Shown: positions 1 to 2,337 of the stretch, in pieces | Numbering within the stretch: the first letter of the stretch is position 1 | How the letters are laid out: every line of letters begins with the position of its first letter | Origin: Escherichia coli | GTDB taxonomy: Bacteria > Pseudomonadota > Gammaproteobacteria > Enterobacterales > Enterobacteriaceae | DNA: 2,337 nt | Reading direction: 5' to 3' (one strand) | Assembly (NCBI RefSeq): GCF_024298765.1 | Contig: NZ_CP101220.1 | Position numbers and translations under genes: made by a program | The notes under the pieces: model-generated | What the model was told of the DNA's origin: nothing | Seen by the model: the letters and a program-made list of their open reading frames with translations, nothing else | Database searches by the model: none

Positions 1-133
1 CGTCGAAAAGTTGCAGCGGAAAATGGGACAGGATGTGTATTCGTCATACCGCGAATACATTCGCTTGCATGAGAATACCTCCTGTCAGGGCAAGCCCCGA
101 CACCCCAAACGTGCAAAATGGAGAATCATTGCG

Positions 134-559
134 ATGACTAAAAATAAGCGTAGCGGTTCAGAAGTACGGCAGAGGACTAAGGTTATCACCCTTAGAGTAA
201 ATAACAGAATCGCAAACGAAATCAGACGGCGAGCGAAGAGCGAAGGGCTGACTATTTCAGAATATATAAGGACAACAAGCTTAAATAATGAAATAAAACA
301 GCGCGTTCCTTCCAGATATTTAGATGAATTAATCCAACTTGGTCGGATGCAGAAGAAATTATTTGATAAAGGGAAGAGACCGAAGGACAAAGAGTATCTG
401 GATGTGATGCATAAAATAATTTCACTTTGTGCTGAAATGAAAGAAGTAACACAGCGAATTTCTGATATATATAAAAAAATGGATTTAATAAAAGAAGAAA
501 TAAAAGCAATAAAAAAAATACATAAAAATAAATACCCAGGTTCCAACTTATTTAATTGA
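134..559 (+). CDS. mobC: MobC-family ribbon-helix-helix relaxosome accessory (plasmid mobilization) protein, 141 aa from ATG 134; same frame is open to window start (alternative starts TTG 11, ATG 23)
   Basis: ORF-track frame 11..559. GGAGA at 120-124 sits 9 nt before ATG 134. Translation contains RTKVITLRVNNRIANEIRRRAKSEGLTISEYIRTTSL, matching the MobC-type RHH pattern (basic N-terminus, beta-strand, then helices with a G-L-[ST]-x-S-E-Y-[IL]-R motif), followed by a Lys/Glu-rich probable coiled-coil tail. Family assignment is from motif recall, not a search. Confidence 0.55.
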   Translation: MTKNKRSGSEVRQRTKVITLRVNNRIANEIRRRAKSEGLTISEYIRTTSLNNEIKQRVPSRYLDELIQLGRMQKKLFDKGKRPKDKEYLDVMHKIISLCAEMKEVTQRISDIYKKMDLIKEEIKAIKKIHKNKYPGSNLFN

Positions 560-567
560 GCAGAACA

Positions 568-595
568 TAGGTCTTCATAAAAATTTAAAGACCTA
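568..595. terminator. Perfect 8-bp inverted repeat TAGGTCTT-N12-AAGACCTA between the convergent mobC-like and rep-like genes; possible bidirectional terminator or protein-binding site
   Basis: Arms 568-575 and 588-595, loop 576-587. Sits in the 89-bp gap between the two convergent stop codons. No strong U-tract on either side, so terminator function is uncertain. Confidence 0.25.
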
Positions 596-648
596 TAATA
601 GAATTAGCGACATTTTGTTTTATCGAAATCTTTTACAATCATAAGAAA

Positions 649-1068
649 TTAATCCGTTTTTTTCGGGGCTATCGTCACTGTTGAATCAATCCCTTCATTA
701 CTGTAAGTTGTTGTCCATACTATCTTTTGTACTTTCGCCCAATCAACTTTAACTGCGTATTTTTTATTAACCAAAAATTCATTTCTGGCTATTCTAGAAA
801 TTAAACATGACTCAATCAGTTGAGACACATTATTATTAAATGTTTGTGGTTTAATTGAATGTTCTGATAAAAACTTTTCTTTGGTTCTTGGTCCAAATGA
901 AACAACATTATCAGTATTCATATTAGCAAGCATGAACGTAAAAATTTTGTATTGCGTTGCTGATAGCCCTTTAACACGGCATAAATCACGGATATACAGC
1001 TTCACGAACTCCGGCTCTTCCAAAATTACGCCAGTTTTTTGATCTAAAAATTTCGCTCCCATTCTCAC
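649..1068 (-). CDS. Small winged-helix-like DNA-binding protein (139 aa); putative iteron-binding replication initiator or copy-control/origin-binding protein
   Basis: ORF-track ORF 649..1068 (-). SD-like GAGGTGAGA lies just upstream of the start on the minus strand; a second in-frame ATG at 1062 is a possible alternative start. Start codon is about 100 bp from the phased iteron array. Sequence pattern (LSATQYKIFTFMLANM ... FNNNVSQLIESCLISRIARNEF) resembles helix-turn-helix plus wing seen in Rep-initiator N-terminal domains. Function inferred from context; protein is short for a classical Rep. Confidence 0.5.
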   Translation of the reverse strand: MRMGAKFLDQKTGVILEEPEFVKLYIRDLCRVKGLSATQYKIFTFMLANMNTDNVVSFGPRTKEKFLSEHSIKPQTFNNNVSQLIESCLISRIARNEFLVNKKYAVKVDWAKVQKIVWTTTYSNEGIDSTVTIAPKKTD

Positions 1069-1091
1069 CTCGCAGGTAATTTAGTTACCGT

Positions 1092-1120
1092 TTTATCGGT
1101 ATCTTATGTATGTTCCACAA
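1092..1120 (-). promoter_or_regulatory. Candidate sigma70-type promoter for the rep-like gene (minus strand -35 TTGTGG at 1115-1120, 17-bp spacer, -10 GATAAA at 1092-1097)
   Basis: Hexamers read on the minus strand; both are imperfect. Location between the iterons/dyads and the start codon fits an autoregulated rep promoter. Weak. Confidence 0.2.
1111..1119 (+). promoter_or_regulatory. DnaA-box-like 9-mer TGTTCCACA (two mismatches to TTATCCACA)
   Basis: Sequence match only. Position next to iterons is typical for iteron-type origins. A degenerate 9-mer like this can occur by chance. Confidence 0.2.
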
Positions 1121-1163
1121 CCGAGTAAATACTTTTTTTCCGGTATTTGATTAGCAACAAAAA

Positions 1164-1267
1164 CAGTATTCCGGTATTTGAAATACCGCTGAGCGGTATT
1201 TCAACCTCCGCTCAGCGGTAAAAACTTTCCCGCTGAGCGGTATATCTATTCCCGCTGAGCGGTATTT
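1164..1267. repeat. Iteron array: five direct repeats in exact 22-bp phase; four full copies of CCGCTGAGCGGTAT(T/A) starting at 1186, 1208, 1230, 1252, plus a degenerate leading copy carrying CGGTATTT at 1172
   Basis: Direct reading: CCGCTGAGCGGTATTT 1186-1201; CCGCTCAGCGGTAA 1208-1221; CCGCTGAGCGGTATAT 1230-1245; CCGCTGAGCGGTATTT 1252-1267. Start-to-start spacing is exactly 22 bp three times. The CGGTAT core recurs at 1172, 1194, 1216, 1238, 1260. The left half CCGCT-N-AGCGG is itself a dyad. Confidence 0.75.
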
Positions 1268-1363
1268 AGTTTGCCTCTAGGCCTTGTCACACCTGATTTT
1301 CCTATCTGTCTGTGAATCTATCTTAGATCTCGTGCGTAAGTGCACTATGCCAATACTGGTTCC

Positions 1364-1430
1364 CTTCCGCTTCCTCGCCCACTCGCGAGCCTAGCGGCTC
1401 GGTCGCTGGGGCTGCGGCGAGCGGTGCCAC
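1364..1430 (+). other. ColE1/pMB1-type origin-flanking conserved segment, probably a PriA-dependent primosome assembly site (n'-pas / single-strand initiation signal)
   Basis: Window CTTCCGCTTCCTCGCCCACT...GCTCGGTCG...CTGCGGCGAGCGGT versus remembered pBR322/pUC CTTCCGCTTCCTCGCTCACTGACTCGCTGCGCTCGGTCGTTCGGCTGCGGCGAGCGGTATCAGC. Exact blocks of 15 nt (1364-1378) and 14 nt (1412-1425) are shared. Contains hairpin CGAGCC-tagc-GGCTCG (1386-1401). Assignment of this pBR322 region to the pas is from memory. Confidence 0.55.
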
Positions 1431-1905
1431 CTCTCGCATATCGTTGACGATCCCGATTTGATCTCAGGCGATCGAGTCGCTGGCCACCGGTTAAACGCGC
1501 TCAAAGCCTCCCAGACGCACAAAACGCGGGTTAAATGCCCGTCAGGGCATGGAAGGCGCGAAAAACGCTTACAGAGGTTTTCAGAAGGTTAGGCGCGCCG
1601 ATACCCCTAACCAGGGGCTTTCAGGTCGCTAGGAACCGCGCCAGCCCCCTGCAAGGCCCATTTGCACGGAACAGACAGCCACTCGGTTGGTAGGTGGTCG
1701 TAGACCGTCGGTGTTACAGCGATGGGGGTCTGGGGTTCTCCCCAGACGGTTTCCGGTTGCGCTCAAGGCGCTGCCGGAACCGTGGCGGCTTCGATGGTGA
1801 AGGGTGAGCGCGTTTCCAAGAGGTTTTCCAGGCAAGCTATGACTGAACTGAACAGATTGAACGAGGAGGAAACGCGCTCAGACGCTTTGTAGCGCGCTTT
1901 TCTGT
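1431..1905. other. GC-rich, ORF-free, hairpin-dense segment; candidate ColE1-like RNA-primed origin/regulatory RNA region (RNA II preprimer and antisense RNA I analog), or another structured noncoding RNA
   Basis: Sharp rise in GC relative to flanking AT-rich genes. Only ORF is a 68-aa minus-strand Arg/Pro/Gly-rich one typical of GC-rich noncoding DNA. Hairpins seen: ATGCCC-gtca-GGGCAT (1535-1550), CCCCT-aacc-AGGGG (1604-1617), 8-bp stem 1728-1735/1740-1747 with loop TTCT, CCGG..GCGC-tcaag-GCGC..CCGG (1753-1777). Order of motifs loosely parallels pUC ori (e.g. GATACC followed by a CCAGG/CCTGG-type hairpin). No clean RNA II-like promoter was found. Confidence 0.35.
1868..1902 (+). terminator. 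Intrinsic-terminator-like hairpin with T-rich tail (stem CGCGCT 1873-1878 / AGCGCG 1891-1896, 12-nt loop, then CTTTTCT)
   Basis: Seen directly on the + strand at the 3' edge of the GC-rich block. Could be the terminator of an RNA I-like antisense RNA or of another + strand transcript. Loop is fairly large and the U-tract is interrupted. Confidence 0.35.
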
Positions 1906-2337
1906 GTCAGGCAAGTTTGTTGTGTCTTTTGCCTTTCAGGTTGTTAGCAGCTGGCGGAGCACTGCACGGGGATTAATGCTCCCATTGCTAGGATGAAATA
2001 AAGATTAGGAGCGAAGTTAAGTTATATTTTTAATATATAAACGCGATATCAATAACTCACATAGTTATATTTTATGCATATGCTACCATCTTGCTCTTTT
2101 GCCTCCTGCTCTCTGGACGAATCCCGCATTACCAACAGGCAATGGATTATATAACCAAGAAGATCTAATCTTTATTCCTCTAATAATCCACAAACGACAG
2201 ACAACAAAGACATCAATTAATTCGGTGTTATTTATTAAATAACAAGCAATAATTTTTAAAATCTGTGTAAATAATATTGAATGAAGCATCATTTTTTTGT
2301 ATCAGAAATACCAGGTTACGACGCGGTATTTTATTTT

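Follow-up and report, generated by a model that had tools for sequence, protein, structure and literature searches.

A 2337-bp plasmid of Escherichia coli pairs what reads as a canonical I-complex-type oriT with a gene for a NikA-family accessory protein, and it encodes no relaxase. It is most probably a relaxase-less "hitcher" that is mobilized in trans by the relaxase of an I-complex helper, and IncK2/Z plasmids are the best-supported helpers. An earlier note on this DNA had considered a relaxase gene lying upstream, a decayed mobilization module, or recruitment of the accessory protein to another role; the reading that it omitted, a relaxase provided in trans by a co-resident conjugative plasmid, fits best. 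Mobility is usually predicted from relaxase genes, and plasmids of this type are therefore scored "non-mobilizable". Judged on sequence, the orphan accessory gene and its oriT would be a selected, putatively functional mobilization module, not debris.

A circular replicon without a relaxase gene

The window, meaning the whole stretch of 2337 bases that was analyzed, is an entire circular E. coli plasmid. It matches complete 2337-bp plasmids over their full length in two pieces at 100% identity and is a circular permutation of these plasmids, among them NZ_CP075712.1, NZ_CP080145.1, and NZ_CP051705.1. The end of the window therefore joins its start and nothing lies upstream of position 1, which makes it impossible that a relaxase gene is situated upstream of the window, as had been proposed. 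PLSDB annotates two genes, "mobA" and a hypothetical protein; its typing gives the replicon as Col(MG828) and the MOB-suite class as "non-mobilizable". The features discussed below are collected in Table 1.

A six-frame scan of the circularized sequence gave three long stop-to-stop frames, namely nikA (203 codons, running through the oriT and across the junction), nikA-antisense (172 codons), and repL (143 codons), with all remaining frames at 82 codons or fewer. None of the six spare ORFs scanned, nikA-antisense included, had a Pfam match, and tblastn with NikB found nothing on the circle at E < 1. The full-plasmid relaxase search suggested in the earlier note thus came back empty, and its observation that no relaxase gene lies downstream of the accessory gene proved correct for the whole circle: a relaxase elsewhere on the replicon is ruled out by the ORF scan, Pfam, and tblastn combined. 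At I-complex loci, nikB starts 10–12 bp after nikA; here no nikB follows nikA anywhere on the circle, and co-transcription with a cognate relaxase was not found. The note had also held that a relaxase gene immediately upstream, together with a canonical oriT, would make this an ordinary mob operon. The oriT is present and the relaxase is absent.

The downstream neighbor was correctly described as convergent and rep-like. It is a divergent repL-type gene, for which RefSeq uses a later start (ATG at 1062, 137 aa). The protein itself matches no Pfam or NCBIfam model; its database relatives at 98–99% identity are named RepL or carry PF05732, and RepL homologues extend to Arsenophonus, Providencia, Vibrio, and Photobacterium. 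The iteron region 5′ of repL contains four 22-bp iterons with the palindromic core CCGCT(G/C)AGCGGTA (1186–1273) and two TTCCGGTATTTGA repeats (at 1138 and 1169), and is presumed to be the vegetative origin. Neither RNAI nor any other known RNA was detected with Rfam, whose sole match was a spurious microRNA, and a ColE1-type RNAI/RNAII replicon was rejected for this plasmid; the replicon is RepL with iterons. The hairpin between the convergent genes is likely a bidirectional terminator, and a consensus terminator scan did not call it. For the GC-rich non-coding module, single-strand DNA folding gave z = −4.1 (plus strand) and z = −2.8 (minus strand). It may be a single-strand initiation site, and it is part of the backbone rather than of the mobilization module.

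Table 1. Features of the 2337-bp plasmid, with positions numbered from the first base of the window
Feature	Position	Strand	Remarks
oriT, nikA-proximal part	1..112	− (transferred strand)	nick core, inverted repeat, and GC motif; from alignment with I-complex oriTs
oriT, distal part	2250..2337	−	AT-rich conserved non-coding block across the circular junction; from conservation and cointegrate flank
Nick core GGGACAGGATGTG	25..37	−	transferred strand reads CACATCCTG/TCCC; predicted nick (slash) between positions 29 and 28
Imperfect inverted repeat	37..78	−	arms GTATTCGTCAT (37–47) and ATGAGAATAC (69–78); inner repeat TGTATTCG/CGAATACA
GGGCAAGCCCCGACACCCC	88..106		contains GCCCCGACACCCC (94–106), invariant across I-complex and nikA-only oriTs
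GGAG ribosome-binding site	120..123	+	10 nt 5′ of the ATG at 134; read from the sequence
nikA-like gene	134..559	+	141-aa RHH relaxosome accessory protein, ATG at 134; "MobA" in RefSeq
Hairpin AGGTCTT-N-AAGACCT	569..598		between convergent nikA and repL; read from the sequence
Divergent repL-type replication gene	649..1068	−	ORF of 139 aa from a GTG start; convergent to nikA
Iteron region, 5′ of repL	1138..1273		repeat search
GC-rich (58–63%) structured non-coding module	1340..1800		common to pKL1 and more than 1000 small enterobacterial plasmids

The NikA-family protein and its oriT

Profile searches assign the product of the nikA-like gene to the NikA family of RHH relaxosome accessory proteins, not to the MobC family. 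The 141-aa protein (NikA-141) scored 57.6 bits against Pfam PF21983 "NikA-like" (curated cut-off 27; E = 1.4e-15) and 95.6 bits against NCBIfam NF041264 "plasmid mobilization protein MobA" (curated cut-off 80), and its residues 6–51 match PDB 2BA3, the ribbon-helix-helix domain of R64 NikA(1–51), with a phmmer E-value of 5e-6. Pfam MobC (PF05713) gave no match to it even at E ≤ 1. With PF05713 absent and the NikA model above its cut-off, membership in MobC was rejected. The earlier designation of a "MobC-like accessory gene" thus survives with respect to the class, since PF21983, NF041264, and 2BA3 all point to an RHH relaxosome accessory protein, and fails with respect to the MobC label.

NikA-141 is 39–47% identical to the NikA proteins of IncI-gamma/K1, B/O, and K2/Z plasmids, and its residues 1–103 are collinear with the 110-aa I-complex NikA, over all 110 residues of which identity is 38–47%. 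The C-terminal motif LGRMQKxLFxxGKRxxDKEY and its flanks align without gaps, with 21–22 of the 45 residues at positions 56–100 identical between NikA-141 and I-complex NikA. We had expected the N-terminal, DNA-binding half to be far more diverged from the helper NikAs; this was not the case, with identities of 40–45% for that half versus 47–49% for the C-terminal half. Beyond the collinear region lies a K/E/I-rich, helical C-terminal extension of about 31 aa (residues about 104–141). An AlphaFold2 model (mean pLDDT 78) places helices at 24–36, 41–50, 60–78, and 86–133, the first two being the RHH helices; the strand is missing from the monomer model. In this model, the extension is predicted to lengthen the last helix (86–133) of NikA. 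I-complex nikA genes carry AGGAG at the position equivalent to the GGAG preceding the gene. A scan for sigma-70 consensus promoters found none 5′ of nikA; its sole match fell inside repL, and the total was below chance expectation.

The region 5′ of the gene was aligned with the sequence 5′ of nikA-nikB in IncI-gamma/K1, B/O, and K2/Z plasmids and with one pOSAK1-type plasmid. The alignment identifies a canonical I-complex-type oriT directly 5′ of nikA (about 2250–2337 plus 1–112), in which GGACAGGATGTG (26–37) and GCCCCGACACCCC (94–106) are invariant across all five aligned sequences. The nick core occurs once as an exact match in the plasmid, and still only once when three mismatches are allowed; no second oriT of the pBuzz kind was found. 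Read along the minus strand, the hairpin is followed by ACATCCTG and then by TCCC. The nick was positioned at 29/28 on this strand on the assumption that it corresponds to the R64 and RP4 nick regions (CATCCTG/T, with the slash marking the cut), and the candidate sequence for NikB cleavage would be CACATCCTGTCCC.

The inverted repeat lies between the nick core and GCCCCGACACCCC, where it occupies the place of R64 repeat A, and 8 nt separate the end of its proximal arm from the predicted nick. Folding of the minus strand as single-stranded DNA returned a hairpin at 37–78 (z = −3.1). The geometry of the repeat is that of I-complex oriTs, whereas the sequence of its arms differs from that of every helper examined. 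We presume that this repeat is the NikA binding site.

Selection, natural cointegrates, and distribution

The nikA gene is under purifying selection. Across five alleles from relatives of 2.3–3.1 kb, dN/dS was 0.14–0.27 (dS reaching 0.57), and every allele had an intact reading frame, C-terminal extension included. The C-terminal segment (residues 104–141) is constrained as well, with a dN/dS of 0.13–0.33. No other part of the backbone is as well conserved as the oriT: in six relatives the block comprising 2250–2337 and 1–112 retained 96.7–98.3% identity, with 97–98% for its distal part (2250–2337), compared with 80–92% for the nikA coding sequence. In relatives that are otherwise 91–100% identical, the rep and iteron cassette (about 560–1350) has been swapped for a different RepL/iteron set. 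Because the remainder is preserved while this cassette is exchanged, selection keeps oriT and nikA together.

Natural cointegrates point to the helper. The only large PLSDB records with a close NikA are pTMSA992 and p5312.29, both IncK2/Z, MOBP, MPF_I plasmids carrying blaCMY-2, and each holds a single complete unit of a sister plasmid (2312 bp in pTMSA992, 2328 bp in p5312.29). Along its entire length, the 2312-bp insert shares 96.9% identity with the free plasmid pPSJ-42_11. The NikA proteins of the two inserts are 87% and 75% identical to NikA-141; because the inserts thus represent different alleles, two independent events must have produced them. In both cases the insert sits at the oriT of the large plasmid itself, with the upstream gene on one side and the native nikA and relaxase genes on the other.

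A copy of the nick core bounds each insert on either side, and the exchange of flanks falls exactly at these 12 bp. The left junction reads from the IncK flank through GGACAGGATGTG into the small-plasmid repeat and nikA, and the right junction from the small-plasmid flank through GGACAGGATGTG into the IncK repeat, the native nikA, and the relaxase gene. The small-plasmid flank at the right junction is, in both cointegrates, the distal oriT block (equivalent to 2250–2337), and G-to-T and G-to-A changes are found at this junction just outside the nick core. Twelve base pairs are too few for ordinary homologous recombination, and a crossover confined to such a core is the signature of oriT × oriT recombination by a relaxase. 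By the accounts of Furuya and Komano (2003) given in PMC5714925 and PMC4902927, R64 NikB catalyzes recombination between oriTs and is stimulated by NikA. Both cointegrates derive from one 454-based study, whose authors state that the insertions were checked by PCR and Sanger sequencing and who noted only "a 2.3 kb fragment between yggA and nikA" (PMC5350095). Within a literature coverage that is incomplete, we found no publication that describes the oriT-nikA RepL plasmid family or explains the IncK2 cointegrates.

Of 5426 complete E. coli genomes, 45 carry the oriT-nikA module, always on plasmids of 2.2–3.9 kb; among these 45 carriers it was never found on a chromosome or adjoining a relaxase. 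Plasmids of the family come from poultry, humans, and pets. In a search of 5.8 billion proteins, all NikA homologues of at least 75% identity were encoded on contigs of 8.7 kb or less, save the two cointegrates. A tblastn search of 72,556 PLSDB plasmids found no closer conjugative parent of NikA-141, the best conjugative NikA being at most 48.5% identical.

Co-occurrence with potential helpers was assessed using the 59 genomes that account for the 60 best matches to the pTMSA992-type relaxase gene. Six of these also hold the small-plasmid module, against 0.49 expected (hypergeometric P = 7.5e-6, or 1e-4 after merging one probably clonal pair). No enrichment was seen for another K2/Z relaxase allele that is common among human isolates (1/60 among its best 60 matches). 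The co-occurrence signal is real, yet a common poultry niche and relatedness among the isolates confound it. Four hosts of the identical plasmid were checked, and an IncK2/Z MPF_I plasmid is present in two of them, STEC2018-607 and SCU-125. Host PK8241 carries IncF, IncI2, and IncX4 plasmids and no MPF_I, and in EM06-18-14 the one other plasmid record checked is 5.3 kb. The plasmid clearly persists without a helper.

Probable mobilization in trans and its relation to known systems

A plasmid without any relaxase is also what would be expected if an ancestral oriT-nikA-nikB operon had lost nikB, leaving nikA and the oriT as non-functional passengers. Gene deletion has been proposed by Ares-Arroyo et al. 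as the origin of many relaxase-less oriT plasmids (PMC10123127), and some hosts lack a suitable helper plasmid. The selection analysis largely refutes this remnant reading, which the earlier note had raised: dN/dS of 0.14–0.27 at dS values of up to 0.57, with the frame intact in every allele, is at odds with decay, as is an oriT that is conserved above the adjacent coding sequence and a module that persists while the neighboring rep cassette is swapped. Sister plasmids have, moreover, recombined with IncK2 plasmids at the nick core, and their oriT has therefore been recognized. We consider it extremely unlikely that the module is a relic.

Very little probability likewise attaches to the other role suggested for the RHH protein, as a copy-number or rep repressor or as an orphan CopG/RelB-like antitoxin with no part in conjugation. 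Such recruitment could be read from sub-threshold matches to CopG_antitoxin (22.7 bits, cut-off 28), RelB antitoxin (22 bits, cut-off 50), and DUF6290, and from the GO term "regulation of DNA-templated transcription" that RefSeq attaches to the 141-aa protein; RHH relaxosome proteins also often autoregulate. However, the scores of the NikA and MobA models are much higher and exceed the cut-offs, and the circle offers no toxin gene or other partner ORF, as none of the six spare ORFs scanned has a Pfam match. Membership among type II CopG/RelB antitoxins was rejected, with the scores below cut-off and no toxin gene adjacent. The gene is linked to the oriT and not to any one rep cassette, keeping its position 3′ of an intact oriT, and the inverted repeat of that oriT bears no resemblance to the repL iterons. 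Recruitment would also leave the conserved nick core and the sister cointegrates formed there without explanation. A different question is whether the helper is instead a MOBP plasmid outside the I-complex (IncI2, IncX4, or an unsampled type), with the IncK2 cointegrates being side effects of a nick core held in common. No conjugative NikA found is more than 48.5% identical, and host PK8241 carries IncI2 and IncX4 MOBP plasmids without MPF_I, both of which are compatible with such a helper. We nevertheless judge it unlikely, since the 12-nt nick core, the 13-nt GC motif, and their spacing are identical to those of I-complex oriTs, both independent cointegrates involve IncK2, the module co-occurs specifically with IncK2-type relaxases, and tblastn found no closer conjugative NikA among the 72,556 plasmids.

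Under mobilization in trans by an I-complex relaxase, the plasmid would provide the cis site and the specificity factor (oriT and NikA), and the helper would provide the enzyme and the channel. The borrowed components would be a NikB-type relaxase, a coupling protein, and a type IV secretion system, all from a co-resident I-complex conjugative plasmid. NikA-141 would bind its own inverted repeat (37–78) as an RHH oligomer and thereby position the helper NikB on the conserved nick core (25–37) of the minus strand. NikB would then cut 8 nt from the repeat (CATCCTG/T) and pilot the minus strand into the recipient, such that the region from 2337 to 1950 would enter first, with the distal oriT block leading, and nikA last. 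The same NikB chemistry might occasionally join the small-plasmid oriT to that of the helper, giving rise to cointegrates. We infer the binding of NikA to its own repeat, the exact nick position, and actual transfer, along with a contact between NikA and a foreign NikB that would have to hold across 38–47% NikA identity to the helpers.

The repeats of the helpers differ from one another and from that of the plasmid, against an invariant nick core; most simply, each NikA would be paired privately with its repeat, and the contact between NikB and the core would be shared. A private pairing of this kind would explain why the oriT-nikA RepL family has kept its own nikA. A more ambitious reading, which we put forward tentatively and regard as rather doubtful, joins these elements into a portable adaptor, in which NikA-141 and its private repeat would capture the NikB proteins of several I-complex lineages independently of the NikA-repeat specificity of the helper itself. 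The 31-aa C-terminal extension might then form a surface that captures the relaxase or out-competes the helper, and reversible oriT × oriT fusion into the helper could be a second route of spread, with the G-to-T and G-to-A changes at the right junctions perhaps being mutations that lock the fusion.

Mobilization in trans by an I-complex relaxase would bear on how such plasmids are read. The cointegrates with blaCMY-2 IncK2 plasmids offer sequence-level evidence of which helper relaxase acts, and they indicate that fusion at oriT can carry small oriT-nikA plasmids into resistance plasmids. When a small RHH gene is annotated as "MobA" or "MobC", the label should be tested with NikA models and by looking for an adjacent oriT.

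Among known systems, R64 and the I-complex (IncI-gamma, B/O, K, Z; MOBP) share with the plasmid the order of oriT followed by nikA, identical GGACAGGATGTG and GCCCCGACACCCC elements, an inverted repeat ending 8 nt from the predicted nick, and a collinear RHH NikA. In contrast to them, the 2337-bp plasmid lacks nikB and transfer genes, has different repeat arms, encodes a NikA that is about 31 aa longer at its C-terminus, and resides on a RepL replicon. The MobC proteins of MOBQ plasmids (RSF1010, ColE1-like, MOBQ4) are comparable as small accessory proteins that aid a relaxase at oriT, but mobC adjoins its own mobA/mobQ relaxase gene, as in the 4.07-kb MOBQ plasmid pEC545_4, and no such gene exists here.

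Use of a relaxase in trans through an I-complex-type oriT also characterizes pBuzz and pEC156, whose helpers are B/O or R64 plasmids. Those two plasmids have no accessory gene and use the helper NikA, whereas the 2337-bp plasmid has a private repeat and its own NikA. In both its nick region and its repeat A, pEC156 is almost identical to R64, and it is mobilized by R64drd11 without a nikA of its own (PMC4743918).

The closest parallel in strategy is the pCERC7 group (Moran & Hall 2017), which, as portrayed in PMC9282650, PMC10123127, and PMC11389934, comprises ColE1-like plasmids with NikA and an R64-related oriT and without NikB; one member, NTP16, is mobilized by R64 according to the account in PMC9282650. 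Plasmids of the pCERC7/NTP16/pU302S/pOSAK1 type resemble the present one in being small and in having an R64-related oriT and their own nikA but no relaxase or mating-pair genes. The pOSAK1-type plasmid compared here, which we take to be a member of the pCERC7 group, differs in its repeat arms and encodes a NikA of 107 rather than 141 aa with 36% identity. The pCERC7 group replicates by ColE1 RNAI/RNAII with Rop, versus RepL and iterons here. Membership in that group, whose plasmids share an identical NikA and a highly conserved oriT, was rejected on the 36% NikA identity and the different arms. From these sequence comparisons, the 2337-bp family appears to be a separate lineage that follows the same strategy as the pCERC7 group. 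The relaxase-in-trans strategy itself is already known, and to it this family adds a RepL replicon and an extended NikA.

Cointegration at oriT and the extent of the nikA frame

Two IncK2 cointegrates, pTMSA992 (L021) and p5312.29 (L022), are blaCMY-2 plasmids in which a small sister plasmid has been inserted, as a single complete unit, at the oriT (see table). In both, the 12-bp nick core is present on either side of the unit, in direct orientation. The base immediately beyond the core at the right junction is T in L021 and A in L022, while the same position is G in the IncK flank and in every free small plasmid. This base change may disable one oriT and so stabilize the fusion.

The nikA frame, which encodes the NikA-type accessory protein, remains open for 203 codons, reaching back across the circular junction and oriT (window 2285-2337 plus 1-559, plus strand). 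Public databases therefore hold versions of the protein ranging from 148 to 206 aa, derived from upstream start calls or linearized assemblies. The ORF antisense to nikA had no match in Pfam; the complement of the nikA coding strand is A-rich and poor in stop codons, and the ORF probably arises as a consequence of this.

Features by coordinate, in window positions unless an accession is given
Feature	Coordinates	Strand	Description
GC-rich module	1340-1800		Non-coding, 58-63% GC, strongly structured
AT-rich region	1950-2337		Non-coding, ~390 bp, between GC-rich module and nick core
Antisense ORF	85-546	-	153 aa, antisense to nikA
Unit in L021	NZ_KR905387.1 4893-7216		One whole sister plasmid at oriT
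Unit in L022	NZ_KR905385.1 4893-7232		One whole sister plasmid at oriT

Replication cassettes, typing, and hosts

Comparison with L005 (NZ_AP027663.1), L015, L016, and L017 shows that the rep gene is swapped together with its iterons as a cassette (window 560-1350), with the backbone outside it 91-100% identical among plasmids with exchanged cassettes. Two family members of 2337 and 2461 bp, differing in their RepL cassettes, are co-resident in strain STEC2018-607, which suggests that incompatibility is avoided through rep swapping. Automated typing (MOB-suite, PLSDB) lists NZ_CP075712.1, identical to the window, and NZ_AP027663.1 as non-mobilizable despite an intact oriT and nikA; the cryptic plasmid pKL1, which lacks a mob gene, is typed as mobilizable. 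The Col(MG828) replicon call is given to plasmids whose rep genes are unrelated, an HTH RepA in pKL1 and RepL here. PLSDB files two 2310-bp sister plasmids under Actinobacillus pleuropneumoniae (NZ_CP031857.1) and Klebsiella pneumoniae (NZ_CP045685.1), reflecting either a host range wider than E. coli or contamination or mislabelling.

Non-coding regions

Conservation of the AT-rich region is 80-98% across the plasmid family, and none of its ORFs has a database match. The region could represent a leading region, a nikA promoter, or host-factor binding sites. The GC-rich module is common to the 1.5-kb pKL1 and >1000 small enterobacterial plasmids (84-89% identity), and its segment at 1355-1424 also adjoins mobC in 4.07-kb MOBQ plasmids. 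The module would enter the recipient early and may act as a single-strand initiation site; it resembles the region for primosome assembly that lies downstream of the origin in pBR322.

Follow-up and report, generated by a model that had tools for sequence, protein, structure and literature searches.

A palindromic hairpin between the convergent mobA and rep genes of a small Escherichia coli plasmid, probably the weakened terminator of the rep cassette

Between the two convergent genes of a small cryptic Escherichia coli plasmid lies a palindromic hairpin. It occupies positions 567–596 of the window, a term which here denotes the whole 2337-bp stretch of DNA that was analysed. Judging from sequence comparisons, this palindrome is probably the 3′ terminator hairpin of the rep cassette, equipped with a weakened U-tract, and would act as a pause or collision site for the convergent transcription of mobA. 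Behind rep, on the − strand, the predicted RNA folds into a stem of 12 pairs closed by an 8-nt loop (about −13 kcal/mol), with an eroded U-rich tail, UUCUGCUC, after it. We infer that transcription of each gene runs into the hairpin and that its 3′ end forms there, and likewise how efficient termination might be. The hairpin is most likely an ordinary element of a known class, not one of a new kind.

First, the plasmid and its genes are described. Then, we examine the geometry of the hairpin, its tail, its counterparts in sister plasmids and the substitutions which touch its helix. Finally, known systems and alternative explanations are considered.

The plasmid and its genes

The window is a complete small circular plasmid, and three database records (NZ_CP075712.1, NZ_CP080145.1 and NZ_CP051705.1) are identical to it (100%) over the full length. 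RefSeq annotates two genes, mobA and one for a 137-aa ‘hypothetical protein’. The features on which the analysis relies are the following, type A being the cassette type of the window.

134–559, + strand: mobA, encoding a 141-aa NikA-like ribbon-helix-helix relaxosome accessory protein; converges on rep.
554–565, − strand: degenerate U-rich tail of the predicted rep-strand transcript, UUCUGCUCAAUU, with four U in its first 8 nt; overlaps the mobA stop codon.
567–575 and 588–596, both strands: arms of the palindromic hairpin, ATAGGTCTT / AAGACCTAT, a perfect 9 bp enclosing a 12-nt loop (576–587).
597–648, − strand: 3′ untranslated spacer of rep, from the rep stop to the hairpin; type-A sisters carry an additional insertion of about 33 nt.
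649–1062, − strand: rep, encoding a short RepL-like initiator of 137 aa, ‘hypothetical’ in RefSeq.
1129–1101, − strand: candidate rep promoter, TTTACT (1129–1124), 17 nt, TAAGAT (1106–1101), read by eye.
1138–1265, no strand assigned: iterons repeated every 22 bp, with cores CCGCTGAGCGGTAT; this array is the presumed origin of the rep cassette and is unrelated in sequence to the hairpin arms.

The mobA product matches the corresponding profiles of Pfam (PF21983, E = 1.4e-15) and NCBIfam (MobA, 95.6 bits). The plasmid has the gene for the NikA-like accessory protein but none for a relaxase, and is classed as non-mobilizable by MOB-suite. The 137-aa Rep has no match of its own among the Pfam and NCBIfam profiles, so that its RepL affinity is shown via a sister protein: this RepL-annotated protein of a sister plasmid is 24% identical to the window Rep (E = 8e-12) and itself matches Pfam RepL. 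Furthermore, the protein of plasmid pMB9698_7, which is 98% identical to the window Rep, bears the name RepL in RefSeq. The naming is inconsistent between near-identical plasmids, the window copy being ‘hypothetical’.

Relatives of Rep are also carried by Arsenophonus plasmids (48–68% amino acid identity). The closest homologue outside E. coli is the Rep of Arsenophonus paPv18 (68%). Directly after this rep homologue lies a strong GC-rich hairpin without a U-tract (L006, 1471–1505; GCAATGCG..CGCATTGC), which precedes a co-directional gene. A literature search on this family of 2.2–3.1 kb RepL/MobA plasmids gave no specific result.

Geometry and folding of the hairpin

The genes converge on a short gap. 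The mobA stop codon (TGA, 557–559) and the rep stop codon (TAA, 651–649) leave 89 nt between positions 559 and 649. The preliminary description had placed a perfect 8-bp hairpin at 568–595, exactly between the two stops. The inverted repeat is indeed there and does lie between the stops; its arms measure 9 bp (567–575/588–596), and it is off-centre, the mobA stop being 7 nt away and the rep stop about 52 nt.

The two strands fold differently. In the + strand RNA, the 9 bp are followed by a C·A mismatch and then by one A–U pair (−8.7 kcal/mol for the hairpin alone). In the − strand RNA this mismatch becomes G·U, and the helix comprises 12 pairs (566–597) with an 8-nt loop and an energy of −13.0 kcal/mol. 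The stem is AT-rich, with 3 G–C pairs among its 9–12 pairs. A Rho-independent terminator calls for a stable stem-loop directly downstream of a gene, with at least 5 pairs, at least 3 of them G–C, and a loop of 3–8 nt; the hairpin fits this description, with 12 pairs on the − strand and 10 pairs and one mismatch on the + strand.

How readily could such a hairpin arise by chance? Dinucleotide shuffles of the 89-nt intergenic region produced a perfect hairpin of at least 9 bp with a loop of 3–14 nt in 1.4% of cases, and an equally good perfect hairpin appeared in 13% of whole-plasmid shuffles. Once the iterons are set aside, it is the only perfect hairpin of this kind (at least 9 bp, loop of 3–14 nt) in the window. 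The intergenic fold has z-scores of −1.65 (+ strand) and −2.96 (− strand), and the hairpin ranks third in stability among the 40-nt local folds of the AT-rich half (1–1140, both strands). Considered by itself, the hairpin exceeds chance only moderately and is suggestive without being compelling; it is the comparative evidence which gives it credibility.

The tail of the hairpin

It had been noted earlier that the hairpin has no clear U-tract, and the counts agree. Of the 8 nt past the stem, two are U on the + strand (AAUAGAAU) and four on the − strand. A U-tract of at least 5 U in the 8 nt immediately 3′ of the stem is found on neither strand of the window, and a terminator pattern scan of the window calls the hairpin site on neither strand. 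Unaided intrinsic termination would be inefficient, because the stem has just 3 G–C pairs and the U-tract stays below this threshold.

Close relatives place the rep-strand tail in context. A sister plasmid with a Rep 98% identical to that of the window has this hairpin too, and with the tail TTCTGTTT it passes the terminator pattern scan; the window tail TTCTGCTC is just short of it. On the − strand, the sister-plasmid tail at the hairpin reads UUCUGUUU, with 6 U in 8 nt. In L004, the orthologous hairpin is called terminator-like on the − strand, with 12 pairs and a tail, TTCTGTTTCA, which holds the required number of U. Compared with the L004 tail, that of the window shows a T-to-C change and a one-base deletion, giving TTCTGCTCAA, just under the scan threshold. 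On the + strand, a U-tract is found in none of the type-A plasmids. The type-E analogue, which differs in sequence, is flanked by U-rich tails on either side and is recognised as a terminator by the scan on the + strand.

For the rep transcript, we propose that the element may act both as a weakened Rho-independent terminator and as a structure protecting the 3′ end. The hairpin would probably pause the polymerase, terminate part of the rep transcripts and shield the 3′ end of the rep mRNA. Because the element is palindromic and lies 7 nt past the mobA stop, the mobA transcript would carry a weaker hairpin (about −9 kcal/mol) lacking a U-tract, and this form may do no more than make RNA polymerase pause. 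Readthrough from mobA would yield RNA antisense to rep, and it could be limited by head-on collision with rep polymerases, or by Rho. The suggestion that the hairpin terminates both transcripts is supported mainly for rep, on the − strand.

Also counting against the terminator reading is the distance of about 52 nt to the rep stop, which is looser than in other cassettes. This distance is 84 nt in the type-A sisters and 6–18 nt in the other cassette types.

Sister plasmids and cassette exchange

Representatives of every plasmid size class were fetched, and the convergent intergenic region of each was folded. All five cassette types carry a strong hairpin between the convergent genes, with sequences which are unrelated between types.

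Type A (window, L004, L005, L014 and L015): ATAGGTCTT...AAGACCTAT
Type B (L002 and L009): AAATAAGGTCTTTTT/AAAAAGACCTTATTT
Type C (L003 and L010): TTAAAACCCGCC...GACGGGTCTTAA
Type D (L007 and L013): TTAGCCGATATATC...GGTATATCGGCTAA
Type E (L011 and L012): ATAAACCCTGCTC...GAGCGGGGTTTAT

Energies range from −8.7 to −20.8 kcal/mol across types A–E (−11 to −21 for types B–E), and the z-scores of the intergenic folds from −1.7 to −7.1. Farther RepL/MobV plasmids have hairpins between convergent genes too, some of which are canonical terminators. Conservation of structure and position without conservation of sequence is characteristic of a structural element, a terminator for example, and not of a sequence-specific site. 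The earlier idea of a terminator gains from this presence in all five types, as well as from the scan calls for the L004 ortholog (− strand) and the type-E analogue (+ strand).

By these comparisons, the type of hairpin tracks the type of Rep and not the mobA lineage. L007, whose mobA is 92% identical to that of the window and whose Rep is only 18% identical, has a type-D hairpin. In L005, mobA is 78% identical, Rep 98% identical, and the hairpin is of type A. Nucleotide homology of the backbone to the sisters ends at window position 554–555 and picks up again at 1332–1358, which places the hairpin inside the swapped cassette together with rep and the iterons.

The family as a whole is modular. 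A backbone consisting of mobA and a GC-rich non-coding segment is common to plasmids of 2.2–3.1 kb; at 78–92% nucleotide identity, it is combined with at least five unrelated rep–iteron cassettes. Between cassette types, Rep proteins share 14–20% amino acid identity, and the exchanged stretch corresponds to window 556–1357 (in comparisons with L002, L003, L007, L011 and others).

Segment 520–720, which contains the hairpin, occurs in 11 small plasmids only and in no chromosome among 5426 E. coli genomes. Type-A variants were collected from complete E. coli genomes and PLSDB; they amount to four distinct hairpin sequences, too few for covariation statistics. These variants keep the hairpin although the surrounding 200 nt are only 79–81% identical. 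When metagenomes were scanned with a 19-mer conserved at the 3′ end of rep, no new type-A variants emerged; the scan returned L021, an unrelated chance match, and L022, a 99.5%-identical copy. L022 (metagenome contig OMAY01003693.1, 5351 nt) contains this copy of window 1–1784 followed by a second backbone copy which is 85–90% identical, and represents a cointegrate between two members of the family or else an artefact of assembly.

Substitutions within the type-A helix

Aligning the four distinct type-A sequences shows two substitutions that affect the helix. The first is C577 of the window, which is T in the other type-A sequences; the second is a T-to-C change in the right arm of L014 and L015. 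Both produce A·C or C·A in the + strand RNA and G·U in the − strand RNA, and both break the DNA palindrome. Consequently, all four sequences retain 12 pairs at −12.6 to −13.0 kcal/mol on the − strand, whereas the + strand helix weakens from −12.8 to about −8.8 kcal/mol. The wobble argument for the rep strand is statistically weak, as it involves two substitutions which would each be compatible about 50% of the time by chance, or about 1 in 4 jointly. It nevertheless agrees with the linkage to the rep cassette and with the tail.

Comparison with known elements

Several features of the hairpin recall Rho-independent terminators. The stem-loop is located downstream of a stop codon and, on the rep strand, has 12 pairs, an 8-nt loop and a pyrimidine- and U-rich tail; its L004 ortholog displays the full pattern of stem, loop and T-run. 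It differs from this class in the composition of the window tail (4 of 8 U on the − strand, 2 of 8 on the + strand), in its mere 3 G–C pairs and in the lack of a scan call.

A second class is formed by the bidirectional terminators of convergent E. coli genes, which are described as unlike intrinsic terminators (Ju et al. 2019, cited by Wang et al. 2022, bioRxiv 10.1101/2022.10.23.513370). In the proposed mechanism, the hairpin serves there as a pause site which positions head-on polymerase collisions, and the collisions prevent readthrough (bioRxiv 10.1101/2022.10.23.513370). Like these terminators, the window element has the short convergent intergenic location (89 nt), and it has a stem-loop in both transcripts without the classical intrinsic appearance. 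The class was defined on chromosomal genes by transcript-end mapping, whereas the window element is known from sequence. A further difference is the asymmetry of the window hairpin, which is stronger and better tailed on the rep strand.

REP palindromes are reported to be both partial terminators and mRNA stabilisers, and between convergent genes they have been linked with higher expression of both (bioRxiv 10.64898/2026.03.23.713779). Like them, the window hairpin is an extragenic palindrome in a 3′ untranslated region, without a U-tract, and such REP locations include those between convergent genes. Unlike them, it is AT-rich with its 3 G–C pairs, its arm motif is unique in the plasmid, and it has no Rfam match. 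REP hairpins are GC-rich and much stronger. The window hairpin does not belong to a repeated, GC-rich, genome-dispersed family; segment 520–720 lies on no chromosome among the 5426 E. coli genomes. A covariance scan of the whole window with Rfam 15 (E ≤ 1) gave no match overlapping 540–660; its sole match was a spurious miRNA within the iterons.

Alternative explanations

Might the hairpin mainly stabilise the 3′ end of the mRNA, as a processing barrier against 3′-to-5′ exonucleases, with termination occurring further downstream or through Rho? We regard this as unlikely to be its main role, with several observations in its favour. Neither strand has more than a weak U-tract, the position of the hairpin is conserved and it travels with rep. 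In addition, U-tract-less REP palindromes in E. coli 3′ untranslated regions are reported as stabilisers and partial terminators (bioRxiv 10.64898/2026.03.23.713779). However, the sister copies and the analogues of other types have U-rich tails and pass the terminator pattern, which a pure stabiliser would not need. The two roles are not exclusive; they are partly the same idea and inseparable by sequence, and a barrier to 3′ exonucleases is compatible with the terminator reading. For the related proposal of an RNase processing site, nothing was found in support. The stem of 9–12 bp is shorter than a typical RNase III substrate.

A functionless chance palindrome in AT-rich intergenic DNA is improbable as well. 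The 13% of whole-plasmid shuffles which equal the hairpin, the + strand z-score of −1.65 and the AT-rich stem would all fit such an origin. Against it speak the 1.4% obtained by shuffling the intergenic region, the retention of the hairpin in four type-A variants despite surroundings which are 79–81% identical over 200 nt, and the hairpins found at the same position in all four other cassette types.

Further proposals assign the hairpin a part in the mobility of the cassette. It is very unlikely that the hairpin and its counterparts, beyond terminating rep, form a functional left border of a mobile rep–iteron cassette (about 556–1357) which promotes or delimits exchange; this could occur, for example, by replication-fork stalling or template switching at the hairpin. 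We give similarly little credit, and slightly less, to a recombination joint at which rep–iteron cassettes are exchanged between mobA backbones. The breakpoint with all sister types at 554–555 is 12 nt from the hairpin, and types A and B share a 7-nt core (AGGTCTT/AAGACCT) in otherwise unalignable DNA. The hairpins of types C, D and E are unrelated, however, which implies no common crossover site; the breakpoint falls just where the mobA coding sequence ends, and similarity would be expected to break off there in any case; the plasmid has no recombinase gene. A Xer/cer-like site was also sought by eye in the window, with no convincing match. In L002, the sequence GGTGCGCATTA (1359–1369) directly follows the type-B hairpin; it agrees at 10 of 11 bases with the XerC arm of dif. 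No credible XerD arm accompanies it, and the likeness is probably a coincidence.

The preliminary description had also offered a protein-binding site. A double-stranded DNA palindrome that serves as an operator or accessory site and is bound by a dimeric protein, be it Rep, MobA or a host factor, is in our estimation highly improbable, even though the palindrome is a perfect 9 bp and both plasmid proteins are predicted DNA binders. The arm motif ATAGGTCTT, searched with up to one mismatch in the whole plasmid, recurs only as the two arms themselves; it is neither related to the iterons, with their core CCGCTGAGCGGTAT, nor otherwise repeated. MobA stays conserved between plasmids with unrelated hairpins. 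The natural variants lose the symmetry of the DNA and keep the pairing of the − strand RNA, and half-sites separated by 12 nt are far apart for an operator.

A promoter in the right arm, with TATAAT at 594–599 on the + strand driving RNA antisense to the 3′ end of rep, is barely credible and was rejected: the hexamer is perfect in the window (CATAAT in L014 and L015), but it has no acceptable −35 element or TG extension, is not called by the promoter scan and is absent from the other cassette types. Known countertranscripts of plasmids are directed at the rep 5′ leader and not at the 3′ end.

A role in cruciform extrusion or as a single-strand origin is unlikely as well. The DNA-level fold of the hairpin reaches just −5.9 kcal/mol with a 12-nt loop, and so weak a fold makes either function improbable. 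Moreover, the 22-bp iterons argue for theta over rolling-circle replication.

Other elements of the plasmid

Upstream of rep, the candidate promoter given above is conserved in the type-A sisters. It was not called by the promoter scan of the window, and its assignment is inference only. A palindrome, TACCGATAAAACGGTA (1101–1086), follows it; lying just downstream of the candidate promoter, this palindrome (TACCGTTTTATCGGTA when read as 1086–1101) is probably an operator for Rep autoregulation. Each iteron core is itself palindromic, CCGCTGAGCGG.

Upstream of mobA (window 27–123) lie the local folds of highest stability in the AT-rich half. They include TGTATTCG/CGAATACA at 36–59 and GACAGGATGT/ACCTCCTGTC at 27–86, and may represent oriT or an operator for MobA.

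The non-coding segment 1330–1790 is GC-rich (56–61% GC, versus about 30% in the gene half) and shares 83–89% identity with E. coli plasmids of about 1.43–1.55 kb. Over 1000 plasmid records typed Col(MG828) contain parts of it. Bases 1365–1430 resemble the primosome-assembly region beside the ColE1/pBR322 origin; the Rfam scan of the whole window found no RNAI. Further along, a perfect 13-bp inverted repeat (TGAGCGCGTTTCC / GGAAACGCGCTCA, 1805–1817 / 1868–1880) has 50 nt between its arms, with AGCGCGCTTTTCT behind it, and has the look of a terminator or a structured RNA belonging to the conserved backbone.

Implications for the plasmid family

Under the terminator reading, the rep transcription unit would have its 3′ limit at the hairpin in the widespread and barely studied enterobacterial RepL/MobA plasmids of 2.2–3.1 kb. 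This terminator hairpin would be inherited along with the exchangeable rep–iteron cassette. Beyond annotation, the significance is slight. If tested, the natural variants (tail UUCUGCUC versus UUCUGUUU; a perfect versus a mismatched + strand stem) would provide a small model for the strength of U-tract and stem needed between convergent genes, and for the question of whether convergent transcription compensates for a weak U-tract.

Follow-up and report, generated by a model that had tools for sequence, protein, structure and literature searches.

A short RepL-family protein as the probable replication initiator of a 2337-bp Escherichia coli plasmid

Which element starts the replication of a 2337-bp plasmid from Escherichia coli, and is the small protein encoded at 649-1068 its initiator? 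The window, by which we mean the whole 2337-bp stretch of DNA analysed here, is a complete small E. coli plasmid: the records NZ_CP080145.1, NZ_CP075712.1 and NZ_CP051705.1 (pSCU-125-5) are each 2337 bp long and match it at 100%. In PLSDB it is typed as Col(MG828), non-mobilizable. Two open reading frames have support on this plasmid, the one at 649-1068, here called rep, and mobA, which encodes a ribbon-helix-helix relaxosome accessory protein (NF041264, 94 bits). A preliminary description had taken the former as the only candidate initiator, and this held up, since mobA is the only other family-supported frame and Rfam, searched at E<=1, finds no RNAI- or RNAII-type RNA in the window. The same gene content is found in a 2188-bp sibling plasmid (L016; loci compared with the window carry L numbers), where mobA is again the sole other annotated gene, and rep is the only replication candidate on the 2.2-2.4-kb plasmids that carry it. 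Of 5426 complete E. coli genomes, 11 have the rep cassette, plasmid-borne every time, and the 11 records are 2.19-2.35 kb long.

The frame at 649-1068 is a real gene. It is present as first described, with 139 codons and a GTG start on the minus strand in the list of open reading frames, and a search of 5.8 billion proteins returned 91 homologues of conserved length at 47-99% identity. The full-length ones are nearly all 131-143 aa long and start mostly at the Met equivalent to ATG 1062. Their sources are Escherichia, Arsenophonus, Providencia, Photobacterium, Vibrio and metagenomes, with hosts in the Enterobacterales and Vibrionaceae. RefSeq annotates a protein of 137 aa (WP_028132811.1). Starting at GTG 1068 would make the protein two codons longer, and this GTG falls inside a Shine-Dalgarno GAGG (1071-1068); the minus strand around the start reads ...CCTGCGAGGTGAGAATGGGA. 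Judged by these features, the start of rep is probably ATG 1062, giving 137 aa, rather than GTG 1068. The coding features of the plasmid are as follows.

134-559, plus strand: mobA, with its ATG at 134 placed by comparison with a sibling record
649-1062, minus strand: repL-type gene (rep), 137 codons plus stop (649-651), ATG at 1062, from the RefSeq CDS, homologues and profiles
1068-1071, minus strand: Shine-Dalgarno GAGG, 5 nt ahead of ATG 1062, read from the sequence

The plasmid carries mobA and no relaxase gene, so any transfer would need a relaxase in trans; an oriT was not located. Between the convergent mobA and rep genes there is an A+T-rich inverted repeat, ATAGGTCTT-N12-AAGACCTAT (window 566-598), which may be a bidirectional terminator; the terminator scan made no call at this repeat.

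To which family does the protein belong? Scanned as a single sequence, in both the 139-aa and the 137-aa form, it matched zero Pfam families in hmmscan even at E<=10. The single sequence gave nothing in NCBIfam at E<=1 and no match in PHROGs, and a search of the PDB by sequence profile returned chance-level matches only. Because the single sequence matches no Pfam, NCBIfam or PHROGs family, the gene had been labelled 'hypothetical protein' and the preliminary description could not recognise its family. At the level of profiles the family is recognisable. In an alignment of 46 short-clade members, 47-82% identical to the query (A1), PF05732 (RepL) is matched by 28 members at E<=0.001 and by 36 at E<=0.1. 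A profile of the clade, searched against 1.84 billion cluster representatives, found relatives in 890 clusters of 50% sequence identity with E<=0.001, and in 232 with E<=1e-10. A second alignment contained 48 typical RepL proteins of 150-190 aa (A2), of which 43 are PF05732-positive, and hhalign joined A1 to A2 with 99.9% probability and an E of 1.3e-37 across residues 3-137. The A2 profile scored the window protein at 111 bits and the RepL proteins of pSN2 and pIM13 at 39-40 bits, these last two sequences being machine-read from a PDF (supplement 2 of PMC2831885) and possibly containing errors. Moreover, BLASTP against the RepL of a sibling plasmid (L002) gave an E of 8e-12, tblastn against plasmids matched RepL-annotated genes in Bacillus, Streptococcus (S. 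mutans) and Aeromonas, and NCBI already gives the name 'replication/maintenance protein RepL' to the same or 95-99%-identical proteins. A profile comparison had been proposed as a way to detect a confident match to some unrelated family; the match is to a replication family, RepL, instead.

By these comparisons the window protein is a short member of RepL (PF05732). As neither Pfam nor NCBIfam matches the sequence on its own, membership rests on profile-level and transitive evidence. [quoted passage not shown] PF01051 (Rep_3) is likewise matched by neither the query nor any clade member. What is new here is only an uncharacterised clade that escapes the single-sequence models of Pfam and NCBIfam; otherwise the protein is an ordinary member of a known family. 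The assignment corrects the 'hypothetical protein' annotation. Scanned by itself, the window protein escapes both databases tried, Pfam and NCBIfam. Initiators of the RepL type are frequent on the smallest plasmids, in Gram-positive as well as in Gram-negative bacteria.

The preliminary description had also called the protein unusually small and had suggested, among other roles, a minimal initiator with a single winged-helix domain. Small size is in fact normal in RepL: the median length is 169 aa among the best 150 of the 890 relatives, and the RepL of pSN2 is of ~18 kDa (PMC5703833). The minimal initiator, on the other hand, is backed by the RepL profiles, by an AlphaFold2 model and by the adjoining iterons, so that this part of the interpretation stands, while the unrecognised family and the unusual size do not. 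The model, built with alignment A1, has a mean pLDDT of 70, with block means of 83-92 over residues 31-100 and values <50 in the motif region 11-22. It predicts one winged helix, not two, made of helix 35-46, strand 53-55, helix 58-67, a recognition helix at 72-84 (PQTFNNNVSQLIE) and a wing at 88-98. Helix 18-30 bears the sequence FVKLY, and a C-terminal beta-hairpin (113-132) is modelled with lower confidence. The best structural matches of the model are MarR- and Crp-type winged-helix transcription factors.

The N-terminal helix carries a motif found family-wide, EPxFVKxY, here E16-P17-x3-K21-x-Y23. Residues E16, P17, K21, Y23 and W108 are invariant in both A1 and A2, and Tyr23 is a candidate nucleophile. 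Compared with typical RepL proteins, the short clade lacks ~20 N-terminal residues and an 11-residue insert between D-x2-TGE and EPxFVKxY. The short enterobacterial clade resembles a RepL protein trimmed to near its conserved core and placed beside a very regular origin, and it offers a convenient minimal model of how a single winged helix starts replication.

In the orientation of the gene, the region upstream of rep contains, in this order, a single-strand initiation site (ssi), a short motif, the iterons, two half-sites, the promoter, an operator-like palindrome, the Shine-Dalgarno sequence and the ATG.

556-1357: exchangeable replication cassette (rep, operator, iterons), A+T-rich relative to the backbone
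1086-1101, minus strand: operator-like palindrome TACCGATAAAACGGTA, with the same 5-nt arms as the iteron core, abutting the putative -10; a presumed operator
1101-1129, minus strand: putative rep promoter, -35 TTTACT (1129-1124), 17-nt spacer, -10 TAAGAT (1106-1101), read by eye
1146-1140 and 1177-1171, minus strand: two iteron half-sites ATACCGG inside an A+T-rich spacer (1140-1177)
1184-1264: four iterons, core CCGCT(G/C)AGCGGTA, 22-bp period
1275-1286, minus strand: short motif CAAGGCCTAGAG, just upstream of the iterons
1362-1433, minus strand (the rep-sense strand): ssi of the ColE1/pBR322 primosome-assembly-site type, with ends ACCGCTCGCCGCAG...GAGGAAGCGGAA

The iteron cores begin at 1186, 1208, 1230 and 1252 on the plus strand, an exact 22-bp period, with the first copy forming a perfect palindrome of 15 bp, TACCGCTGAGCGGTA. 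The core has 7 strand-wise matches in the window against 0.01 expected, and 0 of 200 shuffles had as many. For ATACCG, 9 sites were counted where 0.76 would be expected, and 7 of them fall within 1097-1265. The copies at 46-51 and 2324-2329 were rejected as Rep sites, as they lie in backbone common to plasmids with other rep genes. The only Rfam match at E<=1, to mir-9428 at 1187-1263 on the minus strand, at 23 bits against a gathering score of 81, was likewise set aside as an artefact of the palindromic iteron array. In the promoter scan the rep promoter, with 8 of 12 matches, fell below the threshold and was not called; we keep it as putative on the strength of its conservation in homologous loci. 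A block AAAGTATTTAC(A/T) recurs upstream of rep in L004, L011 and L012, and palindromes equivalent to that at 1086-1101, with arms matched to the local iterons, stand beside the rep promoter in L007, L009 and L011.

Motifs similar to CAAGGCCTAGAG occupy the same position in L005 and L006 (CAAGGGCTAGAG), with a weaker one in L004. In L005, L006 and the window a motif CAAGGnCTAGAG is found after the ssi and before the repeats, and the primers used for pIGRK contain GGCTAGAG; CAAGGCCTAGAG may correspond to the 'conserved region' (CR) that pHW126-like origins have. The ends of the ssi align with what we take to be the primosome assembly site segment of pUC19/pBR322. As single-stranded DNA the ssi folds no better than shuffled sequences (z -1.0 and -0.7 for the two strands), and because the folding is unexceptional the call rests on sequence similarity and conserved position. 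No DnaA box was found near the iterons, the single box with one mismatch (2184) being at chance level and far from the origin.

Comparison across plasmids indicates that rep and its iterons move together. Two sibling plasmids, L002 (NZ_AP027663.1) and L003 (NZ_CP075673.1), align to the window except over 556-1357 (to 1331 in L003). Their sequence in this slot encodes other RepL proteins, of 165 and 179 aa, which are 24% identical to the window protein or not alignable with it pairwise and which both belong to RepL by profile. Each sibling has three repeats of its own, whose starts are 22 bp apart in L002 and 44 and 23 bp apart in L003. Eight replicons with several different backbones agree in the order ssi, iterons, operator, rep, and wherever an ssi is present (8 of 8 replicons, on several unrelated backbones) it is found on the upstream side of rep and oriented alike.

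The iteron arms vary with the protein. In the Arsenophonus plasmid paPv18 (68% identity) and in a metagenomic locus (~70%) the repeats are TACCGCTGAGCGGT at 22 bp, and variants of the form TACCG-N5-GCGGTA are found at the locus of a homologue named after Providencia (62%). The arms are ATCAC...GTGAT with the Photobacterium homologue (60%) and GTCAC...GTGAC with that of Vibrio (54%), and an arm-matched operator lies by the promoter in each of the Providencia, Photobacterium and Vibrio loci. Arms are thus TACCG at 62-72% identity and (A/G)TCAC at 54-60%. Among six loci, the switch from TACCG to (A/G)TCAC in L007 and L009 accompanies changes in recognition-helix residues 73 and 79-80 (window ~823-846), from Q to T/S and from V-S to I-K. 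Residues 73 and 79-80 are therefore candidate specificity determinants, although six loci make this only suggestive.

On the rep-sense strand, the Vibrio locus and metagenomic loci without a ColE1-type ssi have a motif AAGCGTAG(C/T)GCG upstream of their iterons; this motif may be an ssi of another type. It is common to three loci:

L007, 1078, rep-sense strand: motif AAGCGTAG(C/T)GCG
L012, 277, rep-sense strand: the same motif
L013, 258, rep-sense strand: the same motif

Two further small E. coli plasmids, L005 (CP115340.1, 2372 bp) and L006 (CP099049.1, 3433 bp), are typed MOBV. Their RepL proteins, which score 130-136 bits against the RepL profile, are annotated 'hypothetical'. Both plasmids share the ssi of the window and bear four to five perfect iterons of 22 bp, AATCGTACTCACCTCAAGTACT. 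Under-annotation of RepL replicons seems to be widespread in E. coli.

The backbone contains a conserved module (1332-1790), consisting of the ColE1-pas-like ssi and ~350 bp at 56-66% G+C. It is 87-95% identical in ~600 small enterobacterial plasmids with different small HTH genes, and its GC-rich part has no Rfam match. Plasmids of 1.3-1.55 kb with this module (pJJ1886_1, pAVS0193-D) encode a different small HTH protein that is not RepL by profiles. The 158-aa HTH protein of the 1.5-kb plasmids sharing the module was considered as a RepL candidate and rejected, as the profiles were negative. The 1332-1790 module is probably what the Col(MG828) replicon type is based on, and that type covers plasmids with differing initiators. 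The 2188-bp sibling (L016, pMB9698_7) shares with the window the ssi, the GC-rich module and, at ~95% identity, the rep cassette, but has unrelated sequence in place of window 1792-2337; this segment is therefore dispensable for maintenance.

We consider it likely that rep encodes the replication initiator of the plasmid, a short RepL protein with a single winged helix, acting as follows. Rep dimers would bind the palindromic cores of the four iterons, two helical turns apart (1184-1264) and hence on one face of the DNA, together with the two half-sites. Rep bound to the related palindrome over its own promoter (1086-1101) would repress its own synthesis. Binding at the iterons would lead to leading-strand initiation in the adjacent origin, and the PriA-type ssi (1362-1433, on the rep-sense strand) would start the complementary strand. 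The part of the GC-rich module beside the ssi (1440-1790) could also contribute to replication. That Rep binds as dimers, represses itself or nicks DNA, and that Y23 has a part in this, is our inference.

How would the origin fire? By analogy with relatives, we lean tentatively, and with slightly less than even confidence, to a nick-primed, asymmetric, rolling-circle-like start. The position and fixed orientation of the ssi, the lack of DnaA boxes and the precedent in relatives favour it over melting, and what keeps it tentative is that the protein has no HUH or Rep_trans signature and that the nicking by RepM is partly non-specific (preprint, 10.1101/2022.12.05.519187). Iteron-driven melting is a possible and somewhat less likely alternative: in this theta mode, Rep on the phased iterons would bend and melt the A+T-rich spacer and load the host helicase and primosome, the ssi serving as primosome entry site and no nick being made. 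A mixture of both modes takes up the remainder of our expectation. Iterons, an operator palindrome and a winged-helix fold are hallmarks of theta initiators, and the absence of an HUH or Rep_trans motif from the window protein agrees with melting. However, the iterons have no DnaA box near them, and the ssi stands immediately upstream of the origin, in fixed orientation and on the rep-sense strand, which is the usual place of a rolling-circle single-strand origin. A recent preprint groups RepL with initiators that have a single winged helix, alongside families of theta type (10.1101/2024.09.03.610885), and 2D gels of pIGMS31 showed rolling-circle and theta intermediates, including bubble and Y arcs (10.1101/2022.12.05.519187). 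Against this, pSN2-type plasmids, which are little studied, are classed as rolling-circle (PMC5703833), and the Rep of pHW126 relaxes supercoiled DNA in vitro (PMC2831885). Within the rolling-circle-like start, we think it unlikely that the 137-aa single-winged-helix protein is a complete initiator whose EPxFVKxY helix nicks strand-specifically through Tyr23 without an HUH or Rep_trans fold. If it were, RepL would be the smallest class of rolling-circle nuclease, and the occurrence of rolling-circle and theta intermediates from one family would be explained.

Two other roles would take initiation away from the protein. It might be only a transcriptional or copy-number regulator, with the backbone module (1332-1790) initiating by host enzymes in a ColE1-like way, which we hold to be very improbable; the preliminary description had put forward a similar idea, an accessory to an RNA-primed origin. 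The wide distribution of the module beside different small HTH genes speaks for such a role, as do the modelled resemblance to MarR- and Crp-type regulators and the position of the module, which lies on the side of the ssi that presumably corresponds to the ColE1 preprimer region relative to its own pas in the pBR322 map. Yet no RNAI or RNAII is matched in Rfam even at E<=1, the gene travels with its own iterons, and a small HTH protein gene is kept on every module-bearing plasmid examined, down to 1306 bp. Moreover, L004 (an Arsenophonus plasmid), L005, L006, L007, L009 and L011 carry RepL genes and phased iterons and, compared by reading the sequences alone, showed no extended similarity to the window; and the RepL family is defined by replication genes. 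The second role, a ParR- or TubR-like centromere-binding protein with the repeats as partition site, was also among the first suggestions, and we give it almost no credence. Its sole support is that small DNA-binding proteins coating phased repeats are typical of partition adaptors, whereas the plasmid has no partition NTPase and, at 2337 bp, no room for one, the homology is to RepL and not to partition proteins, and the gene moves, together with its iterons, as a cassette that is the sole replication candidate on several 2.2-2.4-kb plasmids.

MarR- and Crp-type factors, the best structural matches, resemble the window protein also in that it probably binds palindromes as a dimer. Rep_3 initiators (RepE of F, pi of R6K, RepA of pPS10) share with the window the origin repeats and a sequence-related operator palindrome, a winged-helix head that reads DNA and, probably, autorepression. 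However, they have two winged helices, where the window protein is predicted to have one and has no PF01051 match; each of the window repeats is palindromic, which points to dimers, not monomers, at the origin; and the window origin, unlike the Rep_3 type, has no DnaA boxes nearby. Plasmid pIGWZ12 was rejected as a relative, its initiator belonging to Rep_3 (PMC6856555).

The pSN2 family (pSN2, pIM13, pE5; PF05732) is homologous to the window protein by profile. Its RepL proteins are likewise small, with a single HTH or winged helix, the D-x2-TGE and FVK-x-Y motifs and no HUH or Rep_trans motifs, and are encoded beside the origin on very small plasmids. They differ in length, ~158 aa against 137 aa, and the window clade, unlike the pSN2 family, is found in Gram-negative hosts. 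The origins also differ, the window having four 22-bp-phased palindromic iterons and a ColE1-type ssi and pSN2 a dso and ssoA (PMC5703833).

In sequence, the Rep proteins of the pHW126-like replicons (pHW126, pIGRK, pIGMS31) appear to be further away. With these sequences machine-read from a PDF and possibly containing errors, the clade and RepL profiles gave no match to those of pHW126 and pIGRK and 15 bits to RepM of pIGMS31. The FVK-x-Y motif of the window protein is replaced in pHW126 and pIGRK (supplement 2 of PMC2831885). Their Rep proteins are longer than the window protein, with 201 aa in RepM of pIGMS31 and ~30 kDa, His tag included, in RepR of pIGRK, and their N-termini are long and variable; the Rep of pIGRK has in addition a coiled coil at its C-terminus. 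The N-terminus of the window clade, by contrast, is very short. An N-terminally truncated pIGRK Rep is a negative regulator unable to initiate (PMC6854812). In these distant relatives, replication requires Rep in trans; Rep binds both the repeats and the operator, represses its own promoter and, in vitro, nicks DNA. Plasmids can do without the ssi but then form multimers (PMC6854812; PMC2831885; 10.1101/2022.12.05.519187). Like the window, the pHW126-like replicons combine a low-G+C replication region with a MarR-like winged helix in Rep. Their layout of ssi, a conserved region of ~20 bp, four 20-bp repeats with 2-bp spacers, operator repeats and rep (PMC6854812; 10.1101/2022.12.05.519187) follows the same module order as that of the window, in which CAAGGCCTAGAG is a candidate for the conserved region.

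Follow-up and report, generated by a model that had tools for sequence, protein, structure and literature searches.

Region 1086-1960 of a 2,337-bp Escherichia coli plasmid is probably the replication region of a RepL-family iteron plasmid with a ColE1 ssiA-like element

RepA is essential for the small plasmid pKL1. The oriV of this plasmid, with its Rep-binding sites, was reported upstream of rep (PMC3832669), and pIGWZ12 is a theta-replicating iteron plasmid for which DnaA boxes and an A+T-rich region have been reported (PMC6856555). In pMB1, the lagging-strand primosome site ssiA is found just downstream of the RNA/DNA switch (PMC3167613). The group analyzed here is absent from the published account of small E. 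coli plasmid families.

The window, i.e., the whole stretch of DNA that was analyzed (2,337 bp), is a complete circular E. coli plasmid. Identical plasmids are already present in the databases in several deposits, their type being Col(MG828), and the window plasmid is an ordinary modular small plasmid of a common cryptic E. coli type. The initial annotation had suggested that the segment 1086-1960 may be a chimeric or undescribed replicon; however, sequence comparison identifies the whole arrangement as the standard one among small enterobacterial plasmids of a group with many members, an outcome that the initial annotation itself had named as refuting its suggestion. We consider it probable that the segment serves as the cis-acting replication region in a small iteron plasmid of the RepL family, which is composed of exchangeable modules, including an ssiA-like module (a) and a putatively accessory module (b). 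The individual features are the following.

1-112, minus strand: IncI/K-type oriT, with the nick region ...CACATCCTG/TCCC on the minus strand and the inverted repeat GGTGTCGGGGC..GCCCTGAC
134-559, plus strand: mobA, coding for a NikA-like ribbon-helix-helix relaxosome accessory protein (NCBIfam NF041264 and the RefSeq annotation agree)
649-1062, minus strand: rep, coding for a 137-aa diverged RepL-family winged-helix protein, putative initiator and autorepressor (ORF listing, RefSeq CDS)
1086-1101, no strand assigned: palindrome TACCG-N6-CGGTA, candidate operator (sequence reading, CGGTAT half-site enrichment)
1138-1273, no strand assigned: iteron array, with CGGTAT half-sites at 1141 and 1172 followed by four units of 22-bp period with the palindromic core CCGCTSAGCGGTA
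1274-1331, no strand assigned: 58-bp spacer from the last iteron to module (a), possibly a melting or start region
1332-1445, minus strand: module (a), a ColE1 ssiA-like (n'-pas, putatively PriA-type) primosome assembly element with a conserved core at 1365-1425
1446-1504, no strand assigned: variable linker between (a) and (b), which is different and longer in the related plasmid L008
1505-1795, no strand assigned: module (b), a 290-bp GC-rich cluster of invariant palindromes (ATGCCCGTCAGGGCAT, CCCCTAACCAGGGG, TCTGGGGTTCTCCCCAGA, and a 38-bp near-palindrome at 1746-1783)
1796-1960, plus strand: extension specific to the lineage, which contains a perfect inverted repeat of 13 bp (1805-1817/1868-1880) and a terminator-like hairpin (1867-1903)

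The GC content amounts to 58 to 64% in 1332-1795, compared with 34% outside 1086-1960 and a plasmid-wide average of 0.42. As to mobilization, positions 20-106 are ~76% identical to the site directly 5' of nikA (mobA) and a MOBP relaxase in an IncI-gamma/K1 plasmid, and we take the nick position to correspond to the R64 site. The mobA product scored 95.6 bits with the NCBIfam MobA model NF041264 (cutoff of 80), and no relaxase gene is present on the window plasmid.

The initial annotation had described an iteron array next to a divergent DNA-binding gene; the array and a small divergent gene beside it were confirmed. The rep gene diverges from the repeat array and directly adjoins it. Its product itself matched no Pfam or NCBIfam family and remained below the threshold of PF05732 (Pfam RepL), but 15 of 19 aligned homologues that are 54 to 98% identical to it matched PF05732 at an E value of ≤1e-3. 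The protein of L005, which is annotated as RepL, is 98% identical to the window Rep, and the RepL of the sister plasmid L002 shares 24% identity with it (BLASTP E value of ~1e-10). At the level of the clade, these matches point to membership of Rep in the RepL family. An AlphaFold model of the protein (pLDDT of 78) gave winged-helix regulators as all of its top fold matches, with weak E values. Since the Rep clade has no conserved histidine, Rep lacks an HUH motif, and we found in it no sign of the HUH/Tyr nuclease-type initiators of rolling-circle plasmids but winged-helix fold matches only.

The repeats at 1086-1273 are far above chance. The sequence CCGCTSAGCGGTA matches seven times on both strands (0.01 expected), with four direct copies at 1186, 1208, 1230, and 1252, i.e., at a spacing of exactly 22 bp, and the CGGTAT half-site occurs nine times (0.77 expected). 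Direct repeats at helical-turn periodicity, four units plus half-sites, thus adjoin rep. Plasmid L005, which has the same Rep, contains the same repeats in five copies, whereas L002, L003, L008, and L037, with other Reps, have different repeats of 22-bp period at the same place between rep and module (a). This comparison of sister plasmids shows that the repeats change when Rep changes and identifies them, at the sequence level, as cognate to Rep. The TACCG-N6-CGGTA palindrome, located in the interval from the rep start to the repeats, overlaps a weak candidate rep promoter that was read by eye on the minus strand at ~1101-1129 (-10 TAAGAT, -35 TTTACT) and that is below the threshold of the consensus promoter scan.

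The distance between the iterons and module (a) ranges from 58 to 134 bp in six RepL plasmids, with a GC content of 0.39 to 0.47. The spacer of the window has a GC content of 0.43, compared with the plasmid average of 0.42, and no AT-rich unwinding element was seen between iterons and module (a). The sequence TTCCCTTCTTAGTTCTTA is common to the spacers of L003, L008, and L037, and the window contains the related TCTTAGATCT. DnaA-box-like sites are at chance level in the window (6 versus 5.6 expected, none of them perfect), and no IHF consensus was found, which is consistent with the need for an alternative route of helicase loading.

A candidate for such a route is module (a). Window positions 1365-1425 (61 bp) align with ColE1 1364-1308, in inverted orientation, at 79% identity (E value of 2e-6). 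Since RNAI of ColE1 maps to 645-749 (Rfam), the matching stretch of ColE1 is situated ~110 to 170 nt downstream of the replication start; module (a) is therefore a homologue of the type of primosome assembly site (ssiA) that is found just downstream of the ColE1 origin. In plasmids other than ColE1, the match grows to ~95 bp. Module (a) was present in 1,073 PLSDB records, where it occurs beside Rep_3/pIGWZ12-type (L006), IncX4, IncB/I-type (L011), pKL1-type, and true ColE1 origins. The IncB/I-type plasmid L011 has two copies in opposite orientations that flank repA, and in the true ColE1-type plasmid L036, module (a) abuts the origin in an orientation in which the fork arrives from the side of (b). 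The motif GAAGCGG occurs a single time, on the minus strand at 1367-1373. The fold of the minus strand (-24.8 kcal/mol, z = -1.1; z = -0.6 for the plus strand) does not make the hairpin significant on its own. Homology and position support module (a) as a portable counterpart of ssiA from ColE1/pMB1 and as a putative PriA-type site, of which the active strand, judged by homology, would be the minus strand of the window. As a fallback, the initial annotation had offered the capture of a ColE1-type single-strand initiation site by an iteron replicon, and this reading fits the data well, given that the element of 61 to 95 bp is at the ssiA position both in ColE1 and in L036 and is found near at least five unrelated Rep-dependent origins.

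We propose the following sequence of events. (i) The 137-aa winged-helix Rep would bind its cognate repeats of 22-bp period at 1138-1273; since the repeats overlap the rep promoter region, this binding probably autoregulates rep. (ii) Opening of the duplex by Rep would make the minus strand single-stranded at (a), ~60 bp past the last repeat. (iii) Host PriA-PriB-DnaT-DnaC would load DnaB and primase on the minus strand of (a), in a presumably PriA-dependent manner. (iv) The replisome would then run leftward through the repeats and rep, with a geometry relative to (a) that is that of ColE1. A scheme in which Rep opens the iterons and the leading strand proceeds rightward into the pas does not fit, because homology to ColE1 makes the minus strand the active one in (a), and the leftward fork of our model must hence be assumed. 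(v) Module (b), whose position relative to (a) corresponds to that of the RNA II origin relative to the ColE1 ssiA, may act as a second, host-dependent accessory strand-initiation signal, for example as a site on the plus strand at which the leftward leading strand is primed. A number of observations count against this model, namely, the spacer beside the iterons that is not AT-rich, the (a) hairpin that is not significant alone, the lack in (b) of covariation, of a promoter, and of likeness to G4-type or IncF priming signals, and the failure of the window Rep to reach the Pfam RepL threshold.

The strand assignment of (a) also bears on an asynchronous mode of replication, by rolling circle or strand displacement. 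Rep would then start a leftward leading strand at or near the repeats, and (a) plus (b), on the displaced minus strand, would serve as the single-strand origin and also as the complementary-strand origin after conjugative transfer from the IncI-type oriT. The ColE1-active strand of (a) is indeed the minus strand, which is the one displaced by synthesis codirectional with rep and, by inference, also the one transferred from the oriT at 1-112. In addition, (a) and (b) are located directly "upstream" of the Rep-binding repeats, which corresponds to the classical order of sso, dso, and rep; the modules shuffle among unrelated Reps, as do single-strand origins of Gram-positive rolling-circle plasmids; and the Pfam family RepL is named after the pSN2/pIM13 group, which has been classed with rolling-circle plasmids. 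However, Rep is a 137-aa winged-helix protein with neither conserved histidines nor an HUH-type motif, and it is theta replicons that typically carry arrays of 22-bp iterons. Furthermore, the same orientation of (a) to rep is found in 33-kb IncX4 and in Rep_3 theta plasmids, in which a site that is not reached until the round is complete would hardly be useful. We consider an asynchronous mode unlikely.

The proposal of RNA-primed, antisense-controlled replication in the initial annotation found no support, since nothing of the ColE1 machinery was detected. A search with the Rfam RNAI model (RF00106) gave no match in the window, even at an E value of ≤1, nor in the relatives L002, L004, L005, L008, L034, and L037, whereas the positive controls ColE1 (73.8 bits) and L036 (80.8 bits) were detected. 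Likewise, a blastn comparison with ColE1 (word size of 7, E value of ≤10), which covered the ~550-nt RNA II pre-primer/origin, returned the 61-bp ssiA-like match only, so that the ColE1-like segment noted initially is real but has no ColE1 similarity beyond it; L036, in contrast, aligns to ColE1 over 594-1367. As there is no RNA I/RNA II system, the region does not represent two fused replication strategies. The hybrid-replicon reading is not supported, and 1086-1960 is probably the replication control zone of a RepL iteron plasmid with a borrowed priming site.

The comparison of sister plasmids shows that they exchange the rep and iteron cassette (556-1331) and retain 1332-1798, i.e., (a) plus (b); the cassette of the window is also found in L005, and 1332-1790 is common to the window and pMG828-1, the name giver of the Col(MG828) type. 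Module (b) was retrieved from 766 PLSDB records, in 573 of them at nearly full length, mostly at 90 to 95% identity. Its hosts include plasmids with pKL1-type RepA, with several types of RepL, and with a 146-aa wHTH protein, as well as ColE1-type and IncB/I-type plasmids, and IncX4 plasmids carry its first ~80 bp. No carrier among those examined lacks both an initiator gene and another complete replicon, and even the smallest carriers (1,458 bp) have an initiator-like gene. The phage collection yielded only misfiled small plasmids and vector-like fragments, and a metagenome scan with a degenerate motif, which was too loose, gave 16 genuine loci out of 120 and added little diversity. The extension 1796-1960 is common to the window and L003 only: 1791-1937 is missing in L002, and pABU, L005, and L008 diverge at ~1795.

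The GC-rich, ORF-free, structured block ending in a terminator that was initially described stood in part. It is GC rich and contains no conserved ORF, as seen from stop codons in the alignment. A coding role was considered for a 585-nt ORF, which in relatives of 1.55 kb carries the annotation "rep protein" or hypothetical; this ORF is broken in every frame of the window and interrupted by TAG or TAA in several other copies, and the coding reading was dropped. The consensus scan did not call a terminator where the block ends, the hairpin at 1867-1903 (dG of -16.2, followed by UUUUCU) included, and this hairpin is lineage specific, being absent from L002, L005, and pABU. The block is structured only in that it contains a cluster of invariant palindromes. 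The single sequence gave fold z-scores of -3.4 and -2.5, and the alignment, compared with column shuffles, gave -4.4 and -6.4; there is no covariation in the consensus fold of module (b) (term of -0.06). The alignment beats column shuffles in folding on both strands, about equally with DNA parameters, and neither an Rfam match nor, in the consensus scan, a promoter for (b) was found. A structured RNA was therefore rejected, since covariation is missing, both strands fold alike, and no promoter was found. Judged by its position and distribution, module (b) is probably a replication-accessory or priming signal at the DNA level.

Known signals were compared with (b). The likeness of CTGCAAAGCC/CATGGA.GGCG to the phage G4 origin is within chance, and the local alignment to the phage G4 F/G intergenic region falls in the range of shuffled sequences (274/500 and 30/500 with at least its score). 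Plasmid R1 has a G-site priming signal; the corresponding IncF lead was abandoned, as the IncF-conserved element that follows oriR in L028 differs in sequence from (b).

The location of (b) is also an argument for a true dual or hybrid origin, in which (b) would be a Rep-independent, host-primed ColE1-like origin that has no recognizable RNA I and fires leftward into (a), with Rep and iterons only regulating or boosting it. Module (b) lies relative to (a) exactly as the ColE1 origin lies relative to ssiA, the order bom-(a)-(b) in pKL1-type plasmids is collinear with the order bom-ssiA-ori of ColE1, (b) is retained while at least four types of Rep cassette change, and the typing scheme uses this block as a "Col" replicon marker. 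A ColE1-like origin is nevertheless difficult to reconcile with the missing RNAI match and RNA II similarity and with the lack of a detectable promoter; since the flanks of (b) are unconserved on either side, no shared promoter can feed it. All carriers examined have an initiator gene or other complete replicon, L036 has a full ColE1 replicon alongside a (b) that is ~900 bp from (a), and the oriV of pKL1 was reported upstream of rep, i.e., outside the (b)-type block (PMC3832669). Such a dual origin appears very unlikely to us. Somewhat less remote, though still doubtful, is that (b) may be an uncharacterized portable, host-factor-dependent strand-initiation element that replaces the RNA II origin, in an arrangement of bom, ssiA, and origin like that of ColE1, and works with (a), the Rep/iteron cassettes acting as mere trigger or regulator.

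Alternatively, (b) may be unrelated to initiation, either as a maintenance site (multimer resolution, partition-like, or gyrase binding) or as a selfish recent hitchhiker near origins. In agreement with this, (b) is conserved in primary sequence, with no covariation, its identity of 92 to 94% over many plasmids could mean a recent spread, and (a) and (b) are separable. In the window and L003, moreover, (b) is bracketed by short repeats AAACGCGCTCA (direct at 1493 and 1870, inverted at 1805), suggestive of recombination scars. However, no Xer (cer/dif-like) core of XerC arm, spacer, and XerD arm was matched with up to three mismatches, and XerD arm-like matches are at chance level and all outside the GC block. 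The palindromes are invariant next to flanks that cannot be aligned, and (b) is always origin proximal, in a fixed orientation to (a), in small plasmids, IncX4, and IncB/I-type replicons. We give little credence to a role outside initiation.

With the hybrid-replicon finding fallen, the direct importance of the region is low. (i) The widely used Col(MG828) label evidently tracks the noncoding block of (a) plus (b). This block accompanies no fewer than five unrelated initiator systems and even a true ColE1 replicon; little can therefore be concluded from the label about the mechanism of replication or incompatibility. (ii) Module (b), a strongly conserved origin-proximal element of 290 bp in hundreds of plasmids, is the part of real interest that is left. 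Together with the portable ssiA-like element, it offers a tractable case for the recruitment of host helicase and primase by tiny plasmids with minimal winged-helix initiators. (iii) If (b) initiates strands, the "Col(MG828) replicon" would be a noncoding initiation module common to unrelated initiators, and (b) would represent a new class of single-strand initiation signal.

Compared with known systems, the window shares with ColE1/pMB1 the 61-bp ssiA-region homologue (79%) and the fork geometry implied for (a), and in its pKL1-type relatives the bom-ssiA neighborhood is collinear with that of ColE1. It differs from ColE1/pMB1 in that it has no RNA I, RNA II similarity, or Rop, encodes an initiator with cognate iterons, and has the unrelated module (b) in place of the RNA II origin. 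Plasmids of the pIGWZ12 Rep_3 and IncX-R6K types have the same succession of rep, upstream iterons, and (a) in the same relative orientation, but with Rep_3 or Pir initiators; compared with pIGWZ12, the DnaA boxes of the window are at chance level and its spacer is not AT-rich. The pKL1/pMG828-1 group (~1.5 to 1.9 kb, Col(MG828)) has the same typing label, (a) plus (b) at 84 to 88% identity with order and orientation kept, and an IncI-type oriT. Its 159-aa HTH RepA is unrelated by BLASTP to the 137-aa RepL-like protein of the window, its binding repeats are others, and the nikA-like mobA is present only in the window plasmid. The layout is identical to that of the small RepL-family plasmids of 2.2 to 4.2 kb (for example, L002, L003, L005, L008, and L037). 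The Rep lineage of the window is only 20 to 24% identical to the other RepL lineages and below the Pfam threshold, but these plasmids share with it a minus-strand rep, iterons of 22-bp period, a spacer of 58 to 134 bp, (a), and (b), and L005 has, in addition, a Rep that is 98% identical and the same iterons.

Three Escherichia coli plasmid records of 2,337 bp (from human stool, a rectal swab, and chicken) match the window at 100% over its full length, and a 2,347-bp plasmid record is 99.9% identical to it. The window is a complete circular plasmid, so that its ends are arbitrary and coordinates are to be read on the circle. In RefSeq, the two annotated genes are mobA and one for a hypothetical protein, and the PLSDB entry gives the type Col(MG828) and the label "non-mobilizable." Public databases already contain the plasmid together with its RepL annotation and typing label, and its architecture is common to many sister plasmids. 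The following features of the rep region are relevant here.

649-1062, minus strand: rep, 137 amino acids
1086-1101: TACCG-N6-CGGTA palindrome at the likely rep transcription start
1186, 1208, 1230, and 1252: direct copies of CCGCTSAGCGGTA, spaced by exactly 22 bp

The initial annotation had proposed an iteron array with a divergent DNA-binding gene beside it, and both are present. CCGCTSAGCGGTA has 7 matches on both strands, versus 0.01 expected, and the half-site CGGTAT occurs 9 times, versus 0.77 expected, concentrated in 1097-1265. By itself, Rep had no match in Pfam, NCBIfam, or PHROG. A database search retrieved 42 homologues; Rep is 24% identical to the RepL protein of the sister plasmid L002 (E about 1e-10), Pfam RepL is matched at E ≤ 1e-3 by 15 of the 19 aligned clade members, and the top structural matches of an AlphaFold model (pLDDT of 78) are all winged-helix DNA-binding domains, with weak E-values. 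Taken together, these data identify Rep as a diverged RepL-family winged-helix protein, which, judging by family and context, would initiate replication. No histidine is conserved in its clade, and Rep thus lacks an HUH nuclease motif. In an alignment with related plasmids, rep and the repeats (556-1331) are common only to the window and L005 (2,188 bp), whose Rep is 98% identical and whose repeats are the same. This segment is swapped for other cassettes in L002 (2,313 bp), L003 (2,630 bp), L008 (4,237 bp), and L037 (3,717 bp), all of which retain 1332-1795, and in each sister plasmid a separate set of 22-bp-period repeats lies between rep and the start of the retained block. Rep and repeats therefore change together, as cognate initiator-iteron pairs predict. 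Neither DnaA boxes above chance nor an IHF consensus was found in the plasmid. Between the last iteron and the block, three RepL plasmids with different iterons carry TTCCCTTCTTAGTTCTTA (L003, ~1200-1230; L008, ~3120-3145; L037, ~155-180), and window 1300-1331 carries the related TCTTAGATCT; this motif type could be a shared melting or start site of RepL-type origins.

The GC content is 58 to 64% in 1332-1795, versus 34% outside 1086-1960, and the comparison splits the retained block into module (a) (1332-1445), a variable linker, and module (b) (1505-1795). The reported resemblance to the ColE1 origin region holds for one stretch of module (a), 1365-1425, which aligns with ColE1 1364-1308 (79% identity, E = 2e-6); there was no other ColE1 match in the window. 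On the ColE1 record, RNA I maps by Rfam to the minus strand at 645-749, so that RNA II runs rightward, and the 555-nt distance puts the replication start near 1,195 and hence the matched stretch ~110 to 170 nt downstream of it. [quoted passage not shown]

Module (a) is not restricted to ColE1 replicons. Parts of it occur in 1,073 PLSDB records, 814 of which are mobilizable 3- to 5-kb plasmids. (i) It is present in L006 (4,074 bp), a Rep_3 plasmid of the pIGWZ12 type that encodes a MobQ relaxase; the pIGWZ12 group is described as replicating by the theta mode, its iterons and DnaA boxes being located upstream of rep (PMC6856555). (ii) IncX4 plasmids carry module (a) and the first ~80 bp of module (b) in a long noncoding region upstream of the initiator gene. 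(iii) L011 (24 kb), with an IncB/I-type repA and a PK-repBA pseudoknot, contains both modules downstream of repA and a second, inverted module (a) upstream. The ssiA-like copies of this conjugative plasmid (3677-3734 and 5639-5697) lie on opposite strands, flanking the repA region, which is the layout expected if one copy serves each fork direction. (iv) In L036, a genuine ColE1-type control (RNA I at 80.8 bits, Rop, 70% identity to ColE1 594-1367), module (a) adjoins the ColE1-type origin and, in the window orientation, the fork arrives from the right. By homology to ColE1 and from the L036 layout, the active strand of module (a), that is, the lagging-strand template, would be the window minus strand. 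GAAGCGG, a motif common to n' sites, occurs in module (a) once, on the minus strand, and is not significant by itself; nor are the hairpin folds of this module significant on their own.

At E ≤ 1, Rfam detected in the window neither RNA I nor any other family, except for a spurious microRNA match on the palindromic repeats. Homology to both RNA I and RNA II was tested and found for neither, and the plasmid does not belong to the ColE1 replicon family. The fallback reading, an iteron plasmid with a ColE1-type single-strand initiation site, fits better, with the ssiA homologue ~60 bp past the last repeat (58 to 134 bp in the sister plasmids). On balance, we favor a RepL-type iteron replicon with an accessory site of the PriA type over the possible hybrid of the initial annotation. 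The RepL-like protein would bind the repeats, repress its own promoter, and open the adjacent DNA; the single-stranded minus strand of module (a) would then recruit PriA-PriB-DnaT-DnaC, which would load DnaB and primase, and DnaB on the minus strand would move leftward, through the repeats and rep. Leftward is the only direction that fits the orientation of module (a) in ColE1, in L036, and, with its origins at their expected places, in L011.

The transfer functions bear on another mode of replication.

1-112, minus strand: IncI/K-type oriT, directly upstream of the nikA-like mobA (134-559)

This oriT is ~76% identical to the site just upstream of nikA and a MOBP relaxase in an IncI-gamma/K1 plasmid, with conservation of the nick region GGGACAGGATGTG and the repeat GGTCAGGGC..GCCCCGACACC. 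The plasmid has no relaxase gene, but, despite its PLSDB label, IncI/K/B helpers could probably mobilize it in trans. The NCBIfam MobA model (91 positions) matches residues 12 to 98 of the 141 residues of MobA, and ~40 residues extend beyond it; this C-terminal tail (440-559) is lysine/isoleucine rich and encoded by DNA of 21 to 25% GC. Rolling-circle or strand-displacement replication, with modules (a) and (b) as a single-strand origin, would agree with the strand logic, with the sso-dso-rep order, and with a role in complementary-strand synthesis after transfer, since the oriT should transfer the minus strand. However, Rep shows no signature of a nuclease, the repeats are iterons of the classical kind, and module (a) has the same orientation in 33-kb IncX4 and Rep_3 theta plasmids, and we consider this mode unlikely.

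Module (b) was found in 766 PLSDB records, 573 times nearly at full length and mostly at 90 to 95% identity. Among the plasmids that carry it are 1.5-kb pKL1-like ones encoding an HTH RepA, 1,458- to 1,506-bp plasmids with a different 146-amino-acid winged-helix protein, RepL plasmids, L011, and L036, in which ~900 bp separate it from module (a), so that the modules are separable. The description of this block as free of ORFs is confirmed: it is noncoding, and a 585-nt ORF has no unbroken frame in the window, while TAG/TAA stops disrupt several of its other copies. In the 1.55-kb relatives L034 and L035, this ORF (1-585 in both) spans the two modules and is annotated by RefSeq as "rep protein" or "hypothetical protein"; it is not conserved and is probably a GC-rich spurious ORF. 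No terminator was called by a consensus scan at the end of the block, where one had been proposed; a hairpin can be drawn at 1867-1903 (dG of -16.2), followed by UUUUCU, in a segment present in one sister lineage only, and 1796-1960 is an optional extension in the alignment with related plasmids. Copies of AAACGCGCTCA bracket module (b) in the window/L003 lineage only (direct at 1493-1503 and 1870, inverted at 1805-1815), and AAACGCGCTCAGACGC, the 1870-1885 copy, forms the left boundary of module (b) in L008; the AAACGCGCTCA copies may be a recombination or duplication scar.

No Rfam family matches module (b). In a 25-sequence alignment, its consensus fold has a covariation term of -0.06, and most pairs are invariant. 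With DNA parameters, the alignment folds better than its column-shuffled versions, with z = -4.4 and -6.4 for the two strands, owing to at least five invariant GC-rich palindromes, and neither strand is clearly favored. No sigma-70-like promoter was detected, and the flanks on both sides differ between plasmids, leaving no shared promoter able to drive it. It lacks a Xer core, shows no similarity above chance to the G4 complementary-strand origin, and differs from the element that is conserved downstream of IncF origins. Module (b) behaves as a DNA-level, origin-proximal, Rep-independent module. Its position relative to module (a) is that of the ColE1 origin relative to ssiA, and in pKL1-type plasmids, bom, module (a), and module (b) follow one another in the same order as bom, ssiA, and the origin do in ColE1. 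A true Rep-independent origin would account for this geometry and for the exchange of Rep cassettes while the block stays, but there is no RNA I/RNA II or promoter signal, and all carriers examined, even at a size of 1,458 bp, have an initiator-like gene or another replicon, which makes such an origin very improbable. A maintenance site or a purely selfish sequence is equally improbable. Within the RepL model, module (b) might provide the signal, dependent on the host, at which the leftward leading strand starts or is primed; this step of the model is the weakest, and we propose it only tentatively.

The 1.5-kb pKL1-type plasmids have a pair of adjacent oriT-like sites, of different types and on opposite strands, directly to the left of module (a).

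L161 1111-1458 and 1-110, and pABU (L004) ~250-380: ColE1/pBR322-type bom (GGGTGTCGGGGCGCAGCCATGACCC...CTGGCTTA) and IncI-type oriT

E. coli-type copies of modules (a) and (b) (87 to 94% identity) were also observed on ~0.4- to 2.3-kb contigs (L012-L020, L026, L027, L030, and L033) in assemblies labeled Streptomyces, Mycobacterium, Micromonospora, Rhizobium, Bradyrhizobium, Flagellimonas, Clostridium, and Acinetobacter, most simply explained if small plasmids of E. coli were carried over into the sequencing projects. The phage-filed records H144-H146 (1.4 to 1.9 kb, "Escherichia phage ...") are pKL1-like plasmids with 85 to 86% identity over window 1332-1790; in other "phage" records, the match is limited to the ssiA region in its pMB1-vector version, a sign that these records contain vector sequence. 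Metagenome contigs of 7 to 13 kb (L056, L063, L072, L080, and L118) contain two to seven copies of module (a) and/or (b) in various orientations, suggesting cointegrates or assembly chimeras of several small plasmids.

The type namesake, pMG828-1, has only 1332-1790 (84%) and a weak oriT-like stretch in common with the window, and modules (a) and (b) are the sole sequence common to Col(MG828)-labeled plasmids. We infer that the typing marker lies within the 1332-1795 block. Plasmids under this label, L036 and L158 among them, have unrelated initiators (pKL1-type RepA, two RepL lineages, and the 146-amino-acid wHTH protein), and a true ColE1-type plasmid bears it as well. In the L002 record, the block is split across the record start, and no type is assigned. 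The surveillance "replicon type" would thus track a noncoding accessory block and not the initiator, and the remaining interest lies in module (b) and in what the Col(MG828) label follows.

Follow-up and report, generated by a model that had tools for sequence, protein, structure and literature searches.

Inverted repeats with iteron arms as probable autorepression sites at the rep promoter of a small RepL-type plasmid of Escherichia coli

The DNA just upstream of the replication gene of a small Escherichia coli plasmid carries an inverted repeat, TACCG-N6-CGGTA, and, close by, a 9-mer that resembles a DnaA box. Does the inverted repeat act as an operator through which the protein that binds the iterons lowers its own synthesis, and is the 9-mer a DnaA box? 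Both ideas go back to a sequence-only reading of the whole stretch of DNA analysed here (2337 bp; hereafter, the window). The window represents an entire small circular plasmid of E. coli, matched end to end at 100% identity by NZ_CP080145.1, NZ_CP075712.1 and NZ_CP051705.1 (pSCU-125-5); it carries two genes: a NikA/MobA-like ribbon-helix-helix accessory mobilisation gene on the plus strand (134-559) and a minus-strand open reading frame, "hypothetical" in RefSeq, that we identify below as rep. The rep-origin segment (640-1335) is rare, being present in 11 of 5426 complete E. coli genomes, each time on a plasmid of 2.2-2.35 kb, and in six E. coli records of PLSDB; the plasmid outside this segment matches more than 1000 Col-type plasmids. 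The NikA/MobA-like relaxosome accessory gene is not accompanied by a relaxase, and the plasmid is typed as non-mobilizable; it would thus need a relaxase supplied in trans.

The rep gene lies at 649-1062 on the minus strand and encodes a short RepL-family protein of 137 aa with a winged-helix core. The sequence-only reading had begun the protein at a GTG at 1068, for a length of 139 aa; the RefSeq coding sequence (414 nt) and the homologues, which begin at an aligned methionine, place the start at the ATG at 1062 instead. A Shine-Dalgarno sequence, GAGGTG, can be read on the minus strand at 1066-1071, and a GAGG-like block before the ATG is conserved in homologues. Submitted alone, Rep gave no Pfam match at E values up to 1 and no NCBIfam match, and a PDB sequence search with it yielded nothing useful. 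Its sequence homology to the RepL family (PF05732) was found through relatives: many homologues carry PF05732 or the NCBI name RepL, Rep aligns at 24% identity (E = 8e-12) with RepL from sister plasmids in which 59% of the backbone is common to the window and the rep-iteron module is different, and hhalign of the clade profile against pSN2 RepL returned a probability of 81% (E = 1.2e-5). In line with the helix-turn-helix/winged-helix core of that family, an AlphaFold2 model of Rep (mean pLDDT 70) folds residues ~30-100, at pLDDT 82-92, into a winged-helix core, the best PDB neighbours of which in Foldseek were MarR, CRP and other winged-helix regulators, at weak E values of 0.01-0.1. The core, as modelled, belongs to a type known from repressors that bind operators as dimers, and Rep is the presumed binder of the iterons and promoter dyads described below.

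Rep proteins of the window clade measure 132-137 aa and have no counterpart of the N-terminal 20-60 aa by which other RepL and pHW126-type Reps are extended, which brings them close in size to RepR', the N-terminally truncated repressor form of pIGRK. In plasmids and contigs of Arsenophonus (L006, L007, L008 and L012-L017), short RepL genes are tandemly duplicated, numerous within a genome and adjacent to HTH regulators and a nuclease-like gene of the PD-(D/E)XK kind. The elements that bear them measure 13-95 kb, and IMG/VR lists some as viral contigs too. Very short RepL initiators form a widespread and unstudied clade, represented in E. coli, Arsenophonus, Photobacterium, Vibrio and Providencia.

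The inverted repeat itself, TACCGTTTTATCGGTA, was found at exactly 1086-1101 as TACCG-TTTTAT-CGGTA (dyad O2). With one mismatch or fewer allowed, TACCG-N6-CGGTA occurs once in the window against 0.03 expected by chance (5 of 200 shuffles), and the dyad of the sequence-only reading is therefore real. Its stated kinship with the iterons was borne out as well. Four iterons at 1184-1264 recur with a 22-bp period and belong to both the direct and the inverted repeat families of the window, each being palindromic in itself (TACCG-N5-CGGTA), a property absent from the sequence-only reading; their internal palindrome may be written (T)ACCG-CTSAG-CGGTA, and the iteron nearest to rep (1184-1198) is a perfect palindrome inside 13-nt perfect arms. 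CGGTA or TACCG occurs 11 times in the window against 3.15 expected, none of 200 shuffles reaching 11, and nine of the 11 copies fall within 1086-1264; the iteron core is thus truly shared by the dyad. The arms of O2 are those of the iterons, but its centre is A/T and contains one extra base (N6).

The dyad was also correctly placed at the promoter of rep. A consensus promoter scan missed this promoter, which matches the consensus at 8 of 12 positions, and we established it by conservation instead. Its -35 hexamer, TTTACT, lies at 1124-1129 and its -10 hexamer, TAAGAT, at 1101-1106, both on the minus strand and separated by a 17-nt spacer (1107-1123); the transcription start, taken at about 7 nt after the -10, is predicted at ~1094. 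O2 overlaps the last base of the -10 hexamer and the predicted start, spanning from about -7 to +9. A partner dyad, O1, overlooked in the sequence-only reading, lies at 1130-1145 (TACTT-TTTTCC-GGTA on the plus strand; TACCGGAAAAAAAGTA in rep sense), where it adjoins the -35 hexamer on its upstream side, from about -36 to -51, at a distance of 44 bp from O2. An extra CGGTA half-site is found on the plus strand at 1172-1176, between the iterons and O1.

Conservation of this arrangement was assessed on rep loci of homologues gathered from PLSDB, GTDB genomes, IMG/VR and metagenome assemblies. Twelve loci from E. coli, Arsenophonus and uncultured sources, with iterons of the TACCG type and Rep identities of 62-98%, align ungapped from O1 to the start codon. 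Invariant among them are the block AAGTATTTA, which holds the -35 hexamer (mostly TTTACA; TTTACT in the window), and two TAC-N10-GTA dyads, corresponding to O1 and O2, exactly 44 bp apart; the -10 hexamer reads TA...T in 12 of 12 loci at the fixed 17-nt spacing, the columns of the spacer keeping their length while varying freely in sequence. The arms of the dyads are complementary at 82.5% in register, compared to 20-43% when slid. The outer three pairs of O1 and O2 never vary; beyond these three bp the arms do, and the left arm is a complete TACCG in no locus other than the window and its 98%-identical sister. Since the invariant positions in the two dyads coincide in part with the -35 and -10 hexamers or adjoin them, some of this conservation belongs to the promoter itself. 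No significant covariation was detected in the arms of O1 and O2 in the 12-locus alignment, which is the expectation for a conserved protein site and not for an RNA helix. Between O2 and the Shine-Dalgarno sequence, a further plus-strand half-site (1075-1079; TTACC in rep sense) is represented by WTAC in 10 of the 12 homologues and is possibly a third Rep contact. It stands 23 bp from the left arm of O2, and a small GGTAA-N5-TTACC dyad can be seen there.

Relatives with other iteron sequences provided a further view of the same relationship, their promoter dyads being built from the arms of their own iterons. The promoter dyad is CTCAC/GTGAG, present twice, in Photobacterium carnosum (L011), GTAC in pKP13a (L037), GTCAC/GTGAC in the Aeromonas (L038) and Vibrio (L040) loci, TATCAC/GTGATA in Photobacterium leiognathi (L039) and ATAC/GTAT in L019. 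In a blind test of 10 loci of distinct specificity, in which an exact dyad with 5-nt arms drawn from the 5-mers of the locus's own iterons was searched for under shuffle control, such a dyad was found within 80 nt of the start codon in 4 of the 10 loci, against 0.09 expected from the shuffles. A score of 6-mer sharing between proximal and distal regions, with loci of the same specificity as controls, was uninformative and was dropped in favor of this exact-dyad test. That relatives carry dyads of their own iteron arms connects these promoter sites with the iteron-reading protein, and the link holds independently of the other genes of the replicon.

O1 and O2 are thus likely, in our judgment, to be operator sites of the rep promoter, read by the Rep that binds the iterons and lowering rep transcription. 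Rep, probably as a dimer, would recognise the same TACCG/CGGTA arms in O1, in O2 and in the four palindromic iterons. When bound to O2 it would cover the -10/+1 region and obstruct RNA polymerase, and when bound to O1 it would adjoin the -35 hexamer; as Rep accumulated, rep transcription would fall and Rep would be held near the level needed for loading the origin, where the same arms within the iterons would load it. The anatomy of the sequence, its conservation and the covariation of arms with iterons across relatives were read directly from the loci. That Rep binds, dimerises and represses in this plasmid, we infer from experiments on analogous plasmids. The earlier proposal of autorepression thereby gains support of an inferential kind, from the position on a promoter conserved in 12 homologues, the invariant TAC/GTA arms, the arm covariation in relatives and the experiments on pIGMS31, pIGRK and pHW126. 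That an initiator represses its own synthesis through inverted repeats resembling its iterons is textbook knowledge for plasmids, and in that respect the finding is an ordinary one. For the RepL family, it suggests a mechanism of copy control; a 2017 review stated that none had been identified for RepL/pSN2 plasmids.

Pure repression is an oversimplification, since the equivalent repeats of pIGMS31 and pIGRK also act as enhancers and IR1 of pIGMS31 belongs to the minimal origin. O1 and O2 might be additional Rep sites of the origin or of copy control, working by titration, handcuffing or an enhancer/origin function, rather than repressor operators. Their CGGTA arms continue the orientation series of the iterons, with successive spacings of 22, 22, 22, 22, 31 and 44 bp; IR1 of pIGMS31 acts as an enhancer inside a 258-bp minimal origin fragment, and the IR/DR region of pIGRK is an incompatibility determinant. 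As a replacement for the operator reading we nonetheless find this unlikely, because in 12 loci O1 and O2 keep their place at the -35 and at the -10/+1 of the conserved promoter, as repression predicts, and because the origin of pIGRK needs only CR and IT1-4 (PMC6854812). The two readings are in any case compatible with one another.

A second possibility concerns the 9-mer, TGTTCCACA, found on the plus strand at 1111-1119, which would be a weak but functional DnaA box that recruits DnaA to the origin or regulates rep. The sequence-only reading was right that the 9-mer is there and that it deviates from the consensus TTATCCACA at two positions; its reading as a DnaA box was not supported. Against TTWTNCACA it shows a single mismatch, which breaks position 2, it is conserved in the 98%-identical sister plasmid (L004), and DnaA boxes are commonly found in classical iteron origins. 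Matches of this quality nevertheless occur at the rate of chance, the window containing six one-mismatch matches to TTWTNCACA against 5.55 expected, with 93 of 200 shuffles doing as well, and no zero-mismatch match was found in the window. The 9-mer is located inside the 17-nt promoter spacer, the sequence of which is not conserved in the 10 other homologues; L004 alone retains it, and 18 related origin/promoter regions contain neither a zero-mismatch TTWTNCACA nor a near-match conserved in position. DnaA is also not named as a factor in the study of pIGMS31 (bioRxiv 10.1101/2022.12.05.519187). A functional box at this site is therefore highly improbable: we judge TGTTCCACA to be a chance match with no part in rep control, and the notion that DnaA boxes are typical of iteron origins, which comes from Rep_3-type plasmids, is not transferable to the family of the window. 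As a separate observation, the region ~150-330 nt upstream of rep in the Aeromonas veronii locus (L038; NZ_LT635655.1) is GC-rich and holds several TGTCCA(C/T)-type repeats (ttgtccatgcc, ttgtccaccc, catccacagg) that look more like DnaA boxes than anything in the window.

It is just as hard to see in the dyad a cruciform or hairpin nick site, that is, the double-strand origin of a rolling-circle plasmid, with the iterons as the "bind" locus of Rep. Rolling-circle replication has been assigned to RepL/pSN2 and pHW126-type plasmids, whose Reps show DNA-relaxing activity in vitro, and the dyad offers a 5-bp stem with a 6-nt A/T loop; yet the conserved stem amounts to 3 bp, too few for extrusion, the nick of pIGMS31 maps just upstream of CR, on the opposite side of the iterons, and a nick site would not be expected as a pair of equivalent dyads on either side of a promoter. 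That the dyad acts in RNA, as a leader hairpin of the rep mRNA or a weak terminator of plus-strand transcripts, is scarcely credible, for although a scan flagged 1086-1101 on the plus strand as terminator-like, such elements occur at chance frequency (2 vs 2.2), the predicted transcription start lies inside the dyad and leaves the left arm out of the rep mRNA, O1 has the identical geometry upstream of the -35, and the inner pairs are mostly unpaired in homologues, with no significant covariation. Both hairpin readings were rejected on conservation and position.

Operators and iterons, as compared under the operator reading, differ by a constant amount. In eight of eight locus groups with differing iteron arms or promoter arrangements, the operator dyad has the spacing of the iteron plus one base, with an A/T-rich centre: N5 becomes N6 in the window clade (O1 and O2) and in L042, N6 becomes N7 in L011 and L040, N7 becomes N8 in L038 and L039, and N9 becomes N10 in L037 and L019. 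The one exception is an additional upstream site of L039, with N6 (-1). No such rule was found in the literature compared on these plasmids. A change of 1 bp in spacing corresponds to about 34 degrees of twist, and the rule, read from the aligned loci, may mark two binding modes of a single protein. More tentatively, and with the odds in our view rather against it, one small winged-helix initiator of RepL-type replicons could read two classes of palindrome, the extra base pair deciding whether the bound complex is tight and inert, as a repressor, or strained and able to open DNA, as at the origin. If true, such a switch would let a 137-aa protein without a DnaA box act both as initiator and as sensor of copy number. 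The rule in itself offers a simple way into the question of how a single protein distinguishes an operator from an origin.

Beyond the iterons, the remaining elements of the origin were delineated by comparison. In rep sense, rep is preceded by an ssi-like element, a conserved block, the four iterons, an A/T-rich stretch with the CGGTA half-site and the promoter. The conserved block (1275-1325) emerged from an alignment of 21 loci and consists, in rep sense, of TAAGATAGATTCAnAGAnAGA (1325-1302) and CAAGGCYTAGAG (1286-1275), ~15-20 nt apart; it is common to all 21 RepL-type loci, the distant L003, L036, L037 and L038 included, and is on sequence grounds a candidate equivalent of the CR of the pHW126 family. 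Further upstream lies a GC-rich element (1364-1435; CTTCCGCTTCCTCGC...GCGGCGAGCGGT) with conserved ends, which we take to resemble the primosome assembly site region of ColE1/pBR322. Its ends, ACCGCTCGCCGCA...GAGGAAGCGGAA, are also found upstream of the iterons in L003, L036 and L037, and its predicted DNA fold was no better than that of shuffled sequences (z = -0.5 and -0.8).

These elements bear on the type of the replicon, which PLSDB/MOB-suite gives as Col(MG828). An Rfam search of the window at E values up to 1 returned neither RNAI nor any other family, its single hit, to a miRNA and located on the palindromic iterons, being spurious; a ColE1-type replicon with RNA I/RNA II antisense control is thus ruled out. 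Col(MG828) was probably assigned because of the ssi/mob backbone, which the window has in common with over 1000 Col plasmids. What functions as the replicon is the combination of RepL with the iterons, and the real replicon is now identified for a plasmid typed Col(MG828) in which rep had been annotated as hypothetical. Two sister plasmids of 2.3-2.6 kb, L003 (NZ_AP027663.1) and L002 (NZ_CP075673.1), have 59-67% of the backbone in common with the window at 92-94% identity. Their Rep genes differ from that of the window (24% identity, or none detectable), and other iterons and operators occupy the same place, an arrangement that, judged from the sequences, points to module swapping.

How the window relates to better-known replicons can be considered next. 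In classical iteron theta plasmids such as pPS10, F, R6K and pSC101, the origin contains direct repeats, an iteron-like inverted repeat covers the rep promoter, and Rep dimers autorepress. The logic of iterons and operator is the same in the window, and the authors of the pIGMS31 study drew the comparison with such plasmids (bioRxiv 10.1101/2022.12.05.519187). The differences from the classical Rep_3/RepE plasmids lie in the protein and in the origin: the Rep of the window has 137 aa, a single winged helix and no Pfam match (E up to 1), so that it is not an initiator of the two-winged-helix Rep_3 (PF01051) type, and its iterons are palindromic, with no DnaA box and with a PriA-type ssi-like element. 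With RepL of the pSN2 family of Firmicutes (PF05732), a small HTH protein of ~18 kDa, the window shares a homologous initiator; the pSN2 plasmids are, in contrast, treated as rolling-circle, with a dso and ssoA, and a layout of iterons and operators like that of the window has not been described for them.

The closest resemblance in layout is to the pHW126-like plasmids, the REP module of which comprises ssi, a CR of ~20 bp, four iteron-like repeats of ~20 bp with 2-nt spacers, IR/DR and rep (bioRxiv 10.1101/2022.12.05.519187; PMC6854812). Four repeats of about this length with a 22-bp period are present upstream of rep in the window (1184-1264). According to PMC6854812 (and Rozhon 2017 as cited there), the Reps of pIGRK and pHW126 bind the repeats IR and DR1-3, located between the iterons and rep, and autorepress; the origin is given as CR plus IT1-4, with ssi dispensable. 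The operators of these two plasmids consist for the most part of direct repeats that resemble the iterons little or not at all, in contrast to the dyads of iteron arms found in the window, and pIGRK has in RepR' a second, N-terminally truncated repressor, which is about as short as the Rep of the window.

In pIGMS31 of Klebsiella pneumoniae, RepM dimers bind IR1 and IR2 most strongly and IT1-4 as well, RepM represses its own promoter, and 5'-RACE locates the transcription start within the right arm of IR2; the authors point out a relationship between the IR and IT sequences (bioRxiv 10.1101/2022.12.05.519187). The window has, in the same order, an ssi-like element, a candidate conserved region, four repeats of 22-bp period and two inverted repeats before rep; O2 has the position of IR2, which bears the transcription start, operator and iteron sequences are related in both plasmids, and both Reps have a wHTH, in the window as modelled. 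The dimers and autorepression of RepM are experimental findings, and their counterparts in the window are predicted. Conversely, RepM has 201 aa and a long, variable N-terminus, with no demonstrable similarity to the 137-aa Rep of the window, and pIGMS31 encodes a MOBV relaxase where the window has only the NikA/MobA-like accessory gene. Hhalign of the clade profile against pHW126 Rep (E 0.24) and RepM (E 0.12), using sequences recovered by OCR from a supplement, gave no significant match, tblastn of PLSDB with a related Rep found none of pHW126, pIGRK and pIGMS31, and the published link of their Reps to RepL is itself remote, at the level of PSI-BLAST only. The analogy thus rests on layout, and membership of the pHW126 family, for which the case is weaker, is not claimed. 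By that analogy the window would nonetheless work like pIGMS31, pIGRK and pHW126. It is best filed among RepL-type replicons, with an origin laid out like that of pHW126, being neither Rep_3 nor ColE1, and it extends the pHW126-type layout to very short RepL initiators.

Follow-up and report, generated by a model that had tools for sequence, protein, structure and literature searches.

The question raised by this locus is what a strictly phased array of 22-bp repeats does beside a small gene in Escherichia coli. The initial annotation proposed Rep-binding iterons, and gave a partition centromere or an operator array as alternatives. The stretch of DNA analysed (2337 bp, hereafter the window) is a complete small E. 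coli plasmid, with a 100% match over its full length to three E. coli records of exactly 2337 bp in PLSDB (human stool, rectal swab and chicken). It carries two genes only, mobA (134-559, + strand; NCBIfam MobA, E 1.8e-27) and rep (− strand). A homologue of mobA is annotated NikA in one related record, and the MOB module is of the relaxase-less NikA/oriT type, with an ATCCTG-type oriT candidate at 21-70; the latter is a better candidate than AATACTGG at 1353-1360, which was considered as a ColE1-like nic site and rejected. Between the convergent mobA and rep, a hairpin read from the sequence, AGGTCTT-N12-AAGACCT (569..594), is probably a bidirectional terminator. It lies close to position 556, where the REP module starts on its left side, and an analogous hairpin is found in the related locus L002. 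The Col(MG828) typing and the GC-rich region 1370-1900 prompted us to consider a ColE1-type RNA replicon, which was rejected, as an Rfam search of the window found neither ColE1-type RNA I nor RNA II; the sole Rfam trace is a sub-threshold miRNA match produced by the palindromic array. With two genes only and no RNA I, the plasmid has no candidate replicon other than the Rep/repeat module. This module is present in 11 of 5426 complete E. coli genomes, plasmid-borne every time.

TRF revealed 4.4 indel-free copies of a 22-bp period at 1172-1267, and the repeat search gave start-to-start spacings of 22, 22, 22 and 22. The unit CCGCTNAGCGGTA occurs exactly on the + strand at 1186, 1208, 1230 and 1252. 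Counted on both strands with at most one mismatch, it is found seven times, a number reached in 0/200 dinucleotide-preserving shuffles (mean 0.01). The spacing given in the initial annotation is confirmed. The four cores are core 1 (TACCGCTGAGCGGTA, 1184..1198), nearest to rep, core 2 (CTCCGCTCAGCGGTA, 1206..1220), core 3 (TCCCGCTGAGCGGTA, 1228..1242), and core 4 (again TCCCGCTGAGCGGTA, 1250..1264), most distant from rep. Each unit is a dyad of the form TACCG-N5-CGGTA, which is perfect in copy 1 (1184-1198) and has an imperfect left arm in copies 2-4. The dyad extends further than the near-palindrome CCGCT-N-AGCGG described in the initial annotation, to 15 bp. The central bases of copies 1-4 read G, C, G and G, confirming that copy 2 differs at this position.

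A fifth copy had been placed at 1164, of which only one half stands. The half-site CGGTAT at 1172 is in phase with CGGTA(T/A) at 1194, 1216, 1238 and 1260, but the left half CCGCTNAG is absent. This half-iteron, TTCCGGTATTTGA (1169..1181, + strand), is a 13-mer that duplicates 1138-1150; its phase with the array is kept by the closest relatives (L004, L023 and L024) alone, and not by L025, L026 or L037. The array is therefore more accurately described as four full units plus one in-phase half-unit, not five copies. As 22 bp corresponds to ~2.1 helical turns, the sites lie roughly on one helical face, but not exactly so as had been supposed. The hexamer CGGTAT is strongly enriched in the window as a whole (9 copies against 0.77 expected), and seven of these copies fall within 1097-1265. 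The remaining two, at 46-51 and 2324-2329, were considered as extra Rep sites and rejected, being kept in sibling backbones that carry other Reps.

We collected 30-odd loci encoding relatives of the window Rep for comparison. Nine of these loci encode Reps 69-98% identical to that of the window, and they always possess four units at exactly 22/22/22 bp. Across the nine loci, the core ACCGCTSRGCGG has 2.0 bits at ten fixed positions, compared to 0.2-0.9 bits in the spacers; the degenerate core positions are S, always G or C (1.0 bit), and an adjacent R (1.6 bits). Read from this alignment, the pattern of a core under purifying selection between drifting spacers is the footprint of a protein-recognised, strictly phased site. 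A metagenome scan for two phased cores yielded 13 loci, in five of which a homologue of the Rep, with 62-100% identity, is encoded 100-130 bp downstream. The remaining 8/13 were rejected as iteron arrays, being unrelated high-GC tandem repeats without RepL. A scan over genome contigs gave only 11 loci, mostly from Arsenophonus, and the open-access literature on pKL1, pCERC7 and pBuzz contained nothing on this replicon.

The protein encoded beside the array had been taken as 139 aa, corresponding to an alternative GTG start at 1068 (ORF 649-1068). A product of 137 aa from the ATG at 1062 (649..1062, − strand) is more likely, because its homologues start at this ATG, which is preceded by the Shine-Dalgarno sequence GAGGTGA. 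The window Rep itself stays below the Pfam threshold and has no match in Pfam or NCBIfam, including Rep_3, Rep_1, Rep_2 and Rep_trans. Among 5.8 billion proteins, we found 91 relatives down to 47% identity, in E. coli, Arsenophonus, Providencia, Photobacterium and Vibrio, several of which are named RepL or carry PF05732. In the clade alignment A1, 17 of the 35 members match PF05732 (E<=0.001). Comparison by hhalign of A1 against A2, an alignment of the pHW126, pIGRK and pIGMS31 Reps with the intermediates of L002, L003, L007 and L008, gave a probability of 97.8% (E 9.5e-13 over 114 columns). Pairwise, the window Rep is similar to the Rep of L007 (pKP13a; BLASTP E 2e-13) and to the RepL of a sibling plasmid (E 8e-12), and no significant match to the pHW126 Rep by itself was obtained. 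With an overall pLDDT of 66.7, rising to 76-86 over residues 30-100, the AF2 model is of moderate quality; it predicts a single wHTH core (residues 35-98; helix-strand-helix-helix-hairpin) followed by a C-terminal β-hairpin. Structural similarity search of this model against the PDB using Foldseek gave weak matches only, to winged-helix regulators of the MarR/Crp type (E >= 0.019), and a PDB sequence search with the family profile gave nothing meaningful. On the strength of its homology, the ORF is assigned to the winged-helix replication proteins of the RepL superfamily, in which it belongs to a short clade.

The repeats vary together with the Rep. More distant Reps have dyad cores of other sequence at the same position, namely TCAC-N7-GTGA in three loci, CTCAC-N6-GTGAG, GTCAC-N6-GTGAC and A/T-rich units, and some of these arrays have a 21-bp period. 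The residue Q73, with which the predicted recognition helix begins, is always paired with TACCG half-sites, including in Arsenophonus Reps that are ~60% identical, whereas P, T, S or A at this position is paired with other half-sites; this correlation is confounded by phylogeny. In addition, sibling plasmids of 2.3-2.6 kb share 1-555 and 1332/1358-2337 with the window at ~90% identity, and have, where the window has 556-1357, a different RepL together with a different 22-bp repeat, so that Rep and repeats have been swapped together. Strain STEC2018-607 holds both the window plasmid (pSTEC2018_607-o) and such a sibling (pSTEC2018_607-n), a co-residence that is expected if the swapped module, and not the common backbone, determines incompatibility.

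The closest described systems are the pHW126-like plasmids, the REP modules of which contain, in order, an ssi-like palindrome, a conserved region (CR) of ~20 bp next to IT1, four 20-bp repeats 2 nt apart, IR/DR operator elements and rep, which encodes a wHTH protein distantly related to pSN2 RepL (PMC6854812; 10.1101/2022.12.05.519187). The minimal Rep-dependent origin consists of CR and IT1-4 in pIGRK and pIGMS31, plus IR1 in pIGMS31; the repeats IT1-4 are bound by Rep, needed in cis and act as incompatibility determinants, Rep autoregulation proceeds via IR/DR, and loss of ssi leads to multimerisation (PMC6854812; 10.1101/2022.12.05.519187). In the EMSA of IT fragments from both plasmids, binding was weak or confounded by non-specific binding (PMC6854812; 10.1101/2022.12.05.519187). 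Inspection of the sequences showed four perfect 22-bp copies of GGTTGTCAAAAACGTCAACTAG with an internal dyad in pHW126 (NC_019295), and GTTGTCAAATTCGTCAACnnnn four times at 22 bp, also with an internal dyad, in pIGRK (NC_011405). In pIGMS31 (NC_011406), three full AGTTATAGATTCCTATAACC dyads with irregular spacings of ~22-24 bp are accompanied by a divergent fourth, AGTTGGTCATTCGACCAACT. The window resembles all three plasmids in having four dyad repeats of ~22-bp period (20+2) between the ssi/conserved stretch and the IR/DR that precedes a wHTH rep, in half-sites common to IR and IT, and in its overall make-up as a tiny (2-3 kb), two-gene plasmid in which an AT-rich REP module is joined to a MOB module. 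The homology of the Rep, the four ~22-bp repeats and an ssi-like palindrome on the rep-sense strand are all found in the window. The repeats, very probably binding sites of the Rep, follow the layout known from the pHW126/pIGRK family, and are a real but largely expected feature.

There are differences as well. Compared to the Reps of pHW126, pIGRK and pIGMS31 (201-251 aa), that of the window is much shorter at 137 aa, with neither the variable N-terminal part nor the C-terminal coiled-coil; moreover, the ssi is of a ColE1-like type, the MOB module is relaxase-less NikA/oriT, and no second in-frame Rep' is evident. The CR common to the three plasmids (ACCmTTGmTATTACT), which we delimited from their sequences and the mutagenic oligos and not from a published figure, was not found in the window. 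As the CR is absent and the Rep is about half as long as those described, the replicon is best placed, judging by its sequence, in a short-Rep clade of the RepL/pHW126-like kind, and not in the pHW126 family in the narrow sense.

In rep-sense order, the module consists of the ssi-like element (1430-1364), a conserved motif (1328-1301), a small palindrome (1283-1273), the iterons (1264-1184) and the half-site (1177-1172), followed by the operator O1 (1146-1129), the promoter (1129-1101), the operator O2 (1101-1086), the Shine-Dalgarno sequence and rep. The small palindrome GCCTCTAGGCC (1273..1283; rep-sense GGCCTAGAGGC) flanks the array, and alignments show it conserved as GGCyTAGAGsC in related modules. 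The motif at 1301..1328 (− strand; rep-sense TAAGATAGATTCACAGACAGATAGG) lies ~55 nt from the array. Its 70% consensus over an alignment of 18 loci is T.AGA.AGATT.A.A...AGA (also TAAGATAGATTCAyAGAyAGA), and it is retained in the clade even where the iteron sequence is entirely different. Being kept beside unrelated iterons, it argues for a host-factor or initiation site and not for sequence-specific recognition by Rep, and we regard it as a candidate initiation site or as a candidate equivalent of the conserved region in the pHW126-like plasmids. The ssi-like element (1364..1430, − strand; rep-sense ...ACCGCTCGCCGCAG...GCGAGGAAGCGGAAG) lies in the backbone common to the sibling plasmids and is shared by 1252 PLSDB plasmids of many replicon types; in L002, L003, L007, L008, L023 and L025 it is also located upstream of the origin, at the same position and in the same orientation. 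It is a putative primosome assembly site, judging from the family literature and the ColE1 sequence. Its fold energy is indistinguishable from that of shuffles (z = -0.5), and its putative identity as an ssi therefore rests on homology and position only.

On the rep side, the half-sites of the array recur. The dyad O2, TACCG-TTTTAT-CGGTA (1086..1101), found by repeat search and dyad scan, consists of two iteron half-sites around a 6-nt all-A/T spacer. It can form a hairpin, and in the rep-sense reading (TACCG-ATAAAA-CGGTA) it adjoins the inferred -10. A putative rep promoter lies at 1101..1129 (− strand), with the -10 TAAGAT (1101-1106), a 17-nt spacer and the -35 TTTACT (1124-1129). It scores 8/12 and falls below the threshold of the sigma-70 consensus scan, which did not report it; the block AAGTATTTAC is kept at this position in TACCG-type relatives of the clade. 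The imperfect dyad O1, ATAC-T7-CCGGTAT (1129..1146), which includes the CGGTAT at 1141, overlaps the -35 and is probably a second operator, as suggested by the corresponding element in relatives, ATACyk-N-AGTAT fused to GTATTTAC. The two elements (1086-1101 and 1129-1146) match the IR/DR operators related to the repeats that precede rep in pHW126-like plasmids. In five specificity groups, the rep-proximal dyads share the half-sites of the respective iterons with a spacer of N+1, which is A/T-rich in 4/5.

We consider it highly probable that the array is the iteron set of the origin, four 22-bp-phased dyads plus a half-site, bound by the 137-aa Rep encoded ~120 bp away. The recurrence of its half-sites on the rep promoter also raises the possibility that the array is an operator or enhancer of this promoter only, with the true origin located elsewhere, for example at 1301-1328 or in the GC-rich backbone. 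In pIGRK, IT1-4 also affect the activity of PrepR (PMC6854812), and in pHW126 the incompatibility determinant was reported to map to ssi+CR and not to the repeats (10.1101/2022.12.05.519187), so that the role of the repeats varies within the pHW126-like family. However, two dedicated dyads (1086-1146) already cover the -35 and -10, and 55 bp separate the -35 from the first full repeat upstream of it. Moreover, the number of four and the exact 22-bp phasing are kept across the family regardless of promoter details, and the repeats of pIGRK and pIGMS31 are required in cis for Rep-dependent replication, which make a role confined to the promoter improbable.

Still less probable is that the repeats act as single-stranded hairpins, either as a single-strand origin or as the nick-site hairpin of a rolling-circle origin. 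For the + strand of 1160-1290, the folding energy is -31.8 kcal/mol, compared to -12.4 +/- 2.5 for shuffles (z = -7.7), and pHW126 was originally classed as rolling-circle (PMC2831885). Nevertheless, tandem dyads give such a strong fold automatically. The half-sites keep their base identity (2 bits) with a free central base and without compensatory changes, as is typical of protein recognition, which favours recognition of the duplex; in addition, these half-sites are found again at the promoter, around another spacer, and a separate ssi exists. A partition centromere bound by a centromere-binding protein can be virtually dismissed: phased direct repeats with internal dyads do resemble parC/parS types, but neither product of this two-gene plasmid, which has no partition genes, is of the ParA/ParM/ParB/ParR type, the adjacent protein is homologous to replication proteins, and 2.3-kb plasmids of this family depend on copy number and not on partition.

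The iteron reading raises the further question of which kind of replicon this is. Classical iteron replicons use inverted repeats at the promoter for autorepression and the array for incompatibility and handcuffing. Their Rep_3 initiators contain a pair of winged-helix domains, and are monomeric when bound to iterons but dimeric on operators. Theta replicons of this type, such as those of pSC101 RepA, R6K π, F RepE and pPS10 RepA, have direct repeats of ~22 bp near rep (PMC4980987). The window resembles them in the direct ~22-bp sites near rep and the related inverted repeats at the rep promoter, but differs in a predicted Rep with a single winged-helix core and in iterons that are themselves dyads, which implies Rep dimers at iterons and operators alike. 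The reading as Rep-binding iterons, with dimer binding suggested from the internal dyad, is supported by every comparative test run on these sequences. No two-winged-helix initiator (PF01051) was found in the window plasmid. DnaA-box-like matches in the window number 6 against 5.55 expected, none of them perfect; no IHF consensus was found in it, and the array flanks have 35-49% GC with no long A/T block. The replicon is of the RepL/pHW126-like kind and not of the classical Rep_3 theta type, and the proposal of Rep-binding iterons in the initial annotation is backed by the RepL homology, the selection footprint, the co-variation and the architecture shared with pIGRK and pIGMS31.

The window plasmid is also reminiscent of the pSN2-family RepL plasmids of staphylococci (PF05732), very small plasmids with an HTH Rep of ~18 kDa and a little-studied mechanism (PMC5703833). 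They share a small HTH Rep of the same Pfam superfamily and a very small size, and differ in that the pSN2 plasmids are classed as rolling-circle, with dso and ssoA. The mode of replication, rolling circle versus theta, is disputed in the pHW126-like plasmids. Intermediates of both theta and rolling-circle replication were seen on two-dimensional gels of pIGMS31, and HUH/Tyr or Rep_trans motifs are absent from pHW126-like Reps (10.1101/2022.12.05.519187); the published nick site of pIGMS31 (2268/2269), which was accompanied by non-specific nicking, maps ~60 nt upstream of its CR. Pfam likewise matched no HUH/Tyr or Rep_trans initiator in the window Rep. Given the lack of DnaA boxes and IHF sites, the single-winged-helix Rep without HUH/Rep_trans, the tiny plasmid and the position of the ssi, we lean towards a non-classical initiation. 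These features are equally compatible with rolling circle, in which the rep-sense strand is displaced, and with a mixed mode like that of pIGMS31.

By analogy with pIGRK and pIGMS31, we infer binding, dimer stoichiometry and origin function of the array, and propose that Rep dimers would occupy the four dyads cooperatively. The resulting nucleoprotein complex would activate initiation in the adjacent conserved stretch (1273-1328), and the ssi (1364-1430) would then serve to prime the displaced rep-sense strand. At the rep promoter (1086-1146), the half-sites of the array, here separated by an A/T-rich spacer with one additional base, would mediate autorepression. By titrating Rep, the array should act as a determinant of incompatibility and copy number, and it probably also sets incompatibility and helps to repress rep. 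A bolder proposal, which we consider rather unlikely, is that the short RepL clade (133-147 aa) represents a minimal single-winged-helix initiator, which would bind as a dimer at both origin and promoter and tell them apart by N versus N+1 spacing (G/C-containing versus A/T-only spacers), and which would fire a DnaA-box-less origin via the conserved purine-rich motif, with neither an HUH nuclease nor the monomer/dimer switch known from classical iteron initiators. If true, it would provide a compact model for RepL replication by rolling circle, theta or both.

Altogether, the window replicon does not overturn the current understanding, and the spacing rule that distinguishes iterons from operators and the motif conserved throughout the clade may be its only potentially new points. 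The analysis provides a group of tiny cryptic E. coli plasmids with a replication origin and a Rep/iteron specificity pair. In this group, the Rep is often annotated as a hypothetical protein, the repeats are unannotated, and PlasmidFinder-type tools lump the plasmids under Col(MG828). Exchange of the REP module (556-1357) as a cassette, on a NikA/oriT/ssi backbone that the plasmids have in common, explains how near-identical backbones can coexist in one cell. Moreover, the little-understood pHW126/RepL replicon design is extended to a clade of shorter Reps, with members in Enterobacterales, Vibrio, Photobacterium and Arsenophonus, and a very small system is offered for the question of rolling-circle versus theta replication in RepL-type plasmids.

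Comparison of the window plasmid with its sibling plasmids (L002, L003 and L039) revealed that the REP module (positions 556-1357) is swapped as one cassette, against a common backbone that carries mobA, oriT and the single-strand initiation site (ssi). The swapped cassette comprises the terminator, rep, the operators, the iterons and a conserved motif, and of its two breakpoints one coincides with the mobA stop codon, whereas the other immediately precedes the ssi. A single strain, STEC2018-607, harbors a pair of these siblings (plasmids n and o). At one end of the cassette, the convergently oriented mobA and rep genes are separated by a hairpin, AGGTCTT-N12-AAGACCT (569-594), which, judging from its sequence, probably terminates transcription in both directions; the sibling L002 has a comparable hairpin.

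The half-sites of the promoter-proximal dyad (1086-1101) are always identical to those of the iterons (1184-1264), both in the window and in the loci L015, L030, L031, L033 and L035, which encode relatives of its Rep. The two types of site differ in the spacer, which in all five specificity groups is one base longer in the promoter-proximal dyad than in the iterons (N5 vs N6, N6 vs N7 or N7 vs N8, iteron vs dyad); moreover, the dyad spacer is A/T-rich in four of these groups. In addition, a purine-rich motif, TAAGATAGATTCAyAGAyAGA (1301-1328, rep-sense strand), is kept throughout the short-RepL clade (18 loci) at ~55 nt from the first iteron, irrespective of the iteron sequence. The experimentally studied plasmids pHW126 and pIGRK have TCTTAGAT-like repeats at a similar place, but in the opposite orientation.

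The metagenome contig OMAY01003693.1 (L050, 5351 bp) encodes a Rep 100% identical to that of the window, accompanied by its four iterons, and a second RepL-like ORF of 24% identity ~2 kb from the first; this arrangement reflects either the cointegration of two sibling plasmids or an assembly error spanning the common backbone. Large Arsenophonus plasmids and contigs (L005, L006, L012 and L016-L021) harbor several RepL modules, at times two within 1.5 kb, and every module is preceded by an ssi-like element and degenerate repeats of its own. In the high-GC metagenome contigs L040-L044, L046, L048 and L052, intergenic tandem repeats with a 22-bp unit contain ACCGCTCGGCGG or ACCGCTGAGCGG; no RepL homologue was found near them, and they do not seem to be related to the iterons of the plasmid.

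In PLSDB, 1252 plasmids belonging to many different replicon types share the ssi-like element (1364-1430) at 80-95% identity, among them E. coli plasmids of 1.55 kb and 4.07 kb; the element behaves as a cassette that is exchanged widely. In Photobacterium and relatives (L015, L031, L035 and L036), the enterobacterial ssi position, ~250-350 nt upstream of rep, is occupied by an inverted repeat, GATAACG...CGTTATC, and then by TTGTCCACA, which has one mismatch to a DnaA box.

The candidate oriT region (21-70, minus strand; GCGAATGTATTCGCGGTATGACGAATACACATCCTGTCCCATTTTCC) lies upstream of mobA (134-559) and is kept in sibling plasmids carrying other Reps. It contains an inverted repeat GCGAATACATTCGC at 51-64 followed by an ATCCTG motif, an arrangement that we take to resemble the oriT nick regions of the IncI1/R64 type. 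This oriT-like stretch, together with a NikA-like mobA and no relaxase, suggests that I-complex plasmids might mobilise the window plasmid in trans.

In PLSDB, the window, L003, L039 and L004 (a close relative) are all typed as Col(MG828), although their Rep/iteron modules differ markedly. The typing probe thus apparently sits on the common backbone, and does not appear to report the true replicon.

Follow-up and report, generated by a model that had tools for sequence, protein, structure and literature searches.

The window analyzed here, a stretch of 2,337 nucleotides, carries at positions 1331 to 1440 a conserved element (ssi) that is homologous to ColE1/pBR322 ssiA and is probably a PriA-dependent primosome assembly site of the phiX174 type; it is located in a plasmid of the RepL family. 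Its homology, distribution, position, and polarity are observed here, along with a hairpin potential that appears to be conserved, and on its sequence we class the window copy as a natural but diverged representative of the ColE1 ssiA/phiX174-type primosome-assembly-site family. Within the RepL-type cryptic plasmid it is placed and oriented as one would expect of a lagging-strand (single-strand) origin. Elements of this kind are well known and, although they go unannotated, very widespread; the present one reveals no new mechanism.

The window is a complete small cryptic plasmid of Escherichia coli. It matches three E. coli records of exactly 2,337 bp at 100% (from chicken, human stool, and a human rectal swab) and a fourth record of 2,347 bp at 99.9%, and its replicon type is Col(MG828) in the PlasmidFinder typing given by PLSDB. 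The features are collected in Table 1. The G+C content is 59 to 63% at about 1331 to 1943 and 24 to 40% elsewhere in the plasmid. Each of the 22-bp iteron-like repeats holds the palindrome CCGCTSAGCGG, with S alternating. We note that two further copies of TTCCGGTATTTGA (at 1138 and 1169) are present between the four iterons and rep, and that TGTTCCACA at 1110 to 1118 is a relaxed DnaA-box-like sequence.

Table 1. Features of the 2,337-bp plasmid, in window coordinates
Feature	Position	Strand	Basis
Predicted I-complex-type oriT	about 20-106	minus	Homology to I-complex plasmids and motif read from sequence
NikA/MobA-like ribbon-helix-helix relaxosome accessory protein gene	134-559	plus	NCBIfam NF041264 MobA
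RepL-family replication protein gene (rep)	649-1068	minus	tblastn; homologues carrying PF05732
Four 22-bp iteron-like repeats	1186-1273		Repeat families D1 and D2, spacing 22; kept in L019, L020, and L023
Conserved nonrepeated 57 nt, gap between ssi and iterons	1274-1330	minus	Highly conserved versus L019
Conserved ssi element, ColE1 ssiA/n'-pas homologue	1331-1440	minus	Profile match, 16-copy alignment
GTGCGTAAGTGC motif (GCACTTACGCAC on the minus strand)	1334-1345		Conserved across 16 lineages
Core imperfect hairpin	1364-1425	minus	Blocks exact versus pBR322; consensus structure
GC-rich noncoding block, colinear with ssi	1431-1943		Composition, fold z-scores, relatives

A sequence-only reading of the window had pointed to 1364 to 1430 as similar to a pBR322/pUC sequence, at about three quarters identity and with exact blocks of 15 and 14 nt. 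The pBR322 sequence used in that reading is correct, with 57 of 58 nt exact in two natural ColE1-like plasmids (L016 and L017) in which Rfam finds RNAI; we take the pBR322 site to span about 2353 to 2410 and to be the L-strand factor Y effector site. Gapped global alignment of 1364 to 1425 with it gives 51 identical columns of 62 (82%, with four 1-nt gaps), and the match thus stands at a somewhat higher identity than was estimated. The exact blocks are far above chance, as proposed, and lie at 1364 to 1378 (15 nt), 1397 to 1405 (9 nt), and 1410 to 1425, the last being 16 rather than 14 nt long. Local alignment scores 36, whereas shuffles reach at most 16 with the whole window (300 shuffles) and 21 when only the GC-rich block is shuffled. 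The ColE1 record NC_001371 aligns with 1365 to 1425 at 78.7% over 61 nt (E 2e-6). Beyond the element there is no similarity to ColE1, and the backbone is otherwise unrelated, as the earlier reading held.

Comparison among plasmids suggests that the homologous unit is about 95 to 110 nt (1331 to 1440) and exceeds the segment of 1364 to 1430 that was originally delimited. An nhmmer profile of 16 plasmid copies of the element finds a single copy in the window, at 1440 to 1331 on the minus strand (E 3e-25). Leftward, homology extends to about 1331 and takes in the GTGCGTAAGTGC motif, and rightward it reaches about 1440 in Rep-encoding plasmids. The 16 aligned copies include those of ColE1, three ColE1-like plasmids, a 4,072-bp pIGWZ12-type Rep_3/MOBQ4 plasmid and a 5,344-bp relative, pJD8 (pKL1-like, 1,546 bp), IncX1, IncX3, and IncI2 plasmids, and an IncN-like plasmid with two copies. 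Long blocks are invariant between these unrelated replicons and read, on the complement of the window's plus strand, CCGCTCGCC.CA, GAC..G, and GAGGAAGCGGAA. A CTTACGC motif is conserved about 25 nt 3' of the invariant blocks on the minus strand, and its TACGC is invariant or nearly so in all 16 lineages, ColE1 included. By this homology, 1331 to 1440 would fall within the phiX174-type (PriA/n') pas, ColE1 ssiA family. The GTGCGTAAGTGC motif sits about 20 nt outside the hairpin, and the ColE1 version of it is GATGCGTAAGGAG. The heptamer ATACTGG at 1353 to 1359 resembles the ColE1 nic heptamer; it is conserved in no other copy, and we take it as chance.

The element is widely distributed. A 105-nt query (window 1328 to 1432) matches 4,593 PLSDB records, mostly from Escherichia, Klebsiella, Salmonella, and Enterobacter, and the matching plasmids are mobilizable as well as conjugative. 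Replicons carrying it are ColE1-like, pKL1-like, pIGWZ12-type, IncX, IncI2, and IncN-like, and the annotation under the match is 'none' in essentially every record. Among complete E. coli genomes it is present in 1,643 of 5,426 (about 30%), at 2,493 plasmid places versus 172 chromosomal ones, and it is thus a plasmid-specific conserved module. The 172 chromosomal copies, which reach a maximum of 22 places per genome, are presumably integrated plasmids or other elements. Three records of 1.4 to 1.9 kb filed under 'Escherichia phage' (OX638291.1, OR844749.1, and OR844798.1) are 85 to 86% identical to window 1332 to 1790 and look like pKL1-type plasmids deposited as phages; these misfiled records are the sole matches to phages, and we do not count phage relatives of the element.

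RNAalifold and constrained folds give a single long imperfect hairpin (1364 to 1425), with a basal stem CCGCT/AGCGG followed by CC/GG and C/G pairs and then by a distal stem that varies among lineages. In this plasmid the distal stem is GCCC/GGGC plus CGAGCC-GCTA-GGCTCG; elsewhere it is GTCGAT/ATCGAC (pJD8), GATGGATT/AATCCATC (L025), or ACCC/GGGT (the IncN-like copies). The basal stem pairs show no variation at all among the copies. Across 16 sequences, a 19-pair model derived from the window sequence is 82% paired, compared with 29 to 40% when the partners are slid, and both-side changes are seen in 5 of the 19 pairs versus 2.1 expected, a number equalled in 1 of 500 shuffles. Single-sequence fold energies are not significantly above those of shuffles (z of -1.9 for the window minus strand and about 0 for ColE1), and a chimera test of arm covariation is not significant, because an alternative pairing of CGCTCGC with GCGAGCG competes. 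Counts of G-T versus A-C mismatches (5 versus 7) do not distinguish the structured strand, and the strand assignment therefore rests on the classical ColE1 model. The hairpin potential appears to be conserved, with some compensatory change, but the support is only moderate.

The initiator of the plasmid belongs, on the evidence of its homologues, to the RepL family (PF05732). In tblastn searches with Rep, annotated RepL proteins are found in Arsenophonus (62%) and Bacillus (27 to 29%), and Rep homologues at 50 to 98% identity bear both PF05732 and NCBI's RepL name; the plasmid's own Rep has no direct match in Pfam or NCBIfam. The true start of rep is likely at 1062, giving a protein of 137 aa.

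The order of parts is that of pHW126, pIGRK, and pIGMS31, in which the replication module consists of ssi, a conserved region, four iteron-like repeats (20 bp plus 2), and rep (PMC6854812). Here the ssi (1440 to 1331) is followed by 57 nt (1330 to 1274), four repeats with a 22-bp period (1273 to 1186), and rep (1068 to 649). By analogy, and because they are highly conserved versus L019 within an architecture like that in PMC6854812, the 57 nt may correspond to the 'CR' of pHW126-type modules and are a candidate leading-strand origin. Members of the pHW126 family are likewise small AT-rich Enterobacterales plasmids; unlike in that family, the ssi here runs on into a 500-bp GC-rich block. The pHW126-family ssi is ColE1-type-like and dispensable, but plasmids that have lost it rise in copy number and multimerize rapidly (PMC6854812; bioRxiv 10.1101/2022.12.05.519187). 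pHW126 shows rolling-circle behavior in a two-origin deletion assay, and its Rep is tied, weakly and tentatively, to the pSN2/RepL group via PSI-BLAST (PMC2831885).

Two plasmids whose Rep is 85% identical to that of the window (L019 and L020) are colinear with it at about 80% through rep, the iterons, the 57-nt conserved region, and the element, and into the GC block. This codivergence argues that the element is an old resident of the replicon lineage rather than a recent insertion. The profile search does not find it in the RepL relatives L021 to L024, and it is therefore accessory and not essential to the replicon.

Polarity relative to the initiator gene is consistent. Nine plasmids that encode a Rep and represent at least five replicon types agree in this (the window, L002 with a different RepL variant, L019, L020, the Rep_3/MOBQ4 plasmid L015, IncX3, IncX1, L005, and pJD8): the GAAGCGG strand is the rep-sense strand, and the element is 260 to 700 bp upstream of rep, beyond the iterons. 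Viewed in the orientation of the window, the initiator gene is to the left of the element and on the opposite strand, with the iterons between. In four RNAI-bearing ColE1-like plasmids the element is downstream of RNAII/ori in the pBR322 polarity. In the classical ColE1 model, RNAII and the growing leading strand extend from ori toward the site; the displaced lagging-strand template presumably reads ...CCGCTCGCCGCAG...GAGGAAGCGGAAG, which in the window is the minus strand. The polarity proposed from the sequence alone is supported, in that displacement would have to traverse the site from high to low coordinates. The IncN-like plasmid L003 (NZ_CP072981.1) has two ssi copies (3808 to 3865 and 5771 to 5829) that flank repA divergently and point away from it, an arrangement expected for priming both forks.

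The plasmid also carries a predicted origin of transfer. In I-complex plasmids, the intergenic sequence that immediately precedes mobA/nikA and the relaxase gene matches positions 20 to 106 at 76 to 77% identity. On the minus strand of the window, an inverted repeat (58-52/43-37) is followed by 8 nt and then by the nick motif CATCCTG|T. An inverted repeat, 8 nt, and a nick motif form the layout of RP4 and R64, and the predicted nick falls between 29 and 28 of the minus strand, which would make the minus strand the transferred strand. The NikA/MobA-like product of 134 to 559 scores 95.6 bits with NCBIfam NF041264 MobA, against a cutoff of 80, and a relaxase gene is absent from the 2,337-bp plasmid. 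These features suggest an I-complex (R64-like) oriT with NikA, served by a relaxase in trans, and the plasmid would be a 'relaxase-in-trans' plasmid like pCERC7 or pBuzz. We note that MOB-suite calls the plasmid non-mobilizable, despite the oriT and the nikA/mobA-like gene. The minus strand of the ssi is the sense strand of rep as well as the predicted transferred strand of oriT.

The GC-rich block next to the ssi is strongly structured, with fold z-scores down to about -7 at two adjacent hairpins, 1727 to 1746 (GTCTGGGG-TTCT-CCCCAGAC) and 1747 to 1783 (ACGGTTTCCGG..GCGC-TCAAG-GCGC..CCGGAACCGT), and with a 13-bp inverted repeat at 1805-1817/1868-1880. The double hairpin is 97 to 100% identical in pKL1-like 1.5-kb plasmids, and both hairpins are lost in the diverged IncX1 copy. 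No covariation was found in 1727 to 1783, where the copies are nearly identical; this double hairpin is possibly a second single-strand signal. The block is present at 85 to 93% in pKL1-like and RepL plasmids, with colinear pieces in IncX1, IncN-like, and other plasmids, and its right boundary varies, lying at 1789 in the pKL1-like plasmids and with a 125-bp insertion in L002. The 1.5-kb plasmids of the pKL1/pKST21/Col(MG828) group share the whole of 1331 to 1789 at 85 to 87%, and 1690 to 1790 at up to 100%, with the block in the same position relative to rep. They differ in their initiator, an unrelated 158-aa helix-turn-helix protein, and are without a mob/oriT module. The jump in identity to these plasmids, from about 83% to 97 to 100%, indicates recent recombination inside the GC-rich module. 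It is conceivable, if somewhat unlikely, that the roughly 600-bp block from 1331 to 1943 is a portable, Rep-independent cassette of several host-read single-strand signals (the PriA site, the 1727 to 1783 double hairpin, and others), which moves as a unit between RepL, pKL1-type, IncX, and IncN-like replicons and acts as a lagging-strand origin and as an establishment signal on the transferred strand.

On the analogy with ColE1, the sequence-only reading had placed a leading-strand origin within this GC-rich block. Such an RNA-primed origin, with a leftward preprimer, extension by Pol I, and exposure of the site about 100 to 500 nt downstream, would fit the polarity of the element, the suitably oriented stretch of about 510 nt of structured GC-rich noncoding DNA that lies upstream of it, and the Col(MG828) type, which covers both this plasmid and pKL1-like plasmids with a different Rep. 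The proposal is not supported, however, by the features that a ColE1-like origin has. RNAI, which Rfam detects in L008, L014, L016, and L017, is not found in the window at E values up to 1 (a spurious miRNA match over the iterons is the only hit); Smith-Waterman scores of 1431 to 1960 against four ColE1-type ori/RNAII regions are at shuffle level; and no promoter-like site was found. The plasmid moreover encodes a Rep of its own and has four iterons, both at lower coordinates than the site, and the block does not end at the same right-hand position in every plasmid; all of this makes a ColE1-like origin here very unlikely. On a 2.3-kb circle, a unidirectional or rolling-circle round beginning at the iterons and passing through rep would in any case come to the site from the high-coordinate side. 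Still less credible is a protein-coding role for the region, which has in its favor a CDS of NZ_CP026493.1 (L026; positions 1 to 585) that lays a 194-aa 'rep protein' over the homologous block and ssi. This open reading frame is not conserved in pJD8 (63 and 118 aa), L002, or the window (43 to 68 aa), in which the frame is broken differently, and the alignments between copies contain 1-nt indels; we therefore reject coding potential for the GC block, and the CDS looks like a misannotation.

A role mainly in conjugation, in which the element would prime the complementary strand on the incoming transferred strand while vegetative replication is independent of it, gains from the oriT homology and the minus-strand nick layout, according to which the transferred strand carries the GAAGCGG sequence at about 940 nt from the 5' end, and from the pIGWZ12-type plasmids, in which the element adjoins the mob/oriT module. 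The element is also kept, however, in pKL1-like 1.5-kb plasmids and in ColE1-like plasmids without mob genes, and in ColE1 the transferred strand bears the opposite, inactive strand of the element (as read from L008), so that a role in conjugation cannot hold for all carriers; the association with rep, in linkage as in polarity, is more regular, and we regard this explanation as unlikely. The mosaic structure of the block (1690 to 1790 at 97 to 100% versus 1331 to 1430 at about 83%, relative to pKL1-like plasmids) points to frequent recombination and could be taken to mean that the element came along with the GC-rich block, as a remnant of recombination without function or as a contaminant from a cloning vector. 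Invariant blocks and a fixed polarity in thousands of plasmids with unrelated replicons argue against a remnant, and we hold either version to be highly improbable. The suggestion that the match might be vector derived can be set aside, given only 82% identity to pBR322 with four indels, the presence of the plasmid in independent isolates from chicken and human, and the codivergence of the element with rep and the iterons at about 80%.

A primosome assembly site read from the displaced strand remains the reading that we prefer. The pBR322/ColE1 segment just downstream of ori is an n'-pas/ssiA for lagging-strand initiation (PMC3167613, PMC5778457); in ColE1-type replication, unwinding of the DNA during extension by Pol I exposes the n'-pas, and PriA then assembles the lagging-strand primosome (PMC3167613; see PMC5778457 for general PriA and pas background). 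For the window element we infer PriA dependence, the active strand, and the replication mode. If replication starts at the iterons and conserved region and runs through rep, the minus strand, being the rep-sense strand, is expected to be displaced. The active state would be this strand in single-stranded form, reading ...CCGCTCGCCGCAG...GAGGAAGCGGAA..., with an imperfect hairpin of roughly 60 nt that would be recognized by PriA; PriA, with PriB, DnaT, and DnaC, would load DnaB, DnaG would prime, and the complementary strand would be made. Located immediately upstream of the iterons and the start, the site would be exposed last and would act like a single-strand origin. The polarity would serve a rolling circle, as is reported for the pHW126-type relatives, or a unidirectional theta round alike, and this may explain why the theta plasmids pIGWZ12 and IncX share the layout. 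Since transfer, too, is predicted to involve the minus strand, the same site could prime the complementary strand in a recipient, which the GC block and the element would enter at an early stage, in the active orientation and about 940 nt behind the 5' end.

Compared with the ssiA of ColE1, pMB1, and pBR322, the window element has 82% identity to the pBR322 core, shares the invariant blocks CCGCTCGCCGCAG and GAGGAAGCGGAA, and is alike in predicted hairpin outline and in the upstream CTTACGC motif. It differs in belonging to a Rep/iteron (RepL) plasmid rather than lying downstream of an RNAII origin, in its distal stem (GCCC/GGGC plus a 6-bp CGAGCC/GGCTCG hairpin), in the absence of an adjacent DnaA box, and in an extra conserved flank, ATGCGAGAGGTG, which is common to Rep-type plasmids only. 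Like the sso of rolling-circle plasmids and the complementary-strand origin of phiX174, it would be a host-read, orientation-specific signal on a displaced strand, and like an sso it would lie just upstream of the leading-strand origin and be dispensable for replication. The Gram-positive sso types, in contrast, are RNA-polymerase dependent and unrelated in sequence, and no sequence similarity between the element and the phiX174 pas is detectable.

The element accounts for a Col(MG828) typing that groups plasmids with unrelated initiators, and its presence is a caution against open reading frame calls, such as the 'rep protein' CDS, over noncoding DNA. It also serves as a marker of strand and direction for poorly studied small replicons, including RepL, pKL1-like, and pIGWZ12-like plasmids.

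Follow-up and report, generated by a model that had tools for sequence, protein, structure and literature searches.

The window, that is, the whole stretch of 2,337 bp analysed here, is a complete circular plasmid of Escherichia coli and matches, end to end and at 100% identity, three E. coli plasmids of human and chicken origin (e.g. pSTEC2018_607-o). Only two genes, mobA and rep, are carried, and these are accompanied by iterons, a GC-rich block and an AT-rich stretch which runs across the ends of the record:

134-559, plus strand: mobA, encoding a NikA-like ribbon-helix-helix relaxosome accessory protein of 141 aa with a C-terminal extension
649-1068, minus strand: rep, encoding a 139-aa distant RepL-family initiator, annotated as hypothetical
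1138-1273: 22-bp iterons (CCGCTGAGCGGTATTT-type) upstream of rep, comprising repeat families D1, D2 and D9
1332-1990, minus strand: GC-rich non-coding hairpin block of about 650 bp
1990 across the record ends to 133: AT-rich non-coding stretch of 480 bp, holding the AT-rich block under study

MobA matches the Pfam NikA-like family (1e-15) and NCBIfam MobA (2e-27) and shows 47% identity to NikA of IncI1. Compared with the protein annotated as RepL in a sister plasmid, the 139-aa Rep is 24% identical (E 8e-12), and its 98%-identical counterpart elsewhere likewise carries a RepL annotation. No relaxase or NikB is encoded in cis, and the relaxase must come in trans; the plasmid belongs to a small relaxase-less family, the whole of which is typed as non-mobilizable by PLSDB/MOB-suite. 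A divergent backbone of the pF404-6 type (NZ_CP103475.1) carries this rep module too, at 98% identity, from which it follows that rep modules are exchanged between backbones. In strains STEC2018-607, B771 and GF4, two to three family members with a shared oriT-mobA-AT-block backbone and different rep modules are co-resident, and the shared backbone therefore does not cause incompatibility. A search of the whole window against Rfam (E ≤ 1) returned nothing but a spurious miRNA match on the iterons, with neither RNA I nor any other ColE1 family among the results; a ColE1-type RNA II/RNA I origin was ruled out on this basis, the likeness to ColE1 being limited to a 61-bp PAS-like segment. In the literature, nothing was found on this plasmid lineage or on its AT-rich block, and reports on pKL1, pBuzz, NTP16/pCERC7 and pHW126-like plasmids served as context only.

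The region upstream of mobA contains an origin of transfer, the elements of which are as follows:

14-115, minus strand: R64/IncI-type oriT, with the nick motif GGGACAGGATGTG at 25-37 and the nicked strand reading CATCCTG|TCCC
36-43/52-59: 8-bp oriT inverted repeat, 7-8 nt from the predicted nick
84-101: repeat-B-like GTCAGGGC/GCCCCGAC, within oriT

The assignment to this type of oriT followed from comparison with the IncI-gamma/K1 oriT, which revealed the nick-region motif, an inverted repeat some 8 nt away from the nick and, next to these, a nikA homologue. The nick motif, the position of the inverted repeat, the repeat-B-like element and a nikA homologue placed immediately downstream are likewise shared with R64, whereas the inverted repeat is shorter here (8 bp), nikB is absent, and IncI plasmids have no homologue of the AT-rich block on the leading side. 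By analogy with R64 and RP4, the nicked and transferred strand would be the minus strand of the window, and the AT-rich block would then lie in the leading region. In the record of the IncK2/Z conjugative plasmid pTMSA992 (NZ_KR905387.1), a member of the family is inserted with both junctions within the shared nick motif GGACAGGATGTG:

1600-1640 and 3930-3950 of pTMSA992: junctions, corresponding to the nick motif at 25-37 of the window

Junctions inside the nick motif are the outcome expected of relaxase-mediated recombination between two oriT sequences, and I-complex relaxases therefore act on this oriT in nature. A second cointegrate is presumably represented by NZ_KR905385.1.

Attention had been drawn to the AT-rich block by an earlier note, made from the letters of the sequence, which reported two short repeats in AT-rich DNA and proposed either a DNA-unwinding element or the promoter region of a minus-strand transcript entering the GC-rich block. 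The features concerned are the following:

2005-2080: AT-rich block as reported, 24% G+C
2020-2030, plus strand: first copy of the 11-mer AGTTATATTTT, within an invariant stretch
2063-2073, plus strand: second copy of the 11-mer, the first bases of which vary among relatives, about TTATATTTT alone being common
2052-2068: 6-bp inverted repeat ATAACT/AGTTAT, no more than chance would give and disrupted in most relatives

The direct repeat (repeat family D16), the inverted repeat ATAACT-cacat-AGTTAT and the AT-richness were all confirmed. When the 76-nt segment was shuffled 5000 times with its dinucleotides preserved, exact direct repeats of at least 11 nt arose in 0.4% of cases (p about 0.004, for a region chosen post hoc, this family being one of the plasmid's 22 repeat families), whereas hairpin-type inverted repeats of 6 bp arose in 34% (p about 0.34). 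The direct repeat is thus locally unusual, whereas the inverted repeat is expected by chance. Alignment of 17 distinct relatives, consisting of PLSDB relatives 84-100% identical to the window and seven metagenome contigs found by a core pattern, showed that the second copy of the 11-mer reads ATTTATATTTT, TTTGTATTTT or TGTTATATTTT in most of them. This copy thus differs between relatives, in most of which the inverted repeat is also disrupted, and both repeats are features of the window's own sub-lineage and not what selection preserves. A perfect 12-nt inverted repeat, AATAAAGATTAG/CTAATCTTTATT at 1997-2008/2165-2176 (I19), brackets the block with 156 nt between its arms; it was rejected as a functional bracket, since most relatives have it in imperfect form and compensatory changes are lacking.

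Conservation in the region follows a different pattern, in which three segments can be distinguished:

2011-2060: conserved part of the block, near-invariant in 16 close relatives
2085-2225: fast-evolving spacer, the most variable part of the region, of which the length is kept and the sequence is not; no conserved ORF
2229-2337: oriT-proximal block, near-invariant, on the leading side of the nick

Hardly any change is seen in GTTAAGTTATATTTTTAATATATAAACGCGATATCAATAACTCAC (2016-2060) among 16 distinct sequences, and the first copy of the 11-mer sits inside a near-invariant stretch of 46 bp (2015-2060) which is almost unchanged while the adjacent spacer varies. A distant lineage is formed by pF404-6 and four similar 2.18-kb plasmids, the MobA of which is 76% identical. 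Even there, the core TTATATTT-N3-ATATATAAACGCGATA persists next to some 160 bp of random-level identity (0.36, against 0.28 expected from composition); the core at 2011-2048 (GCGAAnTnAAnTTATATTT-N3-ATATATAAACGCGATA) keeps 84% identity across its 38 bp (pairwise E 7e-7), and the 20-nt bin 2027-2046 reaches 85%. A conserved non-coding island thus makes up the left part of the block, as seen across two deep lineages alone, an exact-pattern scan of metagenomes having yielded seven contigs of the same family and a MobA-based scan of species-representative genomes three matches, all of them close relatives.

The island does not behave as a gene or as a folded single strand. Frame-breaking 1-nt indels in the spacer (2085-2225) across the relatives leave no conserved ORF, and a 69-aa minus-strand and a 47-aa plus-strand spacer ORF were rejected as genes on account of these indels, the lack of family matches and an unconserved position in pF404-6. 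No annotation lies beneath the block in any record, whether among the 39 PLSDB records or the 45 of 5426 complete E. coli genomes that carry it. Folded as single-stranded DNA, the segment 1940-2240 was no better than its shuffles (z -0.96 for the minus strand and -0.43 for the plus strand), and RNAalifold on eight relatives gave a covariation term of -0.44 with no compensatory pairs in the block; a single-stranded DNA promoter or sso-type hairpin (Frpo, ssoA, M13 minus origin) was discarded for want of such a fold signal and covariation. A Xer (cer/dif-like) site was likewise discarded, as a dif-type pattern with a 6-bp centre was not matched even when 3 mismatches were allowed, such a site comprising a XerC arm, a centre of 6-8 bp and the XerD arm TTATGTTAAAT; the best resemblance by eye, at 2061-2085, falls in the variable part of the block.

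The position of the block relates it to the transfer module. Within PLSDB it is confined to 39 plasmids, and among 5426 E. coli genomes to 45, all of those examined carrying the same mobA lineage, and it occurs together with at least three different rep/iteron modules (the 139-aa Rep, RepL types of 165-181 aa and the rep module of pF404-6). The core and the nick motif are 340 or 341 bp apart in 21 of 21 sequences (2022 to 26 in the window, across the record ends), which amount to one independent comparison, between the two deep lineages, and several shallow ones; pF404-6 keeps this spacing despite an unrecognisable intervening sequence, and where sequence can be aligned, small indels offset one another. 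The block and the end of the GC-rich block, in contrast, are separated by a variable length (63, 110, 209/210, 246 or 379 bp), and the block is therefore positionally tied to oriT and not to the GC-rich block or the origin. In the one IncI-gamma/K1 plasmid inspected, nothing comparable lies 341 bp from the nick. Taken together, the block is a real and conserved non-coding cis element at a fixed distance from the nick, which probably belongs to the family's transfer module.

As no ORF, Rfam match, fold signal or covariation was found, recognition as duplex DNA is the remaining mode of action. The best explanation, which is advanced tentatively and falls somewhat short of probable, is that the block may be a site bound by protein as duplex DNA, possibly overlapping a weak promoter-operator, which would act together with the conserved oriT-proximal block; its exact role is a proposal drawn from sequence comparison. 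Candidates for the protein are MobA, RNA polymerase and nucleoid proteins, of which IHF is an example. Binding by MobA would use the RHH domain and the C-terminal region, which is perhaps helical and oligomerising, and binding would contribute to relaxosome architecture or to the control of transcription across oriT. Against a protein-binding element, GCGAWW-type half-sites, which would represent a shared MobA half-site, are not enriched, no k-mer of at least 9 nt is common to the block and the oriT-proximal region, and the conservation of the island could in principle come from a recombination patchwork.

It is also possible, if on balance unlikely, that the block is a distal part of the R64-type oriT, 341 bp from the nick, which is bound by the extended MobA or a host architectural protein, loops or wraps the leading-side DNA and is needed if I-complex relaxases are to be hijacked efficiently in trans. 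Protein-bound elements around transfer origins are already known. The TraK-binding curved region of RP4 and the TraM, TraY and IHF sites of F belong to extended oriT regions of MOBP/MOBF plasmids with accessory-protein sites and divergent promoters; they are AT-rich, protein-bound and situated on the leading side at about 50-250 bp from the nick, they serve relaxosome architecture and promoter control, and their binders are known. The AT-rich block differs from these in lying 341 bp from the nick, beyond a non-conserved spacer, and in that its binder is one which we only infer, the constraint on length over a non-conserved spacer being the one unusual aspect. If true, a length-constrained distal oriT element would represent an easily tested long-range relaxosome architecture which relies on a foreign relaxase; should the block turn out to be no more than a weak promoter or filler, the finding would be an ordinary one.

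The promoter readings depend in part on what the neighbouring GC-rich block does. Its segment 1365-1425 (61 bp) is 79% identical to a segment of ColE1 which we take to be the primosome-assembly (PAS) region. The part at 1332-1790 is common to more than 1500 plasmids, including the 1.5-kb pKL1-like and pMG828-1 plasmids, and all of these records are typed Col(MG828); the GC-rich block appears to be what this replicon type detects. Its left edge, CGTGCGTAAGTGCACTATGCC (1331-1358), recurs in pKL1-like, pMG828-1 and pF404-6 plasmids and bears what we presume to be a loose resemblance to XerC-arm or IncW nick-region sequences. A 13-bp stem, GAGCGCGTTTCC/GGAAACGCGCTC in 1805-1880 (about 280-350 in the relative), is kept in both sub-lineages around a wholly different loop of 38-50 nt. 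Fragments of the block adjoin the rep genes of IncX4 and other plasmids. Against shuffles, the minus strand folds with z -3.6 as DNA and -3.0 as RNA, compared with -1.1 for plus-strand RNA; the minus strand is the one transferred from oriT and would also be displaced if replication runs from the iterons to rep. In the pHW126-like plasmids (pIGMS31, pIGRK), a RepL-related initiator is accompanied by four iteron-like repeats, an adjacent ssi-like palindrome and orphan promoters without a downstream gene (bioRxiv 10.1101/2022.12.05.519187). These are, like the present family, small gammaproteobacterial plasmids with a RepL-related initiator and iterons, the kinship of the Rep proteins themselves being a putative one; their promoters lie inside the replication module, whereas the AT-rich block is tied to the oriT module. 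Taking the PAS-like segment, the rep-adjacent fragments, the folding of the minus strand and the palindrome of the pHW126-like plasmids into account, the GC-rich block is probably a single-strand initiation region, which neither needs nor excludes a promoter in the AT-rich block.

Three candidate sites within the AT-rich block bear on the remaining readings:

2032-2060, minus strand: candidate sigma-70 promoter GTGAGT-17-TATATT, with the -35 at 2060-2055, the -10 at 2037-2032 and a start near 2025
2043-2071, plus strand: candidate sigma-70 promoter GCGATA-17-TATATT, directed towards oriT and mobA, with an AT tract at 2019-2040 in the position of an UP element and a start near 2078
2047-2059, plus strand: IHF-like core TATCAATAACTCA, with one mismatch to WATCAANNNNTTR and an AT tract upstream

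The first of these would direct transcription leftward from near 2025 into the GC-rich block and possibly through the iterons into rep, the transcript being a primer, an origin-activating transcription or the product of a distal rep promoter. Such a minus-strand promoter is unlikely, although it keeps some standing. The site ranks fourth among the promoter-like sites of the plasmid in a rough PWM scan (8.5 bits) and its hexamers are unchanged in 16 close relatives, but it agrees with the consensus at 8 of 12 positions, a standard consensus scan (9/12 or better) found no sigma-70 promoter in the block, and the hexamers degrade to GTGCAT/TATATG in pF404-6 though the core is conserved. The succession of the AT-rich block, about 600 nt and the PAS-like element resembles the order P-RNAII, ori and PAS of ColE1, but neither a terminator nor Rfam RNA I or another family was found, and the position of the block follows oriT and not the GC-rich block. 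The same GC-rich block is entered by a minus-strand gene in pKL1-like and pMG828-1 plasmids. That the GC-rich block folds significantly as the minus strand alone would suit such a transcript, but this asymmetry is equally explained by a single-stranded DNA function on the transferred or displaced strand. Orphan promoters have been demonstrated experimentally in the replication modules of pHW126-like plasmids (bioRxiv 10.1101/2022.12.05.519187).

A promoter on the plus strand, with the AT tract as its UP element, would read rightward over the spacer and oriT and serve as a distal promoter of mobA, in a manner recalling the IncI nikA promoter, which is likewise upstream of the nick and gives transcripts that cross oriT. 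This is quite unlikely. The hexamers GCGATA-17-TATATT are present in most relatives, and the variable bases 2060-2065 fall in the would-be spacer, the length of which is fixed. The two plus-strand sites in the block rank ninth and fourteenth on the plasmid (PWM scan, 7.3-8.4 bits), with scores similar to that of the minus-strand site. Against this promoter, the -35 is weak, a leader of 390 nt would be required, and a closer candidate, TTGAAT-17-TATCAG, lies at 2277-2305. In pF404-6, a much stronger plus-strand site, TTCACA-17-TATCAT (11.9 bits), overlaps the core, but the hexamers are out of register between the two lineages, and much of the conserved sequence falls, by position, between the TTCACA and TATCAT hexamers, unlike what a simple promoter predicts. 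The best promoter-like site thus differs in strand and position between the close relatives and pF404-6.

It is similarly doubtful that the block has no function of its own and represents AT-rich filler kept by descent or a recombination patchwork. Short repeats and promoter-like and IHF-like matches are common in AT-rich DNA, and few independent lineages are represented; against this, the core forms an island between segments of random-level identity in pF404-6, a near-invariant stretch is kept while the flanks of the relatives vary, and the spacing to the nick is fixed. A site for DNA bending by IHF, through binding to TATCAATAACTCA and to the AT tract upstream of it, is very unlikely as the specific function: the one-mismatch core at 2047-2059 has the typical AT-rich element on its 5' side and is invariant in 16 relatives, but the plasmid has seven such sites where 4.25 would be expected, an excess without significance, and in pF404-6 the core is replaced by GTTATCATGCACA while the rest of the block is conserved.

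That the block is the DNA-unwinding element of a replication origin, as the earlier note had proposed, is highly improbable: the main predicted opening lies elsewhere, at 457-535, which would account for nearly all opening at physiological superhelicity (p 0.9-0.99 at sigma ≤ -0.055, as against p ≤ 0.09 for the block, which peaks at p = 0.09 at sigma -0.045, in a single-run Benham-type stress-opening calculation with a simplified model), the iterons at 1138-1273 are about 750 bp away across the GC-rich block, the block is retained with several rep modules and at variable distance from the GC-rich block, the sole DnaA-box-like site (2184-2192, one mismatch) is not conserved, and neither is the second copy of the 11-mer. 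The block does resemble unwinding elements and the 13-mers of oriC in its AT-richness, its low duplex stability (the second to third least stable segment by nearest-neighbour stability) and its short repeated motif (the AT-rich 11-mer in two copies), but differs in lying beside neither iterons nor DnaA boxes, in not being the predicted primary opening site and in its independence of the rep module. The first reading of the block is corrected in that the flagged repeats are not its conserved feature and the element is not an origin-unwinding one. The segment 457-535 is the 3' end of mobA, where a Lys/Glu/Ile-rich tail is encoded, and is the most AT-rich part of the plasmid.

The NTP16/pCERC7/pU302S group (Moran & Hall 2017), as outlined in the relevant portion of PMC9282650, combines an R64-like oriT with a NikA homologue that shares about 50% identity with NikA of R64, lacks NikB, is thought to be mobilised by a relaxase in trans and is described as ColE-like. 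Small enterobacterial plasmids with an R64-like oriT, a NikA homologue and no NikB are thus common to both, to judge from that portion, whereas the present family has RepL-type initiators and iterons, a different NikA in the form of the 141-aa MobA with its extension, and the AT-rich block, no counterpart of which is mentioned for the group in the same portion of PMC9282650. Small plasmids which lack a relaxase and rely on the transfer machinery of large conjugative ones occur commonly, and typing tools often score them as non-mobilizable; cis elements needed beyond a minimal oriT affect the prediction of mobility. In the pKL1-like and pMG828-1 plasmids (1.5-1.9 kb), two oriT-like sequences are present in inverse orientation:

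1-100 and 1380-1450 of pVR50I: two oriT-like sequences
610-680 and 785-870 of pMG828-1: two oriT-like sequences

One of the two is R64-like, and the other presumably resembles the bom region of ColE1/pBR322.
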